NCBI GenBank assembly: GCA_051047955.1
Contig: JBPGPT010000031.1
Span: 62,001-126,000, forward strand
DNA from: Cystobasidiomycetes sp. EMM_F5
Taxonomy: Eukaryota
DNA length: 64,000 nt
Direction: 5' to 3'
Part shown: positions 1-64,000 of the stretch, piece after piece
Position numbering within the stretch: the stretch's first letter is position 1
Layout of the letters: the number at the start of each line of letters is the position of its first letter
Made by a program: the position numbers and the translations under genes
Notes under the pieces: model-generated
Told to the model about the DNA's origin: nothing
Database searches by the model: none
What the model saw: the letters and a program-made list of their open reading frames with translations, nothing else

Positions 1-1499
1 TGCCTGTGTGATGTGTAAGTCTCGGATGAAGAAAAGCTGATGTGGATAATTATACCTGATGTTCCCTCGTCTTTGTTTGATCCAATGATCATAGGAAGTT
101 TGACAAACTTGTTTTGCTTCATCAAAGAAATGTAGTCGCTTTGGATGAAATCTCCATCGGGAACGAGAGCCGGTGGTGTGCCATTTGCAGCCGTATAAAT
201 AGTATTGAAGTCCAATCGCCTCAGGCAGGCGAGGTCATCGGTACAGTTTGTATTACTGAGGACTGCGGTGCAACTTGGTCAAATCAGATCGATGAGCGAC
301 AAATGCATGATGACCCACAAGTGTTCCATGAAGCTTGTCGGTTAGCCAGCGTCGTATTCACTTGCGTAAGGAAGACTCCAGAATCGACGATGCTCGAGCG
401 AAAGAGTCCATCGTCGCGGCCACCAACTGTGCGGTTCATAAAGCAGCACGCAGACGTCAAATTTCAGTCGGGGAAACGGAAGACAGACACCCACAGGCTA
501 GGTTTTGAAGAACGACAGACTGTTTTAAATGTCATTTGCAATGTGGAAATCGGAAATTTAGCCAAGCATACAATTTGTTACAAAACACTGTCAAAGACAA
601 CGCACCTGTCCACCAGCACTCTGACCCCAGATCGATACAGCCTTAGCGTCACCTCCAAAGGCCGCAATGTTCTCTTGAACCCAGCCCAAGGCAAGACGCT
701 GGTCCCGCAATCCAAGATTCAGATTCCCAGAACTATTTGCAGCTTGACCAGCAGGGAAGCCGAAAGCAGACACACGATAGCTGTGTAGAATTGCGCTGTG
801 TTTAGCTTGGCACACCTCTCTGCGAAAGATATCGAACTGACTTTATGTTAACGAAAATGATTGGCGTTCCCATTTGGACGGACTTCTGAACGATGTATGA
901 TCCGTTGTAACGTGGGTCGGCGCCCGTCCCCTGAGTGAAAGCACCGCCAAATCTACGTGGATGCGCGTCAGACCCTGTTTTCCAGTTCATTTGCTATCCG
1001 GAATATGGACCTACATCCAAAAAAGCACGGGCAGCGAAGCATTTGCACTGACATTAGCCGGACGCCAGACTGAGGTAAGCAACGCAGCCCTTTAGCAGTG
1101 AACAGTGTATCTCTGCGCTGATTCGTGCTGACCATTGATGTTTAGGCAATCTTCCGAAATATTGTAAAATTGATTATATGCCGGATTTGCGTACGAAGAG
1201 ATGCCATAGCCAGGGCAGACATTTCCCGGCACAGTGGCATCGAAAACGCCCGTAAAAGATGTATTTAATGAACGAGGTCTGGCGAATCGGCCTTGTCCGC
1301 CAGTAGTTTGCGCATAAGGCAGTCCCAGAAATTGGTGGACGTTGAGTCCGGGCAAAAGAGAGCCTCTCGCAGTACCATTGCGAACAGTTACAGTGATATT
1401 GGAAGCCGATGGACCTTGTTGCCGAGAAGCGAGAGGAGACGACGCCACTGGGTTAGCAGAGGCTGCCAACAAGAATGCTGCTGCTGCGACGAGATGCAT
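1..1499 (-). CDS. Secreted carboxylesterase/lipase (type-B carboxylesterase family), multi-exon, 3' end runs off the window
   Basis: Signal peptide MHLVAAAAFLLAASANPVAS; FLGLPYA; SEDCLNIN; spliced LPVLFWIFGGAF; NLGLRDQRLALGWVQENIAAFGGD; nucleophile elbow WGQSAG. Confidence 0.93.
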
Positions 1500-2161
1500 G
1501 ATAGACGATGGGTATCAGATGTGCGACAAGGCATTCAAATGTCAGAAAAGAAAGAAAAGAACGGAATTGCATGCGTGACCCCGCGAGATCCGAAGAAGCC
1601 GAGCGGGAGCTCCGCCATGACCAATGAAGAAAAAGATCTTCCTAATACGCAATGCTGCTGTAAACGTTTACACGACAGTCGATGCTTTGCGGACAGTATT
1701 CGGGAAAGCTTACAGCTCTTTAGGGGTGGGTGGTGCGTACTTCTAATAATATCGGCTTTCTTGAGGAAACACGGCCCGCTATGCCGCCAGATTTATTCCC
1801 CGCCTTCTCGATGGCCCCTTTCGCCGATATAGTCTTTTCCCCCTTTTCGTTACGGAGAGGCCAGCAAGTTCACTTGCGCGAAGGTACGATGCGAAGGCAG
1901 GGGATTGCGAGTATGGTACAACAACGAGGGAAACAAGAGAATGAAACAACGATGTTCAGAGCCAAAGTATAAGTGCATCAACAGGAAATGGGACATTAAG
2001 GGAAGGCGCGCGTATATCCTGGCATGCACATAGGTATCCAGCCTGTACGAGCCTGGAACGACAGAAACGCTCAGGCTAGCAAGCCGGGAAGCGAGTAAAG
2101 ATGCAGAAGGAGAAACGGCGAATTGACGAAGTCGAAAAAAGGGCGCACACAAGCCACATCT

Positions 2162-4247
2162 TCATTGTCGCTTTGATTTGCCGCCCAACAATCTCCGTGC
2201 CAAAGACGGTTTGCGCTTGACAGACTTTTCTGCACTCGTGCTAGGTGACAGAGACTTGTTTGCGGGGTGACCATTCGGACTCGAGTCATTGACAGAGCCA
2301 AGATAGACGTGTCCGGAGCCAAAGCTGGTATCCGGAGTGTTGTACGACTGCGAATTGTTCCAGGGAGATGAAGCGCTCAGATTCATCGACTCGCTGTGTT
2401 GCGGAGTCATGTCCAAGGCAGGATTGCGCGGATCATTCGAATATGCAGACGAGCCAGTCGTGTTGCCACTCAAGGTAGAATCTTTGCTGTCTGACTCCGT
2501 CAACAAAACGAGCGCAGTTGCAGACTCGTATGCCAGATTGCCATACTTCTGCGATCGCGACAGGCTAGACTTGCTCTCCTCGTCGCTACTACCATTCTTT
2601 CCGTGCTTTGAGTCGTATTGGCGCAATGATGAAGATGCAAAATAGGGAGATCTGCTTGTAGGAGAGATCTGACTAGATTCAGTCACAAACATCTGAGTGT
2701 CCACAGGACGCAGATCGAGCTTTGGAAGACGATCCTGTGACAATGCGGAGGAAGATGTAGCCTGTCTGTCCATCGATGGCCGGGTGAGCATCTGTGTCGT
2801 TGCGGTAGACGACAAGGAAGGATGTGCCGAATGTGCCGGCGTTACGAAATGCGAGCGGATCGGAGAACCGGCAGTTGCAGCATCTCCTCGGGAGTATATC
2901 TTACGAATTGCGCTGGGCGACTCTTGTTCTGGGTTTGGACTGAATGCTCGAGACTGCAGGATAGCCGAATCGTCCTTGTTGCCATTTCTGTTGCGCATGC
3001 GATTTATCAAAGATCGATTACGCTTCATTTGAGAGGCTGGTGATGATGTCTCGGGCTGCTTGTCTGGCAGGGCAGGCGCTTCGTTGGCAGCAGCTGGTGC
3101 ACACAAGTAGCGGTCTGGGATGCTTGGCATGGGTGGAGGTACGGACCCGGCTGTGAGAACGTTCATTAGTGTGCTGTCTCTGTGTTCTTACAAGTGGTTC
3201 GTCTCACCTCCGACAGGTCTACCAGCTCGGAGTGTCGCTTCAATATCTATGGATGACACGCATCAGTCAGCACGGCTCAATTGAGCGTCAATTTCCTCTT
3301 ACCCCATATACTGGCAGTCCTATCCGCTCTCGCTTCTCTGCTGAGTCCGCTACCAGGTACACCGAGAACGCTCAGCGTCGACGGTTCCGTGGACAACATG
3401 CTCGCCCTCGGGTGTTTTCTCGCCCATCCCGAAGTGCCATAGTCTTGGTATGCTTCATTGTGCACTCCAAATGCTTCGGCATACTGACGTTCGTGTACTG
3501 ACAGCTTTTCGCTGTTGGCTGGGAAGCCAAGTATAATGGACGAGTCTGAACTTCGGCGAGAGTGACCTCGCGAGGTGTTTCCAGTCGAAATGGAAGAGGG
3601 GCTGAGCGGCATGAGATTTTCGAGCGACGCAGTAGGATCTTGCTGCTGGAATGAAGCATTCATTGCCGCTCTTGCGCGTGCAGATATGCCTGAACCGTTC
3701 TGAGTGCCATTGTTGCCATATCTGCTCGACGGGACGTGACTGTCGCGTAAGGGGGCGAGATCTGCCCCGTTCTTTGCGACCATTGCCTTTGCGGGATCAA
3801 ACGCCGAGCTGCTGAATGCGCCAATGGGTGTTGGCTTGCCGTTGCTGCCTGAACCCTTTGACCTTGCGGCATCGAAGGGGCCACTGCGAACGAGCCGGGC
3901 GTGAGTCCCAAGTGACGGGGAGTACATATATGATACTCTACACACCTGTGATGGACTGTGGAGTGATTGACAGCACCCAGAATGCGATATTGGCGGCTCA
4001 ATCGTCAGCGGCATGCCTTGTTTACTTGGACGTGACTGCGGGCTCCAAACTCACAGGCCATGTCGAGGCTCAGCCCAGACACGTCCAGCTTGTCGATAAC
4101 GTCGAGTTGGCGGTGGTTCTTTGCCCTCGCCGACTGCCCGCTGGCGCTTCTGCCCTTGGACGAGCTCATTGCTGTTGCGCCCAAGTGGTGCTGGTGCTGC
4201 TGCTTTGAGGCCGGCTTGACGGGGACTGCTGGCAGTTTGTCTGCCAT
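2162..4247 (-). CDS. PAL1: Pal1-family cell morphology/endocytic-site protein, multi-exon
   Basis: LDVIDKLDVSGL followed, after splicing through a 10-nt exon (3946-3955), by FHHSGPFDAA, matching the Pal1 signature; long S/P-rich C-terminus (ORF 2162-3166). Confidence 0.8.
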
Positions 4248-4498
4248 TGCTGTTGGCTATGTCCTTGTCGTCGTCGTTGTTGACCAGAATTGTCGCAAAG
4301 CCAAGTCGCTCTACACGATAAACAGCGCATGCCTTGATGGAGCTCCGACACAAAGTCGGCATAATACAACACAGCACAGCCTGATAATTGCTGATACACA
4401 CACATTCAACTGCCAAGACGCGCCTCTACGCCGTCCAGCTCGTTCGGAGCCAAACGGATTACTTTACACCGCTTTTGAGTTTAAACAGGCAGGATATT

Positions 4499-5422
4499 AT
4501 GGCAGGAAGCGGCGACGACGAGCGAGAGAGGCTGCTGGCGATGCTCAACGAGCGGTGTGGGAGGGAGACGGGAGTGGTAGCGGTGGTGAAGGCGAGCGAC
4601 GACGACGATGAAAGCTCGAGTGATATTGCCAACGACGACGAAGAGGGATGGGCTGGAATCCAGCAAGACGAAGGTTCAACGTCGACGCTCGCAGAGAATG
4701 TAGTCGTGTACATGGAGCATGCAAGGGACACGAACGCCGACAGCGAACGAGATCCATTCATGGCGAGTAAACGCAATTTATGCCCTGTCCACGGCTGACA
4801 GTGTCTGCAGAGCTCAAAAGTCAGGAGTGCGCCTATCAACAGCAAAGGTAAAGGACGTGCAACCAATCAGGATGCGGCAGAAGATATCGAAGAAGAAAAG
4901 TCGGTGAATGATATACCCATCTAATGCCGCCACTAAATTATCCTTTGCAGACATCTCAAAACTCTCGACAAGTCTCTAGCATCCCTCATATCCAATCTGC
5001 CCAGCAAAGCTTCTGGAATATCGTCCATTCTACCAAGCCTGGCTACATTACCTGATCCGCGCTACACTACACGCAACGAGCAGCGGCAGAGCAACATAAT
5101 CGACAAGCGGGCGCCGCGGATACTACGAGAGAAGTTGTACTCTGCTCGACTGGACAGAGCGCAAAAGAAGGCTGCAGAAGACAGAGAGGCTGGTATTATT
5201 TCCGCAAAGGGTGATCGGGATGGAAGGTACGCTCTGACAAAGAAGCGGAGGAGGGAACAGACTGGCGACGAGGATCGACGTCGTAAATCCGCAAAGGGAC
5301 TCGGCGGTGTCGTCGGAAAGATGCGCAAGGGTGGGAGTGTACTAACTCTCAGTCGTGACGAGATTCGCAAAGGTGGAGAAGGCGATTTGGAAGGGATCGC
5401 CGCAAGGAAGAGAAGGAGGTAG
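4499..5422 (+). CDS. Faf1-like (DUF4602-type) small-subunit ribosome biogenesis factor, multi-exon
   Basis: Acidic N-terminus (EEGWAGI), spliced FMSSKV, C-terminal RRKSAKGLGGVVGKMRKGGSVLTLSRDEI, which resembles the Faf1 C-terminal motif. Confidence 0.65.
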
Positions 5423-5442
5423 GTGGGAAGAGCAAGTATGCG

Positions 5443-5473
5443 TTGTAATACTTGTAATACTTGTAATACTTGT
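5443..5473. repeat. Tandem repeat (TTGTAATAC)x3 plus a partial copy, about 20 nt after the Faf1-like stop codon
   Basis: ttgtaatac ttgtaatac ttgtaatac ttgt read directly. Confidence 0.9.
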
Positions 5474-7621
5474 GGATACGTAATAGCATCTCTTTGCGTG
5501 CAGAAGAGTGAGACTGGAAAATCAGAAAAACCAGCCGGGTACCTGAGTAGAAGGCATTACAAAACTTAGATAATCATTACAAGGTTGGCTTCATTACTAT
5601 AGGACAGAAATTGACGCTTCTGAAAGGATTGAGGAGGCTTTGGATTTTGAAAAAAGTAAGCATTTTTGCGAGAAGGCATTTGGGCTTCCGAATCACATCC
5701 AAATGAACTCTTTGTAATGTATCTTCGCTTGTCACAAAAATTGAAAGCCTCCTTAATCTCTTCGTCATAGCGTCATTTTCTTTTAACATAAAATCTTAAC
5801 TAACGCAATTTTAGAAGAAAAACCTCCAATTTGTCATGCTTTCTCAGCTGATGGCAGATTGGTTCTTCTGGTCTTCAGACGCCAAAGGACCAGCCGGAAA
5901 ACTGCGGTTCTGGGAGACTGCGAGCGCATTGTGCGATTAACGCAGACTTCTTGAAACGCAAATCAAAAAGCAATGCAAAGTGGAGAGCCATTTTTACAAA
6001 AGTTTGTCGCACCTTGGCAAGGCGCATCTCTCAGAAACAGGATTGAACTGTTGACCTCACGATTAACAGTCGTGCGCTCTAACCAGCTGTTGTGAGGATG
6101 TTTGTCAGTTGTGACAGCCATGTGGACGCAGAGATAGATGTACCTGAGCTACCCGAGACCCAACGATGTCTGCGGAGCTCCATGTTGCGTACATATCATT
6201 TCAAAGTCTCAGGAACAGCCCCGCTTTTTTTCGGGAAAAAAAGCACGAAAATCGGCGCAGAAAATTCAGCAGACATATTATTTCACTCATTCTTGCACAG
6301 TCATACTCTACTGACGCTATCCGACCATTATCTCTGAAAAAAATCCGCTTTTCGCTACATTATCCATTTTTTTCCGCTCGGTACGCATTCGAACTTCGAA
6401 GAAAATTGCAGACCAGACCAGGGAAAAGGGCTTTGGATTGGTCTACGGTACTTGCCTGCTCAATCGTATATAGATTGATCAACTGTGTGGGTTCTTTTCA
6501 CTATTAAGTATAATCTGCATTTGGACTAACAGGCTTTGCCAGCTCGACGTTCGATTTCAATCGCATAAATGCGGACTGCGTTGCTCTATTTCCACAGACG
6601 ATCTTACCAACACCGTCGCTATTGCATGAGTCACACCCGAGCTCTTATGCTATTGCTTCCTAATTTCAGAATGCGAGCGGCCTTCGGACCCTGGCTTCTC
6701 GCGTTGTGCAATACAATTTTGAGAATAAATACAGCACTGGTCCTTGCTTGCCTCAAGCACACTGCTTTATGGGATTCCAACGCTTCCAGCTGAATCAGGC
6801 TAATCCTTCAGAGCTGCACTTGCTTATATACCTGCGATGAAGCGCGGAAGATATCTGAATATCATAAGCGAAAGGTATTGCGCTTGCTCTCCTTATCAGT
6901 GCTTCTTGATGCCCGGCCAACTGTATCAGTTGCGCCGCCTCGTCTGGGTTCACCGGCTCTGAAGAGGTGATCACATCTCGCTGATTCGCGATTTGTCTGC
7001 CGGATCGTTCTTTCAAGGTCAGTAGAGGACGACCGTTACTGGGGAACGGGTGTCCCCGCAAAGCTAAGCGAAATCTCGTTTGGAAACGTTCGACGCACGG
7101 CTATAACTCCAATTGAATTTATTTGTCAAATATCGACAAAGGCTTTGCTTGCTTGTTCAGCAGACAGCCTGAGGTCCGGAAAAGCCTCGCGCGCATCATC
7201 ATACGAGCCCAAAATTCATCAATAAATCCGGCAGCTCGACCAAGCGGAGGAAGGGAGATGAAGATGCCGTCACTGCGGACAATCGGAACGACTATTTCTA
7301 GATGGAATTCAAAGGTATTCTGTTTTTCTTTTAGTATTCATTGCCCTCGAGCAACCTCCAATGCCGGTGACAATATGCGATCCAATGAGCTCCGTTGCGA
7401 TACTCTGCATACGACTCAGCAACGTCCGTTGTGCACACACCGTCAGCAAATAGACGCGTGACGAATTTGCAGCCTTCATCAGGTCGTTTTGTGTGGTCAA
7501 CATCGCTTTATTAGCGGATCTTCTTAGGAGACCTCCAGCTTTAGTATAAACAACAATGAGCCTCATCCACTGCTGAATTACACTTGGTGCTTCGCTATAC
7601 TCAGTGAGCAGTAAGAGATCG

Positions 7622-10413
7622 CTACCTGCGCCCTCCCATCAACAAGGCCATCAAGTCCACCTGTTGTTGCTGTTGCTGTTGCTGCAAGTGTTGTGGCGGA
7701 GGCATCTGCGGCATCGGCAGTGGGACATGCTGCTGAGGCATATTTGGCCGCTGGTTCATCTTCATCTGTGCAGCCAGGAAAGCGGCCATGTGTGCTTGCT
7801 GATTGTCTTTCGTTCCAGGCTGCAGACCGGGCGCTGGCAGAGTACCGCCAGGCAGAGCGCGTTGGAATTGAGCAGGGTACTGTTGAGGCGGAGAAAAATC
7901 CCGCCGAGACTGCGCATGTTGCTGCTCATGCTGCTGCGGCATGGGAGGAGGCAGAGGATATTGACCGGGAGACAACACAGGCGGCATCTGCGGTCCGCTG
8001 CTAAGTCTGTTGGCCATGCGCGTGTGCTGCTGTTGTGGTGGGGATTGCATCTGTGCTTGTCGGGGTGGAAGCGGTTGCGCATGGGCGGGGAAGGGCAGTA
8101 TGCCAGGCACGCGCTGAGCAACGTTCGATGGAAACAAGTCGCGAGGGACGCTCCTGTTGTCAATCGGCTGCGCAAATTTTTGTTGGGGCGGAGACGGCTG
8201 GGGTGGCATGCTCTGATTGCCAGGCGGCATCGATGGATACGGCTGATGCATTACACGAGTCGGCTCCGGTATCCGCTGAGATTGCTGCTGCATGTTTGAG
8301 AAATGCTGATGCTCGCGGCCGTGACTGGTGCTCCGATATGGCTGCGGCTGTTGCTGCTGCGATGGCTGCTGCCGAGCATTCTGTCCAGGCGTAGGCTGCG
8401 GCGATTGCACAAAATGCTGAGGTAAAGCAGGAGGTGCCTGCTGCGAGGTCGCGTATGAAGGCTGTGACTGAAAAGTTGCATGATTCTGCGCAAGTGCAGG
8501 TGTAGAAGAAGAACTCCCCGGAGGTGTCAGTCCGGAAGAAATGGAAGAGGTATGCAGCATGCCCAAAAGCCGCATCATCGATGCCTGATCGGAATTTGAA
8601 GGTACGTTTGGTAATTGTGGCTGCGTTGGCTGTGACGGCTGGGATGAGGTGTGGTGCTCGGCAGGCGCGGCAGCGCGGTTCGGCATGAGTGCAGCCAACA
8701 GCGGATTGAGGTTCTGTTGTGGGGCAGGGCTAGCGATGTCACTCGTTGATGCACTGCGGTCCGCAAATGCTGATGCAGCTTGCACCTGCGCTGTAGGCTC
8801 CGGAGAACGAGCAGCAGCTGCTGCTGCTTGAGCCGCAAGTGCGACACCCTGTTGCGATGTTTTGTCAAACATACGAGCGAAACGGGATGATTTCGGTTTG
8901 TCTTCGGGAACAGATGTGACGCCTCCATTAGATGCAGACGATGTCGCAGTAATTGAGGAAGAGCCACTGGTTGCATCCGCCATCGATACTTTCGTTGTCC
9001 TGTCTTTCGCAGGACGCAAATAGTCTGCAAAGACCGATTTTGGCGGAAGGGAATCTGAGATACTGGCTTCTGTCCCGTCTGTTTTTGCTGTGTTGCCGAC
9101 AACTCCGCTCGAGGTATCTTGCACAGGCTCGTCAGGCAGACCCATTTCTCTGCGAATTTCCCTGTCCTGTTCTATGCGCTTTGCTTGTTCAAGTGCCTTC
9201 ATTTCAGCTTTCCAGGCCTGTATGGAATCCACATGGGTGCCGTTGGCTTGTGAGCCTGTGACGGCCGAAGTGCTATTCCCCGTGGACACAGGTACATTTC
9301 GACTAGCTTTTGCCTTTGCCTTTGCCTTTTCTGCTTGAATAGGGTCTAAGGCTCCATCAGATACCGATGCAGACGATTCGAGTGCGGCCCCGTCTGCACT
9401 ATCCACTGCCCAAGCAGGCACACTCTCACTCGCGGTGCCGGATGAAGGCACATTACGTCGCTCTGCTCGGGTTGTCCTGGCAGTATTATCATCGTCCATC
9501 CAAGCTGGCGCACGGCCTGTAGTACCAGGTAGTCGGGGTTGCCTGTCGCGATCTGTACGGTCGTTGTATCTGCCAGTATCGCGATCCCTGGTGCGCTGGT
9601 CCCGCTCGCGGGCTTCCCGTGCGGTTCTCCACCCACCTTCTTCTGCTGCACGGCCGTCCTTTTTGACAAAGTCTCCAGCAACTTGCCTGCGTCGCTCTGC
9701 TTCCAAAGTACTGGCAGCGGTTCCTTGAGCGGCGTTGCCCTCACGTGACACGGTGTGACCAAGAGTATTGGAGTTTAACCATGGCCTTTCACGTTCCTCG
9801 CTGTTGGCGTTGCGTTTCGACGAACCGGCTGGACTGTCTAGCGTTCCTAGACTCGACAGCGGCTGCTTTGACCCAGACAGCCGAAAGTCACCCATGCTGC
9901 CGGTTGCCGAGGCACTAGCCGAAGCTGCAGAGGAGGAGAAGGTGGAAGCGCTGTTGCGTTCATAATCCCTGCCGTTGCCGCCTTGTCCTGATCGTTCGCC
10001 ATTTACACGTTCGCCCCGCTCGTTTGTTCGATCTGTCCTTCTGCGGCTTGGGCCGTCACCAGTCACTGTGCCGTGACTGTAGACGTTGCTTCGACTGTTT
10101 GTGTTGTTTCCGTACGGGTTTGGCGCCTCGTACTCGCCATACCATTCAATCAGCGGTTTCAGGCCAGGAGGACATGCGACTTTCGGGGATTTCGACAGCA
10201 ACAGCAGTTTTGAGCGGGTGTAGTATCGCGAGTATCTCGAGGAAGCGCTTGATTCGGAATTGGCGATGGCTGTCGTGCGAATAATGAGCAGGTCGTCGCC
10301 CGAGCTCGTCGAGGATGCGTCGTCTGCAATATCATTTGGGCATTAGTATGTATTCTTGTCCACTTTGAGCTCCCGCTGTCACCAAGCTGACCTCCGTCGG
10401 CGAGCTGGCTCAT
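7622..10413 (-). CDS. 4E-T/Eap1-like eIF4E-binding disordered protein (one short 5' intron)
   Basis: Spliced N-terminus MSQLADG/DDASS...RYYTRSKLLLLSKSP has the canonical YxxxxLL motif (10202-10222); internal PAWMDDD, DSIQAWKAEMK, SSRFARMF; Q/P-rich C-terminus. Confidence 0.7.
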
Positions 10414-10564
10414 TGCTCAGTTTTGTTGCCAGTTGTCCAAGAGCCAAACCAGGTTTCAAGGTCAAGACTGGCTTTCGTCTGTTCCAACTCGACACGACTG
10501 ACGGAATTGATAGAATGAGCTAACTGCTGATTACTAATGATTTCAAGGGCGTGTTGCAGACATC

Positions 10565-13500
10565 ATGCCATCTCTGATTGATACCAGGCCGGAAGGACCT
10601 GTAGCAATATCCGACAGAAGCAGCAAGCTCGAACGGGCAACGCGAGCGTGTGCAGTGCGGAACTACACTGCCGATACAGTAAGAAGAGATTTTACGTCGA
10701 GCCGGGCTGCCATTGTCGCTCATATGCATATATACAGTGGCTCCGCATTCTTCGCGAAGCCATCGCGGAAGAAGGCAATGCGTCTGAAGCGGATGTCCGT
10801 ATCGTTGGCATTGGTGGGTGACGACAATATAGATACTCCAGCATCCCCGCTCAAGGTCGCGCAACATTCAGATATCCTGCTAGACATGCTCTTGGTATAT
10901 GCCGATAACGACAGTAGCCAAAGGATCCTCTGCGGCTATCTACAAGCATGTTGTTCGGCCTCGCCAGCCCAGGACGTTAGCAAGACTCCCCTATCATCCG
11001 CTATTGGAGCCCAACAGCATGTACTGCGGCGGATATTGGATTTTGCAGCCAAATCCGATTCGACTACGCGGAGTATCCAGTCAGAAAGCTCTTTGGCAAA
11101 TTCTAAGCCAACAGACAGTCGGGCCGCATTACTCGATGACATTGCATCCATTTTGCTGGCGACCCGTCAGGGAGAACCTACCAAAGCGTCATACACCTTG
11201 CCGCCTGCAACGACTGTGGGACAATCCTCGACGATAAAATCAATCTTTGCAACGCTTCATCTTCTGAACCTATCCCAGATTTTCGGAAAGACGTCACTGT
11301 ATTCGCTATCTTTACAGCTCTTACATTCGGCAATACAAATTCAGTCTACATCGTCTCCGAATTGGTCCGCTGAGGAGGTACAGAAGTTTCAGTCGGCGAT
11401 TAGCGACTGCCGCGCACACTCTGACGGCGAGGGCACAATGAAGCCTAGCACAGACGCCACTTCGACAGAGTCTCAGAGTCTGCTGCAAAGTCCTGATACG
11501 CCGCTCACTCTGTTGAGGCGTCTGGAGAGGGCTGTCGAACCCAGTGCACGTAGGCGTGTCCTACACCCGAAAATCGGCGACAAGCGGAAGGCCGAATACA
11601 TCAGTAGCGACCACAAAGACGATGTACCTTCAAAATTGATCAACTGCCAGCTCGAATTGCAGATAATCTTGCACACACTAGTCCAGGTAAGCTGGCGACA
11701 GTACATAATGCGTATCTCGAACTGAAAGTGGCGATTAGGATTCAACTGTACCACAGCATCTCTTCTCCCAATTGCGCGCGTCATTGTTCTCGAGAGACGT
11801 ATACATGCGTGCGGCGTTTGATTCTATGCTTACCGAAACTGAGTGTGCTACAGAAGCTGTCTCTGTATGGCTTGATGATCTGTTCTCGGTACTGGCGGAT
11901 ACGAAAGCGCTACAGTCGCCTCAGTACGACGAGTCGCAAAACTCAGAGGTGGTACGTTCTCGTGATGAAGCGCGATGGCATTCATTCGCGTGGTCAGTCA
12001 TGCCGACAATACTGGCTCGTATCGTTCGCGACGATTCCAGCACTGTATCGTCTGCCATACGTCAGGTAGATTGGCAAACAGCGGTTCGTGCGTCATTAGC
12101 GCGGCTGTGCGAGACGCAAAAGTCGTCATGCAACGAGGACAATATCAATCAATGGGGGAAAGACTTTCAGCAAATTATGGTAGCCAAAGGAAAAGTGGCA
12201 GTATGTCGCGGACTTTGTTTTTAGAATGCTATTCTGACGAATTGATTATCAAAACAGTCCTTAGGCTTTGACAGTACCCGGTCGACACCGTCACATATTA
12301 TCGCTCAGCTGGGCACCGCGGTTGAACATTACCCTGATCAGCAGAGCGTCAGTGCATCTGTTAGCGAGGTGAGTGGCGCTCAGAATCTCATACGTCTGTA
12401 GTACAGCGGAGCTAAAGTTGCAATCGCATTATACAGGCAATACAGCATTGGTGTTCGGCTGGAGATCTTTCGTCTGTACACGGTCTGTTGAATGGACTCA
12501 TTCACGAGTCCCCTCGCATGCTAGATATGTTGTTCCTGCACGTTTCTCCTGCCGACATACTCAGGCCAATCTGTGCACTCCTCGATAATTGGGTCGAGCC
12601 AGAAGCGTATGGCCCCGGACAAGCGATGGAGATTTTTGGCGGCCTTCTGCTGAGCATACAGTGTGTTTGCCTGCGCCATTATGTATGTTGCCAGCGGAAT
12701 CTGCTACGCATACACTAACAGCGAGCTGTTTACAGCTATCTCATTTACTTCCGACCTTTTCTACTGGTTTCATTGGGCGTGTCCTCGGTGTTAAAGACTT
12801 CTGTGCCACAGCACTGCCATTACGCACATTATCGACAGTACAAAAGACGCTTATCGAGTCTTGGATAGGCGCACTTTATGGTAACGAGGGCATCGAGGAC
12901 GACTTGATTCGACAGACCAATCCACAAGACATGGTCGTACTTGCCGTAACGATCGTACAGCAAAGCCTGAGTGCGATGCAACACGGTGTCATCGATATGG
13001 ACAGTGAGTCAATACGTTGAAATCACATCGTACGTATGTTCTCTCCTTACGTGCGCCTCCGCAGCTTTGCAAGGCGGTCTGTCTTACTTTACACAGGATC
13101 TCCTCAACTATGCACTGCCAGGGATAGTGGCATATCTAGCCAATCAACATCTGACGCCTATAAGTGGCGTGTCAGTGCCGCCAATGTCGACTACCCTAGC
13201 CGTGCTCAAAACGCTCTTGGCGGCAGACGGCACTCCACATACGGTAAAGGAGCTCGTGTCGCCTACATTATCGCGCTTGCTTGCACTACCGCAGACCGGA
13301 GATCCGGTATGTGCGTCGGATGCGTCGGAATTGCGACAGTCGCTCGATTCGAGATTTGCAAAACTGGCCTTCAGACAGCCACTGCGTACCGATTCTCTGT
13401 ATACTGTCCTGGCGACCGGTCTGCACTCCGCCAAAACGAGCCGAGCGTCTTCATCGACCGTCAATATTGTGGATGTGATAGATGCAGCTTGCGAGGCGAC

Positions 13501-13885
13501 AACGTCAAGAGCAGTCGTGAGCACACTGGTGAGGACAATACTGTTCGAGCGCGCTGTCTCTGAGCAAGACTCGCACCTCGAACACGAGCATGCGACATTG
13601 CAATACTTTTCTACGCTTCTCACCATACCGCTCAGCCCTGTCAAAAGTCGGTCGTTACATCATACATACTTATACGACTATCTCCCGCGCCTGCTCAAGA
13701 GTATACAGCTATCTTCGCTCGACAACGACGACGTTCTGGCCAAGTTTGAACGGCTAGCCGATGCAACGGCCATGGTCATTGTTCGGGTGAAGGCTTTGGG
13801 AGAGAAGTATGTAACGAAGCGTGGGAGTACTGCAGTGGAGAACAAGTTTTGGGGGAGGGTGGATATTTTCGCCATGTCGACATAG
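10565..13885 (+). CDS. MED5: Mediator subunit Med5 (Nut1), multi-exon; start uncertain
   Basis: Helical protein with WIGALYGNEGIEDDLIRQTNPQDM...LQGGLSYFTQDLLNYALPGIVAYL, typical of fungal Med5. Confidence 0.8.
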
Positions 13886-13929
13886 TCCTTGTTGTGCCCA
13901 GCTCTAGGGGGGGTCTGATTGTCTCTAAC

Positions 13930-15379
13930 ATGACCACGCAAGATGCTCCGGCCACTCGGACGGCCATTGCATCTCATCAGGCTGAGCACCAGGCGCTGTT
14001 GACGCAATTGGGTAATCTCGACTACACGATAGCAGCTAGGGTCACAGCGTCTGAAAGGGTGGAGACGCTACGCAAGGACATCGCGGCAAAGGAGCTCGAA
14101 TTGCAGAAGGTCAAGGACAGGACGAGGAAGGAGTACGACGACTTCCATCGCATCACTAACAGCGTCATATCGAGAGCCGCCGTCAAAATACGTGGACGTG
14201 GTGCACTCGACGCCAGGGTCGTAAAGGAGGAGCAGGAATGGCTCCAGGCGTTGCGCGAGGTGGGCGTAAATGCTAATACATAATCAAAGGCTGACTCTGT
14301 CTGGCCGTTATCAAGGAGCATGCTGCAAAAGACGCGTTGTTGACGCTGCAGAATGAGCTCGCCGAAGCGGAGACTCTCGTGCTCGACCTGACAGCCCTCG
14401 CAAACACTCACAAGCAAACGCAACAAAGGCTCAACTCGATTTATGAGCGCGTGTTTGCCGGACCATCGTCTGGCTTTCCCGAAGAGGACCATGCAGAATC
14501 CGAAGTCTACGCCGTAGAGAAGGCTTACAAGGATATGTGTGCTGCTCGCTCGCTTATATTCATATTTATCTAACAACAGCCCCGCAGAATCAAGCTGTTT
14601 CATTGCTCAGGCGCTCAGCCTCCAGGCCAAGGCGTCAAATAGTTTGCGAGAGGCTCTGGGTTATCTTGAAGGAGTAAGTCTGACAAACTCGTAGCCTTTA
14701 TTGCTTGTTCACATTTCGTATCTGTATCGTTTCACCCTTCATCTGCCTTTTCTAATAACAGACCCTGGACTCGCTCGACACCCCGTTATTCTTTCGCGGC
14801 AATTCGGCAATAGCATTCGAGCAGGAAGCTCTCCAACTAGCTGTTGATCGTGTTTCACGCGCGAAAGCATTCTACACATCGGCCGTGTCGTCAGACAGCG
14901 AGCTCACTCCCCTCGGGAGCCTTGGAATTCCCGACATCGACAGTATTGCCCAAGCCTATTATACAGCCAGGATGCACTACTATGGAGAAATGGATGTAGA
15001 TCTACACCTCGTGCCCAGAGTCCAAAAAGCAACTGCACAGATACGGCAGGTGCACGAAACGATCCGGAAACAGATCCGTGCAAGCGAACAGAGGCATAAG
15101 GCGGCCGAGAAGCAAACTCCGGCTTTGCATCTAAAACTCCGTCGCGCGAGACTGCAACTGGATTCGGTACGGAGGTCAATCATCATAGAGTCTTCTGCAA
15201 TTCAGACGGAAGAGCCGGAATCGTTTGTTGGGGATGAAGCGATGGTTACTCAACCGCAATCGCATAATCCGTATGCGCAGTTCCTTGTCAGCAGGGCGGC
15301 GACACTGGACGTCCCTGCTGAGGAACTCCCGAAGTATTTTCCGCGGAGTCAAAACTACAGTGATTTGGAAGTTTCCTAG
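13930..15379 (+). CDS. Fungal coiled-coil hypothetical protein, multi-exon
   Basis: Consecutive coding exons with GT-AG introns; KEEQEWLQAL and IYERVFAGPSSGFPEEDHAE motifs; heptad-like pattern. Confidence 0.65.
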
Positions 15380-15796
15380 GAAACTTTGACGTCGAGGACA
15401 ATGGAAGGAGTGGGAGTATGTGGGAGGAGTTGGTTGGAGTGCGCCTAACAGTGGAAGGTGGGATCTGGGTGGTTTAATTTGCAGTGTCAGTCGGAGGCGG
15501 ACGGATGCGGGAGTTTGAGGGTTCTAGAACAGTGTACTATGAGTATCAAGCAACACTGACTGTGCGGTTCTCTCGGATGGGATTTTTCGGCATCGCTTGC
15601 CTGTGCAGTTTTGCCGAGTCACCTTTTTGGCCTTTTTTCACTTTGCAGGTTGGCTTCGTTCCATTCAAAAGTTGCAAGCAGACTTGGATTGATAATCCCG
15701 TTCACAGCACAGCGTGCAGTGCTGCACAGTCAACAACCTAGCTCGTCGTCGCCATATATCCCATACAAGCCGACCATCCACAACCACCGAGTCACA

Positions 15797-15814
15797 ATGC
15801 AGTCCCAACTTTGA
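15797..15814 (+). promoter_or_regulatory. uORF1 (MQSQL*) in the Gcn4/CPC-1 leader
   Basis: cacaATG CAG TCC CAA CTT TGA with A at -3, in a CA-rich leader upstream of a Gcn4-type bZIP gene. Confidence 0.75.
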
Positions 15815-15880
15815 GCACGGAAAACAACCGCAATCCAAGCAGAGTATCGAAGCAACTCCTCTACACCTACTACAACCACC

Positions 15881-16265
15881 ATGCACGTCTCTGGACTCCC
15901 AACCATGGCGTTCCTTCAGCAGCAGCACAGGCAGCGAAAGGCATTCAATCCTCAAACACCTCAACCACAACAACCGCGCACAAACGCACGAGCGCGCCGT
16001 CTGTTTCAGACTCTAGATGTGAGTGGCAGCTGTGACGCTCATCCCCCGTCCACTTGCCTCTCGGGCGATGATTTATCGTCGTCGTCGTCGTCGTTAGACC
16101 CATCTACCCTAACCTCTCCCTCTTTGTCTACCCTTGCTGAACGTGATTGCCTTTGCTCTCCTCTTGTCCTGCTCACTCCTTCCTACTCACCCCGCTACAA
16201 CTTGCGCCGCCCTCGTCGTGAATCCACAGTCCCCGCCATAGATTATACTACCGTTCAACCCATAA
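15881..16265 (+). promoter_or_regulatory. uORF2 of Gcn4/CPC-1, split by a predicted intron (16019-16241)
   Basis: ATG 15881 (second in-frame ATG 15905); ...ARARRLFQTLD, GTGAGT donor at 16019, pyrimidine-rich intron, acceptor AG at 16240-41, then IILPFNP* (TAA 16263-65). Confidence 0.6.
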
Positions 16266-16642
16266 ACGAGGGTTTAGCACACAATCTATCGGCGACATCG
16301 GAACATTTATCCTCGGATACATCACCACATCAATCACAAAAGGTCTCGCAGAATAGCGACTTTGTCCTAGCAGACCATATTTCAGGTACAGGTACAGCTT
16401 CAGCTCAGCAGACGCCTGGACCACACAAACCTCAACAGGGCAGTCTCTCTACTGCTTCCAGTACAAACACGTCACAGCTATCCGCTTCCGACGACTTTGC
16501 ACTCTTTGTCCTCGAACAACACCTCATTCACCAATCTATCGCTCCTCTAGACGGTACATCGGTAAAACAGGGCATACCAAACAGCACTACTACTAGATTT
16601 ATCCCGCTCAACGACACGACGGCAGCGCCGACATCTACAAAC

Positions 16643-18064
16643 ATGGCATTTTCGTTGTCGTCGTCTGCTCCTCGTACCCCTACCGATGGTGACTATACCC
16701 TTCTTTCGTCGGAAGATTGCGGGTTGTCATTCCGTGGACGGGGCAAGGATTCCAACGATATATGTGAGTTGCAATATGTCTCCTCTACCGACACTGCATC
16801 ACCGCAACGGCAGTCGCGACGTGCCTGTCTGTCGGAAGAGTTTGCCGAAGACGACTTTGTCGACTACTCGTCATGCTCATTGTCGAGTGTGTCACTCGAA
16901 GATGAGTATGTCGACTACTCGTCGTGCTCATTGTCGAGTGTATCAATTACAGAACTTGGTCTGGATGATACTGACTCTGCTTTGACGCCCTCCTTCTCAT
17001 CCATCTCCGATGACGTGTCGTATACACATCACACAGCTGCCATGCTCAAAGACCTCGATACCTTTGGCTTGCCTGCAACCGGCATCATGGTAGATGATCT
17101 TGTAGTCAAGAACAACCCCGCAATGCTTTCCTACACCGACTCTCTGTCGTTCGGCGTACCGACGAGCGCCTTCAATGGCGGCACGGCAATGTCAAACGTG
17201 TTCAAGTCCTTCTTTGCGCCAGGCGTGACGACTTCGCCGACTTTTGAAGACGATCTGCCACCCATTGATACACCAGCTCTAGAACCAGACAATGATGTCG
17301 ACGTCATGTCTCAGCAGACTTCTCCGCTCTGGGGAGGTATCACACCAGCTGACGTGTCGTACGATAATTGGGCACTCTTCTCGAATGAGGGACGGGCAAT
17401 GCATATTCCTGCGCCTTCAATGTCGTCGGGCATTGATGTCGCTGCATCGTTGTCGACCCTGCCTTCCCATACTGTCAGTCCACGAGAACTGCACCTTCCC
17501 CTCGCTACTCCGTTTGATAACGCGAAGGTGCAAGGCGACGTGCAAGTACCCCAGTCAGCACTGTTCAACAACAAGCGGACGTTTGCAGAGTCGGAGGATG
17601 TATCAACCGTCGAAGTTGGCAGAAACAAGCGATCAAGGCTCTCTCCGGTACCTGCCAGTGAGGGGCAATCGTCAGCTCCCCGATTCACTGGTACCCGCAA
17701 GACTGCCATTCCACTCCTCGACGAGAATGCCCCACTTCAAAAGCGAGTCTACAAAGGACCACCTTCCAAGACGTCAAAGCGTGCCGTTCCAGCCGCAGCA
17801 GCTAGAAAGGTAGCAGCACTACAAGCTGTAGCGGAAGAGAAGGGTATCGATACATCCGAGGCAATCGAGGATACGATTCAGAAACGCCGCTTGCACAATA
17901 CTCTTGCAGCGAGGAGGAGCAGACACAGAAAGGCAGAACACCTTGAAGAGCTCGAGTCGACTATTGCGCAGCTCAGAGAGGCGCTGGCGAACGCGGAGAA
18001 TGAGAAGGACGTCTGGATTGCCCGTGCGATGGCAGCGGGATGGACAGAGAGGCCTGTGGCGTAA
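16643..18064 (+). CDS. GCN4: Gcn4/CPC-1 (cross-pathway control) bZIP transcription factor; main AUG inferred
   Basis: C-terminal KRRLHNTLAARRSRHRKAEHLEELESTIAQL; upstream PSKTSKRAVP; acidic-aromatic activation motifs (DNWALF); uORF-bearing leader. Confidence 0.88.
   Translation: MAFSLSSSAPRTPTDGDYTLLSSEDCGLSFRGRGKDSNDICELQYVSSTDTASPQRQSRRACLSEEFAEDDFVDYSSCSLSSVSLEDEYVDYSSCSLSSVSITELGLDDTDSALTPSFSSISDDVSYTHHTAAMLKDLDTFGLPATGIMVDDLVVKNNPAMLSYTDSLSFGVPTSAFNGGTAMSNVFKSFFAPGVTTSPTFEDDLPPIDTPALEPDNDVDVMSQQTSPLWGGITPADVSYDNWALFSNEGRAMHIPAPSMSSGIDVAASLSTLPSHTVSPRELHLPLATPFDNAKVQGDVQVPQSALFNNKRTFAESEDVSTVEVGRNKRSRLSPVPASEGQSSAPRFTGTRKTAIPLLDENAPLQKRVYKGPPSKTSKRAVPAAAARKVAALQAVAEEKGIDTSEAIEDTIQKRRLHNTLAARRSRHRKAEHLEELESTIAQLREALANAENEKDVWIARAMAAGWTERPVA
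16847..16948 (+). repeat. 51-nt imperfect tandem duplication (EDDFVDYSSCSLSSVSL / EDEYVDYSSCSLSSVSI)
   Basis: Two adjacent near-identical units starting at 16847 and 16898. Confidence 0.9.
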
Positions 18065-18938
18065 ATGGCAGGAGTAGGGGACGCAGCGGTCGGAGAATAC
18101 TGGTATAGCGAGTGGGCGGAGCAGGATGAGCGCGAGCGGAACGGAGACGGTAGGACTGAAGCCCCCGAGGCGACGGACAAGACAGAAAAAAGACCTTATA
18201 AGCAATGGTCAAAACACATCGAGAGGGAAGTGACGTTGGCGAAATTCACAAGCAACCCACTTTCGAAATACCACAAAAGCACAAAAAAAGGATTGGATGA
18301 ATTTGGAACGACCTCTTCGTTACTTTCTACTACATGACGCCGTTCCTGTCCATGCAGTGACGGAATTGGATTTACTTTCTAGATTATAGTTGGATTACAA
18401 GTGCGATGACCCGGGAACTACCTGCGAGCCTGATGAGCGTTGTATGAGCTTGCTGTGCAAAAACTTGTACAGGGTATAGCTTGGTGGGATTGCGCTTGAT
18501 ATTTGCTTTTCTGGCTCTGCCTTAACGTACTCTGTCCATCACTCGTAGAGCGGGCATATGACGGGTGCTTACACAGGCTTTTGACTTGCAGTTGCAGGAA
18601 CATGCAACTCTTACGATGACAGGCTCATTGTCCACGTCCGTGACCGTGGGGTCTACTGTGCCTGCAACTTCTCCATGTCTTAACCTAATATTGACCTTAT
18701 CCGTGGTCAATTTGCTTGCCGGACGGTGTCATCATAGGAGTGTGACATGAAGGTTGTAACACGTTGCATTCGCTGGCTCAAATGCCAGCTTGCGTATGGC
18801 TTTACGCATTAGAGTGTCGTCGGGATTATGAAGCTTGGCTGTTGTGCTGCCGCGTGGTTCACATGCCATCCATGACACGTCCACCAGGCCCGCGTTCAAT
18901 ACCACCGCGCTGAGAGTGTCGGGGACAATCAGATTTAG

Positions 18939-20080
18939 CTATAAACTACTCCACAGCAGCGGATTACGTACATTTCCAGGCACAGCTGGATTTGGGCACC
19001 CGCTCGCCAGATGACCAGGTTGCGTGCACTTGAAGCAGACGACACCAGCCATGAAAGCAGGCTGTCCCCCTCCGTCGCCATGCATACCCATTCGCGGGCC
19101 GCCTCGCATACCTTGGCGATTATACGCATCTGCGCCAGGATTGTTCTGATTGCCTGGTCTTGTGTATGCATCGTCGGATGTCATGGAAGTATATGATTGT
19201 ACTGTATTGTTGTGATTGTTGTGACTTGGCCAGTCCCGGTCTCGATTCCGATAAACATCTCCAGGTGCTTGTTTGGCTTGCTCTGATTGTCGAGCCATTC
19301 GCTCCACATCGGCCTCAAGGAACGGTGGGCTAGCGTAGTAGTATTCGTTGTGAGTATTGTACACTTTGTTAGCAGATTCACACGTTTAGCAATTATTCAA
19401 TTACGTACTGGGCTAATTTGCACGCTGGTCCATCGGGACAGAATCCGACCAAGTATAGAGGGCAAGCTACTCGTTGAATATGCTTGTTGGGGCAGTCAGG
19501 ACCTGGAAGCATTCACAGGCATGTCAGGGCGGCCAAGGTCAACGGATACAAAGCTGAGTCAGCAACGGTTTCTTGAATCAGTCAATTATAGCATACCAGC
19601 TCTGCAAAAGCCAGCGGTATAGCTTCGACATTCTGGTCGTCTTTGATGCGGTGTGATGTGAAGATACATGCATTCGTCTCCAGACGAACAGAAGCCGTGT
19701 TTTGTAAAGAAGAAGCATTCGGGCATTTTACGCAGATTGTACTCGTGCAAGAAGTCGCACTCGTTGCCCTTGATACACAGGCCACGCAGCCAGTGCTTGC
19801 ACACCGTTCTAGAGTGCAGCGTCGTTCCCACAGGCGTAGGCGTGTAGTTTAGCGGCGATGGATTAGTATGCCTTTTTGGACACGCTGAGCCCAGCGGGCA
19901 GCCCGTAGGCGACAGGAAAGGGCGGCATATCTGCCAGTCGGCGTCGAGTTTGAGCGGAGGCTGCACTTCGCTCTTGATGCGGGCTTCCAGGAGCATTTCA
20001 GTGTGCCGGTAGTCTGGAAACGCGACAATATCGTTTGCAGCCCACGACGGCAGCTTGGACGGCCCAGCGACGGCGGCCAT
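18939..20080 (-). CDS. YTH1: Cleavage/polyadenylation factor Yth1/CPSF30 (CCCH fingers plus CCHC zinc knuckle), multi-exon
   Basis: VCKHWLRGLCIKGNECDFLHEYNLRKMPEC; C-terminal CFKCTQPGHLASGC. Confidence 0.95.
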
Positions 20081-20740
20081 GATATAGGACTCAGTTTATA
20101 CAGCACGTAGCCTTATTTCATTCAGGTCAGGCAGTATTCGACAATAATGTTGGTTCGCAGAGTTGGCGGAGAAGAAAGGAGCATTGACGTTCGTAACAAG
20201 TTGGGCAAAGACGCAACGACAATGGCAGAACGTCAAGGATCTTTCCGGAAGCATCGCTGAGATGCAAGTTACTAATTTCGACTAACGTCTGACTGCCGCT
20301 AACGAACGAGGTGGATTACAGCTCCAAGAGCCGACAAAGGTATGTATTACTGCTGGAAATTACGATTAGTGACGGTTGATGGTGAAGTATACTGTGAAGT
20401 AGATGCCCCATGATCTTCGTGTATTGATGAGACGCTGTGGAAAGACAAGAAGCATTTGCCAAAAGAAGTTGAGTGAGTGTGCTTTTGCGAAAGTCGAAGT
20501 TTGATCCGAAAGGATGGCCAGTAACATTACGATTACGATTAGGTTGAGCGGCTTATTGTGTAGGGGAAAGGCCTGGAAGGATGGGTTGATGTGGATGCCT
20601 TGAAAGCGGGCAATTCCGCTTTTCGGTCCAGCCGAGAAAGTGGAATGCACAGCGGGCACAGTAGAGAGGTGCGGAAGGCGGAAGGCGGTATGCGGTATAA
20701 TTGAAAGCGACGGACTGCCACGGATGAGCTTATTTAGGTG

Positions 20741-22667
20741 TCAAAGCGGCAGAAATTGCAGATTCAGGCTATTTTGGTTGAGCGTCGACAATTGTGAGGG
20801 CGAGACGAAGCCAGTGTTTGCATACCGATGCTCATGCAATGAATGTGCATGAGAGTGCACAGGTGGGCCATGGTGCGATGTCTGGATGCTCGGGAAGCAA
20901 ACAAAATCGTCCGACCACGACTGACGAGTATTGTGTAAGAAAGGAGTACCAACTTCTGCTTTTGCCGTGCCTAGACTACTCTGTTGCGATTGCAGACGGA
21001 GACTGGAGAGATCTGCCTGACTGGTGACCGAGGCGGCATGACTTGACTCATCCGATAGACTGCCCGGGCTGTTCTGAGCCGACATCATATCAGTTTGCCC
21101 ATTGCTAGGCGACTGGTTCAACGAAGGAGAACTGAGAGAGATCACACTGCTGCTTTGTACTTGTGGTGCACTTAGAGTGCTCGTACTGGCCGTATGAGGT
21201 ATGGCAGCGCCGTTCTGGAGTACTCCAAGACGGTCTTGAGTGCCTTCATGTTTTGATAATTCTGCCAGTAGTTCAGTGCTCGGGACGTTTGCCAGCGCAT
21301 GCTGAGCGGTGAGCCATTGCACCTTGTCCTGAAGCTCTTTGATCTACAAAACGGAGATTAGGGGCTACGAACAGCATCGCGCTTATTGCACACTTACTTT
21401 TGAATACGATCGCCGTAGCCAACTAAGTAGATTCGCATTGTCATTGCGGAGAGCGACAATGAGCTCACTCTGCGTGTACCTTTGCATATCCAGCTCGTTT
21501 CCAGCCAACGCAGACAGATCCGGAATGTCGGGATAGCTTTCCGGACTGCAGAGATCTATAACTTCACGCTTCGCTTCGAGTTCTTTCACTCGTGCCTGTA
21601 GTCTGGCGACTTCTCTTCGCGCCTCCTCATGCTTCTGCTTTGTTCGATCGCGGAAGCGCTGTGATGACGCTCGGTTCTGTGTCGGGCAGGATTGAGAGTC
21701 ATTCGTTGGTTGAGTATAACGAGTATCGTTTCGAAACCTCATGGCTCACCCTGATCCTGGATTCGGCCGTGTCAAGCCGCGTCCTTTTCCTGTCCGTTCG
21801 TAGCGGCCCGCTGGCAGAGTCGGACTGCTTTGCTGAAGAACCCGTATCGGACTGTCCGGTTCCACTTGGATTTCTACGACTCTCCCCCGACACATCATTT
21901 TGACTGCTCTCCGACTCGGTATAGCTTGGTCGGGATGACAATTCGGATCCACTTCGACTGATACTGTCATCCCTGCTCTCCGCGGATGAATGCACTTCGC
22001 CAGCAAACGTCGCTGTAGTGCTTTCGGTCTTTGGAAATGTTCGTCCTGGGTCGCAGAGCATGGTCAGCTTGGCTCCTAACACATGATTCACACACCCACC
22101 AGTCGGAGTTTCGACATTGCTCAAGCTCCACGTTGAACTAGCTTTTGCACGATGACGGAGGAATGAAGGCTCTTGAGGTGACCGTTTTTCTTGCGTTATG
22201 ACCATGTCACTGCCACTATGCTCTCGTACAGGTATATTAGAAACCAGTGGTGCACTGGCTAATCCCCGTAACGAGCGGGTGGACGGAGCATCATGGGGCG
22301 ACAAAGACGATGTAATGGAGTGGTCAAGATGTATAGACAGCGGCCGCCGTTTTCCTTCGGCTGTGCGAGGAGGACTGACTAAGTGCGACATCCATGGCAT
22401 TATGCCATGATCGGGTTGGATAAAGTACGAAGTGGTAGAGGGTTGCCAAGTGTGCGATGTAGTTATGCTGGGATTGATGGAATCTTCGAAAGAGGGATGG
22501 ATTAGCGGGAGCGCGGGGAAGGCTTGGGGATGCGACAGATTTTGGAGAATGTCGATGGAGGATAAGGGGCGGTATGGAGAGGGATGGCTAATGGGTATTG
22601 TTGAAGGATCGTGGGCGGAAGAGGTGATTGTATCCTTGCGGAAAGAGGATGTGGGAGACGGAGTCAT
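20741..22667 (-). CDS. bZIP-domain transcription factor, multi-exon; ends approximate
   Basis: Spliced RKRTRLDTAESRIR/NRASSQRFRDRTKQKHEEARREVARLQARVKELE: N-x7-R basic region plus zipper; S/P-rich flanks. Confidence 0.7.
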
Positions 22668-23545
22668 GGCGTACGCGAAACGAGAGGTGAAGATTCGGAG
22701 ATTACAGCAGTGAGGACGGGCAGGAGGTATAGGAGTGCGACTCAGTAACGGATTTGTGTATTGCACAAGGCATAGGCGAGCTAAGGAGGGTATACGCTTT
22801 GCTCGCTGCCAAAAAGGACGGGACGACAGCTAGCTTTCAGCCATTTAGCGAGCATATCAGCCTATGCATTACGACGATATCGATTCCTACTCACCAGCTA
22901 AGCTTCCATCATTTCCTTCAATTCTTTCCAGGATATGTCCTTGTCTCTCGATCACTGTTTGTTTGGGCAGGCCGTTACGAGGATATCGACGACGGGCAGA
23001 ATGCAGGTTGGTTCTTGAAGGATTGATGGAGAATGAGAGCGGAATGAAGGCAGACGGGAGAGTAGAAGAATGAAGAAGGACTAAAGTAAGATGCAGGTAT
23101 CGAGGGTATCCAGCAGTGACGAACGAGGGTGGGTATGGGCAGGCAGCTCGACTCGGAGGGTATCGAGATGCAAAACGACAGAGGGAGAACTACGACGACA
23201 CCTTACGAGAGAAGGACGATAGGCAAGGCAGGCGGCATCATTTGAATGGATAATGCAACACTCCGTGGTCATGGCAACCGATGGCTGTCCCGTCAGACGC
23301 AGTTCATTTCCGAGCGACACTGTGACGAGACATTGGAGGATGCGAGAAGATGACGGAGACGGGGTGGATGGTGGTATGCAAGGAGATTACAGCCTGCTAC
23401 AGTGTACAACGACAATGCGCACTGGCAGTCGGAAGGATGGAATCAGCCAAGCTTGTGAAGGGCACCGCAACTTCGACGTACACTTTTTCGTTTCCGAATC
23501 CATATATGTACTGGAAATACTCTTCAACAGCCAACCCTGCCACAG

Positions 23546-24671
23546 CTACGCCGGGATGGCAACACGCCCTTCTGGCTCCTCTTCGTACTCTGTCGGCGAT
23601 AAGCCGGTCAAGCAAAAAGATGGGGATGCGGTCATTGACGCGTGTTTCAGAGTAGTCGTATGAACACAGACATGCAACGACAACGCACCTTGCTCGTCGG
23701 CAGTGCCCACGTCTTCGCGGATTGGATTCCTGCTGAGCTCCGTCTGCGGGACTGAGGGAAGCTTCGGGACTCTTGTAGCATCCTGAAAGCAAGCAGGTGG
23801 ATGTTAGATTGAAACCACATTGAGATTGAGGATATGCGCACAATCTCCGCTTCCATAGCGGCCACTTCGGCTTGTACGTCCTCCTCATCTTCGACCGACA
23901 TACGAGTAGCCAGCATCTCGTCCACTTCCTGTAGTAGAGATTGACGCAGTTGAATACGACAGTCAGTATGTATTCGAGCACAGAGAGCCAGCAATGCCGC
24001 CCAGCCCCACCTTTTGATACGCTATCGCATCGGCAGTCTCGCCCATGAGCTTCTCCACATTTTCGATGCTCATTTCGCGGTTGAGCTCCTTGAGGACACT
24101 GTTGCCTTGCTTTAGGCCAAAGAGGACATCCTTCTCGACGAGGGAGAACTCGATGGACGAGACCTGTTGCGATAATGACAATGTAATATGATCCCTACGT
24201 CAGTATGGGCGAATGGAACACTAGACTGTAAACTATCGCACCAAGTCTTGGAGCGTCGCTAGTTGCTTGTCGGTCTGTGTCAGCAGCTGCTCTTGGTACT
24301 TTCGCCGTCGGAGAGCTATCAGCGCTCGAGGCTTGTTTCCAGCTGCGAGGGCCGTCCGAGCTGCTTCTTTTTCGCCCCCGAGGACATTTTCAATCTGTGC
24401 GAATAGCATGAGTACGAATGACTCGTTAACTGGACTGTCTGTATCATTGGGAGTATCCGGATCTGCATAGCCGATAGCGACTTACCCGTTTCTGGAACTG
24501 CTTGAGCTTGTCTCGCTGGAGCTTGAGGCTGGTGGACGTAGTCGCAGAGAGGTATTAGAATACTCGGTCAGCATATCCTGCTCGAAGAGCATTGCCTGAT
24601 TGCCCGCCAGCCCACTCGAGGATAGCCCGGTCCTGGGCTGTGATCTTTGGCCCAGACTGGCTGGCTCCCAT
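23546..24671 (-). CDS. VPS20: ESCRT-III subunit Vps20 (Snf7 family), multi-exon
   Basis: Myristoylation-type start MGASQSGPKITAQDRAIL; VSSIEFSLVEKDVLFGLKQGNSVLKELN; last exon EYEEEPEGRVAIPA*. Confidence 0.93.
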
Positions 24672-25257
24672 TGCCAGAGTCTTGGCTGTACGAGCAGAGT
24701 GCAGCCTTATAAATCCATGCAGTCGCAGCAATTCGATATTTCCATGAAATGGTTGGAAGCTTTCCAATCTGATAAGCTGATTGCGACTGATTAGATTGCC
24801 GGAACGCGTAAATGAGGTCCAATCTTGAAATCAAATCAATAATCGCTCTTTCAAGACAAACATGACCGCAGAGAGGACGGCATTCAGATCGATAGCCTCG
24901 CTGCTGACGAGCCACGATGAGGCAGTCACTGCGAAAGCCAGGGCGATGTGGAACGCTGCAAACGCAAAGACGGGCAGAGGGTCTGGTCAGGAAATGCCGG
25001 GAGATGTGCAGGGAACGGCAGTAGCTGCGGGTGGGATATTACATTTAATACTGCACCGCTGCAAACGGCTGACTTGGAGTACTGCAGGTTGCCTGATGCT
25101 CGCCCAAATCAAGTAAACAAGATTCATTCTACGGATAGAGCGCGTCGTGGACAATCAAACAGCTGACAACACCTCTCGCAGCGCACACGGAGCTAGCGAC
25201 GTAGTCCAGAAAGATTACCAGACTGGCGCAAGCGTAAACGAGCGGTCATTCAATACG

Positions 25258-26071
25258 ATGATCTCCATTCTCCGCTCTGTGCTCGACATACAAGGGCAGT
25301 CTACAGCGACTACGCCAAAGAAAGGTGGAGCATGTACAGACAATGCGCTTGGTATTCGAATTACTCATATCCTTCGCAGGAAGCGGTCGGAAGCGGAAAG
25401 CGCAAGATTCGTTACCAGAGGTACAAGTAACGCCGACGAAATCAGTCACAAAGACAGCTTCTACATCATCACGGCCTAAACAGATCATTACTGTGGAGAT
25501 CCCCGCTCCTCGCTCGTCACTGCGACAACGGGGAAATGGCAGTAGTGCCGTTTCAGACCTCATTAGCCCGTCAATTTCGCCATCAAAGAGGGTGAGGATC
25601 GAGCATGATGTGGATGAGCACACGAATAGAGTCAGGTCTACACGGTCTACCCCGACAAAACATGCCACTGCAACAACGGAAAGCCCTCTCCGCAAGAGTG
25701 TAGGAAGTGCTGGCAAGTCTGGCACGGCAACTGACAGACCTGAGACGCGACGTACGCCAGTCAAGAGTCAATCCGAGCATGTCGACGCGTTTGAAGCTGC
25801 AATGTCTGCGAGCACTCCTTTGAAAGCGGCAAACAAGCAGCAGACCGTCTCTACGCCTGTCAAGAAGATTCATACGGTTGGCCGTGAGACACCTACGCAG
25901 AGTGCGGTAAGGTTAGATGATAGCGAAGAAGCGGACGAGGTGTACGAAGAGCCGTACGAGCCGTATCAGGATGATCTCCTGTTTGAATGGCGAGACAAGA
26001 AACGGGTGGACGCACTGCGGAACGAGACGGAGCAATGGAGGCAGAGTATGTTGGAGATGTTGATGGTGTAA
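25258..26071 (+). CDS. Hypothetical low-complexity protein (S/T-P-rich, acidic C-terminus)
   Basis: Long ORF 25325-26071 rich in TP/SP motifs; probable short first exon from ATG 25258. Confidence 0.55.
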
Positions 26072-26191
26072 GATTGCGGGGTTTCCCAAGAATGCGCGGG
26101 GCTGTCGTTGTTGTCAACGCGTAAAGAGGTTTACCTCTCGATAAACACATGGCACCTCACACTGCCCACAGCTAGACCTGCGTCGCCGTCC

Positions 26192-27522
26192 ATGCTACTG
26201 CGTCGTATCGCTTCCTCGACCAGCTTATGCTCGTTTCTGAAGCCTGTGACCATTTCCTTCCGGACAATGTCGTCGAGCAATAATAATATCATCAGCTCTG
26301 GCAGCTCGAAGCCGTCGTCGCTGCTCATAACTCCCGCAGCCCTGTCCACCATCCTCCACGACGAGCAGCGAGCGTCCAAGCTGCGTATCCTTGATGCAAC
26401 GTGGTTTATGCCAAACGTTGACCGAGATCCTGCAGTCGAGTTCAGGAATGGGCCCCGCATCCGAGGAGCTGCAGCGTTCTGGGCTGTAGACGACGTAGCG
26501 GACAAGTCGCACAAGCTCGGATTGAAACATATGATGCCGACGGCGGAGCGGTTTGCTGAAGAATGCTGTGATTTGATGTGTGAAATAACGTCCCAATAGC
26601 AATGGACTGACTTCTGTCGATACAGCCGCTCTGGGCATCGATAATGACTCTGAAGTGGTCGTTTACGATACACACGGTGTCTTCAGCTCGCCCCGGACAG
26701 TATTTACCTTCAAGGTCCGTTCACAATGTCCGAAGGCCTACGTGAGACTAATGTTTGTGTTCACAAGGCCTTTGGCCATACTTCAGCTCGGGTACTGGAC
26801 GGCGGCCTGCCAAGATGGATAGCGGAAGGCCATCCTGTTGATGACGGACCATACAAACCTTCTCATAAGGTACATCAAAACATCTGCGCGTCTAGGTTAG
26901 TCTCGACTGACATCGCTACGCAGGCCTCTTCGTATGCGACTCCAACCCTTGATACATCCACTATCCGTTCATACGAGCAAGTATCCGCAAATGCGGCGTT
27001 GTCGCCGGATGCGCCAGAAGCAGCCATCGTGCTGGACGCCCGCTCGAGAGACAGGTAAGTTCTTTATATCCCGGCGCACACTAGGTCTCACCCGCCGTGT
27101 GTGATCAGGTGGACTGGGAGCGCACCCGAACCAAGACCTGGTCTTTCCTCCGGTCATATGCCAAACAGCATTTCCATGCCATTCACAGACTTGTTAAGCG
27201 CGTCATCTACCACCACACCATCATACAAGACCTTATTACCGCGCGAAGAATTACAAAAGAAACTCCTGGCAGCGCTGGGCGGCAGTGAGGAGTTGTTGCA
27301 GCAAGTTCTTGCTGGCAAAAAGCAAATCGTCAACTCCTGCGGGTCAGGAATGACTGCTGCGGTCCTTTGGCTTGCGTTACAGGAAATAGGCCTTGCTAGT
27401 GCAATTTATGATGAGGTGAATTCACATTCTTAGATTAGAGAATGCAATTACTGATGATTATACACTAGTCTTGGACTGGATATGCAATGCGCAAAGAAAG
27501 CAAAATAGTAAAGTCGGCCTAG
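26192..27522 (+). CDS. TUM1: 3-mercaptopyruvate sulfurtransferase / rhodanese (Tum1/MPST), multi-exon
   Basis: ILDATWFMP, HMMPT, VLDGGLPRW, PEPRPGLSSGHMP, active-site loop CGSGMTA, spliced YDESWTGY. Confidence 0.95.
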
Positions 27523-27604
27523 TTGACCGCATATTTACTCTGCATTACATGATAGCTTGGCGTACGCCTCTGCCTCAACACTTCGGATAGCCTGTAGAAC
27601 TACC

Positions 27605-28027
27605 TCACCAGGTTCTCGCTTGCGATTTGGGCGGCATCGCCAGCAGTGTTCCTGAAGTTGTGGATCGAGAAAAGTTGAAGGTTGCAGGTCGCTTCAGCGC
27701 TTTGGCGCGTTGCTGATCGGACAGAAGTGGTTCCCTACTTGCTGCCAGAGCGCTTTGTTGCACGGCCGACTCTATCGAAGCGTATATCGTGCAGCATGTC
27801 TTAATGATGTCGGCACTCGCAGCGTTACACCATAGATACTTGGCCACAGCTTCTGGATTCCGCCGTGAAATCTTGTCCATCTCGCCTTTAGCCTTGTTAG
27901 CTGCCTTTTCCAGTTGCTTCGAACCTTCCGATACAGATCGTACCTCAGCGGGAGTTTTCAGCTGGTGCCAGTAGCTAAGGATGGCAGAAATCTCGTCTGC
28001 ACGCGCCTGTTGCTGGACCCAAGACAT
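27605..28027 (-). CDS. Hypothetical protein (probable exon of a gene extending upstream to ~28500)
   Basis: 140-aa helical-looking ORF in an intergenic gap; no family recognised. Confidence 0.35.
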   Translation of the reverse strand: MSWVQQQARADEISAILSYWHQLKTPAEVRSVSEGSKQLEKAANKAKGEMDKISRRNPEAVAKYLWCNAASADIIKTCCTIYASIESAVQQSALAASREPLLSDQQRAKALKRPATFNFSRSTTSGTLLAMPPKSQARTW

Positions 28028-28625
28028 GATGAGCTAAGCAGCATGGCGATGCCCCGTTCAGCTGATCCGTCGATTACAGCGACTGGTCACAAAAAATAAC
28101 GTACGGCAGTTCCAACGGGACCGCGAAAACCGCGAAGCACTGGATACTTTGCAACACCGACTACTGGTCCCGCAGGCGAGTGCATGAACTGGAGTCTGTG
28201 GCCCGTGAGTAAGCGTAACGCTGTACGGAAGGGCATTTTGATCGTCAGCGAAGCGGAGACGGAGACGGGTGTCAGGATTCAGATATGCCGCGCTTGAACG
28301 CTTTCAGTATATGAAGGACACTCTGGAAGGCTTTTGAACTATCAGGGTGCAAATTGGTGGCCGTGCTTTTCGCTGTGCATGCTGTACATTTGACCTCTAC
28401 GCGGCATCGCCTAATCGGCATCTGTCCGCTCTCGAAGGTCTTCAGCGCTTCGTGGGCATGGCATCTATGCCGCATATCGCGAATGGGAATGTATGGCGGA
28501 TATCTCCTCCTCAATAGATTCCACAGATTTGTCAGTTTTCGTTAGTTTTTCGTCAGTTCATGTTGCAACATTTTCGTTTGCTCTGCTCTGCCCTATCCCA
28601 CATCACATCAGCCCTGACTGACACC

Positions 28626-29748
28626 ATGGTTTCGTTTGTCTGCGAGAGTGAGCCTGCCATTCTGGATAATGTTGGCATTAGAACTGACGCCCAAGCTGAT
28701 CCATTCCAGGCTGCAACGACGTCGTCAAGAAACCGAAATCCGTCGTCCATTACCAGCGATGCGGCGCTCCACTGACGTGCATAGACTGCAACAAGGTCAG
28801 GATACGGATAACAGCAGATACGCTGAACAGGTTACTGAACTGGCGAGACTGACTTGAGCAGACCATGCGAGTTGGAGAATTCCAAAAACATACAACGTGT
28901 ATATCTGAAGCACAAAAGTACGAAAAGACCGTCTGGAAGGGCGATAAACCTACGAAAGCGCAGAAGAAGGCTGCGAGACAAGCAGGGAGTGGAGATGCTG
29001 GCACGTCGAGCAAAAATGGAGAGCAGGCAAAATCTGCAGCTGCCTCGTCGTCCGATGACAAGACGGTAGCGCCTGCAACGGGTAAGCTCATACTCCTCAT
29101 CATAACACAATTGCCCCGGCCTCTAATTATCTTGTTACCGCAGAAAACCCTGTGGCAAGCGTACCATTCATTTCGCATACAGTCGAAGTGGAGCCGCAGC
29201 CTGAAGAGGTGGAGGGGCGGACAGCGCAGCCCGAGCAGCCGACTAAGGACAGAAAGAGAAAGAAGCGAAAGCATGCCGATACTGCTGAAGCATCCACATT
29301 AGACGAGAAGACGGGTGGAGCGGCCCCGGCGAACGCGACCAACGGAGCAGACGTTGCAGAAACGAATGATGCCAGCGCTTCGGATAATGTCGACAGCAGC
29401 AAGACCGCTGATGCCACAGAGTCAGACAAGCAGTCGCGAAGGAAGAGGTCAAGACAGACTAGGCGGGCGAACGGTGCCCCAAAAGACGAAACTACGGAAG
29501 GGCAAGGTAAAGCAGACGAATCGATGGCCGACGCGTCAGCCGTACAATCCAACGGTGCGGATCACAGCACTTCAGAGAATGTAACGACCTCGATCAATAA
29601 AGTTCTGGCTGACCAACTCAAGGCAAAGTCAGCAAGTATCTCTATCCAGGACCTCCTGCAGCAAGCCAACCAGAACATTGAGGCTCTGAAGCACCTTGTG
29701 GTGAAACAGCATAAAGGGAAATATGTCTTGTCGGTGTCCTCTGCGTAA
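28626..29748 (+). CDS. LYAR-type C2HC zinc finger nucleolar protein (UPF0743/YCR087C-A-like), multi-exon
   Basis: Spliced MVSFVCE/CNDVVKKPKSVVHYQRCGAPLTCIDCNK...HTTCISEAQKYEK, followed by a K-rich tail. Confidence 0.9.
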
Positions 29749-30052
29749 AGTACCAGAGATGCGTAATCGTGGGGCAACTTTTCATCACCGCATCTCGTAT
29801 TCTGCATCAGTGCATGTGATTTGTCGTTCGGCTTCCCGCATCTGGACACACAAAGCAGTCTACGCATCGCAATTGAAGAAGAGAAATGTCAGCCTCTTTC
29901 AGAGTGTGTGGTCAGCGCAGAGGTAGCATTGGTGTTGTTTGCCGAACTCGTCACAACAGAGCTTCGGCTGCTAATCAAGTGACAACAGGCGCTTTACATA
30001 CGCACATTGCGTGCTAGATTTAGGTACACAGTCCAGCAGTCTGACGGCTTCT

Positions 30053-31366
30053 TTACGAGCCCGGCAGGCGAGACAGGTCTGCTACCAGGGAACCAGGTCC
30101 TCGCTCAGAAAACCACTTTGCGCTGAGAAGGTCATCTTTTCTGGCAAGTACCATGCTGCGGCAAATAACATCTTAGTCGAATCATAAAGATGGCCGATGA
30201 TTCAAACTCACCGATAGGCGGTTCTAACTGTAGTATCGCTGATGCTCGCGACTGCAGCAATCTCCTTGACGCTCTTGCCCACACCGAATGCGTGACTTGT
30301 AAAGTACAAGCAGGCGCTCGCGATTGAGATTGGACTCCTGCCTGCAAGATCGCCGTGCTCATCCATTTTTCGAACCACCTCGCCTGCTGCAGATTGTATA
30401 GCAGGAGGCAGTCCGAGCTGACTGCAAAATCGCATAACGATTGCTGCTGCCGACGACTCGATCACATTGGCCGATGCTACGCCAAACGTTTGCGATATTT
30501 TCGAAAAGCAGTGAGCGACTTCTGTCTTGGGCACGCCAGACAGCGCGACAATCTCCTTGAATGACCGCTCCACTCGTTGTTCACGACATCCGACGAATAT
30601 GCACGCGGCAATGATGGCCTTTAGGTTTCTGACTTTGGAGAATATCTTTTCCTCTGCTTGCCGTTTGAAGAGAGCTTTGGCACTGTCGGCTACCGTCTTT
30701 GGTAGTGCAATGTGGTCGCACAAATCTTGTATATCGTGAAAAGCATCTACCAGAGTCTTTTCGCCAGTCTTTGTAGCTACAGTGGCAGCTGCTCTCTGTA
30801 GACTGCGTGCTGTGCCGGTGTTGTTGTCCTTGAACGAGATGACTGAGGATAGCTGCGACGAGCCGTCCAAGAGAGGGTCGCCGGGTCCACCGACACGGGA
30901 TGGGTCGTCTCCTTCAGAATCTGCAAACGTACGCCCTGTAAGATAAAACGGATCAGTATCGAAAGCTGCGCAATAAAGCCTGAAAGAAGGCACATTCGCT
31001 CCTTGTATCGACGATGCGGCCGCCCAGAACGAGTCCGCACTGTCCGCAGGTGTAGTCTCCGCTCGAGTAGTCTTCGATGAGCGTCCCGTCCTCCCTGCAG
31101 TCGGGACATCGTAAGTGAACATTGCTGTTTTGGCGTCCATCCATTCCATTCCAGACCCGACCAGACGAAGCGCCGGCAACACACGAGCACACGGACATCA
31201 GAAAAGCACAACGAGTCAGAGCGGATTGTCCCCATCGCGGCTCATGGCTTTCACTGCATGTTTCTCATATCCTGGCTGGGGCAGTCACCGCGTACAGATC
31301 TGGTCTGAAGGCGTCCGAAGCTGCCGACGTCGACGCTGACGGGTTGCGGGTCGGGTAGGCTTGCAT
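30053..31366 (-). CDS. SUA7: General transcription factor TFIIB, multi-exon
   Basis: Spliced FRPDLNVHLRCPDC...DYTCGQCGLVLGGRIVDTRSEW/RTFA...DPSRVG; cyclin repeats; GRSPISIASAC. Confidence 0.97.
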
Positions 31367-31687
31367 GGCTGGCTGGGTTGAAGTCTTGAATGAGTGTGGG
31401 GTGCTCTTTGTTTCGTGGGTTCAATGTCGGTATTGTCGTCCAGATGGTAGGAAGCCAAAGGGTGAATCAGCAAAACGGCAATGCAAGTATTCAAAAGTGG
31501 TCAAACATCGAAGCACATATTGGCAAGTATTCGGTAATCACACAGTCAATGACGATACCCAGTTCAATAACATTGCCAGTTGCAACAACAGCGAAACACA
31601 GCGGATCAGTACAGAGAAACTGCGAAAAAAGATGCAACAGACCCGACTACCTTGGCACGCTTGCAGAGATGCGCAGATTACATGAAG

Positions 31688-32591
31688 CTACTGCTCTCCT
31701 GTAGCTTCGCCAAGCTTGTAGCGCTTCTTTTCTGGAGCAGCAGTCATACCCTTGCCAGATCCGACGACACCGACTGTGCAGATGAGGGAGTCAGCGAGTG
31801 ACGACTGGAGACAAACCACAAAACCCACCTCTCCCGTGAGGATTGTCTGGCGTCTTGAACATCGAATCTCCCCCTACGCCCTGATAGCCCTTTTTGACTG
31901 CTTTTTTGGCAAAGTTTTGCCATGAACTCTGCTTTGCGACCTGTTCTGCCACCCTCTGCTTTCGCTCATCCTCCTTGACTGCCTTCTTTTCAATCTTCTT
32001 GGCCTTCTTTGCGTCTTTGTCAGTCGATGTCGTACTGCTACTACCAGTACTCTCCTCCATGTTTGCATATGCCCGCTTCCTATTTTCAGATAGCGCCTTT
32101 ACATCACCGCTTCTGACGACCTCTGTCGACTTGTCTACGGTAAAGATGACTGTATAGACTGGATCTGCGGCTGACCCGCTGATGGAAGCTATCCTGGCGG
32201 GGTACATCTTGCCATCGACGTGCCATTTCGCTAGCACGTCCGTCCCCGCGGTGAATGAGGTGGGTTGATGTGAGTGAGAGGATGAAGCTGTGGGTCCGTA
32301 GTGATTGGATGTCGAGGGCCGCGATGGTCCAGCCTGAGCATTACTCGTTGATGATGTTGAAGCGGTATTTGACTGCTTGGATGGCCCGGCCTGCTGGTAC
32401 TCTTTCGTCAGAGCGACGAGGTTCTCCATCTCTGATTTGAGCTCGAGGAGGTCAGCATTTGACGGGTCTGCCCGGAGTGATTCATTGATGGTCTTTAGCT
32501 GATATTCGAGCGATTCGAGGCTGTCTGCGTCGGCCTGCGAGCGCACTTTGTTAGCGTAATGCGAGTCTCCGGATCCAATGCTGCTGACCAT
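31688..32591 (-). CDS. SPF30: Splicing factor SPF30/SMNDC1 (Tudor domain), two exons
   Basis: N-terminal coiled coil, Tudor LAKWHVDGKMYPARI, WQNFAKK, SMFKTPDNPHGR/VGVVGSGKGMT. Confidence 0.9.
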
Positions 32592-32710
32592 GTTGCCGTA
32601 TCGTTTGATTTGTGTTTTCGTTGCAGTTGACGTCTGCTAGAGGATGTCTTTTTCGAAGGAGCCAAAAGGAGGATAGCTTTCAAACAACCGGAAAGCTGAA
32701 AGATGTTATA

Positions 32711-32742
32711 GCTTTTAAATGCTTTTAAATGCATTTAAATGC
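32711..32742. repeat. 10-bp tandem repeat (GCWTTTAAAT)x3 in the SPF30 / SAM-protein divergent promoter
   Basis: gcttttaaat gcttttaaat gcatttaaat gc; the third unit forms the palindrome gcatttaaatgc. Confidence 0.85.
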
Positions 32743-32913
32743 TACACAGACAAGGCCAACAAAGCAGACTTGTGCTCAGAGCCCAGCCTTCGAAATCAGA
32801 TCAACGGATGATAATCCTGCAAAGCGGTGTTCATGCAAACGGCCTGGACGACGACTGACTCGCTGAGGATTCCCATTTGAAGTCTACGCTGACTGGCTGA
32901 CTCGCTGGCCGTC

Positions 32914-35502
32914 ATGGCTGATGCTGCGTCGGATTCTGATAATCACTCGTTGATGCCGGAGGTCGCACAGGCCGGAGCGGTGTCCGGGGCAGTTGAAGAG
33001 GATGCAGCAACGACAAACGATGGAGATATTCAAGAACCCGCAGTCACTTCAATCACGGCGCCGTGCCATCTGCAGCTCACTCGCTCGACATCGCACAAGG
33101 TCGTCCAGGCTCCAAACTATGTCCGGTCACAGCCTATCGGTCTACCCAGGTCTGGCATGACGAGGAGCAAGACTACAGTCGCATTTCCTACACTTGTATC
33201 TCCCGACGACGCTCGCAACCGAGACAAACCCCTTCCTGGAACCCCTGTCAACAGGCCACTACGTAAACAGCACAGACGGGCAGACTCATTGCCGACAGTC
33301 GCAGCGCTCTCATCTGTGGGAGACGATAGCAGATCCAGTACACGCATAACTATCTCGCACCCGGATGCTGGCACGACGGCCACGTATCGTCACTCAATCC
33401 TATACAATCGCAACGACTGCCAGAACACAGCCGCAGACATCGGACATCTGCCTTCGGATCCCAAGACCTGGCGACCTTCGGAGCTTGCTGTCTATGTGAG
33501 TCTGATGGAGCTGTTTAGCAGTATCACTCGTGGGCCCGTGCGAGAACGTGTACTGATCGACTTACAGCTCGCACACGTCCTCAAATTGACTCCCAAGCCA
33601 ATCATTAACGATGTCGTACGATTCATCAATGCCAAACATCTGAGCGGCAAACGCTTTTTGCGAATGGAGGACGTCGATCTTGTAGACATGGGGATCAATA
33701 TATCCTGTAAGCTGCATGTAGAGCAACGAGAACCATGACCTGAACAGACCCTCCATCTCAACAGGGTGTAGAATCTTCTCGACGGCCCGCGAAAGATTGC
33801 GAATAGAATGTTTGCGCGCCCAGATCTTGGGTACAGAAGGCGACATACAAGCAGAATCTACGTCTTCCAAGATTGATTTCTCGTCATATCTGCTTGCACC
33901 TCCCAAAGGTCATGATCAGGACTCTAACGACGCGTCGAAGAAGAACTCTTGGCGCCGCACCAAGGGCAAGTCGTCCAAGGGCAGAGTCAAAGGCATCGCT
34001 CGAGTCTTCGATAGTGCCAACGACCTCGCGACTATCGCTTCGGCAGAGCGTAACACAGAGGCGGAGAAGCGCCAGCAGGAGCTCAGTGAGATCCGTAAGA
34101 TCAGAGCAGGACATAGCAGGACCAACAGCGATGCTTCCAGCACGAACGAGGGAGACTACCTCTCCTCGTCCGATGATCAGCCAAGTGGTACTGAACGAGC
34201 GACTGTAGTGCATACAAACGATCAACTTGAGACAGACAAAGGTGACACTAGCGACGTGACCGATTTCTCGGACGGAGAAGATGAGCCTGCTGCCGAGACA
34301 GTAGCTCATGACGATCTCGAAGAATCAAAGACGGTAGATTGGAGCAACATCGAACCCATCACTCTTTCAGCTATCGAAGCCGAAGCGCTCCAGCTGGATG
34401 CTTTACATCAGGTCCTTGATGACGAAGTCGAGGAGGCTCCTAGCGAGGAGGATGGAGCGCTGGTCGTGGAAACTTGTCATCAGCCAGATCTGGAAGAAGA
34501 CTGCCCTCTCACACCAACGTTCATGTTGACGCCAGCATCGGATATCATTGGCCATGCACTCGAATCTACGGAATATTGCAAAGGAACAGCTCATACCACT
34601 TCCGCCACGGGCAGCGTTATTATCCAAGGAGATTTGCTGGCAGAGGAGTCAGCTCAAGTAGGAGACTCTTCAGCTACAACAGCCGAGGACGCTGCAATTC
34701 AAGCACCCTTCGCATTCTTCGGTGGGGAGGTTGAACATGTTGCAGCAGCGCAACTGACAGGATGGTCTAGTGAAGATGACGAAGATGCAAGCGCGCCTGA
34801 TGTACTGGACTTGCCATTCGCAAGCAACGACGGTAACATCATCACCGTCAAGAGACGGGAGGTACAGTGGCCGGTTTCATCTGACGAAACAGCAGAGTTA
34901 GCGAGCATGCCAAAGCTGCGAAATGCGCGGTCCGTCGAGGATCTTCAGAGTGTGCGCATAAGGAGTGCGGATGCAAAGCCATCGACTCGGACGGCTCGAA
35001 GTCTCCGCAAGCGGGTCAGAGCGAGTGACATCTTCGACACTTCTGTAGAAACGACGGCAGCTACAAGCCAGCTGAAAAAGCAAGGTGGCGAAGGCGAAGG
35101 AGGAGATGCAGACTCGCCCGAAGCTTTGATAAGTGTCAAGAGTCGAGACGGGAGTATGATGGTCGTATCGAGAAGGAAGATGGAACAGGTAAGAGCAGAC
35201 ACTTGCTGCAGGTTCTCTTTATCATACTGAGATCTTGATCCTCGCAATCGCAGCTGCAAGCTCGACTTGCGGAAATGGAGAAGCAGCTGGAGGAGCAGGC
35301 GATCCCTGCAGCGGAAGGGTACGGTATCGCTGATCAAAGACTCTCACGTCCGAGGCATGCTCGAGCGAGAAGCATTAGCTTCGGAGAGGCAGACTCTGTG
35401 AATGATCCCAACTGGCTGAGTCTCGGAGGTTGGGCACTCGCTGCGGGATTAGGGATTGGGATCGTTATCGGGGAAGCAGTCCTGGGGAAGCTGCGTCGCT
35501 GA
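32914..35502 (+). CDS. SAM-like domain protein with acidic middle, coiled coil and C-terminal transmembrane segment, multi-exon
   Basis: PKTWRPSELAVY...LSGKRFLRMEDVDLVDMGIN (SAM-like); C-terminal WLSLGGWALAAGLGIGIVIGEAVLGKLRR*. Confidence 0.7.
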
Positions 35503-35821
35503 GGAGATTGCGTTGAGGAGTGACCCTGTGAATGGGTCATGATCCTGCGAAAGGGCCATGCATGCTCTTGAGTCCTGGTGTAGCATTGACGTTCCGTCTC
35601 CACTGTATCCAGCTACTACTCATAATGCTATTGTCTGCGACTATACAGCTCGGTTCAATTGCGGAGAACATCGGCGGAGAAATTGAAGGACCGCCCGGCA
35701 CAGCGAGTAACCGTGGGGTCCCGGCTTTTCATGATCGACCTGGAAGTCTGGGCATTTCGCACTGTGCTGTTACAGCTTTACCTTCTAACGAGCTGACTAC
35801 TGTCAAATTTCTGCGCAAATC

Positions 35822-38266
35822 ATGACTTCTTCCGGCGTAGCTGACATGGACTTTCGCGACGACAAGCCGTCGGAGCAGAACTTTGAATTGGCCGGAAATG
35901 CCTACAAAGCGCCCGTGGAGCTCACCCACGATGAGGAACGGGCTCTCAAGAAGACTTACGTCAAGCTGGACGCATTCTTCCTCACAATCGTCACCGCTGT
36001 CAGTTGAAATCACAGCTTGCTCGGCTATCTCAAACGATTGCAAATTGAGCCTGTGTTGACTTCTGACCTTCTCTCTGCCTGGACTGTTACTTGTCCCAAC
36101 CATATTCATCTACGTCTGGATAATATAGTTGTACTGGTTAGTCTTGGCTTTCTTTTCTTTTTTGTTCCTCTTTTCTTTAAAAATTGGCTGATTTGAAGCT
36201 GGCTGGACGCAAAGGTTGAACTTCCTCGACCGAGGTAGGTATTTCTCATGTCTAGAGCTCTCTGTGGCTTGATTTCGGCTCATTTGCGTGATTTTTCGCG
36301 TTTACAGCGAATATCGGAAACGCTCGTGCTGCGGGGATGCAGACTCAGCTTGGACTGTCGAATTATGAATACTCCATCTGTCTTACGACTACATACATCT
36401 CCTTCTTGTTTGCGGAATGGCCGGCTGTAATGATTGCGAAGAAATTGTTAGCCGGTGTATATTCGGAAAGTCGCAATACGGCACTAACTATCCCGACAGT
36501 GGCTTCAATCAGGTTCTGCCGCTCCTTTGTATTGCGTGGGGTCTGTGCACCACGTAAGTTGAAACAGCGGGATACACGATTTGAGCTAAAAGTTACGGAA
36601 TTTGCAGTTTCCAAGGCTTTGTCACAAGCGTGCGTTGTAATGCCGTACGCGTGCTGTCAGATGTACTGAGGGACCTTATACACACAGTATGGTGGACTGG
36701 TTGCCGCTCGCTTTTTCCTCGGAGCCTGCGAAGGGGCCATTTTACCCGTGAGTGATCCATTAACCATAACATAAGGTCTCAAGCTCGTTCGCGGCAGAGC
36801 TGCGAATCTTTACCACCGGTACAGTCAACAGAAAGCTGATAAGTATTTATAACAGGGATGCGTGACATATCTCAGTGAATTTTATCGACGCCGGGATCTT
36901 GGAAAGCGAATGGTCTTTTTCTTCTCTGCCATAGCCCTGGCTGGTGCCTTTAGCGGATTGCTCGCAGCTGCAATCCTAAATCTTGAGGGCAAAGGTGGAA
37001 AAGCTGGATGGGTGAGCTAATTGCCTGCGAGAATGTGTTTCGCGCTAAATCTTCATTCGTACAGAGATGGATCTTCTTCGTGTAAGTAGCACTGCATTCC
37101 CCAGAGTCACGCTGATAGATGGTCGTATACAGGGAAGGTGCCATGACTGTCGTGCTCGGCGCAATTTTCTTCTTTTGCCTCCCGCGAAATATAGATACCT
37201 GTAAATACTTACGGCATGAAGAGAAGGAATTGCTTCACAAAGCTATGGCGTCTGAGGGTCTAACCAAAGCGTCGGACGTGAGCACTGTTCACTGTAGAAG
37301 GCACTCAATTTTGCTAAACCCATACTCTTTTTCTGGTGGCAAATCCCGCAGGATGTATTCTCGTGGCATGCAGTTCTCAGCGCTCTGAAGTCACCACAGG
37401 CTATCCTGATGACTTTGATATTTTTCCCGGCTGGTACGTGTCAGACTTGTGCGCCGATTATTTTTTTCGGCTGACCACTTTGATGCGCAGGCGCTACTCT
37501 TTTTGCTATTGCTTATTTCACGCCGAGTACGCCTCTTTAATTCATATGACGTGCTCTATCACTTCCTGAGCTGTTTCTGTGCAGCCGTCGTTGCTGGACT
37601 GGGCTATACTGGAATTACTATCCAGGTGAGCCAATTTTCGCCGCTGGAATAATCTGTAAACCAATAACTGATGCAATATCGATAGCTGATGAGCGTCCCT
37701 CCGTATTTTTGTGGTTGAGTTGCTCGTTAAATGGTAGCGGATCTATCTGATTGTCTTTTGCCTTTGCAGCCTTCGTTCTCAGTCTTATCACAAGCTATTT
37801 CTCCGACCGTACGCGCCTCCGCGGACCATTCCTCATGCTGTGGACACTTATTGCCATTGTCGGATACGCTATGTGGTTGGGCACCTCCAATACCAAGGTT
37901 CTTTACGGCGCGATCGTTTTGCAAATCTCTGGTATCTATTCCGTTGCCGGAATCTTCGGCGTCTGGAACTCCAACAATCTGAGCCCCTCATATAAGCGAG
38001 CCACCGGAATCGTCATGGGTTTCGTCACGACAAACCTCGGTGGTATCCTTTCCACTTGGCTGTTTCCGACCACCGATGCTCCGCGCTACATCAAGGGCAC
38101 TTCGATTCTGTTGGGTCTCGCATGCGTGATGGCCATCCTTATTGTTCTCAACTTCCTGTACCTCACCGCAATGAACCGCAAAAAGGCTACAGCACGAGCG
38201 CAAGGACGGGACAACTTCTGCTTTGGGGATGACGACAGACGGCTCGACTTTGAATACATTCGATAA
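35822..38266 (+). CDS. MFS transporter, anion:cation symporter (Dal5/Tna1 allantoate permease) family, many introns
   Basis: Spliced KLDAFFL...LYWLNFLDRANIGNAR; ARFFLGACEG; GWRWIFFVEG; SDRTRLRGP; NNLSPSYKRATG; DAPRYIKG; DFEYIR*. Confidence 0.92.
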
Positions 38267-38675
38267 TCATCCGAATAGGTGGGTGACGGGCATCAAATAA
38301 GGTTGGAGTTACGAGGTCCGGTCCAGATTTTGTTAAGTGCTCCGATACGCAAGGGCTATTCTGCAACATGCATATGGGTACAGCTCGGGTAGCAGTCTGC
38401 TGTTGGTAGTCGGGAGTCTTACGTACTATTGCCAATGATCATCTAATGACTGTGCTTACGACGTTAAAGGATATGCAGGCAGGAGATGAACAGCAGCAAT
38501 AAGCACGATAATGCGACTTGACCCCGCTTTGCCACTCCATTTCGGCACAGCTCCAACATGACGGGCTCACTTGGACTGACATGACTAACACCACTCAGTA
38601 TGTAACAGGAGGATAACATGGTGTCGAATCGACGTGTTTTGGCCCACTGTGAGTACTTTATTCTGAGCAAGCAAC

Positions 38676-41154
38676 ATGGGCAATACCAATGGCAAGACGC
38701 TTCGCGATTCAAATGGCCGTCCTCCGCAAGCTTTGACGAGCATGCCCGCTAATACGCGCGGCGGCATGATGGGGACATTGAATGCTGTCCACTCAGACCA
38801 AGTTGAGGTGCCACCGACACCTACGTCCATAATCGACGCCACTGGCAAAGTGCGCATAATTATCTTTGATACCGAAGCGCAGACCAGCTCAGTGATGGCT
38901 TGACCAGGCTGGGCCACCAAAGAAACGGGAATTAGCTATTAGCGCTTACACGCATTTACAGCAGCCAAATCTGATTGAATGGAAGTAAGCTTCAGTCATT
39001 TACTCACACCCAATGTATGATGAAGCTGACAAACACTGGTCAAGTTCGATTAATGCAATCGTCTCTAGGGGACGCGAGTGCCAATCTTCCGCCATTCAAC
39101 GTTCACGCGTGGCTGACTTGTTTTCAGTCATCGATAGATTGCGAATCCAATTCGATGCCCCGGAAATCAAGTGCGCCCGTTGTTCAAGCCTACGAAGGTT
39201 GTTGCTGACGACATTCTTCCTGCTTGTGTCGACCAGAGGTTTCAACGCAAGCCGCTGATGCATAGCTCAACCACAAACACCATGCTGATTTGGTCATCTG
39301 CAGCCGAAAATTACCAGACTTCTCTCTTGCTGCGAACGCATTCAGTCGCTTGATATCTTCTGTGACCAGCTGCCGGTCAGTCTGTTCGAAGGACTACTTG
39401 CTATTGGTTGCTGACAGGCAAAATCAGCGAGTTGTGGCATTACCGTGCTTCGTGCAGCCCTCGGTCCTCGACGCTTTGCCGGCATCATGCGCAGCACTGA
39501 GTACTTTTCATCTGGCTACTTCACTGCATCAGTATGTACCCCCTACGTTTCTGCTTCAGTAGTATCTCTAGCTGACTGTGTGCTTTATCGTAAGAACGGT
39601 GCACTTCGATGTAATTGGCAAGATCATGATACGAGCCCCGAATTTGCGATCTCTGAAGCTGGAAGGCCCAAACGTCGCCCCTTCGAAGCATACTGACTAC
39701 GGCGATTACATCCCTTGTCATTTGCAATTTCTCATTCTATGCCATGTCAAGATCAAGTTAGCCACAGTAGGCGCGAACAGAGAGAATGTGTCGGGAATGC
39801 TTTGACTCACGTTGGCACAGGTCACAGACATTCTCTGCCGCTCTGGTCGGACGTTGAAAAGTTTGCATTTGGAGCACGTCACCTCGCTGGAGGTGATGGG
39901 CATCTCGACCATCGTTGGCCGAATGCTGCACATGCTCCAATACCTGACTGTGATAGTTCCGGACGCGTCTGCGTTGGAGAAATCCAACGTTGAGTTGTCA
40001 GGGATGCTGGACCACGTCTTCGCTCAGCCTTTGCCGATGCTGCAATACCTTTATACGAGCGGTAGTGAGTGTCCCGCACGTTACCGGCTTCTATCTTCTT
40101 TTCGCATCTGATATGTTCGGCAAAGTCTCCGTTAGCGATGTTTCCTTCGAGCGCACTGAGAACAGCGTAGGCAAAATAGCAAGCATACTGCCCAGTTGCC
40201 AGCAGCTATGCTTGCACAATTGTGGACGAGTCAGCATGTCGACTATCGCGAAAGCAATGGCTCTGCGACGATTCCCTAGTCTGGTTCGTATCGAGGCCAT
40301 CTGGCGTAAGTTATACCTTTCACAACTCATCAAGCAAGGGACTGAGTGCAAATCATATGCAAATCTCCTCAGCCCCGCAAAATGTTCATCCTTCAGAGTA
40401 CGAAGCTCTGAGAGAGGCTTGTCGACTACGCAACGTGGACATGAGCGATGGAATGATTGCTCACTACCAGCCTCTGGTCACGCCCGTAACCCCGCCAGGC
40501 TGTATGCCGACTGTGAGTGACATCTGTCTTTCCCAGAAAAAGGCGAACTAATGATATTACGGGTCGACGCAGGACGAGTGCGCTCCCACCGTACAGACAT
40601 CCATACGCGTCGATTCGGCGCCCTTTGTAGGTGAAAGTTCGTATCCAACAACACCAGTGTACGTTGGCGAAGACGATTTCCGGCTGCTTCGACAAGCAGA
40701 ATACGATACAAGCCGATCTCGCAGCGCTAACACTGCTGTACCATACATGAAGACCGACGAAAAAGCCGCTCGGAACCACCGAGACTCTGGTTTCATCAAT
40801 TCGGATTCCGGCAAGTCGGGTAAAAGTGTTCGGAGCAGTAGAAATCCATTCGACGAGGCTAGTCGCGTTTCTGAGCATCGAAGCAGCAAGAGAACATCGT
40901 CTGGTTCGTCAAAGTCTGCAGTACGACGTGTCGAACGGCCACAGCGATCTCGTCGATACCATTCGAACAGGCGCGCACGACATGGCAGCGACAGCGACAG
41001 CGACACATGCTACTCGTCGTCTTCGTCGTCATCGTCAACGAGTGACAGTGAGGAGGAGCACGGCATTACAGCGAGGGTAAAAGGCCGGGGTACAGTGAAA
41101 GAGGGGAAGGCTAGCAGAAGCTACCGTGGTCCGAGCGCGAGCGTGCGTCGTTAG
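38676..41154 (+). CDS. Hypothetical LRR/RNI-like protein with S/R-rich tail (paralog A); 5' end uncertain
   Basis: Exons with LxxLxL periodicity (APNLRSLKLEG, TLKSLHLEHV, LPSCQQLCLHNC, FPSLVRIE); homologous to the minus-strand gene at 53218-56217. Confidence 0.65.
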
Positions 41155-41274
41155 AGCATCTATCACTGAACGTAGGATATGAGTACACGGTGTCAGAGGT
41201 TCAAATCAGAGTATTCTGCAAAGAATCAGTCCATCAGTCCGTTGCCGTTCTTGTCGGGATCTTGACCATCCAAA

Positions 41275-42485
41275 ATGACCAAGAGCGCGAGTGCCAGCCT
41301 GCCGCCGCTGAGTTCGGTCGTCGATGCGATCCATGCGGAACTCCCCGACAGCCTCAAGACGCCCGTTCTCGCTATCGTCTGCGGCTCTGGACTGGCTGGA
41401 CTGTCTGATAAGCTGACTGACCGCGTCGATGTCCCGTACGAGCGCATTCCGGGCTTCCCAGTCTCCACGGGTCAGCTATCCGCTCATCTTGGGCGTAGTC
41501 TTGCGCTGATTTGGTTCGTTATTCCAAGTCGTCGGGCACCGCAGCAAGCTATCTTTTGGGAGGCTCGCTGGGGTTCCCGTTGTCGCCCAGGCAGGTCGCT
41601 ACCACTTTTACGAGGGCAAGGATATCTCTCTGGTCACCTTTCCGGTTCGAGTCTTCCATGCGCTGGGGTGCAAAGCTGTCATCCGTGAGCAGATGGAACA
41701 TGTCGTATATTTAATCGAAAGCTAATACATTCCACAAAGTAACGAACGCCGCTGGAGGGCTCCACTCCAACTGGTCAGTACCGACGATATGCGTCCTGCA
41801 CGACCACATCGCGATACCGGCCCTGGCCGGCTTGAATCCGCTTATCGGGCCAAATGATGATAGCATTGGGCCTCGCTTTCCACCTATGAGCAACGGTGAG
41901 CTGAGACCTCAAATTTATCTGTCTAGCCAGAGCTAACTGTGTCACTCTACCAGCGTACGACCTTGAATTACAAAAGACAGTCTATAGAGCCACCCGCCTT
42001 CTCGGACAACCAGACTCTCTCGTTCGCAGCGGGACTTATGCTTGGGTGACGGGACCGACGTACGAAACGCGAGCAGATTGCAAATTCCTACGCGACTACT
42101 GCGGAGCCGATGTCGTGGGAATGTCGACTGTGCCAGAAGTCATCGTCGCTAGACATGCTGTGAGTTGATGAAATAGACGCTGTAAAGACGCGCCTGACTG
42201 TAACGCTTTCACATTATTCAGGGCATGAAGGTTCTGTGCCTCTCGCTTGTGACAAACCTGGTCGTTGGCTCGCCGTATCGAGACCTTCGAGCTGAGGTGG
42301 CCGCCGAGTCGGATTCGCAGGGCGGTTCCAGCACTAATGGCGCGGCTCACGGAAAGGTTGCTGCTTCGAAAGACAACGAGCCTACTGTGTGTCACGAAGA
42401 GGTGTTGGAGATTGGCGCCAAAGCCGCAGAGGATATGAGCCGGTTAGTGGAGAAAGTTGTCGAGCTCGCGGCGGCTTCTCTGTAG
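41275..42485 (+). CDS. PNP1: Purine nucleoside phosphorylase, multi-exon
   Basis: [69 protein letters not shown]. Confidence 0.97.
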
Positions 42486-42678
42486 AGTCATCGCTCGTAA
42501 TCTCCAATTCATCACTTATGGACGATATGCGATGGTTCCAACACTCACTTGCCCCGATCTAATAGATCACCTCGCTTTTGAATGTTTTTGACCGCCTTCT
42601 TTTCTCCCGCCAACATACTATGCCTCCGGAAATATCGACACCAACTTGGAGCTGCGACATCTGCCGTCACGTCACAGG

Positions 42679-45600
42679 ATGACCGACGAAGCAGCCGTAA
42701 AAGCTGCGAAATCTGTATTCCTGGGCGTGTTTGCCCTTTCGCGGCCAAGGGCAGATGGACAGTCGCAGTATGCAAGGGATGGCAGCGGAGTGCCGGAACG
42801 AGGGAGCCAGGTGGATGAGAGGAGGGCGCAAGGGCTGGAGTCGAGAGGCGACGACCGCATCAATGGCAATATCGCCCCGGCCAGCCATGAAATAGCCCCG
42901 TTGACTCGGACGGCGAGCAGGAGCAATCAACAGCTTGGAAGTGGGAATGGAGCTCATGAGGCGAGAGATGGGAGTGGTGCTTACAACGAGGTGAGCTGGG
43001 AATGCCTGGAGTCGAAGCAGTATCGTGTTCTGACTTGCAAACCAGCAGGAGTTTGGAGACGCCAGAGAAGGAGATCCTAGACAGCAGAATGGAATTGCTG
43101 AGTTTGCTGACAGTCCTTCGATGTGGAAATATCAGCAATCTTCAACTTATCAGGTCTCAACGGCCTCAGCCAACGTCAAATCCGTCAATTACAAACACGA
43201 CAAAGATGGCAAAGCATACGCGTCTTCAACTTCACAGCAGCCATTGCACTACTTGATATCACCGCATAGACGTGTCACAGCGTCTCCTACACGGCAAGAG
43301 CAGACGGGTGCAGCTTTGATCGCGACAAAACCGAGTACAATTGAACATATCGGGCCGACAGAAAGTAGTCAACCTCGCCGGAACCTCAGCCCAACTTCCG
43401 CAGCCTTGAATAAGATGATCCTCGTGCAGACTACAGCCCGGCGCACCTACGATAGACGAAGCTCTTCGGACTGCCGTCAGGCTGAAGCCACGAGTTCACC
43501 AAGAATTGGACAAGCAACCGAGAGCGCCAGGACGGCAAAGCGGAAACGCTCTCCGTCTGAAGAGCTCTGCATACCGGACGGTGACCAGTCACAATATACC
43601 AAACGGGTTAGCACTCCCCTGCGCGGCATTCAGGCCAACCATGGCGACAGCACTACAAGCAGGATCAGAGTCAACTATCGTGAAGAAAGCAGACAGGTAG
43701 CAACTAGTACATCAAGACACCAGAGCAATAATACTATGCCGCTGCTGACTAGTGGAGCAACTCGGTCTCCAGCTCCAGCCCGGTCAGACGCGTCCGCCGC
43801 AGTACCGACAAGGTCAGTCGAGCCGCCGAAAAGACGAAGAGGCAGACCTCCAAAGCAAAGATCAATGGTAGAAAGCGGTGCTGCCGAACCCGGTCGAATG
43901 CCTACCTCCGAATCGCGGAGAAGAAGAAACTCGTCGGACAGTCTTTCCGAGCTCGACTATCGGGATGCCGCACACCGTCAAGTCCAGGCTGAGCTCAGAG
44001 ATCTCAAGCGTCAGGCTGAGGTCGACGCTGCTTCCGGCGATAAGAGCGCTCGTCAACCGGAAGCGAATTCGCACCGAAAGAGTCATCGAATCAGACGGAT
44101 AGCCGTTAGCGAGACAGATACTGATGGCGAAATACCTATAGCTCAGTTGTTGAGTTCACCAAGACGATCGCAAAATCGCGCAGCTAGTGTCACCCCAAAG
44201 CTGGAATCGCCCTCTGACGACGACAACGCGACAGGCGATCTCCTACCACAGTCCGGCAATCCTGCGGTCGGTCCTAGTAGGGAATTGGGCGCTAGTGTGC
44301 CTCAGCCTACCCTCACAAGATCAATGTCTACCGTGTCATCGGCAGCATCAACAGCTGTGCGTGGCAGTCGGCGTTCCCGCAGCGCCCATACCACACCGCC
44401 CAGCAACAGCACGTGTCATTTGTGCGCGTCGGATTGCGAGCAGGATCTGCTGCGGTGCTGTGCGTGCTCCAGCCGGCTTTGTCGAGCGTGCCTTGTCAGT
44501 AAATACAGCCACCAAGCAGCGTATGCAGCCATCGTCCTGCTGTCAAAACTTGCGCAGAATCAAGCGGCTGCAACCGATGCACAAGCTCAAACGGATTCGG
44601 CAGACCGAGATAATCATGTACTGCAGGGCCTGAGAGCGATTCTGAGCCTGTGCGCACTGAGTGTAGACACCCTTCAGACGCACCTATCGCAACTGGATTT
44701 CCAATGCCCCACATGCAAGAGCATCTGTGAATGTGTGCGATGCCAAACCTCAACGAACGTAGTGCCAGCAACAGCGCTGGGGCGAAAGCGTAGCGGCGCC
44801 GTAAAGTCTCAACAGCTTCCCCGCCCGAGCAGCAAATTCGACCGTCTTGCTAGAGAGGCTGCTATATTTACCAACTATAACGCAACGTCGCAAGGAAGAG
44901 ACTTTGTTGCGCGAACGCGTCGACCAGCGAGTGTCCTTGCACAAGAAGCACTTCGTAGTGTCCTCCCACGACCGGCTCGTGATGCGGTCACGCCCATATA
45001 CAACGAAAAAGCCCTCTTCCTTCGTCACTCCGTAGACGATACGAACACATCTTCTCCACGTCGGACTGTACGCAAGACGTCAGCGGTAGCGGTCGACACC
45101 TATGTAGATCCCATGACAGCTGCGGCCGCCCGCCGTCGCCAGATTGATGAGTCAACGGGCTTCGTACCTCATGTAGTCGTGCGATCGTCGTTATCGGTGA
45201 GCCGTCGGGCGCACGCTTCGCCATACAATCCCCGCGCGAACGCGATACCTCGGCTGGGGAGCCCGCCCTACAGGCCGTCCTTGTCCTGTGATAATTCAGA
45301 GGTACAAGAGGAGGATAGCGACGAGCAGCCCGAGCCGCTTCCCGCTTTATCAGCGCCCAGTCTACGCGTCAGACTACATACCCGGCCAGGCGATTCACTC
45401 GGACGCTCTCCGGCTAAACTTGCAGGAAGGCCAACTGTTTCGCAAGAAGATGTCCAAGGTTCCGCATGTGTATCACATTTCACCGTTCCACCCGACTTCA
45501 CATTGCCGGATGGCACCCTGGTCTCGCAGCAGCACACTAGCTTCGGCACACAGCTCTCTTCGCTGCAGCAAGGTGACATTACCCTCGGTCAACCCGGAAT

Positions 45601-46162
45601 GTCTTCCGTCTCATCATACGCTACAGTAGCAAGGAGCGGCCTTCCTGTTGCCCCTTCAAGTTTGGCGGCAGCCGCTGGCTTTGGAGCTCCGACAAATTCC
45701 GACTTTCTGGAAGCTGCGCTGCCCGAGCTGGACTACCTTTCCCCCTCAGACACGAACACCACTACGTCTGCCTCAGCTCTTGCATCTCCGGTAATGAAAG
45801 ATCTTGATGATGTTTACGCAAGTCTACCTCCGCCACCTATCAATCACACATTGTTCCAATACGGACGAAGTGATGTAGCGGTCGATGACAAGACGCACAC
45901 TGAGAACTTCGACCCGACCTTTTCAGTGTCTTTGATGCCCGACTCGATGTTGACGAATTTCGGTCAATCGCTCAATAAACCGCTCGATCATGGTGAGGGC
46001 GAAAACAGTGCAAGCAACTACATTACATATCCCCCCTCATATACCGCCGACATCATCAACATCCTAGACGGCTCGCCATTCGACGCTATCGAATCTTCCG
46101 GCCAGAGCGCAGAGGATCATTGCTCTTTGTCAGATTGGATACTTAACCTGGACTGTATGTAG
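42679..46162 (+). CDS. Large disordered nuclear protein with AT-hook and zf-4CXXC_R1-like Cys-rich domain (one 5' intron)
   Basis: KRRRGRPPK (~43830-43856); TCHLC...CCAC...LCRACLVSKY...FQCPTCKSICECVRC (44414-44743); first exon from ATG 42679 splices in frame into the 1013-aa ORF. Confidence 0.75.
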
Positions 46163-46452
46163 CGACGAGACCGCCATACCTGCTGTGGATTCGCTATGGT
46201 AGTGCTGCTGTTGTTGTACACCAATGAGCATGTGACGTATTCTCCGGATGATATGCTGAGCACTCTACGCGTTGGAAAGAAGGTATGCGCATTATCTTCA
46301 GTAGGCAACGCTGGGCTGCTCTTAGCTCTCTCTCTGATACAGAGGTACCTGAACCTATGATATACAACTATTTACACGGGCTGCGCGAAAACTGAATCCA
46401 TTCCGGACGGGGTCGAAAATTGCTGAACATGATGGCTCGTCCCGGCTGAGTA

Positions 46453-49400
46453 TCACAGATCGCTTCCTTGGATCATAGACGCCTTGATGTTTGGAGAATC
46501 TGCTGTATGCAGCAATCTCCGCAAGGCATGAATGAAGCTCTTGGACGTTTCTGACCACACATCGATCTTTTCAAGCTCAAATATGGCATGCCTCACGATG
46601 CGGCAGGGGTCTGTGCTGTATCCCAACACTTCTTCCTGTCCGCTCCCGTTGTTAGGTCCAAGGCAGGGTCGAAATCGAATAGAATTGTTCAGCCACCCTT
46701 TCAAGGCCGGATGCTCGACGTCGGGCAATTCGTCCAAGAAGATTTGGTCTGCGCCGATTGGTGCATCCATCAGCGCCGTGACTTCTTCACCATCGGGACT
46801 CTCATTAGCAAGGGTCACGAACAAGCCGTATGCGTGCTGTGTGCACAAATTCCGTCAGTCTCGGCAGAGCGCGCAAAGTATGGCATAGCCACGCACGATG
46901 ACACAGGCCGTGTAGAAAACACAGTAGGGTCTCATCCAATGAGCCATATCCATGTGTGTATGGAGGTTCAAGATGGTGCTCCAGACCTGTGTCGAACGCC
47001 ACAGATCGCATTTTGCAACTTTACCATTGTCCTTCCTTAGCCATTCCACCACTGCCTGTCTAGCCCCCGGATTCGTGGCTGTATCGTTGACCGCAAAGGT
47101 GAGCAGCGTAGGAAGAGAGATATTCGCCGATATGGCCAATAAGTTTGGCGTGACAGTGAAGCAGGGTTTACATTTAGGATTGGACCAGCTCCGCTCGCCG
47201 TAACCGAATAGTAACTTGTGAAGTCGATCGTGCACCGCGGTGAAGAAGGCAACGGGAGGACCAGTACCGCCAGACCAATCTCCGCTGCTGGCCCATATCT
47301 TAGCAACCACACCTTGCAGGGCGATGGCCTTACTGTGTAGGACACGATGCAGTAGATGAATGATGCGCGCGTTTGCTGAATCCGTTTGAACGAGACGATG
47401 CGCATGCTCCGCTTGACTGGGATCGACGAATGCCCGCATAGCTTCAAAGAGCGACATAGGCTCGCGGACCGACTCATACATAGTGGCCCATTCCTCAGCA
47501 CTTCGCGCTGACCACAGCTTAATCTCGTCCGGCAAGGTCGTCCAGAGAATTTGTTCGAGAGCATGACACACTGTGGTCTCGGTCAGAATGGAGTGTATAG
47601 CGAAGAAAAATAGGAAAGATAGAGCCAGCCTCTTTCGCATTTGCTGTCTGATCCAAGCCTGCCATCGCGAGTTAGGCGTCTCTACCTCACTGGGCAATCG
47701 GGTGCACTGGGACCATTTGACGATGCAGATGTTGGGCACTTCGAAGATCGAATGAGACATCGATCCAGTAGAAAAGCGGATCAACAGATGGGCTTGATAC
47801 AGCTCCACCGTAACTGGATCATCGTACCTGACCATCATGTCTTCGTCCTGCCAACTAGTGTTAGCATCCTTTAGTCTCACAATACTGTTTACCGACCTCT
47901 GCGACTGCCTGGAAACCAGCCTTGCAGGTCGTGACCAAGGCAGAGACCCGCTTGTTTTGCATGCGATAGCGTGCTCCGATACTGCGACAGAACATCATGT
48001 GAGCTAACGCGTTGTAAGACGTACTTGAAGTCACCTACGCCGCAACAGCTAGGACAAGGAGCCAGTGACAGCTGGCGGGGTCGAACGTAGCTTCATGCAG
48101 GAAAGGGAGGTATACTTGGAAGTAGTCAAAATAATCATCGAGGAAGCACTCGAGCGTTTCAGGATCCGGCACGTAGAAGACCTTCGATAGATTGATCGGT
48201 AGTGAAGCTATGCCTTGCATCGCTTGCCTAGCACGCTGGACCACCGTACGCAAAACTGTCAGAGACCATCGGGATTTATGCCGCGCCGCGACACCGGACG
48301 CGATACCTTGCGACAGGAGATCGAGACCAGGATCTAGAAAGCGTGCACCACCTGCAGTCTGCGACGACTGTGTCGATCCGACAGCTTCCCAGTCAACTCC
48401 TCGGACAGGTGTTTCGCTCGTATTTTCACCTTTAGCCGAATTACTTGCGATGCCACTTGACAGGCACAATAGGGTCCGTGCACCCTCAGCATCTACAAAT
48501 ATACTGTCGCACCTCGGTCGACTTTGTAGTACATCGGTCAGAGAGGCCGATTTGGCGAAGTGATTCGAGCTGGAATTGGGGTTCATAGTTCCCTGCGGAG
48601 TACTAGCGCGCTGTTCGGGCGCTGGAGCGCTGATTACGGCGAGAGATTCTGGGTAACGAGCAACACTGTCCAAATTATTTGATAGAGGGATGTTTTTAGA
48701 TCTCGAGGCATGGGATGGAATATTAGGCGCGTAATACGTGGTCAGGGCAGCCTCAGCCAGCGGATGTACGGAAGATGTTGCGGACGACATCGACGGGCGG
48801 CTCTTCTGCAGGTCGATCTGGACAGTCTCATCATGCACCAGCGAGAGCACCGTAGAAGGAAGATTGGTCATTGCACGACGCTGATGATCTGAGCCGACAG
48901 GGATCCGGATCCGCTCTTCGGCGACAGCTATGGGCTGCGAGGGTTTTGAAGCAGAAGCGGGTGCGTATAGAAGTGGTATGGAGGTTGAATGTAATGGGCT
49001 GTGATGACCTTTACCGTAGTACTCAGGCCCATAGCTCGGGATACGTGGCCGAGCTGCTTTGGCTCCATCAGGATACTGCCTTGCTGACCACTGCTGAGGA
49101 AGTAGAGCATGGCCCTGAGAAGAAGCTCTAGCAGCCTGCATTTCCATTATATGTGGCGCAAGCGGCGGCAATCTATAGTCCTTTAGATGGCCCGGAGTTC
49201 GGGTAGTGACTCGTCCGGTAGCAGGTCGACGTACCAGATCAGTCGAAGATGAACAATCCGCATGAGAGCCTTTCAGACTATTTCCAAAGATTTCTGGCGG
49301 GAAGTGCGTTGCTGGGGGTACTGTAGGATACTCAGCCATCTGCGGGTTGGGCAAATGGTATACGTCTGTGTGCGCTTGCCGCTCCGAGACTTGCGAGATG

Positions 49401-50916
49401 CCTCCGTCGAATGATGAGGCAGAGAGTCGATGCTGATTCCAGTCAACATTCAGCTCAGCAGAATTGGGCAGCACGGTACTTTCCCTGAAGTGAGCGTCTT
49501 CTTGACTTTCCATAGTCTCTTGAGCCGCGGGTGCTTTGTCTAGACACTCTACTATAGAGCTTCTGTACACACAGTCCAACCGGCGTTGCTGACAGTGTTG
49601 ACAAGGTTGACCACCGGAACATTTGACTCTGGTAGCATAAAGCGTGTATCAGATGCTAACTCGCACGCAAAGCGATATTGATACAATGTTCCAAACTTAC
49701 TTCAGGTTGTGACATCTTCGACAAGCAGTACGATACTTCCGTTGATCGTTTGGGTAATGATAATCACTCGCAGACGGAGATTGGTGGACAGGGTTGAGTG
49801 GGACCGGTATGATCACAGGAAGGGGCTGCTGCAGACTTTGCAATCCATCGGATGTATGCAAGCTTGGAGTCGCATAATTTGGCTGATTACCCATGGCAGT
49901 GTTGATTCGACAGCCTGCTAGCATATGGCTTGGTGAAGGCAAGGGCGCAGGCGTCTTGGCGGCGGTGTTCATTTTATATTGAGCAGCATGCTCATTGTCA
50001 TCATCAGATGCAGAACCACTGTACAAAGATGGCGCACTGATCGTGGAAGTCGTGGATGGAGGAGTGTAGAGTGCCACAGGTCCTACACGTCTCCGCTTGT
50101 GGTGATTGAAGTAGTGCTCGACCTCGATGTTCTGTTTTTGCGACACTACCGCGCTGTGACCTGGAGAGGGGACGGCCCTGTCGGCACTCCCTCCAGTCCG
50201 ATCGGCGGGGACTGCCCGTATCTCTATGCACTCGTGCTCCATCTGAGGAGACCGTTGATGCAGTGCCTCATGCTTCTTCCAGACATCACGTCGAGCAAAG
50301 GCTCGACTGCAGTACTTGCATACATGCGCTCGCGCTCCTGTGTGCTTTTGCTCCTGTGGATACGTCAGCACAGCGGTCAGGCGCATCAAGGAGCGTTATC
50401 AGTCGAGGGAGATGCCGTTGTGGAAAGTCAAAGGAGAAGACGCATAGATATAGTCGTCGTTGTGAGTGATCAGGTCGAAGAAGCGCATGGGACAGCCGAG
50501 CGGAATGTGTGTGATCAGCTACACTGAGAGGGCTTCGAGAAGCGAAGAGTGCACTTACATTGTGTCTCTTGAGATGCTCTTGTCTGGTGTATGTGCGCGA
50601 ACACATCTACTCGAACATTCAGCAATGCGCATATCCTACATTCCCACTATACGAGCGACCAGCGTACCTTGCATTCAAAAGGCCTCGGCGCAATACCATC
50701 TGCGGCACCTTTTTGTCCGCTGCCCTGCCCTGCGCTGTCGCTGTCACCACTGCGCTCATTATCCGCATTGTCGACGTTTTCGTCGGACGTCCCATTCGGC
50801 TTCCGCATGTCGGGACCTGAGATGCTGGCCGCCGTCTTGGACGAGGCTGCCTCCCTCAATGCATCCGAGTCAGAGTGTGCAGGATGCAGTGCATTGCGTT
50901 GTAACGACGAGCTCAC
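46453..50916 (-). CDS. Transcription factor with two C2H2 fingers, a Zn2Cys6 cluster and a fungal-specific TF domain; start uncertain
   Basis: RPFECK/CSRTYTRQEHLKRH, HVCKYCSRAFARRDVWKKHEALH; ACRRCHNLK/VKCSGGQPCQHCQQRRLDCVY; YFDYFQVYLPFLHEATF. Confidence 0.88.
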
Positions 50917-51745
50917 TGGAAGGTCTTGATGTTGCCAAAGTTATCGTGTCTCCACCTGCTCCACTACAGGGGATTGATAGGGGATATTGACGAAAGTGGA
51001 GCCTGTGTAAAGTTGCAAAGGGCGTGATGAGCGGTGTGCGCCAAAGAGACAGGACAGCGACACGTACAGAACACTCAGTGGCTCGCCAATGGCTCAGTCT
51101 GGTGAGCGTTGTCATCCCACTCCTCAGCGTCGTTCCAGCAGTCCCGGATGCTGCGAGAAGGTGACCTGAGGGGAAACTCGCGAGGACTCGAACGGCGAGA
51201 ACGTGTGTAACGGGAGTGGAATGTGTAACCTACTGCCATAGTGGCCCACTTTGTGGAATGCATGTGTCCGCTGCGTTGGCCATGGATTAGATATGTTTGC
51301 CTAGTATATTCTGGCTATCTGGCAGAAATTCTCCCTGGAGTAGTAGTGAATCAGCTTCCTGTGTCAGCGTCAGCCCTCGTCAGCTTTCCAGTGTCATTCA
51401 GTAAAGTCTTGCTATCTCGTCAGCTCGTCGTGCATTCCTTCCCGTCTCCAGCGGAGTCCACGATATCGCAGCCATTAATACTAGATCCTGCCTCGTCAGC
51501 TTGTCTGGAGCTCAGCTTCCTGGACAGCACTGAGGGACAAGCTACGGTACGGTACATTCGCAGCGTTCAAAGCAAAGCAGAATATCGTGCAAGAAAGTGG
51601 GAGTCGATGTAAAGAAAGGCGGGGACGACGAGGTCTGTGCGCAATGGCACAACAATAGTCAATTGTTGCTTCGGCTGCATTGCTAAGGGCACAACAAGCT
51701 TGGACTGATACGACAACACGTCGACTGATTCACTCTATCGTTACT

Positions 51746-52990
51746 TCACGTCTTCCAACTTTTCCTCGCCAACGCCTCCGCTGCAGCTCGACCGGCGTCG
51801 ACTGACACCCGCAACGCCCGATATTCAATTCCAGCATCTTTCAGACCATCAGTGAAAGTTTTCAGGAAGACAGGAGAGTTCCACAGACTCCCTCCGAGCA
51901 GCAGCATTCGACTAGACCCGCCTGCCAATGGTTGCACAACGGAACCGGCGCCTTTCTGCGGTGGCATGGACGTCGACACAAGCTGTACGACAAGATTGAT
52001 AAGCGCCGATACAGCCTCTTCCACAATCTTCGCAGCTGCGGGATCTCGATTCTGTCCTGGAGCGGCTATCTCGAGAACGCCCTTTGCCACAGACGCTATA
52101 CGCGCTACCGGTTCCATGTCGACAAAAAAGGACGACTCCTTCTCGTATATACGGGACAGCAAGAGTCCACGATCTGTCTCATCCAAATTGAAGTGTTTGA
52201 AAATCGCGAGATGCATGCTGCTGTATCGTTCTAGACCAGAGTCGTATGCCTCGAGGGTGTGTGCGATAGCCAGTCGACCGATGTGATAGCCTGAACCTTC
52301 GTCGCCCAACAGATGCCCATACCCACCCACTCGTCTGACAGGCTGTAGCGTTCCATCGTTTGCTTTATCGGTAGCGAAAGCTACACTGCCAGTGCCTGAG
52401 GAGAGATGTAAAGTTTACATAGATGTACAAAGGCGTGAAGAGGTAACGCACCAGCGACAACTGCGATACCGGACGTTGTGTCCTCGTCCTCCAGCATCGG
52501 GATTGCCAGCAACATGGCATCATTGCCGAGGATGAGGTCGTCGCCAGCGCCTACATCGAGGGAGAAGAGGCGAGCAAAGGGTTCGCGGACGATTGCAACA
52601 TGGTTGGGTCTGTCTAGCCCCGCCATACCGATGCATACTGTTCGAAACAGCTTTTCCCCGCCAGACAAGGGCAGGGTCGGTGGATCAGCCGTCAGTGTCA
52701 GCCCAGCCCGGATTTCGACTGGGAGCTGGAGTAATGCCTTCTCGGTCGCTTCCTTGACGCGCTGCAATACTGCATTCAAGCCGAGCGTTGCGCTACAATA
52801 ATATGGTCAAGATTTGTTGAAAACGACCAGATATCCATCAACCACAACCAATCCTGAACTCAGCCAACGACGCTCACAAATTGCAGCCGGCAGCTGTTCC
52901 CACAGCGACCACGCCAGAGGGAGTCGCCAACGTCGCTGTACACCTAGTCCCGCCAGCTTCAACGACGGCGACCAGGCTGGACGGCGGCAT
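51746..52990 (-). CDS. BadF/BadG/BcrA/BcrD-type sugar kinase (N-acetylglucosamine kinase-like), three exons
   Basis: VEAGGTRC phosphate loop, IGMAGLD, NDAMLL, spliced VAGTGSVAF, GGYGHLLGDEGSGYHIG, LLLGGSL. Confidence 0.9.
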
Positions 52991-53217
52991 GACGGGCACA
53001 AACGGTGATGGCGGCCTCGATGGCAGTACAGGCCTCGTCAATGCATAGCTCGACGATTGGGCATACTTGGACGGGCAGCCGTGCAATTCCGTCGACCATT
53101 CGTGATTATCGCAAGATTTTACACGACTTGCAGACCCTTACAATCCCGACAAACCTTCTCTGCTAAGACTGACACTCGCTAGTCACCAACATTCCTACGC
53201 TTCTAATCTCTTCCCTG

Positions 53218-56217
53218 TCAGTCGCGATCGCGGTGCTTGCTCTTTCTGTGCTTGTCTCCACCAGCGCTGCTGCCACCATCGTGGCTTTTCGACTTTGGTG
53301 TACCATGTCGACTGCTGTGCTTGCTGCTGCTGGTGTGCTTGTGGCCTTTGCTACTACCGCTCTTGTGCGAGCGCCGCTTCTCGCGATGGTCCCTCTCCGT
53401 GCTATCACTATCCTGACTTTCTTCTGTCCCTCCTTCGTCCTCGCTTGTTTCACTCTCACTCTCGTCTCGCTTGGAACGGTGTTTGGTGGAAGACGAGTGC
53501 TTTGATGAGTGCTTCTTTCCCGAAGACGACGTTTTATCACGGCGCGATGAAGACTTTCCTTTGGAATGATGGCTTCCGTGTCGGTGAGAGTCCTTCGAAG
53601 TCTCGCTGAGAGAATCGTCATGATCCCTATGCTTCGAGTGACCATGGCGGTGATGGTGGTGAGTATGCCGGTGCTTGCGCGGAGAATCATCGGTACGACT
53701 GGAGGACGCGTGGTCATCGGTACTGGCGGACCAGCCAGTAACGCTACCATTTTTCCCGCTCGTCCGGGTAATGTCGTTGATCTACAGTGTATGCGACTCC
53801 CTTCAGCTGCTGGTTCTTCACAGACTGTACTGCAATGCTACCCACCACGTCATTGGCTTTCTTTTCATTCTCATCCGCCTTTTTTAGCAGATCCGCATAA
53901 TGAACGGTCATAGAGGGACTCGGTTTAATGTGTTTCACTGCGGGCAAAACACAGTCTCAGAATGTCAATATCAGAGACTAGTGTGAGCGGATCGAGCTGG
54001 CCTACTTTTGCAAATTTCCAGCAAACCCCGATACTCGACAGCGTCAGTATGATCAATTGCTATCAGTATGCAGAACTCAGCTTTATACGTACCGACAAGA
54101 AGCTTGACAGCACTTACAGTCGATGAATTCTAGGCTGTTCAGCTTCGGCAGCCGCCCTTTCATGATGAGCTTCACTACTGTCGTCATACTGATGCTTCGA
54201 CAATGTGCAATGTGTCTAACAGGAAGTACCATCAGACTGACGTTCAGCACCTGGAGAGTGGTAGCTTACAGCTGTCGTACTTCTGGCATCAGCGAAGCAA
54301 TCCTACCGAGGTTATTCGCTTCAAGGAAGAGCTTCTCTTCCTCTGTAATTGCGACTGATATCATGGATCAGCGAGGAGGACTTGCGAAGCACAGAAAGGA
54401 CCTGTACTCACAACCGCCAATGAAAAGCGTAGTCACTGTTCCCATCGGATTCTCAAAGACGATGTCAAGGAGTCCTGCCAGAAACTGTTCATCCTCTGGC
54501 ACTATAGCAACAAAGGCCTCCAGCGATTTGAAGCAAGTCGATATCAAGCTGGCTGTACGCTCATATCAGTATTGAAGCTTGAAATAGCTGCATGACCTGT
54601 CGCACCGAATGATTGGCGATTGATAGTTTTCATTCCTGGTGACCAAATTGTTCACAGGTGTGTTCGGCGCATATGATGAGCACAGTCGCACTTACCCTCG
54701 ATATGAAACGTTCGCAAGGATCTGAACCAATATTAATGAAACGCGTTCGAGTTACTAGCTAAATTCCACTTACCTTCCACTCCTACATAGCAGATCGCTG
54801 ATCACAGGCAGTTTCGTGTCGACGTATCTAAGTTTACAGTATTCCAGTTGAAACGGAATGGTATCCTAGGTCACAGCATCCTGAATCAGCATCGGTTTAC
54901 CTCTGTACGTTGTTATTACCTCGTAACGTTGGTCTCCATGGACTTGCGGTCCTGTCGTTGCTAGCTGTCAATCACTGCAGATTATGCGGCACTATTTCTT
55001 CTCACCATCTAGAATTAGAATCTTCAAATTCACTGCGCGAGACAGTACAGGCATAAGAGAACCCAAGTGGACCAATCTGTCCTTGAAACTCAGAGATTGA
55101 ATCTTTTTACATAGTATGTGCTTGTCCTGCTCACTGCCCTCTTGCCGTAAAGAACTCAAAGCGTCTATCAAACAGATGTGTAAAGTCAGTTCGAGCTGTT
55201 TAAAGTTCGGGCTCTGTGAACCCGGACTACGTACGACAGTGCTGCGAGTGTTGGACAAACTGACTCCAGAACATTCGGATAGCTGGCGATGGGACAGTGA
55301 CGGTCAGCTACTCATGGTCGATAAGCTAACCGGTGGCCTTGACATCGTACCTCAGGAATTGTAAAAGCGGAGAAGGCTAGATAGCAAAAGCCAGCGTCAG
55401 TCGAGATCGGGGCATAAAGTGGCAGAGACTGGCCCGTAACGTGTCCGCTACTATCTGAAGCGTTTGTATAGATGTTATCTGACCCAGTAGTGTCTGTATC
55501 TTGGGAATGAATGATCTTGGTGCCCTTTTAGCGAATTTCGGATTTTTTCGAAAAGCACAATCAAAGCGCACTGTAGCTCAGGCTCATCCCAGACCAAACG
55601 CATCTTCGTAAAGACTTCACAGAGTGTTATTAATGAGCTTGTGCGATGATCTGACTTGCTCACAGCCTTGGGCGAGCACGCTTTCTAGCATTCTGGTTCC
55701 AGACGTCAGACAGACTTCAAATTAAGCTTAAAATACGTCATTACCTCATATTGATGAAGTACGGATTTTTTCTGGATCGATTCGGACGTTTAGAGCATCA
55801 TTTGGCACTTCCAGAGTGATTTTCTGACCGATGATCCGAAGCCTTTAGCCGAAATGGGTCAGAAACGGATCGGAATTGATGAGAGACTCTCAGAAGAATA
55901 CCAACACACCTTCAGCTCCAACTCTCTACGCGCTGCATTGTCCTGGAAGCCTCTACGTTAGCGCTATTTTCAAGAAAAGGTCCATCCTGGACGCTCACCC
56001 CGGTGGGTTGATTCTGCGACAGATCCAGGCGAGGCCTATTTGTCGAGCCTCCTAGAAGAGAGCCAGATGACTGAATGATACTGGGTGCGTATCCAGATTG
56101 AGATCCGCTGCCAGTGGAAGGGGTATAACCCGGTGTCCTGGACAACAGGGGCGTCGTGCGCTCCGATGGTGACATCATTGGCAACCTTGGCCGTCTGATG
56201 GGTAGACGATCATCCAA
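53218..56217 (-). CDS. Hypothetical LRR/RNI-like protein with S/H/K/R-rich tail (paralog B); 5' end uncertain
   Basis: Reconstructed exons: AVNLKILILDG; FLAGLLDIVFENPMGTVTTLFIGG; LGRIASLMPEVRQL/HIAHCRSISMTTVVKLIMKGRLPKLNSLEFID; EYRGLLEICK; last exon ends KHRDRD*. Confidence 0.65.
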
Positions 56218-56922
56218 TCCCTACAGATACGTCGCGGTATCAGTATATCTTTTGATCAAAATGTAATGCAAACCAAATTTGCGTTTAGTGTATTCGGTCG
56301 GGACTCACCTGTCTAGGCGATGCCAACAAAGCGGCAGAATGTGCATTCTGCTCATCTTCAGCTTGAATTTGTGCTGCAGTCCGGAATCGTTGCGGAGGCG
56401 CGACCCTTGACGTGATACCAGCTCCTGGCACAGACGGCTGATTGCCCATGGCGCTGAACTTAGCTTCAAATGCAATGATATCTGTGTATATATCGGACTG
56501 TTAGCGTGATATAGAGAGAGCGATGGCTGGTTGCGAGTAGAGTCTGGCAAATGACAGACAATGAACAGACATTGCGAGTGGCTTGCGCAGTGTTGGTCGG
56601 TCAGTAACGTTCTACGAGGTGCTATATCAAGTTGTACGTCCATATGAGGGAGGGGCGCTGTCAACACGTCATTGTCAACCCGTCAGGTATCCGTAACGCT
56701 GTAATACCCATAGTATAGGATCAGTGGCCAGCCGAACTCAGCCCAAACTCCTGTAAGTGATCAGAAACAGCATCTCTCGACTTTAGGCATGTGTATCGGT
56801 TCGCGGCCGGGCGGTGAATGGCTATACGAGCATTGGAGCAATATAATTCATTTTCGCTCACAAGCCATTCCTTACGATCTTGATCTCTCCTCTCGAATCT
56901 ACCAGACGCACCTTGCGAACAA

Positions 56923-58691
56923 TCATGGCGGCAAGACACACGTCGGCAGACTTGATGCATTCTGCACCGACTGTAGCCAATCGCGTAGAAACGCCATCGT
57001 AGCGAGCTCGCACTCTACTTCCGAGCGTTCTGTTGCCATAGCAGATGCTAGGCGATGCCAAGCAGCCAGAGTATCGTCGCCAGCTGTAACGGCAGCTTGA
57101 TGCGCTTGTGCGTTTTGTACCAACTTCTTCGCCTCACTTTCGCGATTCGCATGTAGTGCCTGCATCCCCTTCTGTGTGTCTCGGTCAGCTCGAGCCATTC
57201 GAGCGGATGCCAGAGTCTCCGCAGCTGATTTCGCAATCAAAGCCTGCAACCTGCCGATCTCAACTTGCGAGCTAGCAAATTGCTCCTGCAGCATGGAGTA
57301 TTCCTTCACTAGAAGCACGTGCTCTGTAGGCGTAGTATCATGTCGTTCGCCCGCTTCCTGACTTCCAACCCTGTCGGACGCTTGAAGCAGGCTAGGGCGG
57401 ATTGGAGTAAGGGTGGTAGCTGTATCTCGAGAAGCCACCGAGCCAACACGCTTGCGACCAGCTGTTGTGCCAATGTTTGTTTGCTTCTTTTCTGTCGTAA
57501 GCGGCGTGCTGGAATGGTCCCTGTCGACTACAGCATCCACAGATCGTTTCTCTGGCGATAGACGTGGCAGGCGAGGTACTCTGAATACGTCTTTCGAAGG
57601 TGCCTTGGTCGGAGTTGGTAGGACGGAGAGATCCAGCTCTTCTTGCTCGTCGTCGTCGCCGTTGTGAGAAGCAGAACATTCTGTCATCACCCAGCTGTTG
57701 TCTAGAGGAGACAGATTCAAAAGCGAACTGTGTGGAGCAGAGACTCTACTAGAAGGTGCAGCCAACGGAGACATCATGTCGGCTAGATCAGACATCTGCG
57801 CTGTTGTATTCGCTGCAAAAGTGTGTAGATCTGGGCTGTCGTCGGCGGTCGAAGTGATCAACCTGCTTTTGTTTCGCTCGGATGCAGCATTTGGTCGAGG
57901 CGTGGAATCAACGGCTAGAGGAGAGCGTGGTCCTTGCATGCTGCCGAATCCCTTGGGTCCGCTACTGGAATGGGGTATGCGAGATGTGCGCTTTGTAGCA
58001 ACGGCAGTCAACTGAGGGAGAGCGCTGGAGAAGGAGGCTGTACGTGGCCGTACAATGGAGTGTGGGCTAGAAGCAGAATTACGATGCGGAGATTGGCTAG
58101 ACGCGCTCGGCATGGGGAGATTGCTTCGCGTCAAGGTACTCATCGTGCGCGGGCGCGCGAGCAGGGCCGGATTAGAGACATTCCGCAAAGATGCGGCATG
58201 ACCTGACGATGTGGATGGGAATCGTGAGAGTGTAGTATTTGCCTGGGTTTTGACAATATCGCGTTGCTTGAAAAAGTAAACAAGGGTTATAAAACAGCCG
58301 CTAAAACGCAGCGACTTGGACTTACACTGCTGAAGTGAAAGTCAACACTCTGATTCGGTGTGCCATACTGCGAGACTGAGACTGGCCTTTGCCGTCGCTG
58401 CTTTTCATTCTGCGCTTCCTCGAGTCTGCCCAACTGCCCATTTACAATAGCAGCATTAGCCATTCGAGCTGGCGCGGCAGTTACTGCAGACGATGTGGAC
58501 GATATCGCGTCTGCCATTGACGCGGCTGCCTCTGGCTTGTCCAGCTTTCGCAGTCCCAGCTTCGTTCCAAGACGCCTGGCGATGGCAGCGCTGCCCGATA
58601 CTTTGCGGTGTTGCTGTGGATGGGTGTCCATGTTTTGCGATATCGTTGTAGCCAGCTGCGATTTCGTTGTGTCTGCCAATTCAAGGCTCAT
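56923..58691 (-). CDS. Hypothetical S/P-rich protein with C-terminal coiled coil, two exons
   Basis: ORFs 58287-58691 and 56923-58188 joined by a GTAAGT intron; heptad-like C-terminus (EYSMLQEQF...EIGRLQAL). Confidence 0.65.
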
Positions 58692-58787
58692 CGTGATGCC
58701 AACCGAGAGGTCTGCCAGTCTCAGCTGTTGGATCCAGCTGCCCGTCCTTGACTTTGGGTGGTGCTGATTAGCTGGTCTGCGCCTGGC

Positions 58788-59212
58788 ATGGCTTCAGACC
58801 GTTCCATTGGCGGTGAATTGGCTGATGGGGCTTGTCGGAATATCGACGTTGCTGACGCTGACTTGCGCTGATGTTCCCATATCCATATCCATGCCCGTCT
58901 CCGCTTTCTCTCCAGCCGCCGTGCTCGTCCTCGCTACCCTCGCATTCTCCTACTACACTCTGTGGTGTCTCGTTTCCGCTAGTCAACAGTTCTGATCCCC
59001 GCTATTCTCATGCTGACCTGCTGTTCTCTGCCCAGCCCCTGCTCCCCGATGAGAGTCCCATCCTCGATGCATTCCCCGACCGAGTGTGGGCTGTCCGGAT
59101 CCCCATTCTCCTCCTCGTCGTCGGACTGTCCGCGACTGGCATTGTAAACGCGGGTCTGCTGCTGCGTGAAGCTGCCAATAATCCGCCTCAAGAGTCTCAA
59201 AAGCACAACTAG
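58788..59212 (+). CDS. DPM2: Dolichol-phosphate mannose synthase regulatory subunit DPM2, three exons
   Basis: Spliced MASDRSIG/AAVLVLATLAFSYYTLWCLVS/PLLPDESPILDAFPDRVWAVRIPILLLVVG. Confidence 0.9.
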
Positions 59213-59340
59213 CCAGTCCATCGTACCGCTCTCGCTTCAATGAAACCTCCTCTGTCAATTAGGCGACGGTGCCAACTCTGTCGCTACCCATTTACAAGAT
59301 ACTGCAGACACGCAAATATGTGTCAATCTATGCAAAACTT

Positions 59341-61477
59341 CTACGCCGTCTTCTTCCAGTACTTTGGCTCGAGCGTTTTGCGCTCGAAATACCTCAGGAT
59401 AGGATACGTGATAGCTGTGAATACGCCCTACATAGCGGAAAGGAAGATGCCATCAGCAAATTGGCTTATGAGCAACGTTGCATCAGCAAACTCACCGCCA
59501 TCTCGAAGCCAATGTCTCCTCCGAATGGTTTGAGGCCGATCTGCAAGCCAACTACACCGACGTAGAAGACGGTCGACATGCCCAGAATGGCTCCAACCCA
59601 GCCGACGAGGAGCGCGACAAAGCTTGCAATGCCCATCGGCAACTCTCGCGGCTTGTTGAGTGCATCGAAATCGTAGTTGCGGAAGCTGCCACCCCGGAAG
59701 AGGAAGTGCTCCTCGAATGCAATGACGAGGTCTGTGCGCATGCGAAACGTTAGCTCGTGGCGTACTACACTCCACCTTTTCAGCCTACAAATGCTAAGCC
59801 AGTATGCCAATAGCACCAAAAGACTGTCGAGGGCAGACTCGAAGCTGTGAGCACCAGGAATGGCCAGTGCGATGTACTGTCGAGCAACTAATCAGATTGA
59901 TCCATGTTGAAGAGGTCATTGGCACTCACGACAGCCGTAGCAAACAATGTCAAGAGCGGTCGTGGAATAGCCTGGATGTACTTGCCGAGCACTTGCGCGG
60001 TCAAGGCGAAACTGTAGATGTTGGGAACTGCAAATCTCGCGTCAGCCACTTGGGTCAGATACCGAATCGCACACATGACGCACTGTTGTTTCCGATAATT
60101 GACAGGCCGAGAATAACTACGAGGAATCGACCGAATCCGCCTAGTGGCCTGTGTCCAGTCGTCAATGCGCACTCTCACTCCCGGTACAAGCACACATACT
60201 CGATAAGCGGGGCAGCCAAAAGTCCTCCGATACCCCACTCAGCTCTCGCCGCAGCCCATGTTGGCTTGATTTTGAGGCAGGTCATAGCAGCGGCTCCCAT
60301 GATTTCAAGAAGGATGGCTGGAATGCAGATACCCATGTATGTGAAGAAGAATACTGCCACGCCGGATGAGTTCTCCGGGAGCTGGCACGAGTAGTCGGCG
60401 GCTAGAGACACCCATCCCAAATTGAAGCCCTAGGATAAGGAGTGCGACGTCAGATATGAGTCTTCAGGAGATGGATGATGTTGCGCGTACAGCGATGGCG
60501 GCACCGAATGACAGCACAGATGCAGCTTCAACTGCTCCGGAACCTCCCCAGTCTCCGCCTGAAGCACCACCCTTTGCAATTTCGACCGCGTAGATCACGA
60601 AGCAGACGGCGACTGGGATCCAGCACCAGGCCTCGTAGAGATGTACAAACTTGTACCTGTATTCGTGGAGAACATAAATCAGCATTCGTTTTTTTCGAAC
60701 TATCATGCAGAAGTAGAGCATACCCCATGAAAGAGACCAGCAGCGTAACGATGGAGATGATGACGATACCTGCGGCAACAGGAAGGGTTGGAAGCGAGGT
60801 GCTTCCCCAGCTGACAGCCGAGAGGCAGAGACCACCGACAATGGCATTGACGGTAGACCATCCGATACAAGCGATGCAGTTGAGGAGAGCAGGGATGAGG
60901 ACAGTGTAGTAGCCAAAGAAGTAGCGGGACATTGCGAGTTGACGCATGCCTAGTACCGACGTACAAAAACTCAGCATTTGTCATACTATAGCGGCAAGCT
61001 GCAGCTCACCTGTACGAACTCCCCACACAGACATTAAACTGGCTGGGATTGCGGTCAGAAGGTTGAAGAAGATGATAGTGAGAGCAGCATCCTTGAAGCC
61101 CATGTACCTAGGAGACGGATGCGGTAATCAGTCTGCTGCTCGCCGATTTGACCATAGCGAATTAGAATATCTGCTCACCAGATACTAGAGCCCAAGCATC
61201 CCAATGCGAATGTACTGATTGTGCAATTTGCAGCAAGCCACATAGTAAAAGGCGCCCAAATGCGTTTGTGCGTCCTGTTCTCGGCCGTGTATCGCTCAAT
61301 ACCCTGCTCTTCTACACCGTACTTTGCCAATTTGTGCGTAAAATTCCAGAGGACGCCGGTACGATGGGCGGTCGCTGGCTCATCTGCGGCATCGCGAGTC
61401 TCGGTCGCGACACCGTATGCGTCCTTCTTCTCGAGATCCACATCTTCGTGGTCGCTGTTCGTCAGGCTATGCGACAT
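59341..61477 (-). CDS. FCY2: Purine-cytosine permease (NCS1 family, Fcy2-like), multi-exon
   Basis: GVEEQGIER, WLAANCTISTFALG, LGMRQLAMSRYFFG, WVSLAADY, PNIYSFAL, EEHFLFR, GGDIGFE. Confidence 0.93.
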
Positions 61478-62025
61478 CTTGCTCTAGCCGATAAGAAAGA
61501 TTGATGTGATTGCCGATCAGATTTGATTTGAAGCTTCTTGCTCAAGCTTGCAGGAGGAGGGTAAGGGTTCGCAGAAGGGCAAAAGAAAAGGGCGGAGAGC
61601 TAGTCGATGCAGCCGTTCGTCAGTAAAATGCGGGCTTTTCCCCTCAAGAAATTCCTCTGCGATCAGATTTTCCCTTATCTATTCTGCGAAAAGTTCCGGG
61701 CCTAAGACCCATAACGCGGGCCGGAGATGAGGGCTCCACGATAAGGAGGAGCCGTACGCTCGAGTTCGGATCAGTCTGCAGCTGAGGCGCGACCCTTTAC
61801 TATCCGCGTCACCGGACATCTCGAGCGTTTCGACTTGCAGCTCGCCCGGCTTTGATTTTTTAGTAGGGTTATTATCTCGCAAGGCCAAGAGAACGACAAT
61901 CAGCCATCGGAACGTCAGTACTATCAGCAGCAAGTCAGCAATAATAACAACACTTTCGAAAACGTTAGCCAGTCCGTCTGAGCGCAAGCCAGAATCGCGT
62001 TCAACGTCGTCGACTGGACGCGACA
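61478..62025. promoter_or_regulatory. Shared divergent promoter of FCY2/FCY1 with six GATAR motifs
   Basis: GATAAG 61490, CTTATC 61674, GATAAG 61740, CTATC 61800, TTATCT 61872, CTATCA 61921. Confidence 0.55.
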
Positions 62026-62835
62026 ATGTCTCCACCATCATCCGTCAAAACACCCCCGACGACATCCAAGCTCAGCTCGCAAGATGAATTGGGAATGAAG
62101 CTGGCTATCAAGGAAGCGCAAGAAGGGCTAGAGCAGGGCGGAGTGCCCATCGGAGCGTGCCTCATCCAGAACAGTACGCAAAAAGTGCTGGGGACGGGTA
62201 GAAATCTACGGTGTCAAGAGGACAGCCCGATTTTGCACGGAGAGACGTCGTGCTTGAGAAATATTGGTACATAGCCTCCTATCGATGAAGATGGGCAGTT
62301 TGTTGACTCTACGTCTCCACTGTTGTAACATACCCCCAGGCCGCCTCCCAGCGAAGGTGTACAAAGACTGCACGTATGCCACAGGACTGTTTACATACGC
62401 ATCATATGGCTCGCTGACTAGTTTGCCGGCTAGAATGTACACCACCCTGTCTCCGTGTACAATGGTGAGCGCATCAGGTAGGCATAGTCCCGAATCCGCT
62501 AAAACCGCTTCCGCAGTGCACTGGAAGCGTGTTACTGTTCGGAATTCCCAGAGTGGTTATTGGAGGTCGGCTTCCATCGCTTTGCTGCATCAGCAATCGC
62601 TGATCCAGCGCCATTTGATGCACCAGAAAACGATACATTCGTTGGCGGAGAAGACTGGCTGGTAGCTAAGGGTGTGGAGGTTGTCAACGTCGGCGAGTCA
62701 TTGGATCTGTATAAGCGAAAAACGGCAACCAGCTAACGTCCTGGATTCGCAGACTCTGCCCAGTGCAAAGACCTCATGCGGCAGTTTATCGAAAAGTACC
62801 CGGAAGTGTGGAATGAGGATATTGGAGAAGAGTAG
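62026..62835 (+). CDS. FCY1: Cytosine deaminase, multi-exon
   Basis: GGVPIGA, ILHGETSCL (HxE), MYTTLSPCTM/CTG (PCxxC), C-terminal WNEDIGEE*. Confidence 0.96.
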
Positions 62836-63081
62836 GGTGTGCATCAGTAATCTTGCGGAAATGTAGGGATACCTGCTGCAGTTCGAGCAGCATCCAAGTC
62901 AGCAGGGGAATAGCCCAATCGGAAACGCAGCAAAGAGAAGAGCATCCAAAAAGAGAAGGTCGTGACTGTGACTGAATTGCATGTGCTGTGTGCTCGCATT
63001 GTATCTTATTGCTACACAATGCCTCTGCGGAAACATGTTTTAGTGGCGGATGTATGCCTGTGCGATCTTCCTGCGTTAATT

Positions 63082-63522
63082 CTAACTTGTCTTCTCGCCC
63101 GTCGTTATAACATGGTCCTCTGAATTCATCTTGCCTAGCCCGCCTGACCGCTGAGCAGGTGTGCCCGCTTTGGCCTGTAAATTACGACAATGTCAGTCAT
63201 TCAACAGCGTATCAATATCAGCCAAGCGAGAAGGAATATGCCCCACCATTGCCTTTCCGATACTGTCTGGTCTGCCCGTCTTGCTGTAGTTGAAGAGCAT
63301 GATACCCCCTACGACGGCACCGATGGCTGCGACGACTGGCAGCGCGCCCGATGATTTTGTCGTAGCTCCCTGGTTCGAGCTGGGACTTGTAGCGTATCGC
63401 TTCCTGAGTGAGATTAACGCAGAATATCAGCCAGCTTGTCTGTATTGTCGAATATATATTATTCACTGCACGGCGATCTTGGTGACCCGGCTGGCCGTTC
63501 TCGCTCGGATTAATGACTGCAT
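63082..63522 (-). CDS. Small (~100 aa) single-pass, probably mitochondrial protein, three exons; not visible in the ORF track
   Basis: Spliced MQSLIRARTASRVTKIAVQ/KRYATSPSSNQGATTKSSGALPVVAAIGAVVGGIMLFNYSK...KAM/AKAG...EKTS*. Confidence 0.65.
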
Positions 63523-63787
63523 GGTTGTGACTGAGGCCGGCGTGGTATGTGCTGGTGCAGGTGTCTGGGTCAGTAAATGCGAAATGAAACAAGTAAAAGC
63601 AAAAGACTTGAAGGATTGCAAGTCTTTCTATTAGACATCGTCATCGATCGATGTGGATAGCGATTTCAAGAAACATTATATACAACACTGAGCGGGGCTG
63701 CCCTTGTACACTGATACACTCAGCAACGGCTACCGGATCCATCCACCCAGCGAAGCGAGCCACGCGATCCGCACTCTCTTTACCCCG

Positions 63788-64000
63788 CTACGACCATGTC
63801 ATCTCCCTCGACTTTTTCGCTTGAAAGTACTTTTGAAGCTTGTCGGGCATATCAGCAATACACTCGCCCACTTTGACTTTATCCCCACGTCGAACAGTAA
63901 AGATCATATTTTCAGGCGCCTCGAAGAGCAAGACGATCGTACTGCCCAGCGCAAACACCCCGACTTCTTCGCCAGCTCGTAGTGGCTTTCCCTGTAGCAT
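63788..64000 (-). CDS. PSD1: Phosphatidylserine decarboxylase, C-terminal end (partial)
   Basis: GEEVGVFALGSTIVLLFEAP...GDKVKVGE with the LGST self-cleavage motif. Confidence 0.9.
   Translation of the reverse strand: MLQGKPLRAGEEVGVFALGSTIVLLFEAPENMIFTVRRGDKVKVGECIADMPDKLQKYFQAKKSREMTWS

What the first reader, a model, noticed from the sequence alone, without database searches (positions are those of the whole stretch)
15797..16645. Gcn4/CPC-1 leader in which an intron decides whether uORF2 stops or fuses to the transcription factor
Seen: uORF1 (MQSQL*) is followed by a second AUG (15881/15905) whose frame stays open, with no stop, to the bZIP stop at 18064. A consensus GTGAGT donor at 16019 (phase 0) is followed by a pyrimidine-rich tract and acceptors at 16229 or 16241. 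Both intron lengths (211 and 223 nt) are 3n+1, so splicing ends uORF2 (SPP* or IILPFNP*), while retention gives a 727-aa uORF2-bZIP fusion. Known: GCN4/cpc-1/ATF4 are controlled by uORF reinitiation. Inference: splicing may add a second switch that turns the inhibitory uORF into an N-terminal extension; a stop-free in-frame read through ~220 nt of intron plus ~400 nt of leader is notable.
Basis: partly seen in the sequence, partly recalled or inferred. Interest (0 to 1): 0.72.

Follow-up and report, generated by a model that had tools for sequence, protein, structure and literature searches.

The report
Optional intron lengthens fungal starvation regulator
In this yeast's gene for the Gcn4/CPC-1 starvation regulator, an intron in the mRNA leader either leaves a short inhibitory reading frame (when spliced) or joins that frame to the regulator itself (when kept), and related fungi appear to keep this option under selection, which would add a splicing control on top of the known translational one.

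Summary
No RNA covers the intron in this organism, and its stop-free read alone is weak evidence (P=0.20). Relatives carry the case. A spliced contig (L002) and the unspliced protein of the same species (P0059) show a real 3n+1 intron at the same place in uORF2: splicing ends uORF2, and the unspliced frame fuses it to CPC-1. Four more relatives read through (ascertainment bias, boundaries inferred). Agaric-type relatives have a differently placed leader intron, seen spliced (14 contigs) and unspliced (14). It holds an in-frame, stop-free AUG in 51 of 52 loci, with frame-preserving lengths and pN/pS 0.52. Corrections: the open ~400-nt leader is already known (Ivanov 2017). A third acceptor (16097, 79 nt) was missed. 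A second intron (16764-17036) makes the likely fusion 636 aa, not 727. Regulated switching is not shown. Eight literature searches found no report of this intron.

The parts
15753..15759 (+). TATA-like CATATAT; transcription start unknown
   Evidence: sequence only; function not tested
15797..15814 (+). uORF1, MQSQL*
   Evidence: a 3-codon uORF1 in the same frame as uORF2 is in L002
15817..15819 (+). ACG near-cognate codon (A at -3, G at +4), in the main frame only after a 3n+1 splice
   Evidence: use inferred from PMC5487733
15881..16018 (+). uORF2 exon-1 part (46 codons) with two in-frame AUGs, 15881 and 15905; N-terminus of the long isoform if the intron is kept
   Evidence: a double AUG 8-10 codons apart is also in L002/P0059, P0003 and P0004
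16019..16229 (+). leader intron, GTGAGT donor in phase 0, preferred acceptor CAG 16229 (211 nt, 3n+1), stop-free in the uORF2/main frame (70 codons)
   Evidence: position and phase match the junction shown by L002/P0059; acceptor register YNLR-x7-T|V shared with P0065; not seen spliced in this organism
   Evidence: length falls in the genome's 45-79 nt intron peak
16239..16241 (+). alternative acceptor TAG (223-nt intron, 3n+1)
16196..16207 (+). YNLR codons within the basic patch RYNLRRPRRES, in the read-through frame
   Evidence: Y[NPS]LR occurs 5 times in 66,567 homolog residues, 4 of them in this stretch (own protein, P0002, P0007, P0065); may partly reflect a branch-point sequence
16230..16642 (+). 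exon-2 leader, open in the main frame (known cpc-1 N-terminal extension)
   Evidence: aligns with P0002 (p=0.0055) and P0004 (p=0.033), not significantly with P0003, P0059 or P0065; PMC5487733 section 6
16643..16645 (+). main AUG (acaaacATGG)
   Evidence: the M..SSS(A)P(R/Q)TP register of relatives
16764..17036 (+). intron 2, 273 nt, 3n, stop-free; splicing gives ...KDSNDI-SAMLKDLDTF...
   Evidence: same junction spliced in L002 (ENDI-SQYLNDFF) and P0010 versus P0004 and P0006-9; other acceptors at 16813 and 16952 not excluded by RNA
17879..18010 (+). bZIP basic region and zipper; stop at 18062-18064
   Evidence: Pfam bZIP_1 E=1.6e-4, below the curated cut-off; GCN4 is the best bZIP among solved structures; one match in the genome

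Best explanation
This is the single cpc-1/GCN4 homolog of a basidiomycete yeast (probably Cystobasidiomycetes; inferred). Its leader intron is real and has two used outcomes. Spliced mRNA has the classic layout: uORF1, a 49-53 codon inhibitory uORF2, a main AUG at 16643, and a main frame open back to 15742 for near-cognate starts; CPC-1 (382 aa) rises when eIF2 ternary complex is low. Intron-kept mRNA puts both uORF2 AUGs in frame with CPC-1, so ribosomes that reinitiate after uORF1 in fed cells would make a long CPC-1 (636/628 aa once intron 2 is removed) instead of a dead-end peptide. The long form carries an intron-coded basic patch and would bypass or invert uORF control. Shown: the sequence logic; the intron and fusion in one relative; both RNA forms and coding constraint in an agaric-type leader intron. 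Inferred: splicing and retention in this organism, translation of the long form, and any regulation.
For: (1): P0059 residues 1-44 match L002 282-413 (frame 3, 100%) and residues 106-255 match 413-862 (frame 2, 98%); the 61 residues between are absent from L002 and stop-free. (2) Geometry matches the window: uORF2 AUG to junction 132 vs 138 nt, junction to main AUG 377 vs 413 nt, phase 0, uORFs +1 to the main frame after splicing. L002 was found by C-terminal patterns only. (3) The read-through is open in the window, P0002, P0003, P0004, P0059 and P0065 with stretches of 70, 25, 69, 52, 61 and 24 codons. The P0003/P0004/P0059 intron peptides align (p 0.0005, 0.009, 0.047). RRS[RK]R occurs 3 times in 66,567 residues, all there. 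(4) Agaric-type loci: L005 and L006 (99.9% identical, both lacking intron 2) differ only by a 360-nt GT-AG leader intron. 51 of 52 loci holding that region have an in-frame stop-free AUG. AUG-to-acceptor lengths are all 2 mod 3 while donor-to-AUG lengths take all residues, and pN/pS is 0.52.
Against: No RNA spans the intron in this organism. The window's own stop-free read is 20% likely by composition. In this clade only the spliced RNA form was seen (1 contig, L002); retention was seen only in agaric-type loci, whose intron lies upstream of uORF1 and may not be homologous. Read-through proteins are selected by gene callers and length filters, and about ten clade proteins start downstream and say nothing. 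Window and L002 exon-1 DNA do not align beyond chance (438 of 1000 shuffles). The window's intron peptide matches relatives only weakly (best p 0.023 and 0.043 of 5 tests, uncorrected). Intron boundaries in P0002 and P0065 are inferred without DNA. Unspliced contigs may be unfinished pre-mRNA, and L005, the only same-species unspliced partner, has its AUG out of frame by 1 nt.
Confidence: 0.55

Rival explanations
1. The intron is real and always spliced. The gene is an ordinary basidiomycete cpc-1 of the Ivanov 2017 type, and the open read-through is a by-product of an A-poor intron, shared ancestry and biased sampling.
For: Any of the three 3n+1 splices gives the published layout (PMC5487733 section 6). 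The only RNA-like contig of the clade is spliced. P(stop-free) is 0.20 for 211 nt and 0.76 for 79 nt; 30 of 79 called short introns are stop-free in phase 0.
Against: Frame and openness are kept across six stretches of very different length, with aligned peptide blocks in three. The agaric-type intron shows coding constraint.
Confidence: 0.25
2. In this species the intron is not or hardly spliced. AUG 15881/15905 is the main start of a long CPC-1, and AUG 16643 gives a short form when ribosomes skip the first starts.
For: Both AUGs have strong contexts. No canonical RCTRAC branch site lies 15-24 nt before 16229, the spacing enriched in this genome, and 211 nt is long for it. A named gene model in a relative (P0065) includes the read-through.
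Against: A consensus donor sits at the position and phase of a junction that is spliced in a relative. Without splicing there is no inhibitory uORF, unlike the basidiomycete leaders in PMC5487733.
Confidence: 0.14
3. Splicing uses an in-frame acceptor (e.g. 16270, 16342 or 16351), so uORF2 stays fused in both forms and the intron only changes the N-terminal length.
For: 3n acceptors exist downstream. In P0002 a Gln codon near the inferred branch region could be an in-frame acceptor (inference).
Against: They lie behind three nearer YAGs that are all 3n+1. The relative's junction is frame-shifting.
Confidence: 0.06

Closest known systems
Basidiomycete and Pezizomycotina cpc-1 leaders with near-cognate N-terminal extensions (Ivanov et al. 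2017, PMC5487733; read: abstract, section 6, passages, legend text of Fig. S5)
   Same: Short uORF1, long uORF, main frame open through the leader, near-cognate codons upstream of the long uORF. The spliced form of this gene fits.
   Different: That paper describes only non-AUG starts and suggests frameshifting. 'Intron' occurs once in its main text (methods) and 'splic' never. Here an AUG-started long form depends on keeping a leader intron. Its other supplements were not read and its figures cannot be seen.
S. cerevisiae GCN4 / N. crassa cpc-1 / A. fumigatus cpcA uORF reinitiation control (passages of PMC5487733, PMC8494424, PMC12810187; ATF4 recalled)
   Same: bZIP closest to GCN4 among solved structures; uORF1 followed by an inhibitory uORF.
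   Different: No leader intron in the passages read. The inhibitory uORF cannot be turned into the protein's own N-terminus.
Cryptococcus neoformans GCN4 candidate CNAG_06246 (passages of PMC7049704, PMC8494424, PMC9604717)
   Same: Basidiomycete bZIP with two ribosome-occupied uORFs.
   Different: PMC8494424 has no occurrence of intron, splic or isoform. Its sequence was not compared here.
Isoform switches that add or remove uORFs: A. nidulans brlA alpha/beta (passage, PMC12810187), Metarhizium Mr-OPY2 (passage, PMC9604717); HAC1/XBP1 and C/EBPbeta LAP/LIP (recalled, no call)
   Same: The mRNA isoform or start choice decides the output of a regulator.
   Different: brlA uses alternative transcription starts; HAC1/XBP1 use non-spliceosomal splicing. 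Here a spliceosomal intron inside the uORF changes its frame relative to the main ORF.

Membership tests
Gcn4/CPC-1 bZIP | C-terminal bZIP most like GCN4 | tested here: met
   GCN4 chains are the best hits for the clade profile (E 1.4e-5) and the best bZIP hits for the single sequence (E 0.0014, behind one chance ryanodine-receptor chimera hit). Pfam bZIP hits are below the curated cut-offs.
Gcn4/CPC-1 bZIP | Orthology to N. crassa CPC-1 or C. cinerea Cpc1 by tree or reciprocal best hit | not tested
   Neither sequence came from a tool. One match in own genome; homology to agaric bZIP proteins.
Gcn4/CPC-1 bZIP | Binds TGACTC-type elements and is induced by amino-acid starvation | not testable with these tools
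   Three GAGTCA sites in 15300-16700 against about 1 per kb in the window, so not enriched.
Basidiomycete cpc-1 leader (Ivanov 2017) | uORF1 of 4-7 codons and a longer downstream uORF in good context | tested here: met
   uORF1 is 6 codons with its stop; uORF2 is 49-53 codons after splicing. Met only for the spliced form.
Basidiomycete cpc-1 leader (Ivanov 2017) | No stop in the main frame between uORF1 and the main AUG | tested here: met
   After any of the three 3n+1 splices the main frame is open from 15742. Exon-1 openness alone has P=0.145.
Basidiomycete cpc-1 leader (Ivanov 2017) | No in-frame stop closer than 77 nt upstream of uORF1 | tested here: not met
   Stop at 15739-41, 55 nt upstream; it may lie before the unknown transcription start.
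Basidiomycete cpc-1 leader (Ivanov 2017) | In-frame near-cognate codons 5' of the long uORF, the first one 5' of uORF1 | tested here: inconclusive
   ACG 15817 is in optimal context; ATA 15754 and 15763 precede uORF1 but may not be transcribed.
Regulated intron-retention switch | Both isoforms present in the organism, with a ratio that changes with condition | not testable with these tools
   No RNA cover of the intron. Both forms are seen only in agaric-type relatives, as contigs, without levels.

The most novel reading that the evidence does not exclude
Across Basidiomycota, cpc-1 carries a long, condition-regulated leader intron whose retention supplies an AUG for a long CPC-1 isoform that escapes Gcn2/uORF control. 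In this yeast clade the inhibitory uORF2 itself becomes the N-terminus, so retention flips the sign of translational control (long isoform made in fed cells). In agarics the AUG lies inside the intron. The two introns end about 410-430 nt before the main AUG and may be one ancestral switch.
Probability: 0.27. Interest if true: 0.85.

Novelty: new variant of a known kind. Interest (0 to 1): 0.66.

Why it matters
GCN4/cpc-1 is the textbook case of translational control, and the published extra layer in filamentous fungi is non-AUG initiation. A conserved leader intron that turns the inhibitory uORF into the protein's own start would be a third layer. It would link splicing to the general amino-acid control, give a Gcn2-independent source of the factor, and make a long isoform that current gene models either miss or take as the only product. 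It can be tested at once with existing RNA-seq and ribosome profiling of mushroom-forming fungi.

Tried and rejected
RNA of this organism: no RNA holder on record. Two small-share runs laid on 15300-18500 gave four short pieces, none over the intron and no joints; no evidence either way. DNA of close clade members: scans of prokaryote genomes and viral contigs found no relative; the metagenome scan gave one close contig reaching the leader (L002) among 80 kept of 198, so P0002, P0003, P0004, P0059 and P0065 are known as proteins only. RNA structure across 15990-16270: none beyond shuffles (z -0.63). DNA likeness of window and L002 exon 1: looked suggestive by eye, rejected by shuffles. Upstream Gcn4-type sites: not enriched. 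Profile search of 50% representatives added only P0068 and P0069 to the clade, neither informative on the intron. The ESM Atlas gave only generic bZIP clusters. The 727-aa length was rejected as the likely product because of intron 2. Earlier scan notes were not open. Eight literature searches of CC-licensed PMC and bioRxiv found no report of a cpc-1/GCN4 leader intron; subscription papers are not covered.

Full report
Observation. uORF1 is at 15797-15814. Two good-context AUGs at 15881 and 15905 open a 727-codon frame to the stop at 18062-64. A GTGAGT donor sits at 16019 in phase 0, and acceptors at 16229 and 16241 are both 3n+1. Two things were missed: a nearer acceptor at 16097 (79 nt, also 3n+1), and a second intron-like stretch, 16764-17036 (273 nt, 3n, stop-free), inside the main ORF. 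In the window alone the stop-free intron read is weak evidence: 20% of dinucleotide shuffles of that A-poor stretch are stop-free, against 1% at the stop rate of 79 short introns called by motif in 192 kb of this genome. Typical introns here are 45-79 nt with RCTGAC 15-24 nt before the acceptor, and none of the three acceptors has such a site at that distance. The region does not fold better than shuffles. No RNA covers it.

The gene. The C-terminus is a bZIP (Pfam hits below cut-off) whose best bZIP match among solved structures is GCN4, with one match in the genome. The closest homologs include a protein named as from Cyphobasidiales (P0065; Cystobasidiomycetes), so the host is probably a yeast of that class (inference). 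More distant homologs are Agaricomycete bZIP proteins.

What splicing gives. After any of the three 3n+1 splices, uORF2 ends at 49-53 codons and the main frame is open from 15742 to the main AUG at 16643, with an optimal-context ACG at 15817. This is the layout that Ivanov et al. (PMC5487733; section 6 read) describe for 32 basidiomycete cpc-1 mRNAs. One of their features is not met: the nearest in-frame stop is 55 nt, not at least 77 nt, upstream of uORF1.

The intron is real in a relative. L002 came from a metagenome scan on C-terminal patterns (80 kept of 198 confirmed loci). It has uORF1, a 48-codon uORF2 with two AUGs, a main frame open for 263 codons, and lacks intron 2. P0059, found with that main frame, is the unspliced reading of the same species. 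Its residues 1-44 match uORF2 exactly and residues 106-255 match the main frame at 98%; the 61 stop-free residues between are missing from L002. So a phase-0, 3n+1 intron sits in uORF2, splicing ends uORF2, and the unspliced frame fuses it to CPC-1. Spacing agrees with the window (132 vs 138 nt from the uORF2 AUG; 377 vs 413 nt to the main AUG). The two exon-1 DNAs do not align beyond chance (438 of 1000 shuffles), so the window's intron is inferred from position, phase and donor, not from sequence likeness. In that species intron 2 holds a stop, so a full fusion needs intron 1 kept and intron 2 removed; in the window this gives 636 aa (main form 382 aa).

Is the read-through selected? It is open in the window, P0002, P0003, P0004, P0059 and P0065, over 70, 25, 69, 52, 61 and 24 codons. 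The P0003, P0004 and P0059 intron peptides align (p 0.0005, 0.009, 0.047) with blocks in one frame despite different spacings. RRS[RK]R occurs three times in 66,567 homolog residues, always there. Y[NPS]LR occurs five times, four in this stretch; its register in P0065 favours acceptor 16229. Against: the window's peptide matches the others weakly (best p 0.023 and 0.043 of five tests; the other three 0.40-0.95). Boundaries in P0002 and P0065 have no DNA behind them, and their motif could reflect a branch point. Gene callers and length filters favour open frames, and about ten clade proteins that start downstream cannot be scored. P0065 and L002 were not picked for length, though P0059 would have fallen under the length filter had its intron been closed.

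Agaric-type relatives. 72 of the 80 loci carry a shared main-AUG motif (55 clusters at 94%); I class them as Agaricomycetes from peptide likeness to named proteins such as P0012. They have a long GT-AG leader intron (254-372 nt where mapped) upstream of uORF1. L005 and L006 are 99.9% identical, both lack intron 2, and differ only by this intron. Fourteen contigs are of the spliced type (GT-AG junction mapped for 12; L025 unclear, L058 without a partner). Fourteen span the donor unspliced while lacking intron 2, judged from peptides and gaps. Five more begin inside the intron, which leaves alternative transcription starts open. Of 52 loci holding the intron region, 51 (37 clusters) have an in-frame, stop-free AUG 528-897 nt before the main AUG; 14 spliced and 6 too-short loci were set aside, and the exception is L005, shifted by 1 nt. 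In a group of 15 related loci (L005 left out) the acceptor is in the same phase to that AUG in all 15. In the 13 with a donor, AUG-to-acceptor lengths are 221, 224, 230 or 233 while donor-to-AUG lengths of 128-153 take every residue mod 3. pN/pS is 0.52 in the intron part, 0.38 in the exon extension and 0.33 at the start of the main ORF (pairwise, relatedness not corrected). This is good evidence that part of a spliceable leader intron codes for an AUG-started CPC-1 extension. It is a different arrangement from the window's, so it shows the principle, not the same element. Contigs give no levels, and unspliced ones may be unfinished pre-mRNA.

How it most likely works. Spliced mRNA: uORF1 reinitiation, capture by uORF2 in fed cells, bypass to 16643 in starvation (established for GCN4 and cpc-1; inferred here). 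Intron-kept mRNA: the same fed-state reinitiation at 15881/15905 now yields long CPC-1 with a basic intron-coded patch, while starved ribosomes would pass two small intron AUGs (16017, 16068) to reach 16643. Retention would thus supply the factor without Gcn2 signalling, and would remove a stop that could trigger NMD (inference). I put this at 0.55, constitutive splicing at 0.25, little or no splicing in this species at 0.14, and in-frame splicing at 0.06.

Novelty. It works like GCN4/cpc-1 uORF control and its spliced form fits the published basidiomycete leader. The intron-dependent AUG fusion was not found in eight searches nor in passages of PMC5487733, PMC7049704, PMC8494424, PMC9604717, PMC2926611, PMC12810187 and PMC7498311. 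Of Ivanov's supplements only the Fig. S5 legend was read; the figures and other files could bear on this. Verdict: new variant of a known kind, interest 0.66; regulation unproven.

Noticed in passing
L005:86-445 versus L006; L004, L016, L018, L019, L021, L027, L030, L053, L067, L081 and others: Agaric-type cpc-1 has a long leader intron upstream of uORF1, seen both spliced and unspliced in RNA-like contigs. It holds an in-frame AUG in 51 of 52 loci and is under coding constraint. It may be the more general and more easily tested form of the finding.
   Followed up: partly
window 16764-17036; agaric-type loci L007-L081: Intron 2 is often 3n and stop-free: P=0.013 by shuffle in the window, and the main AUG to bZIP frame is open in 71 of 72 agaric-type loci, about 33 of 34 of those still holding the intron (presence judged by eye). 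It is closed in L075 and in the species of P0059. Such introns are usually depleted (recalled).
   Followed up: partly
window about 16845-16945: A roughly 40-nt duplicated stretch inside intron 2 (DDFVDYSSCSLSSVS / DEYVDYSSCSLSSVS in frame).
   Followed up: no
L005:about 290-345 and orthologs: Within the agaric-type leader intron a ~55-nt stretch is nearly invariant at the DNA level, more than coding alone needs; possible RNA element.
   Followed up: no
window 16077-16094: A (TCG)6 run just before acceptor 16097; TCGTC-rich tracts also precede 16229 and the agaric acceptors.
   Followed up: no
window 15346, 15616, 15789: Three GAGTCA (Gcn4-site-like) hexamers upstream, one just before uORF1; not above background.
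   Followed up: partly
window 19586-20080 (-): Downstream gene on the opposite strand with CCCH zinc-finger repeats, resembling the polyadenylation factor Yth1/CPSF4 (label recalled, not searched).
   Followed up: no
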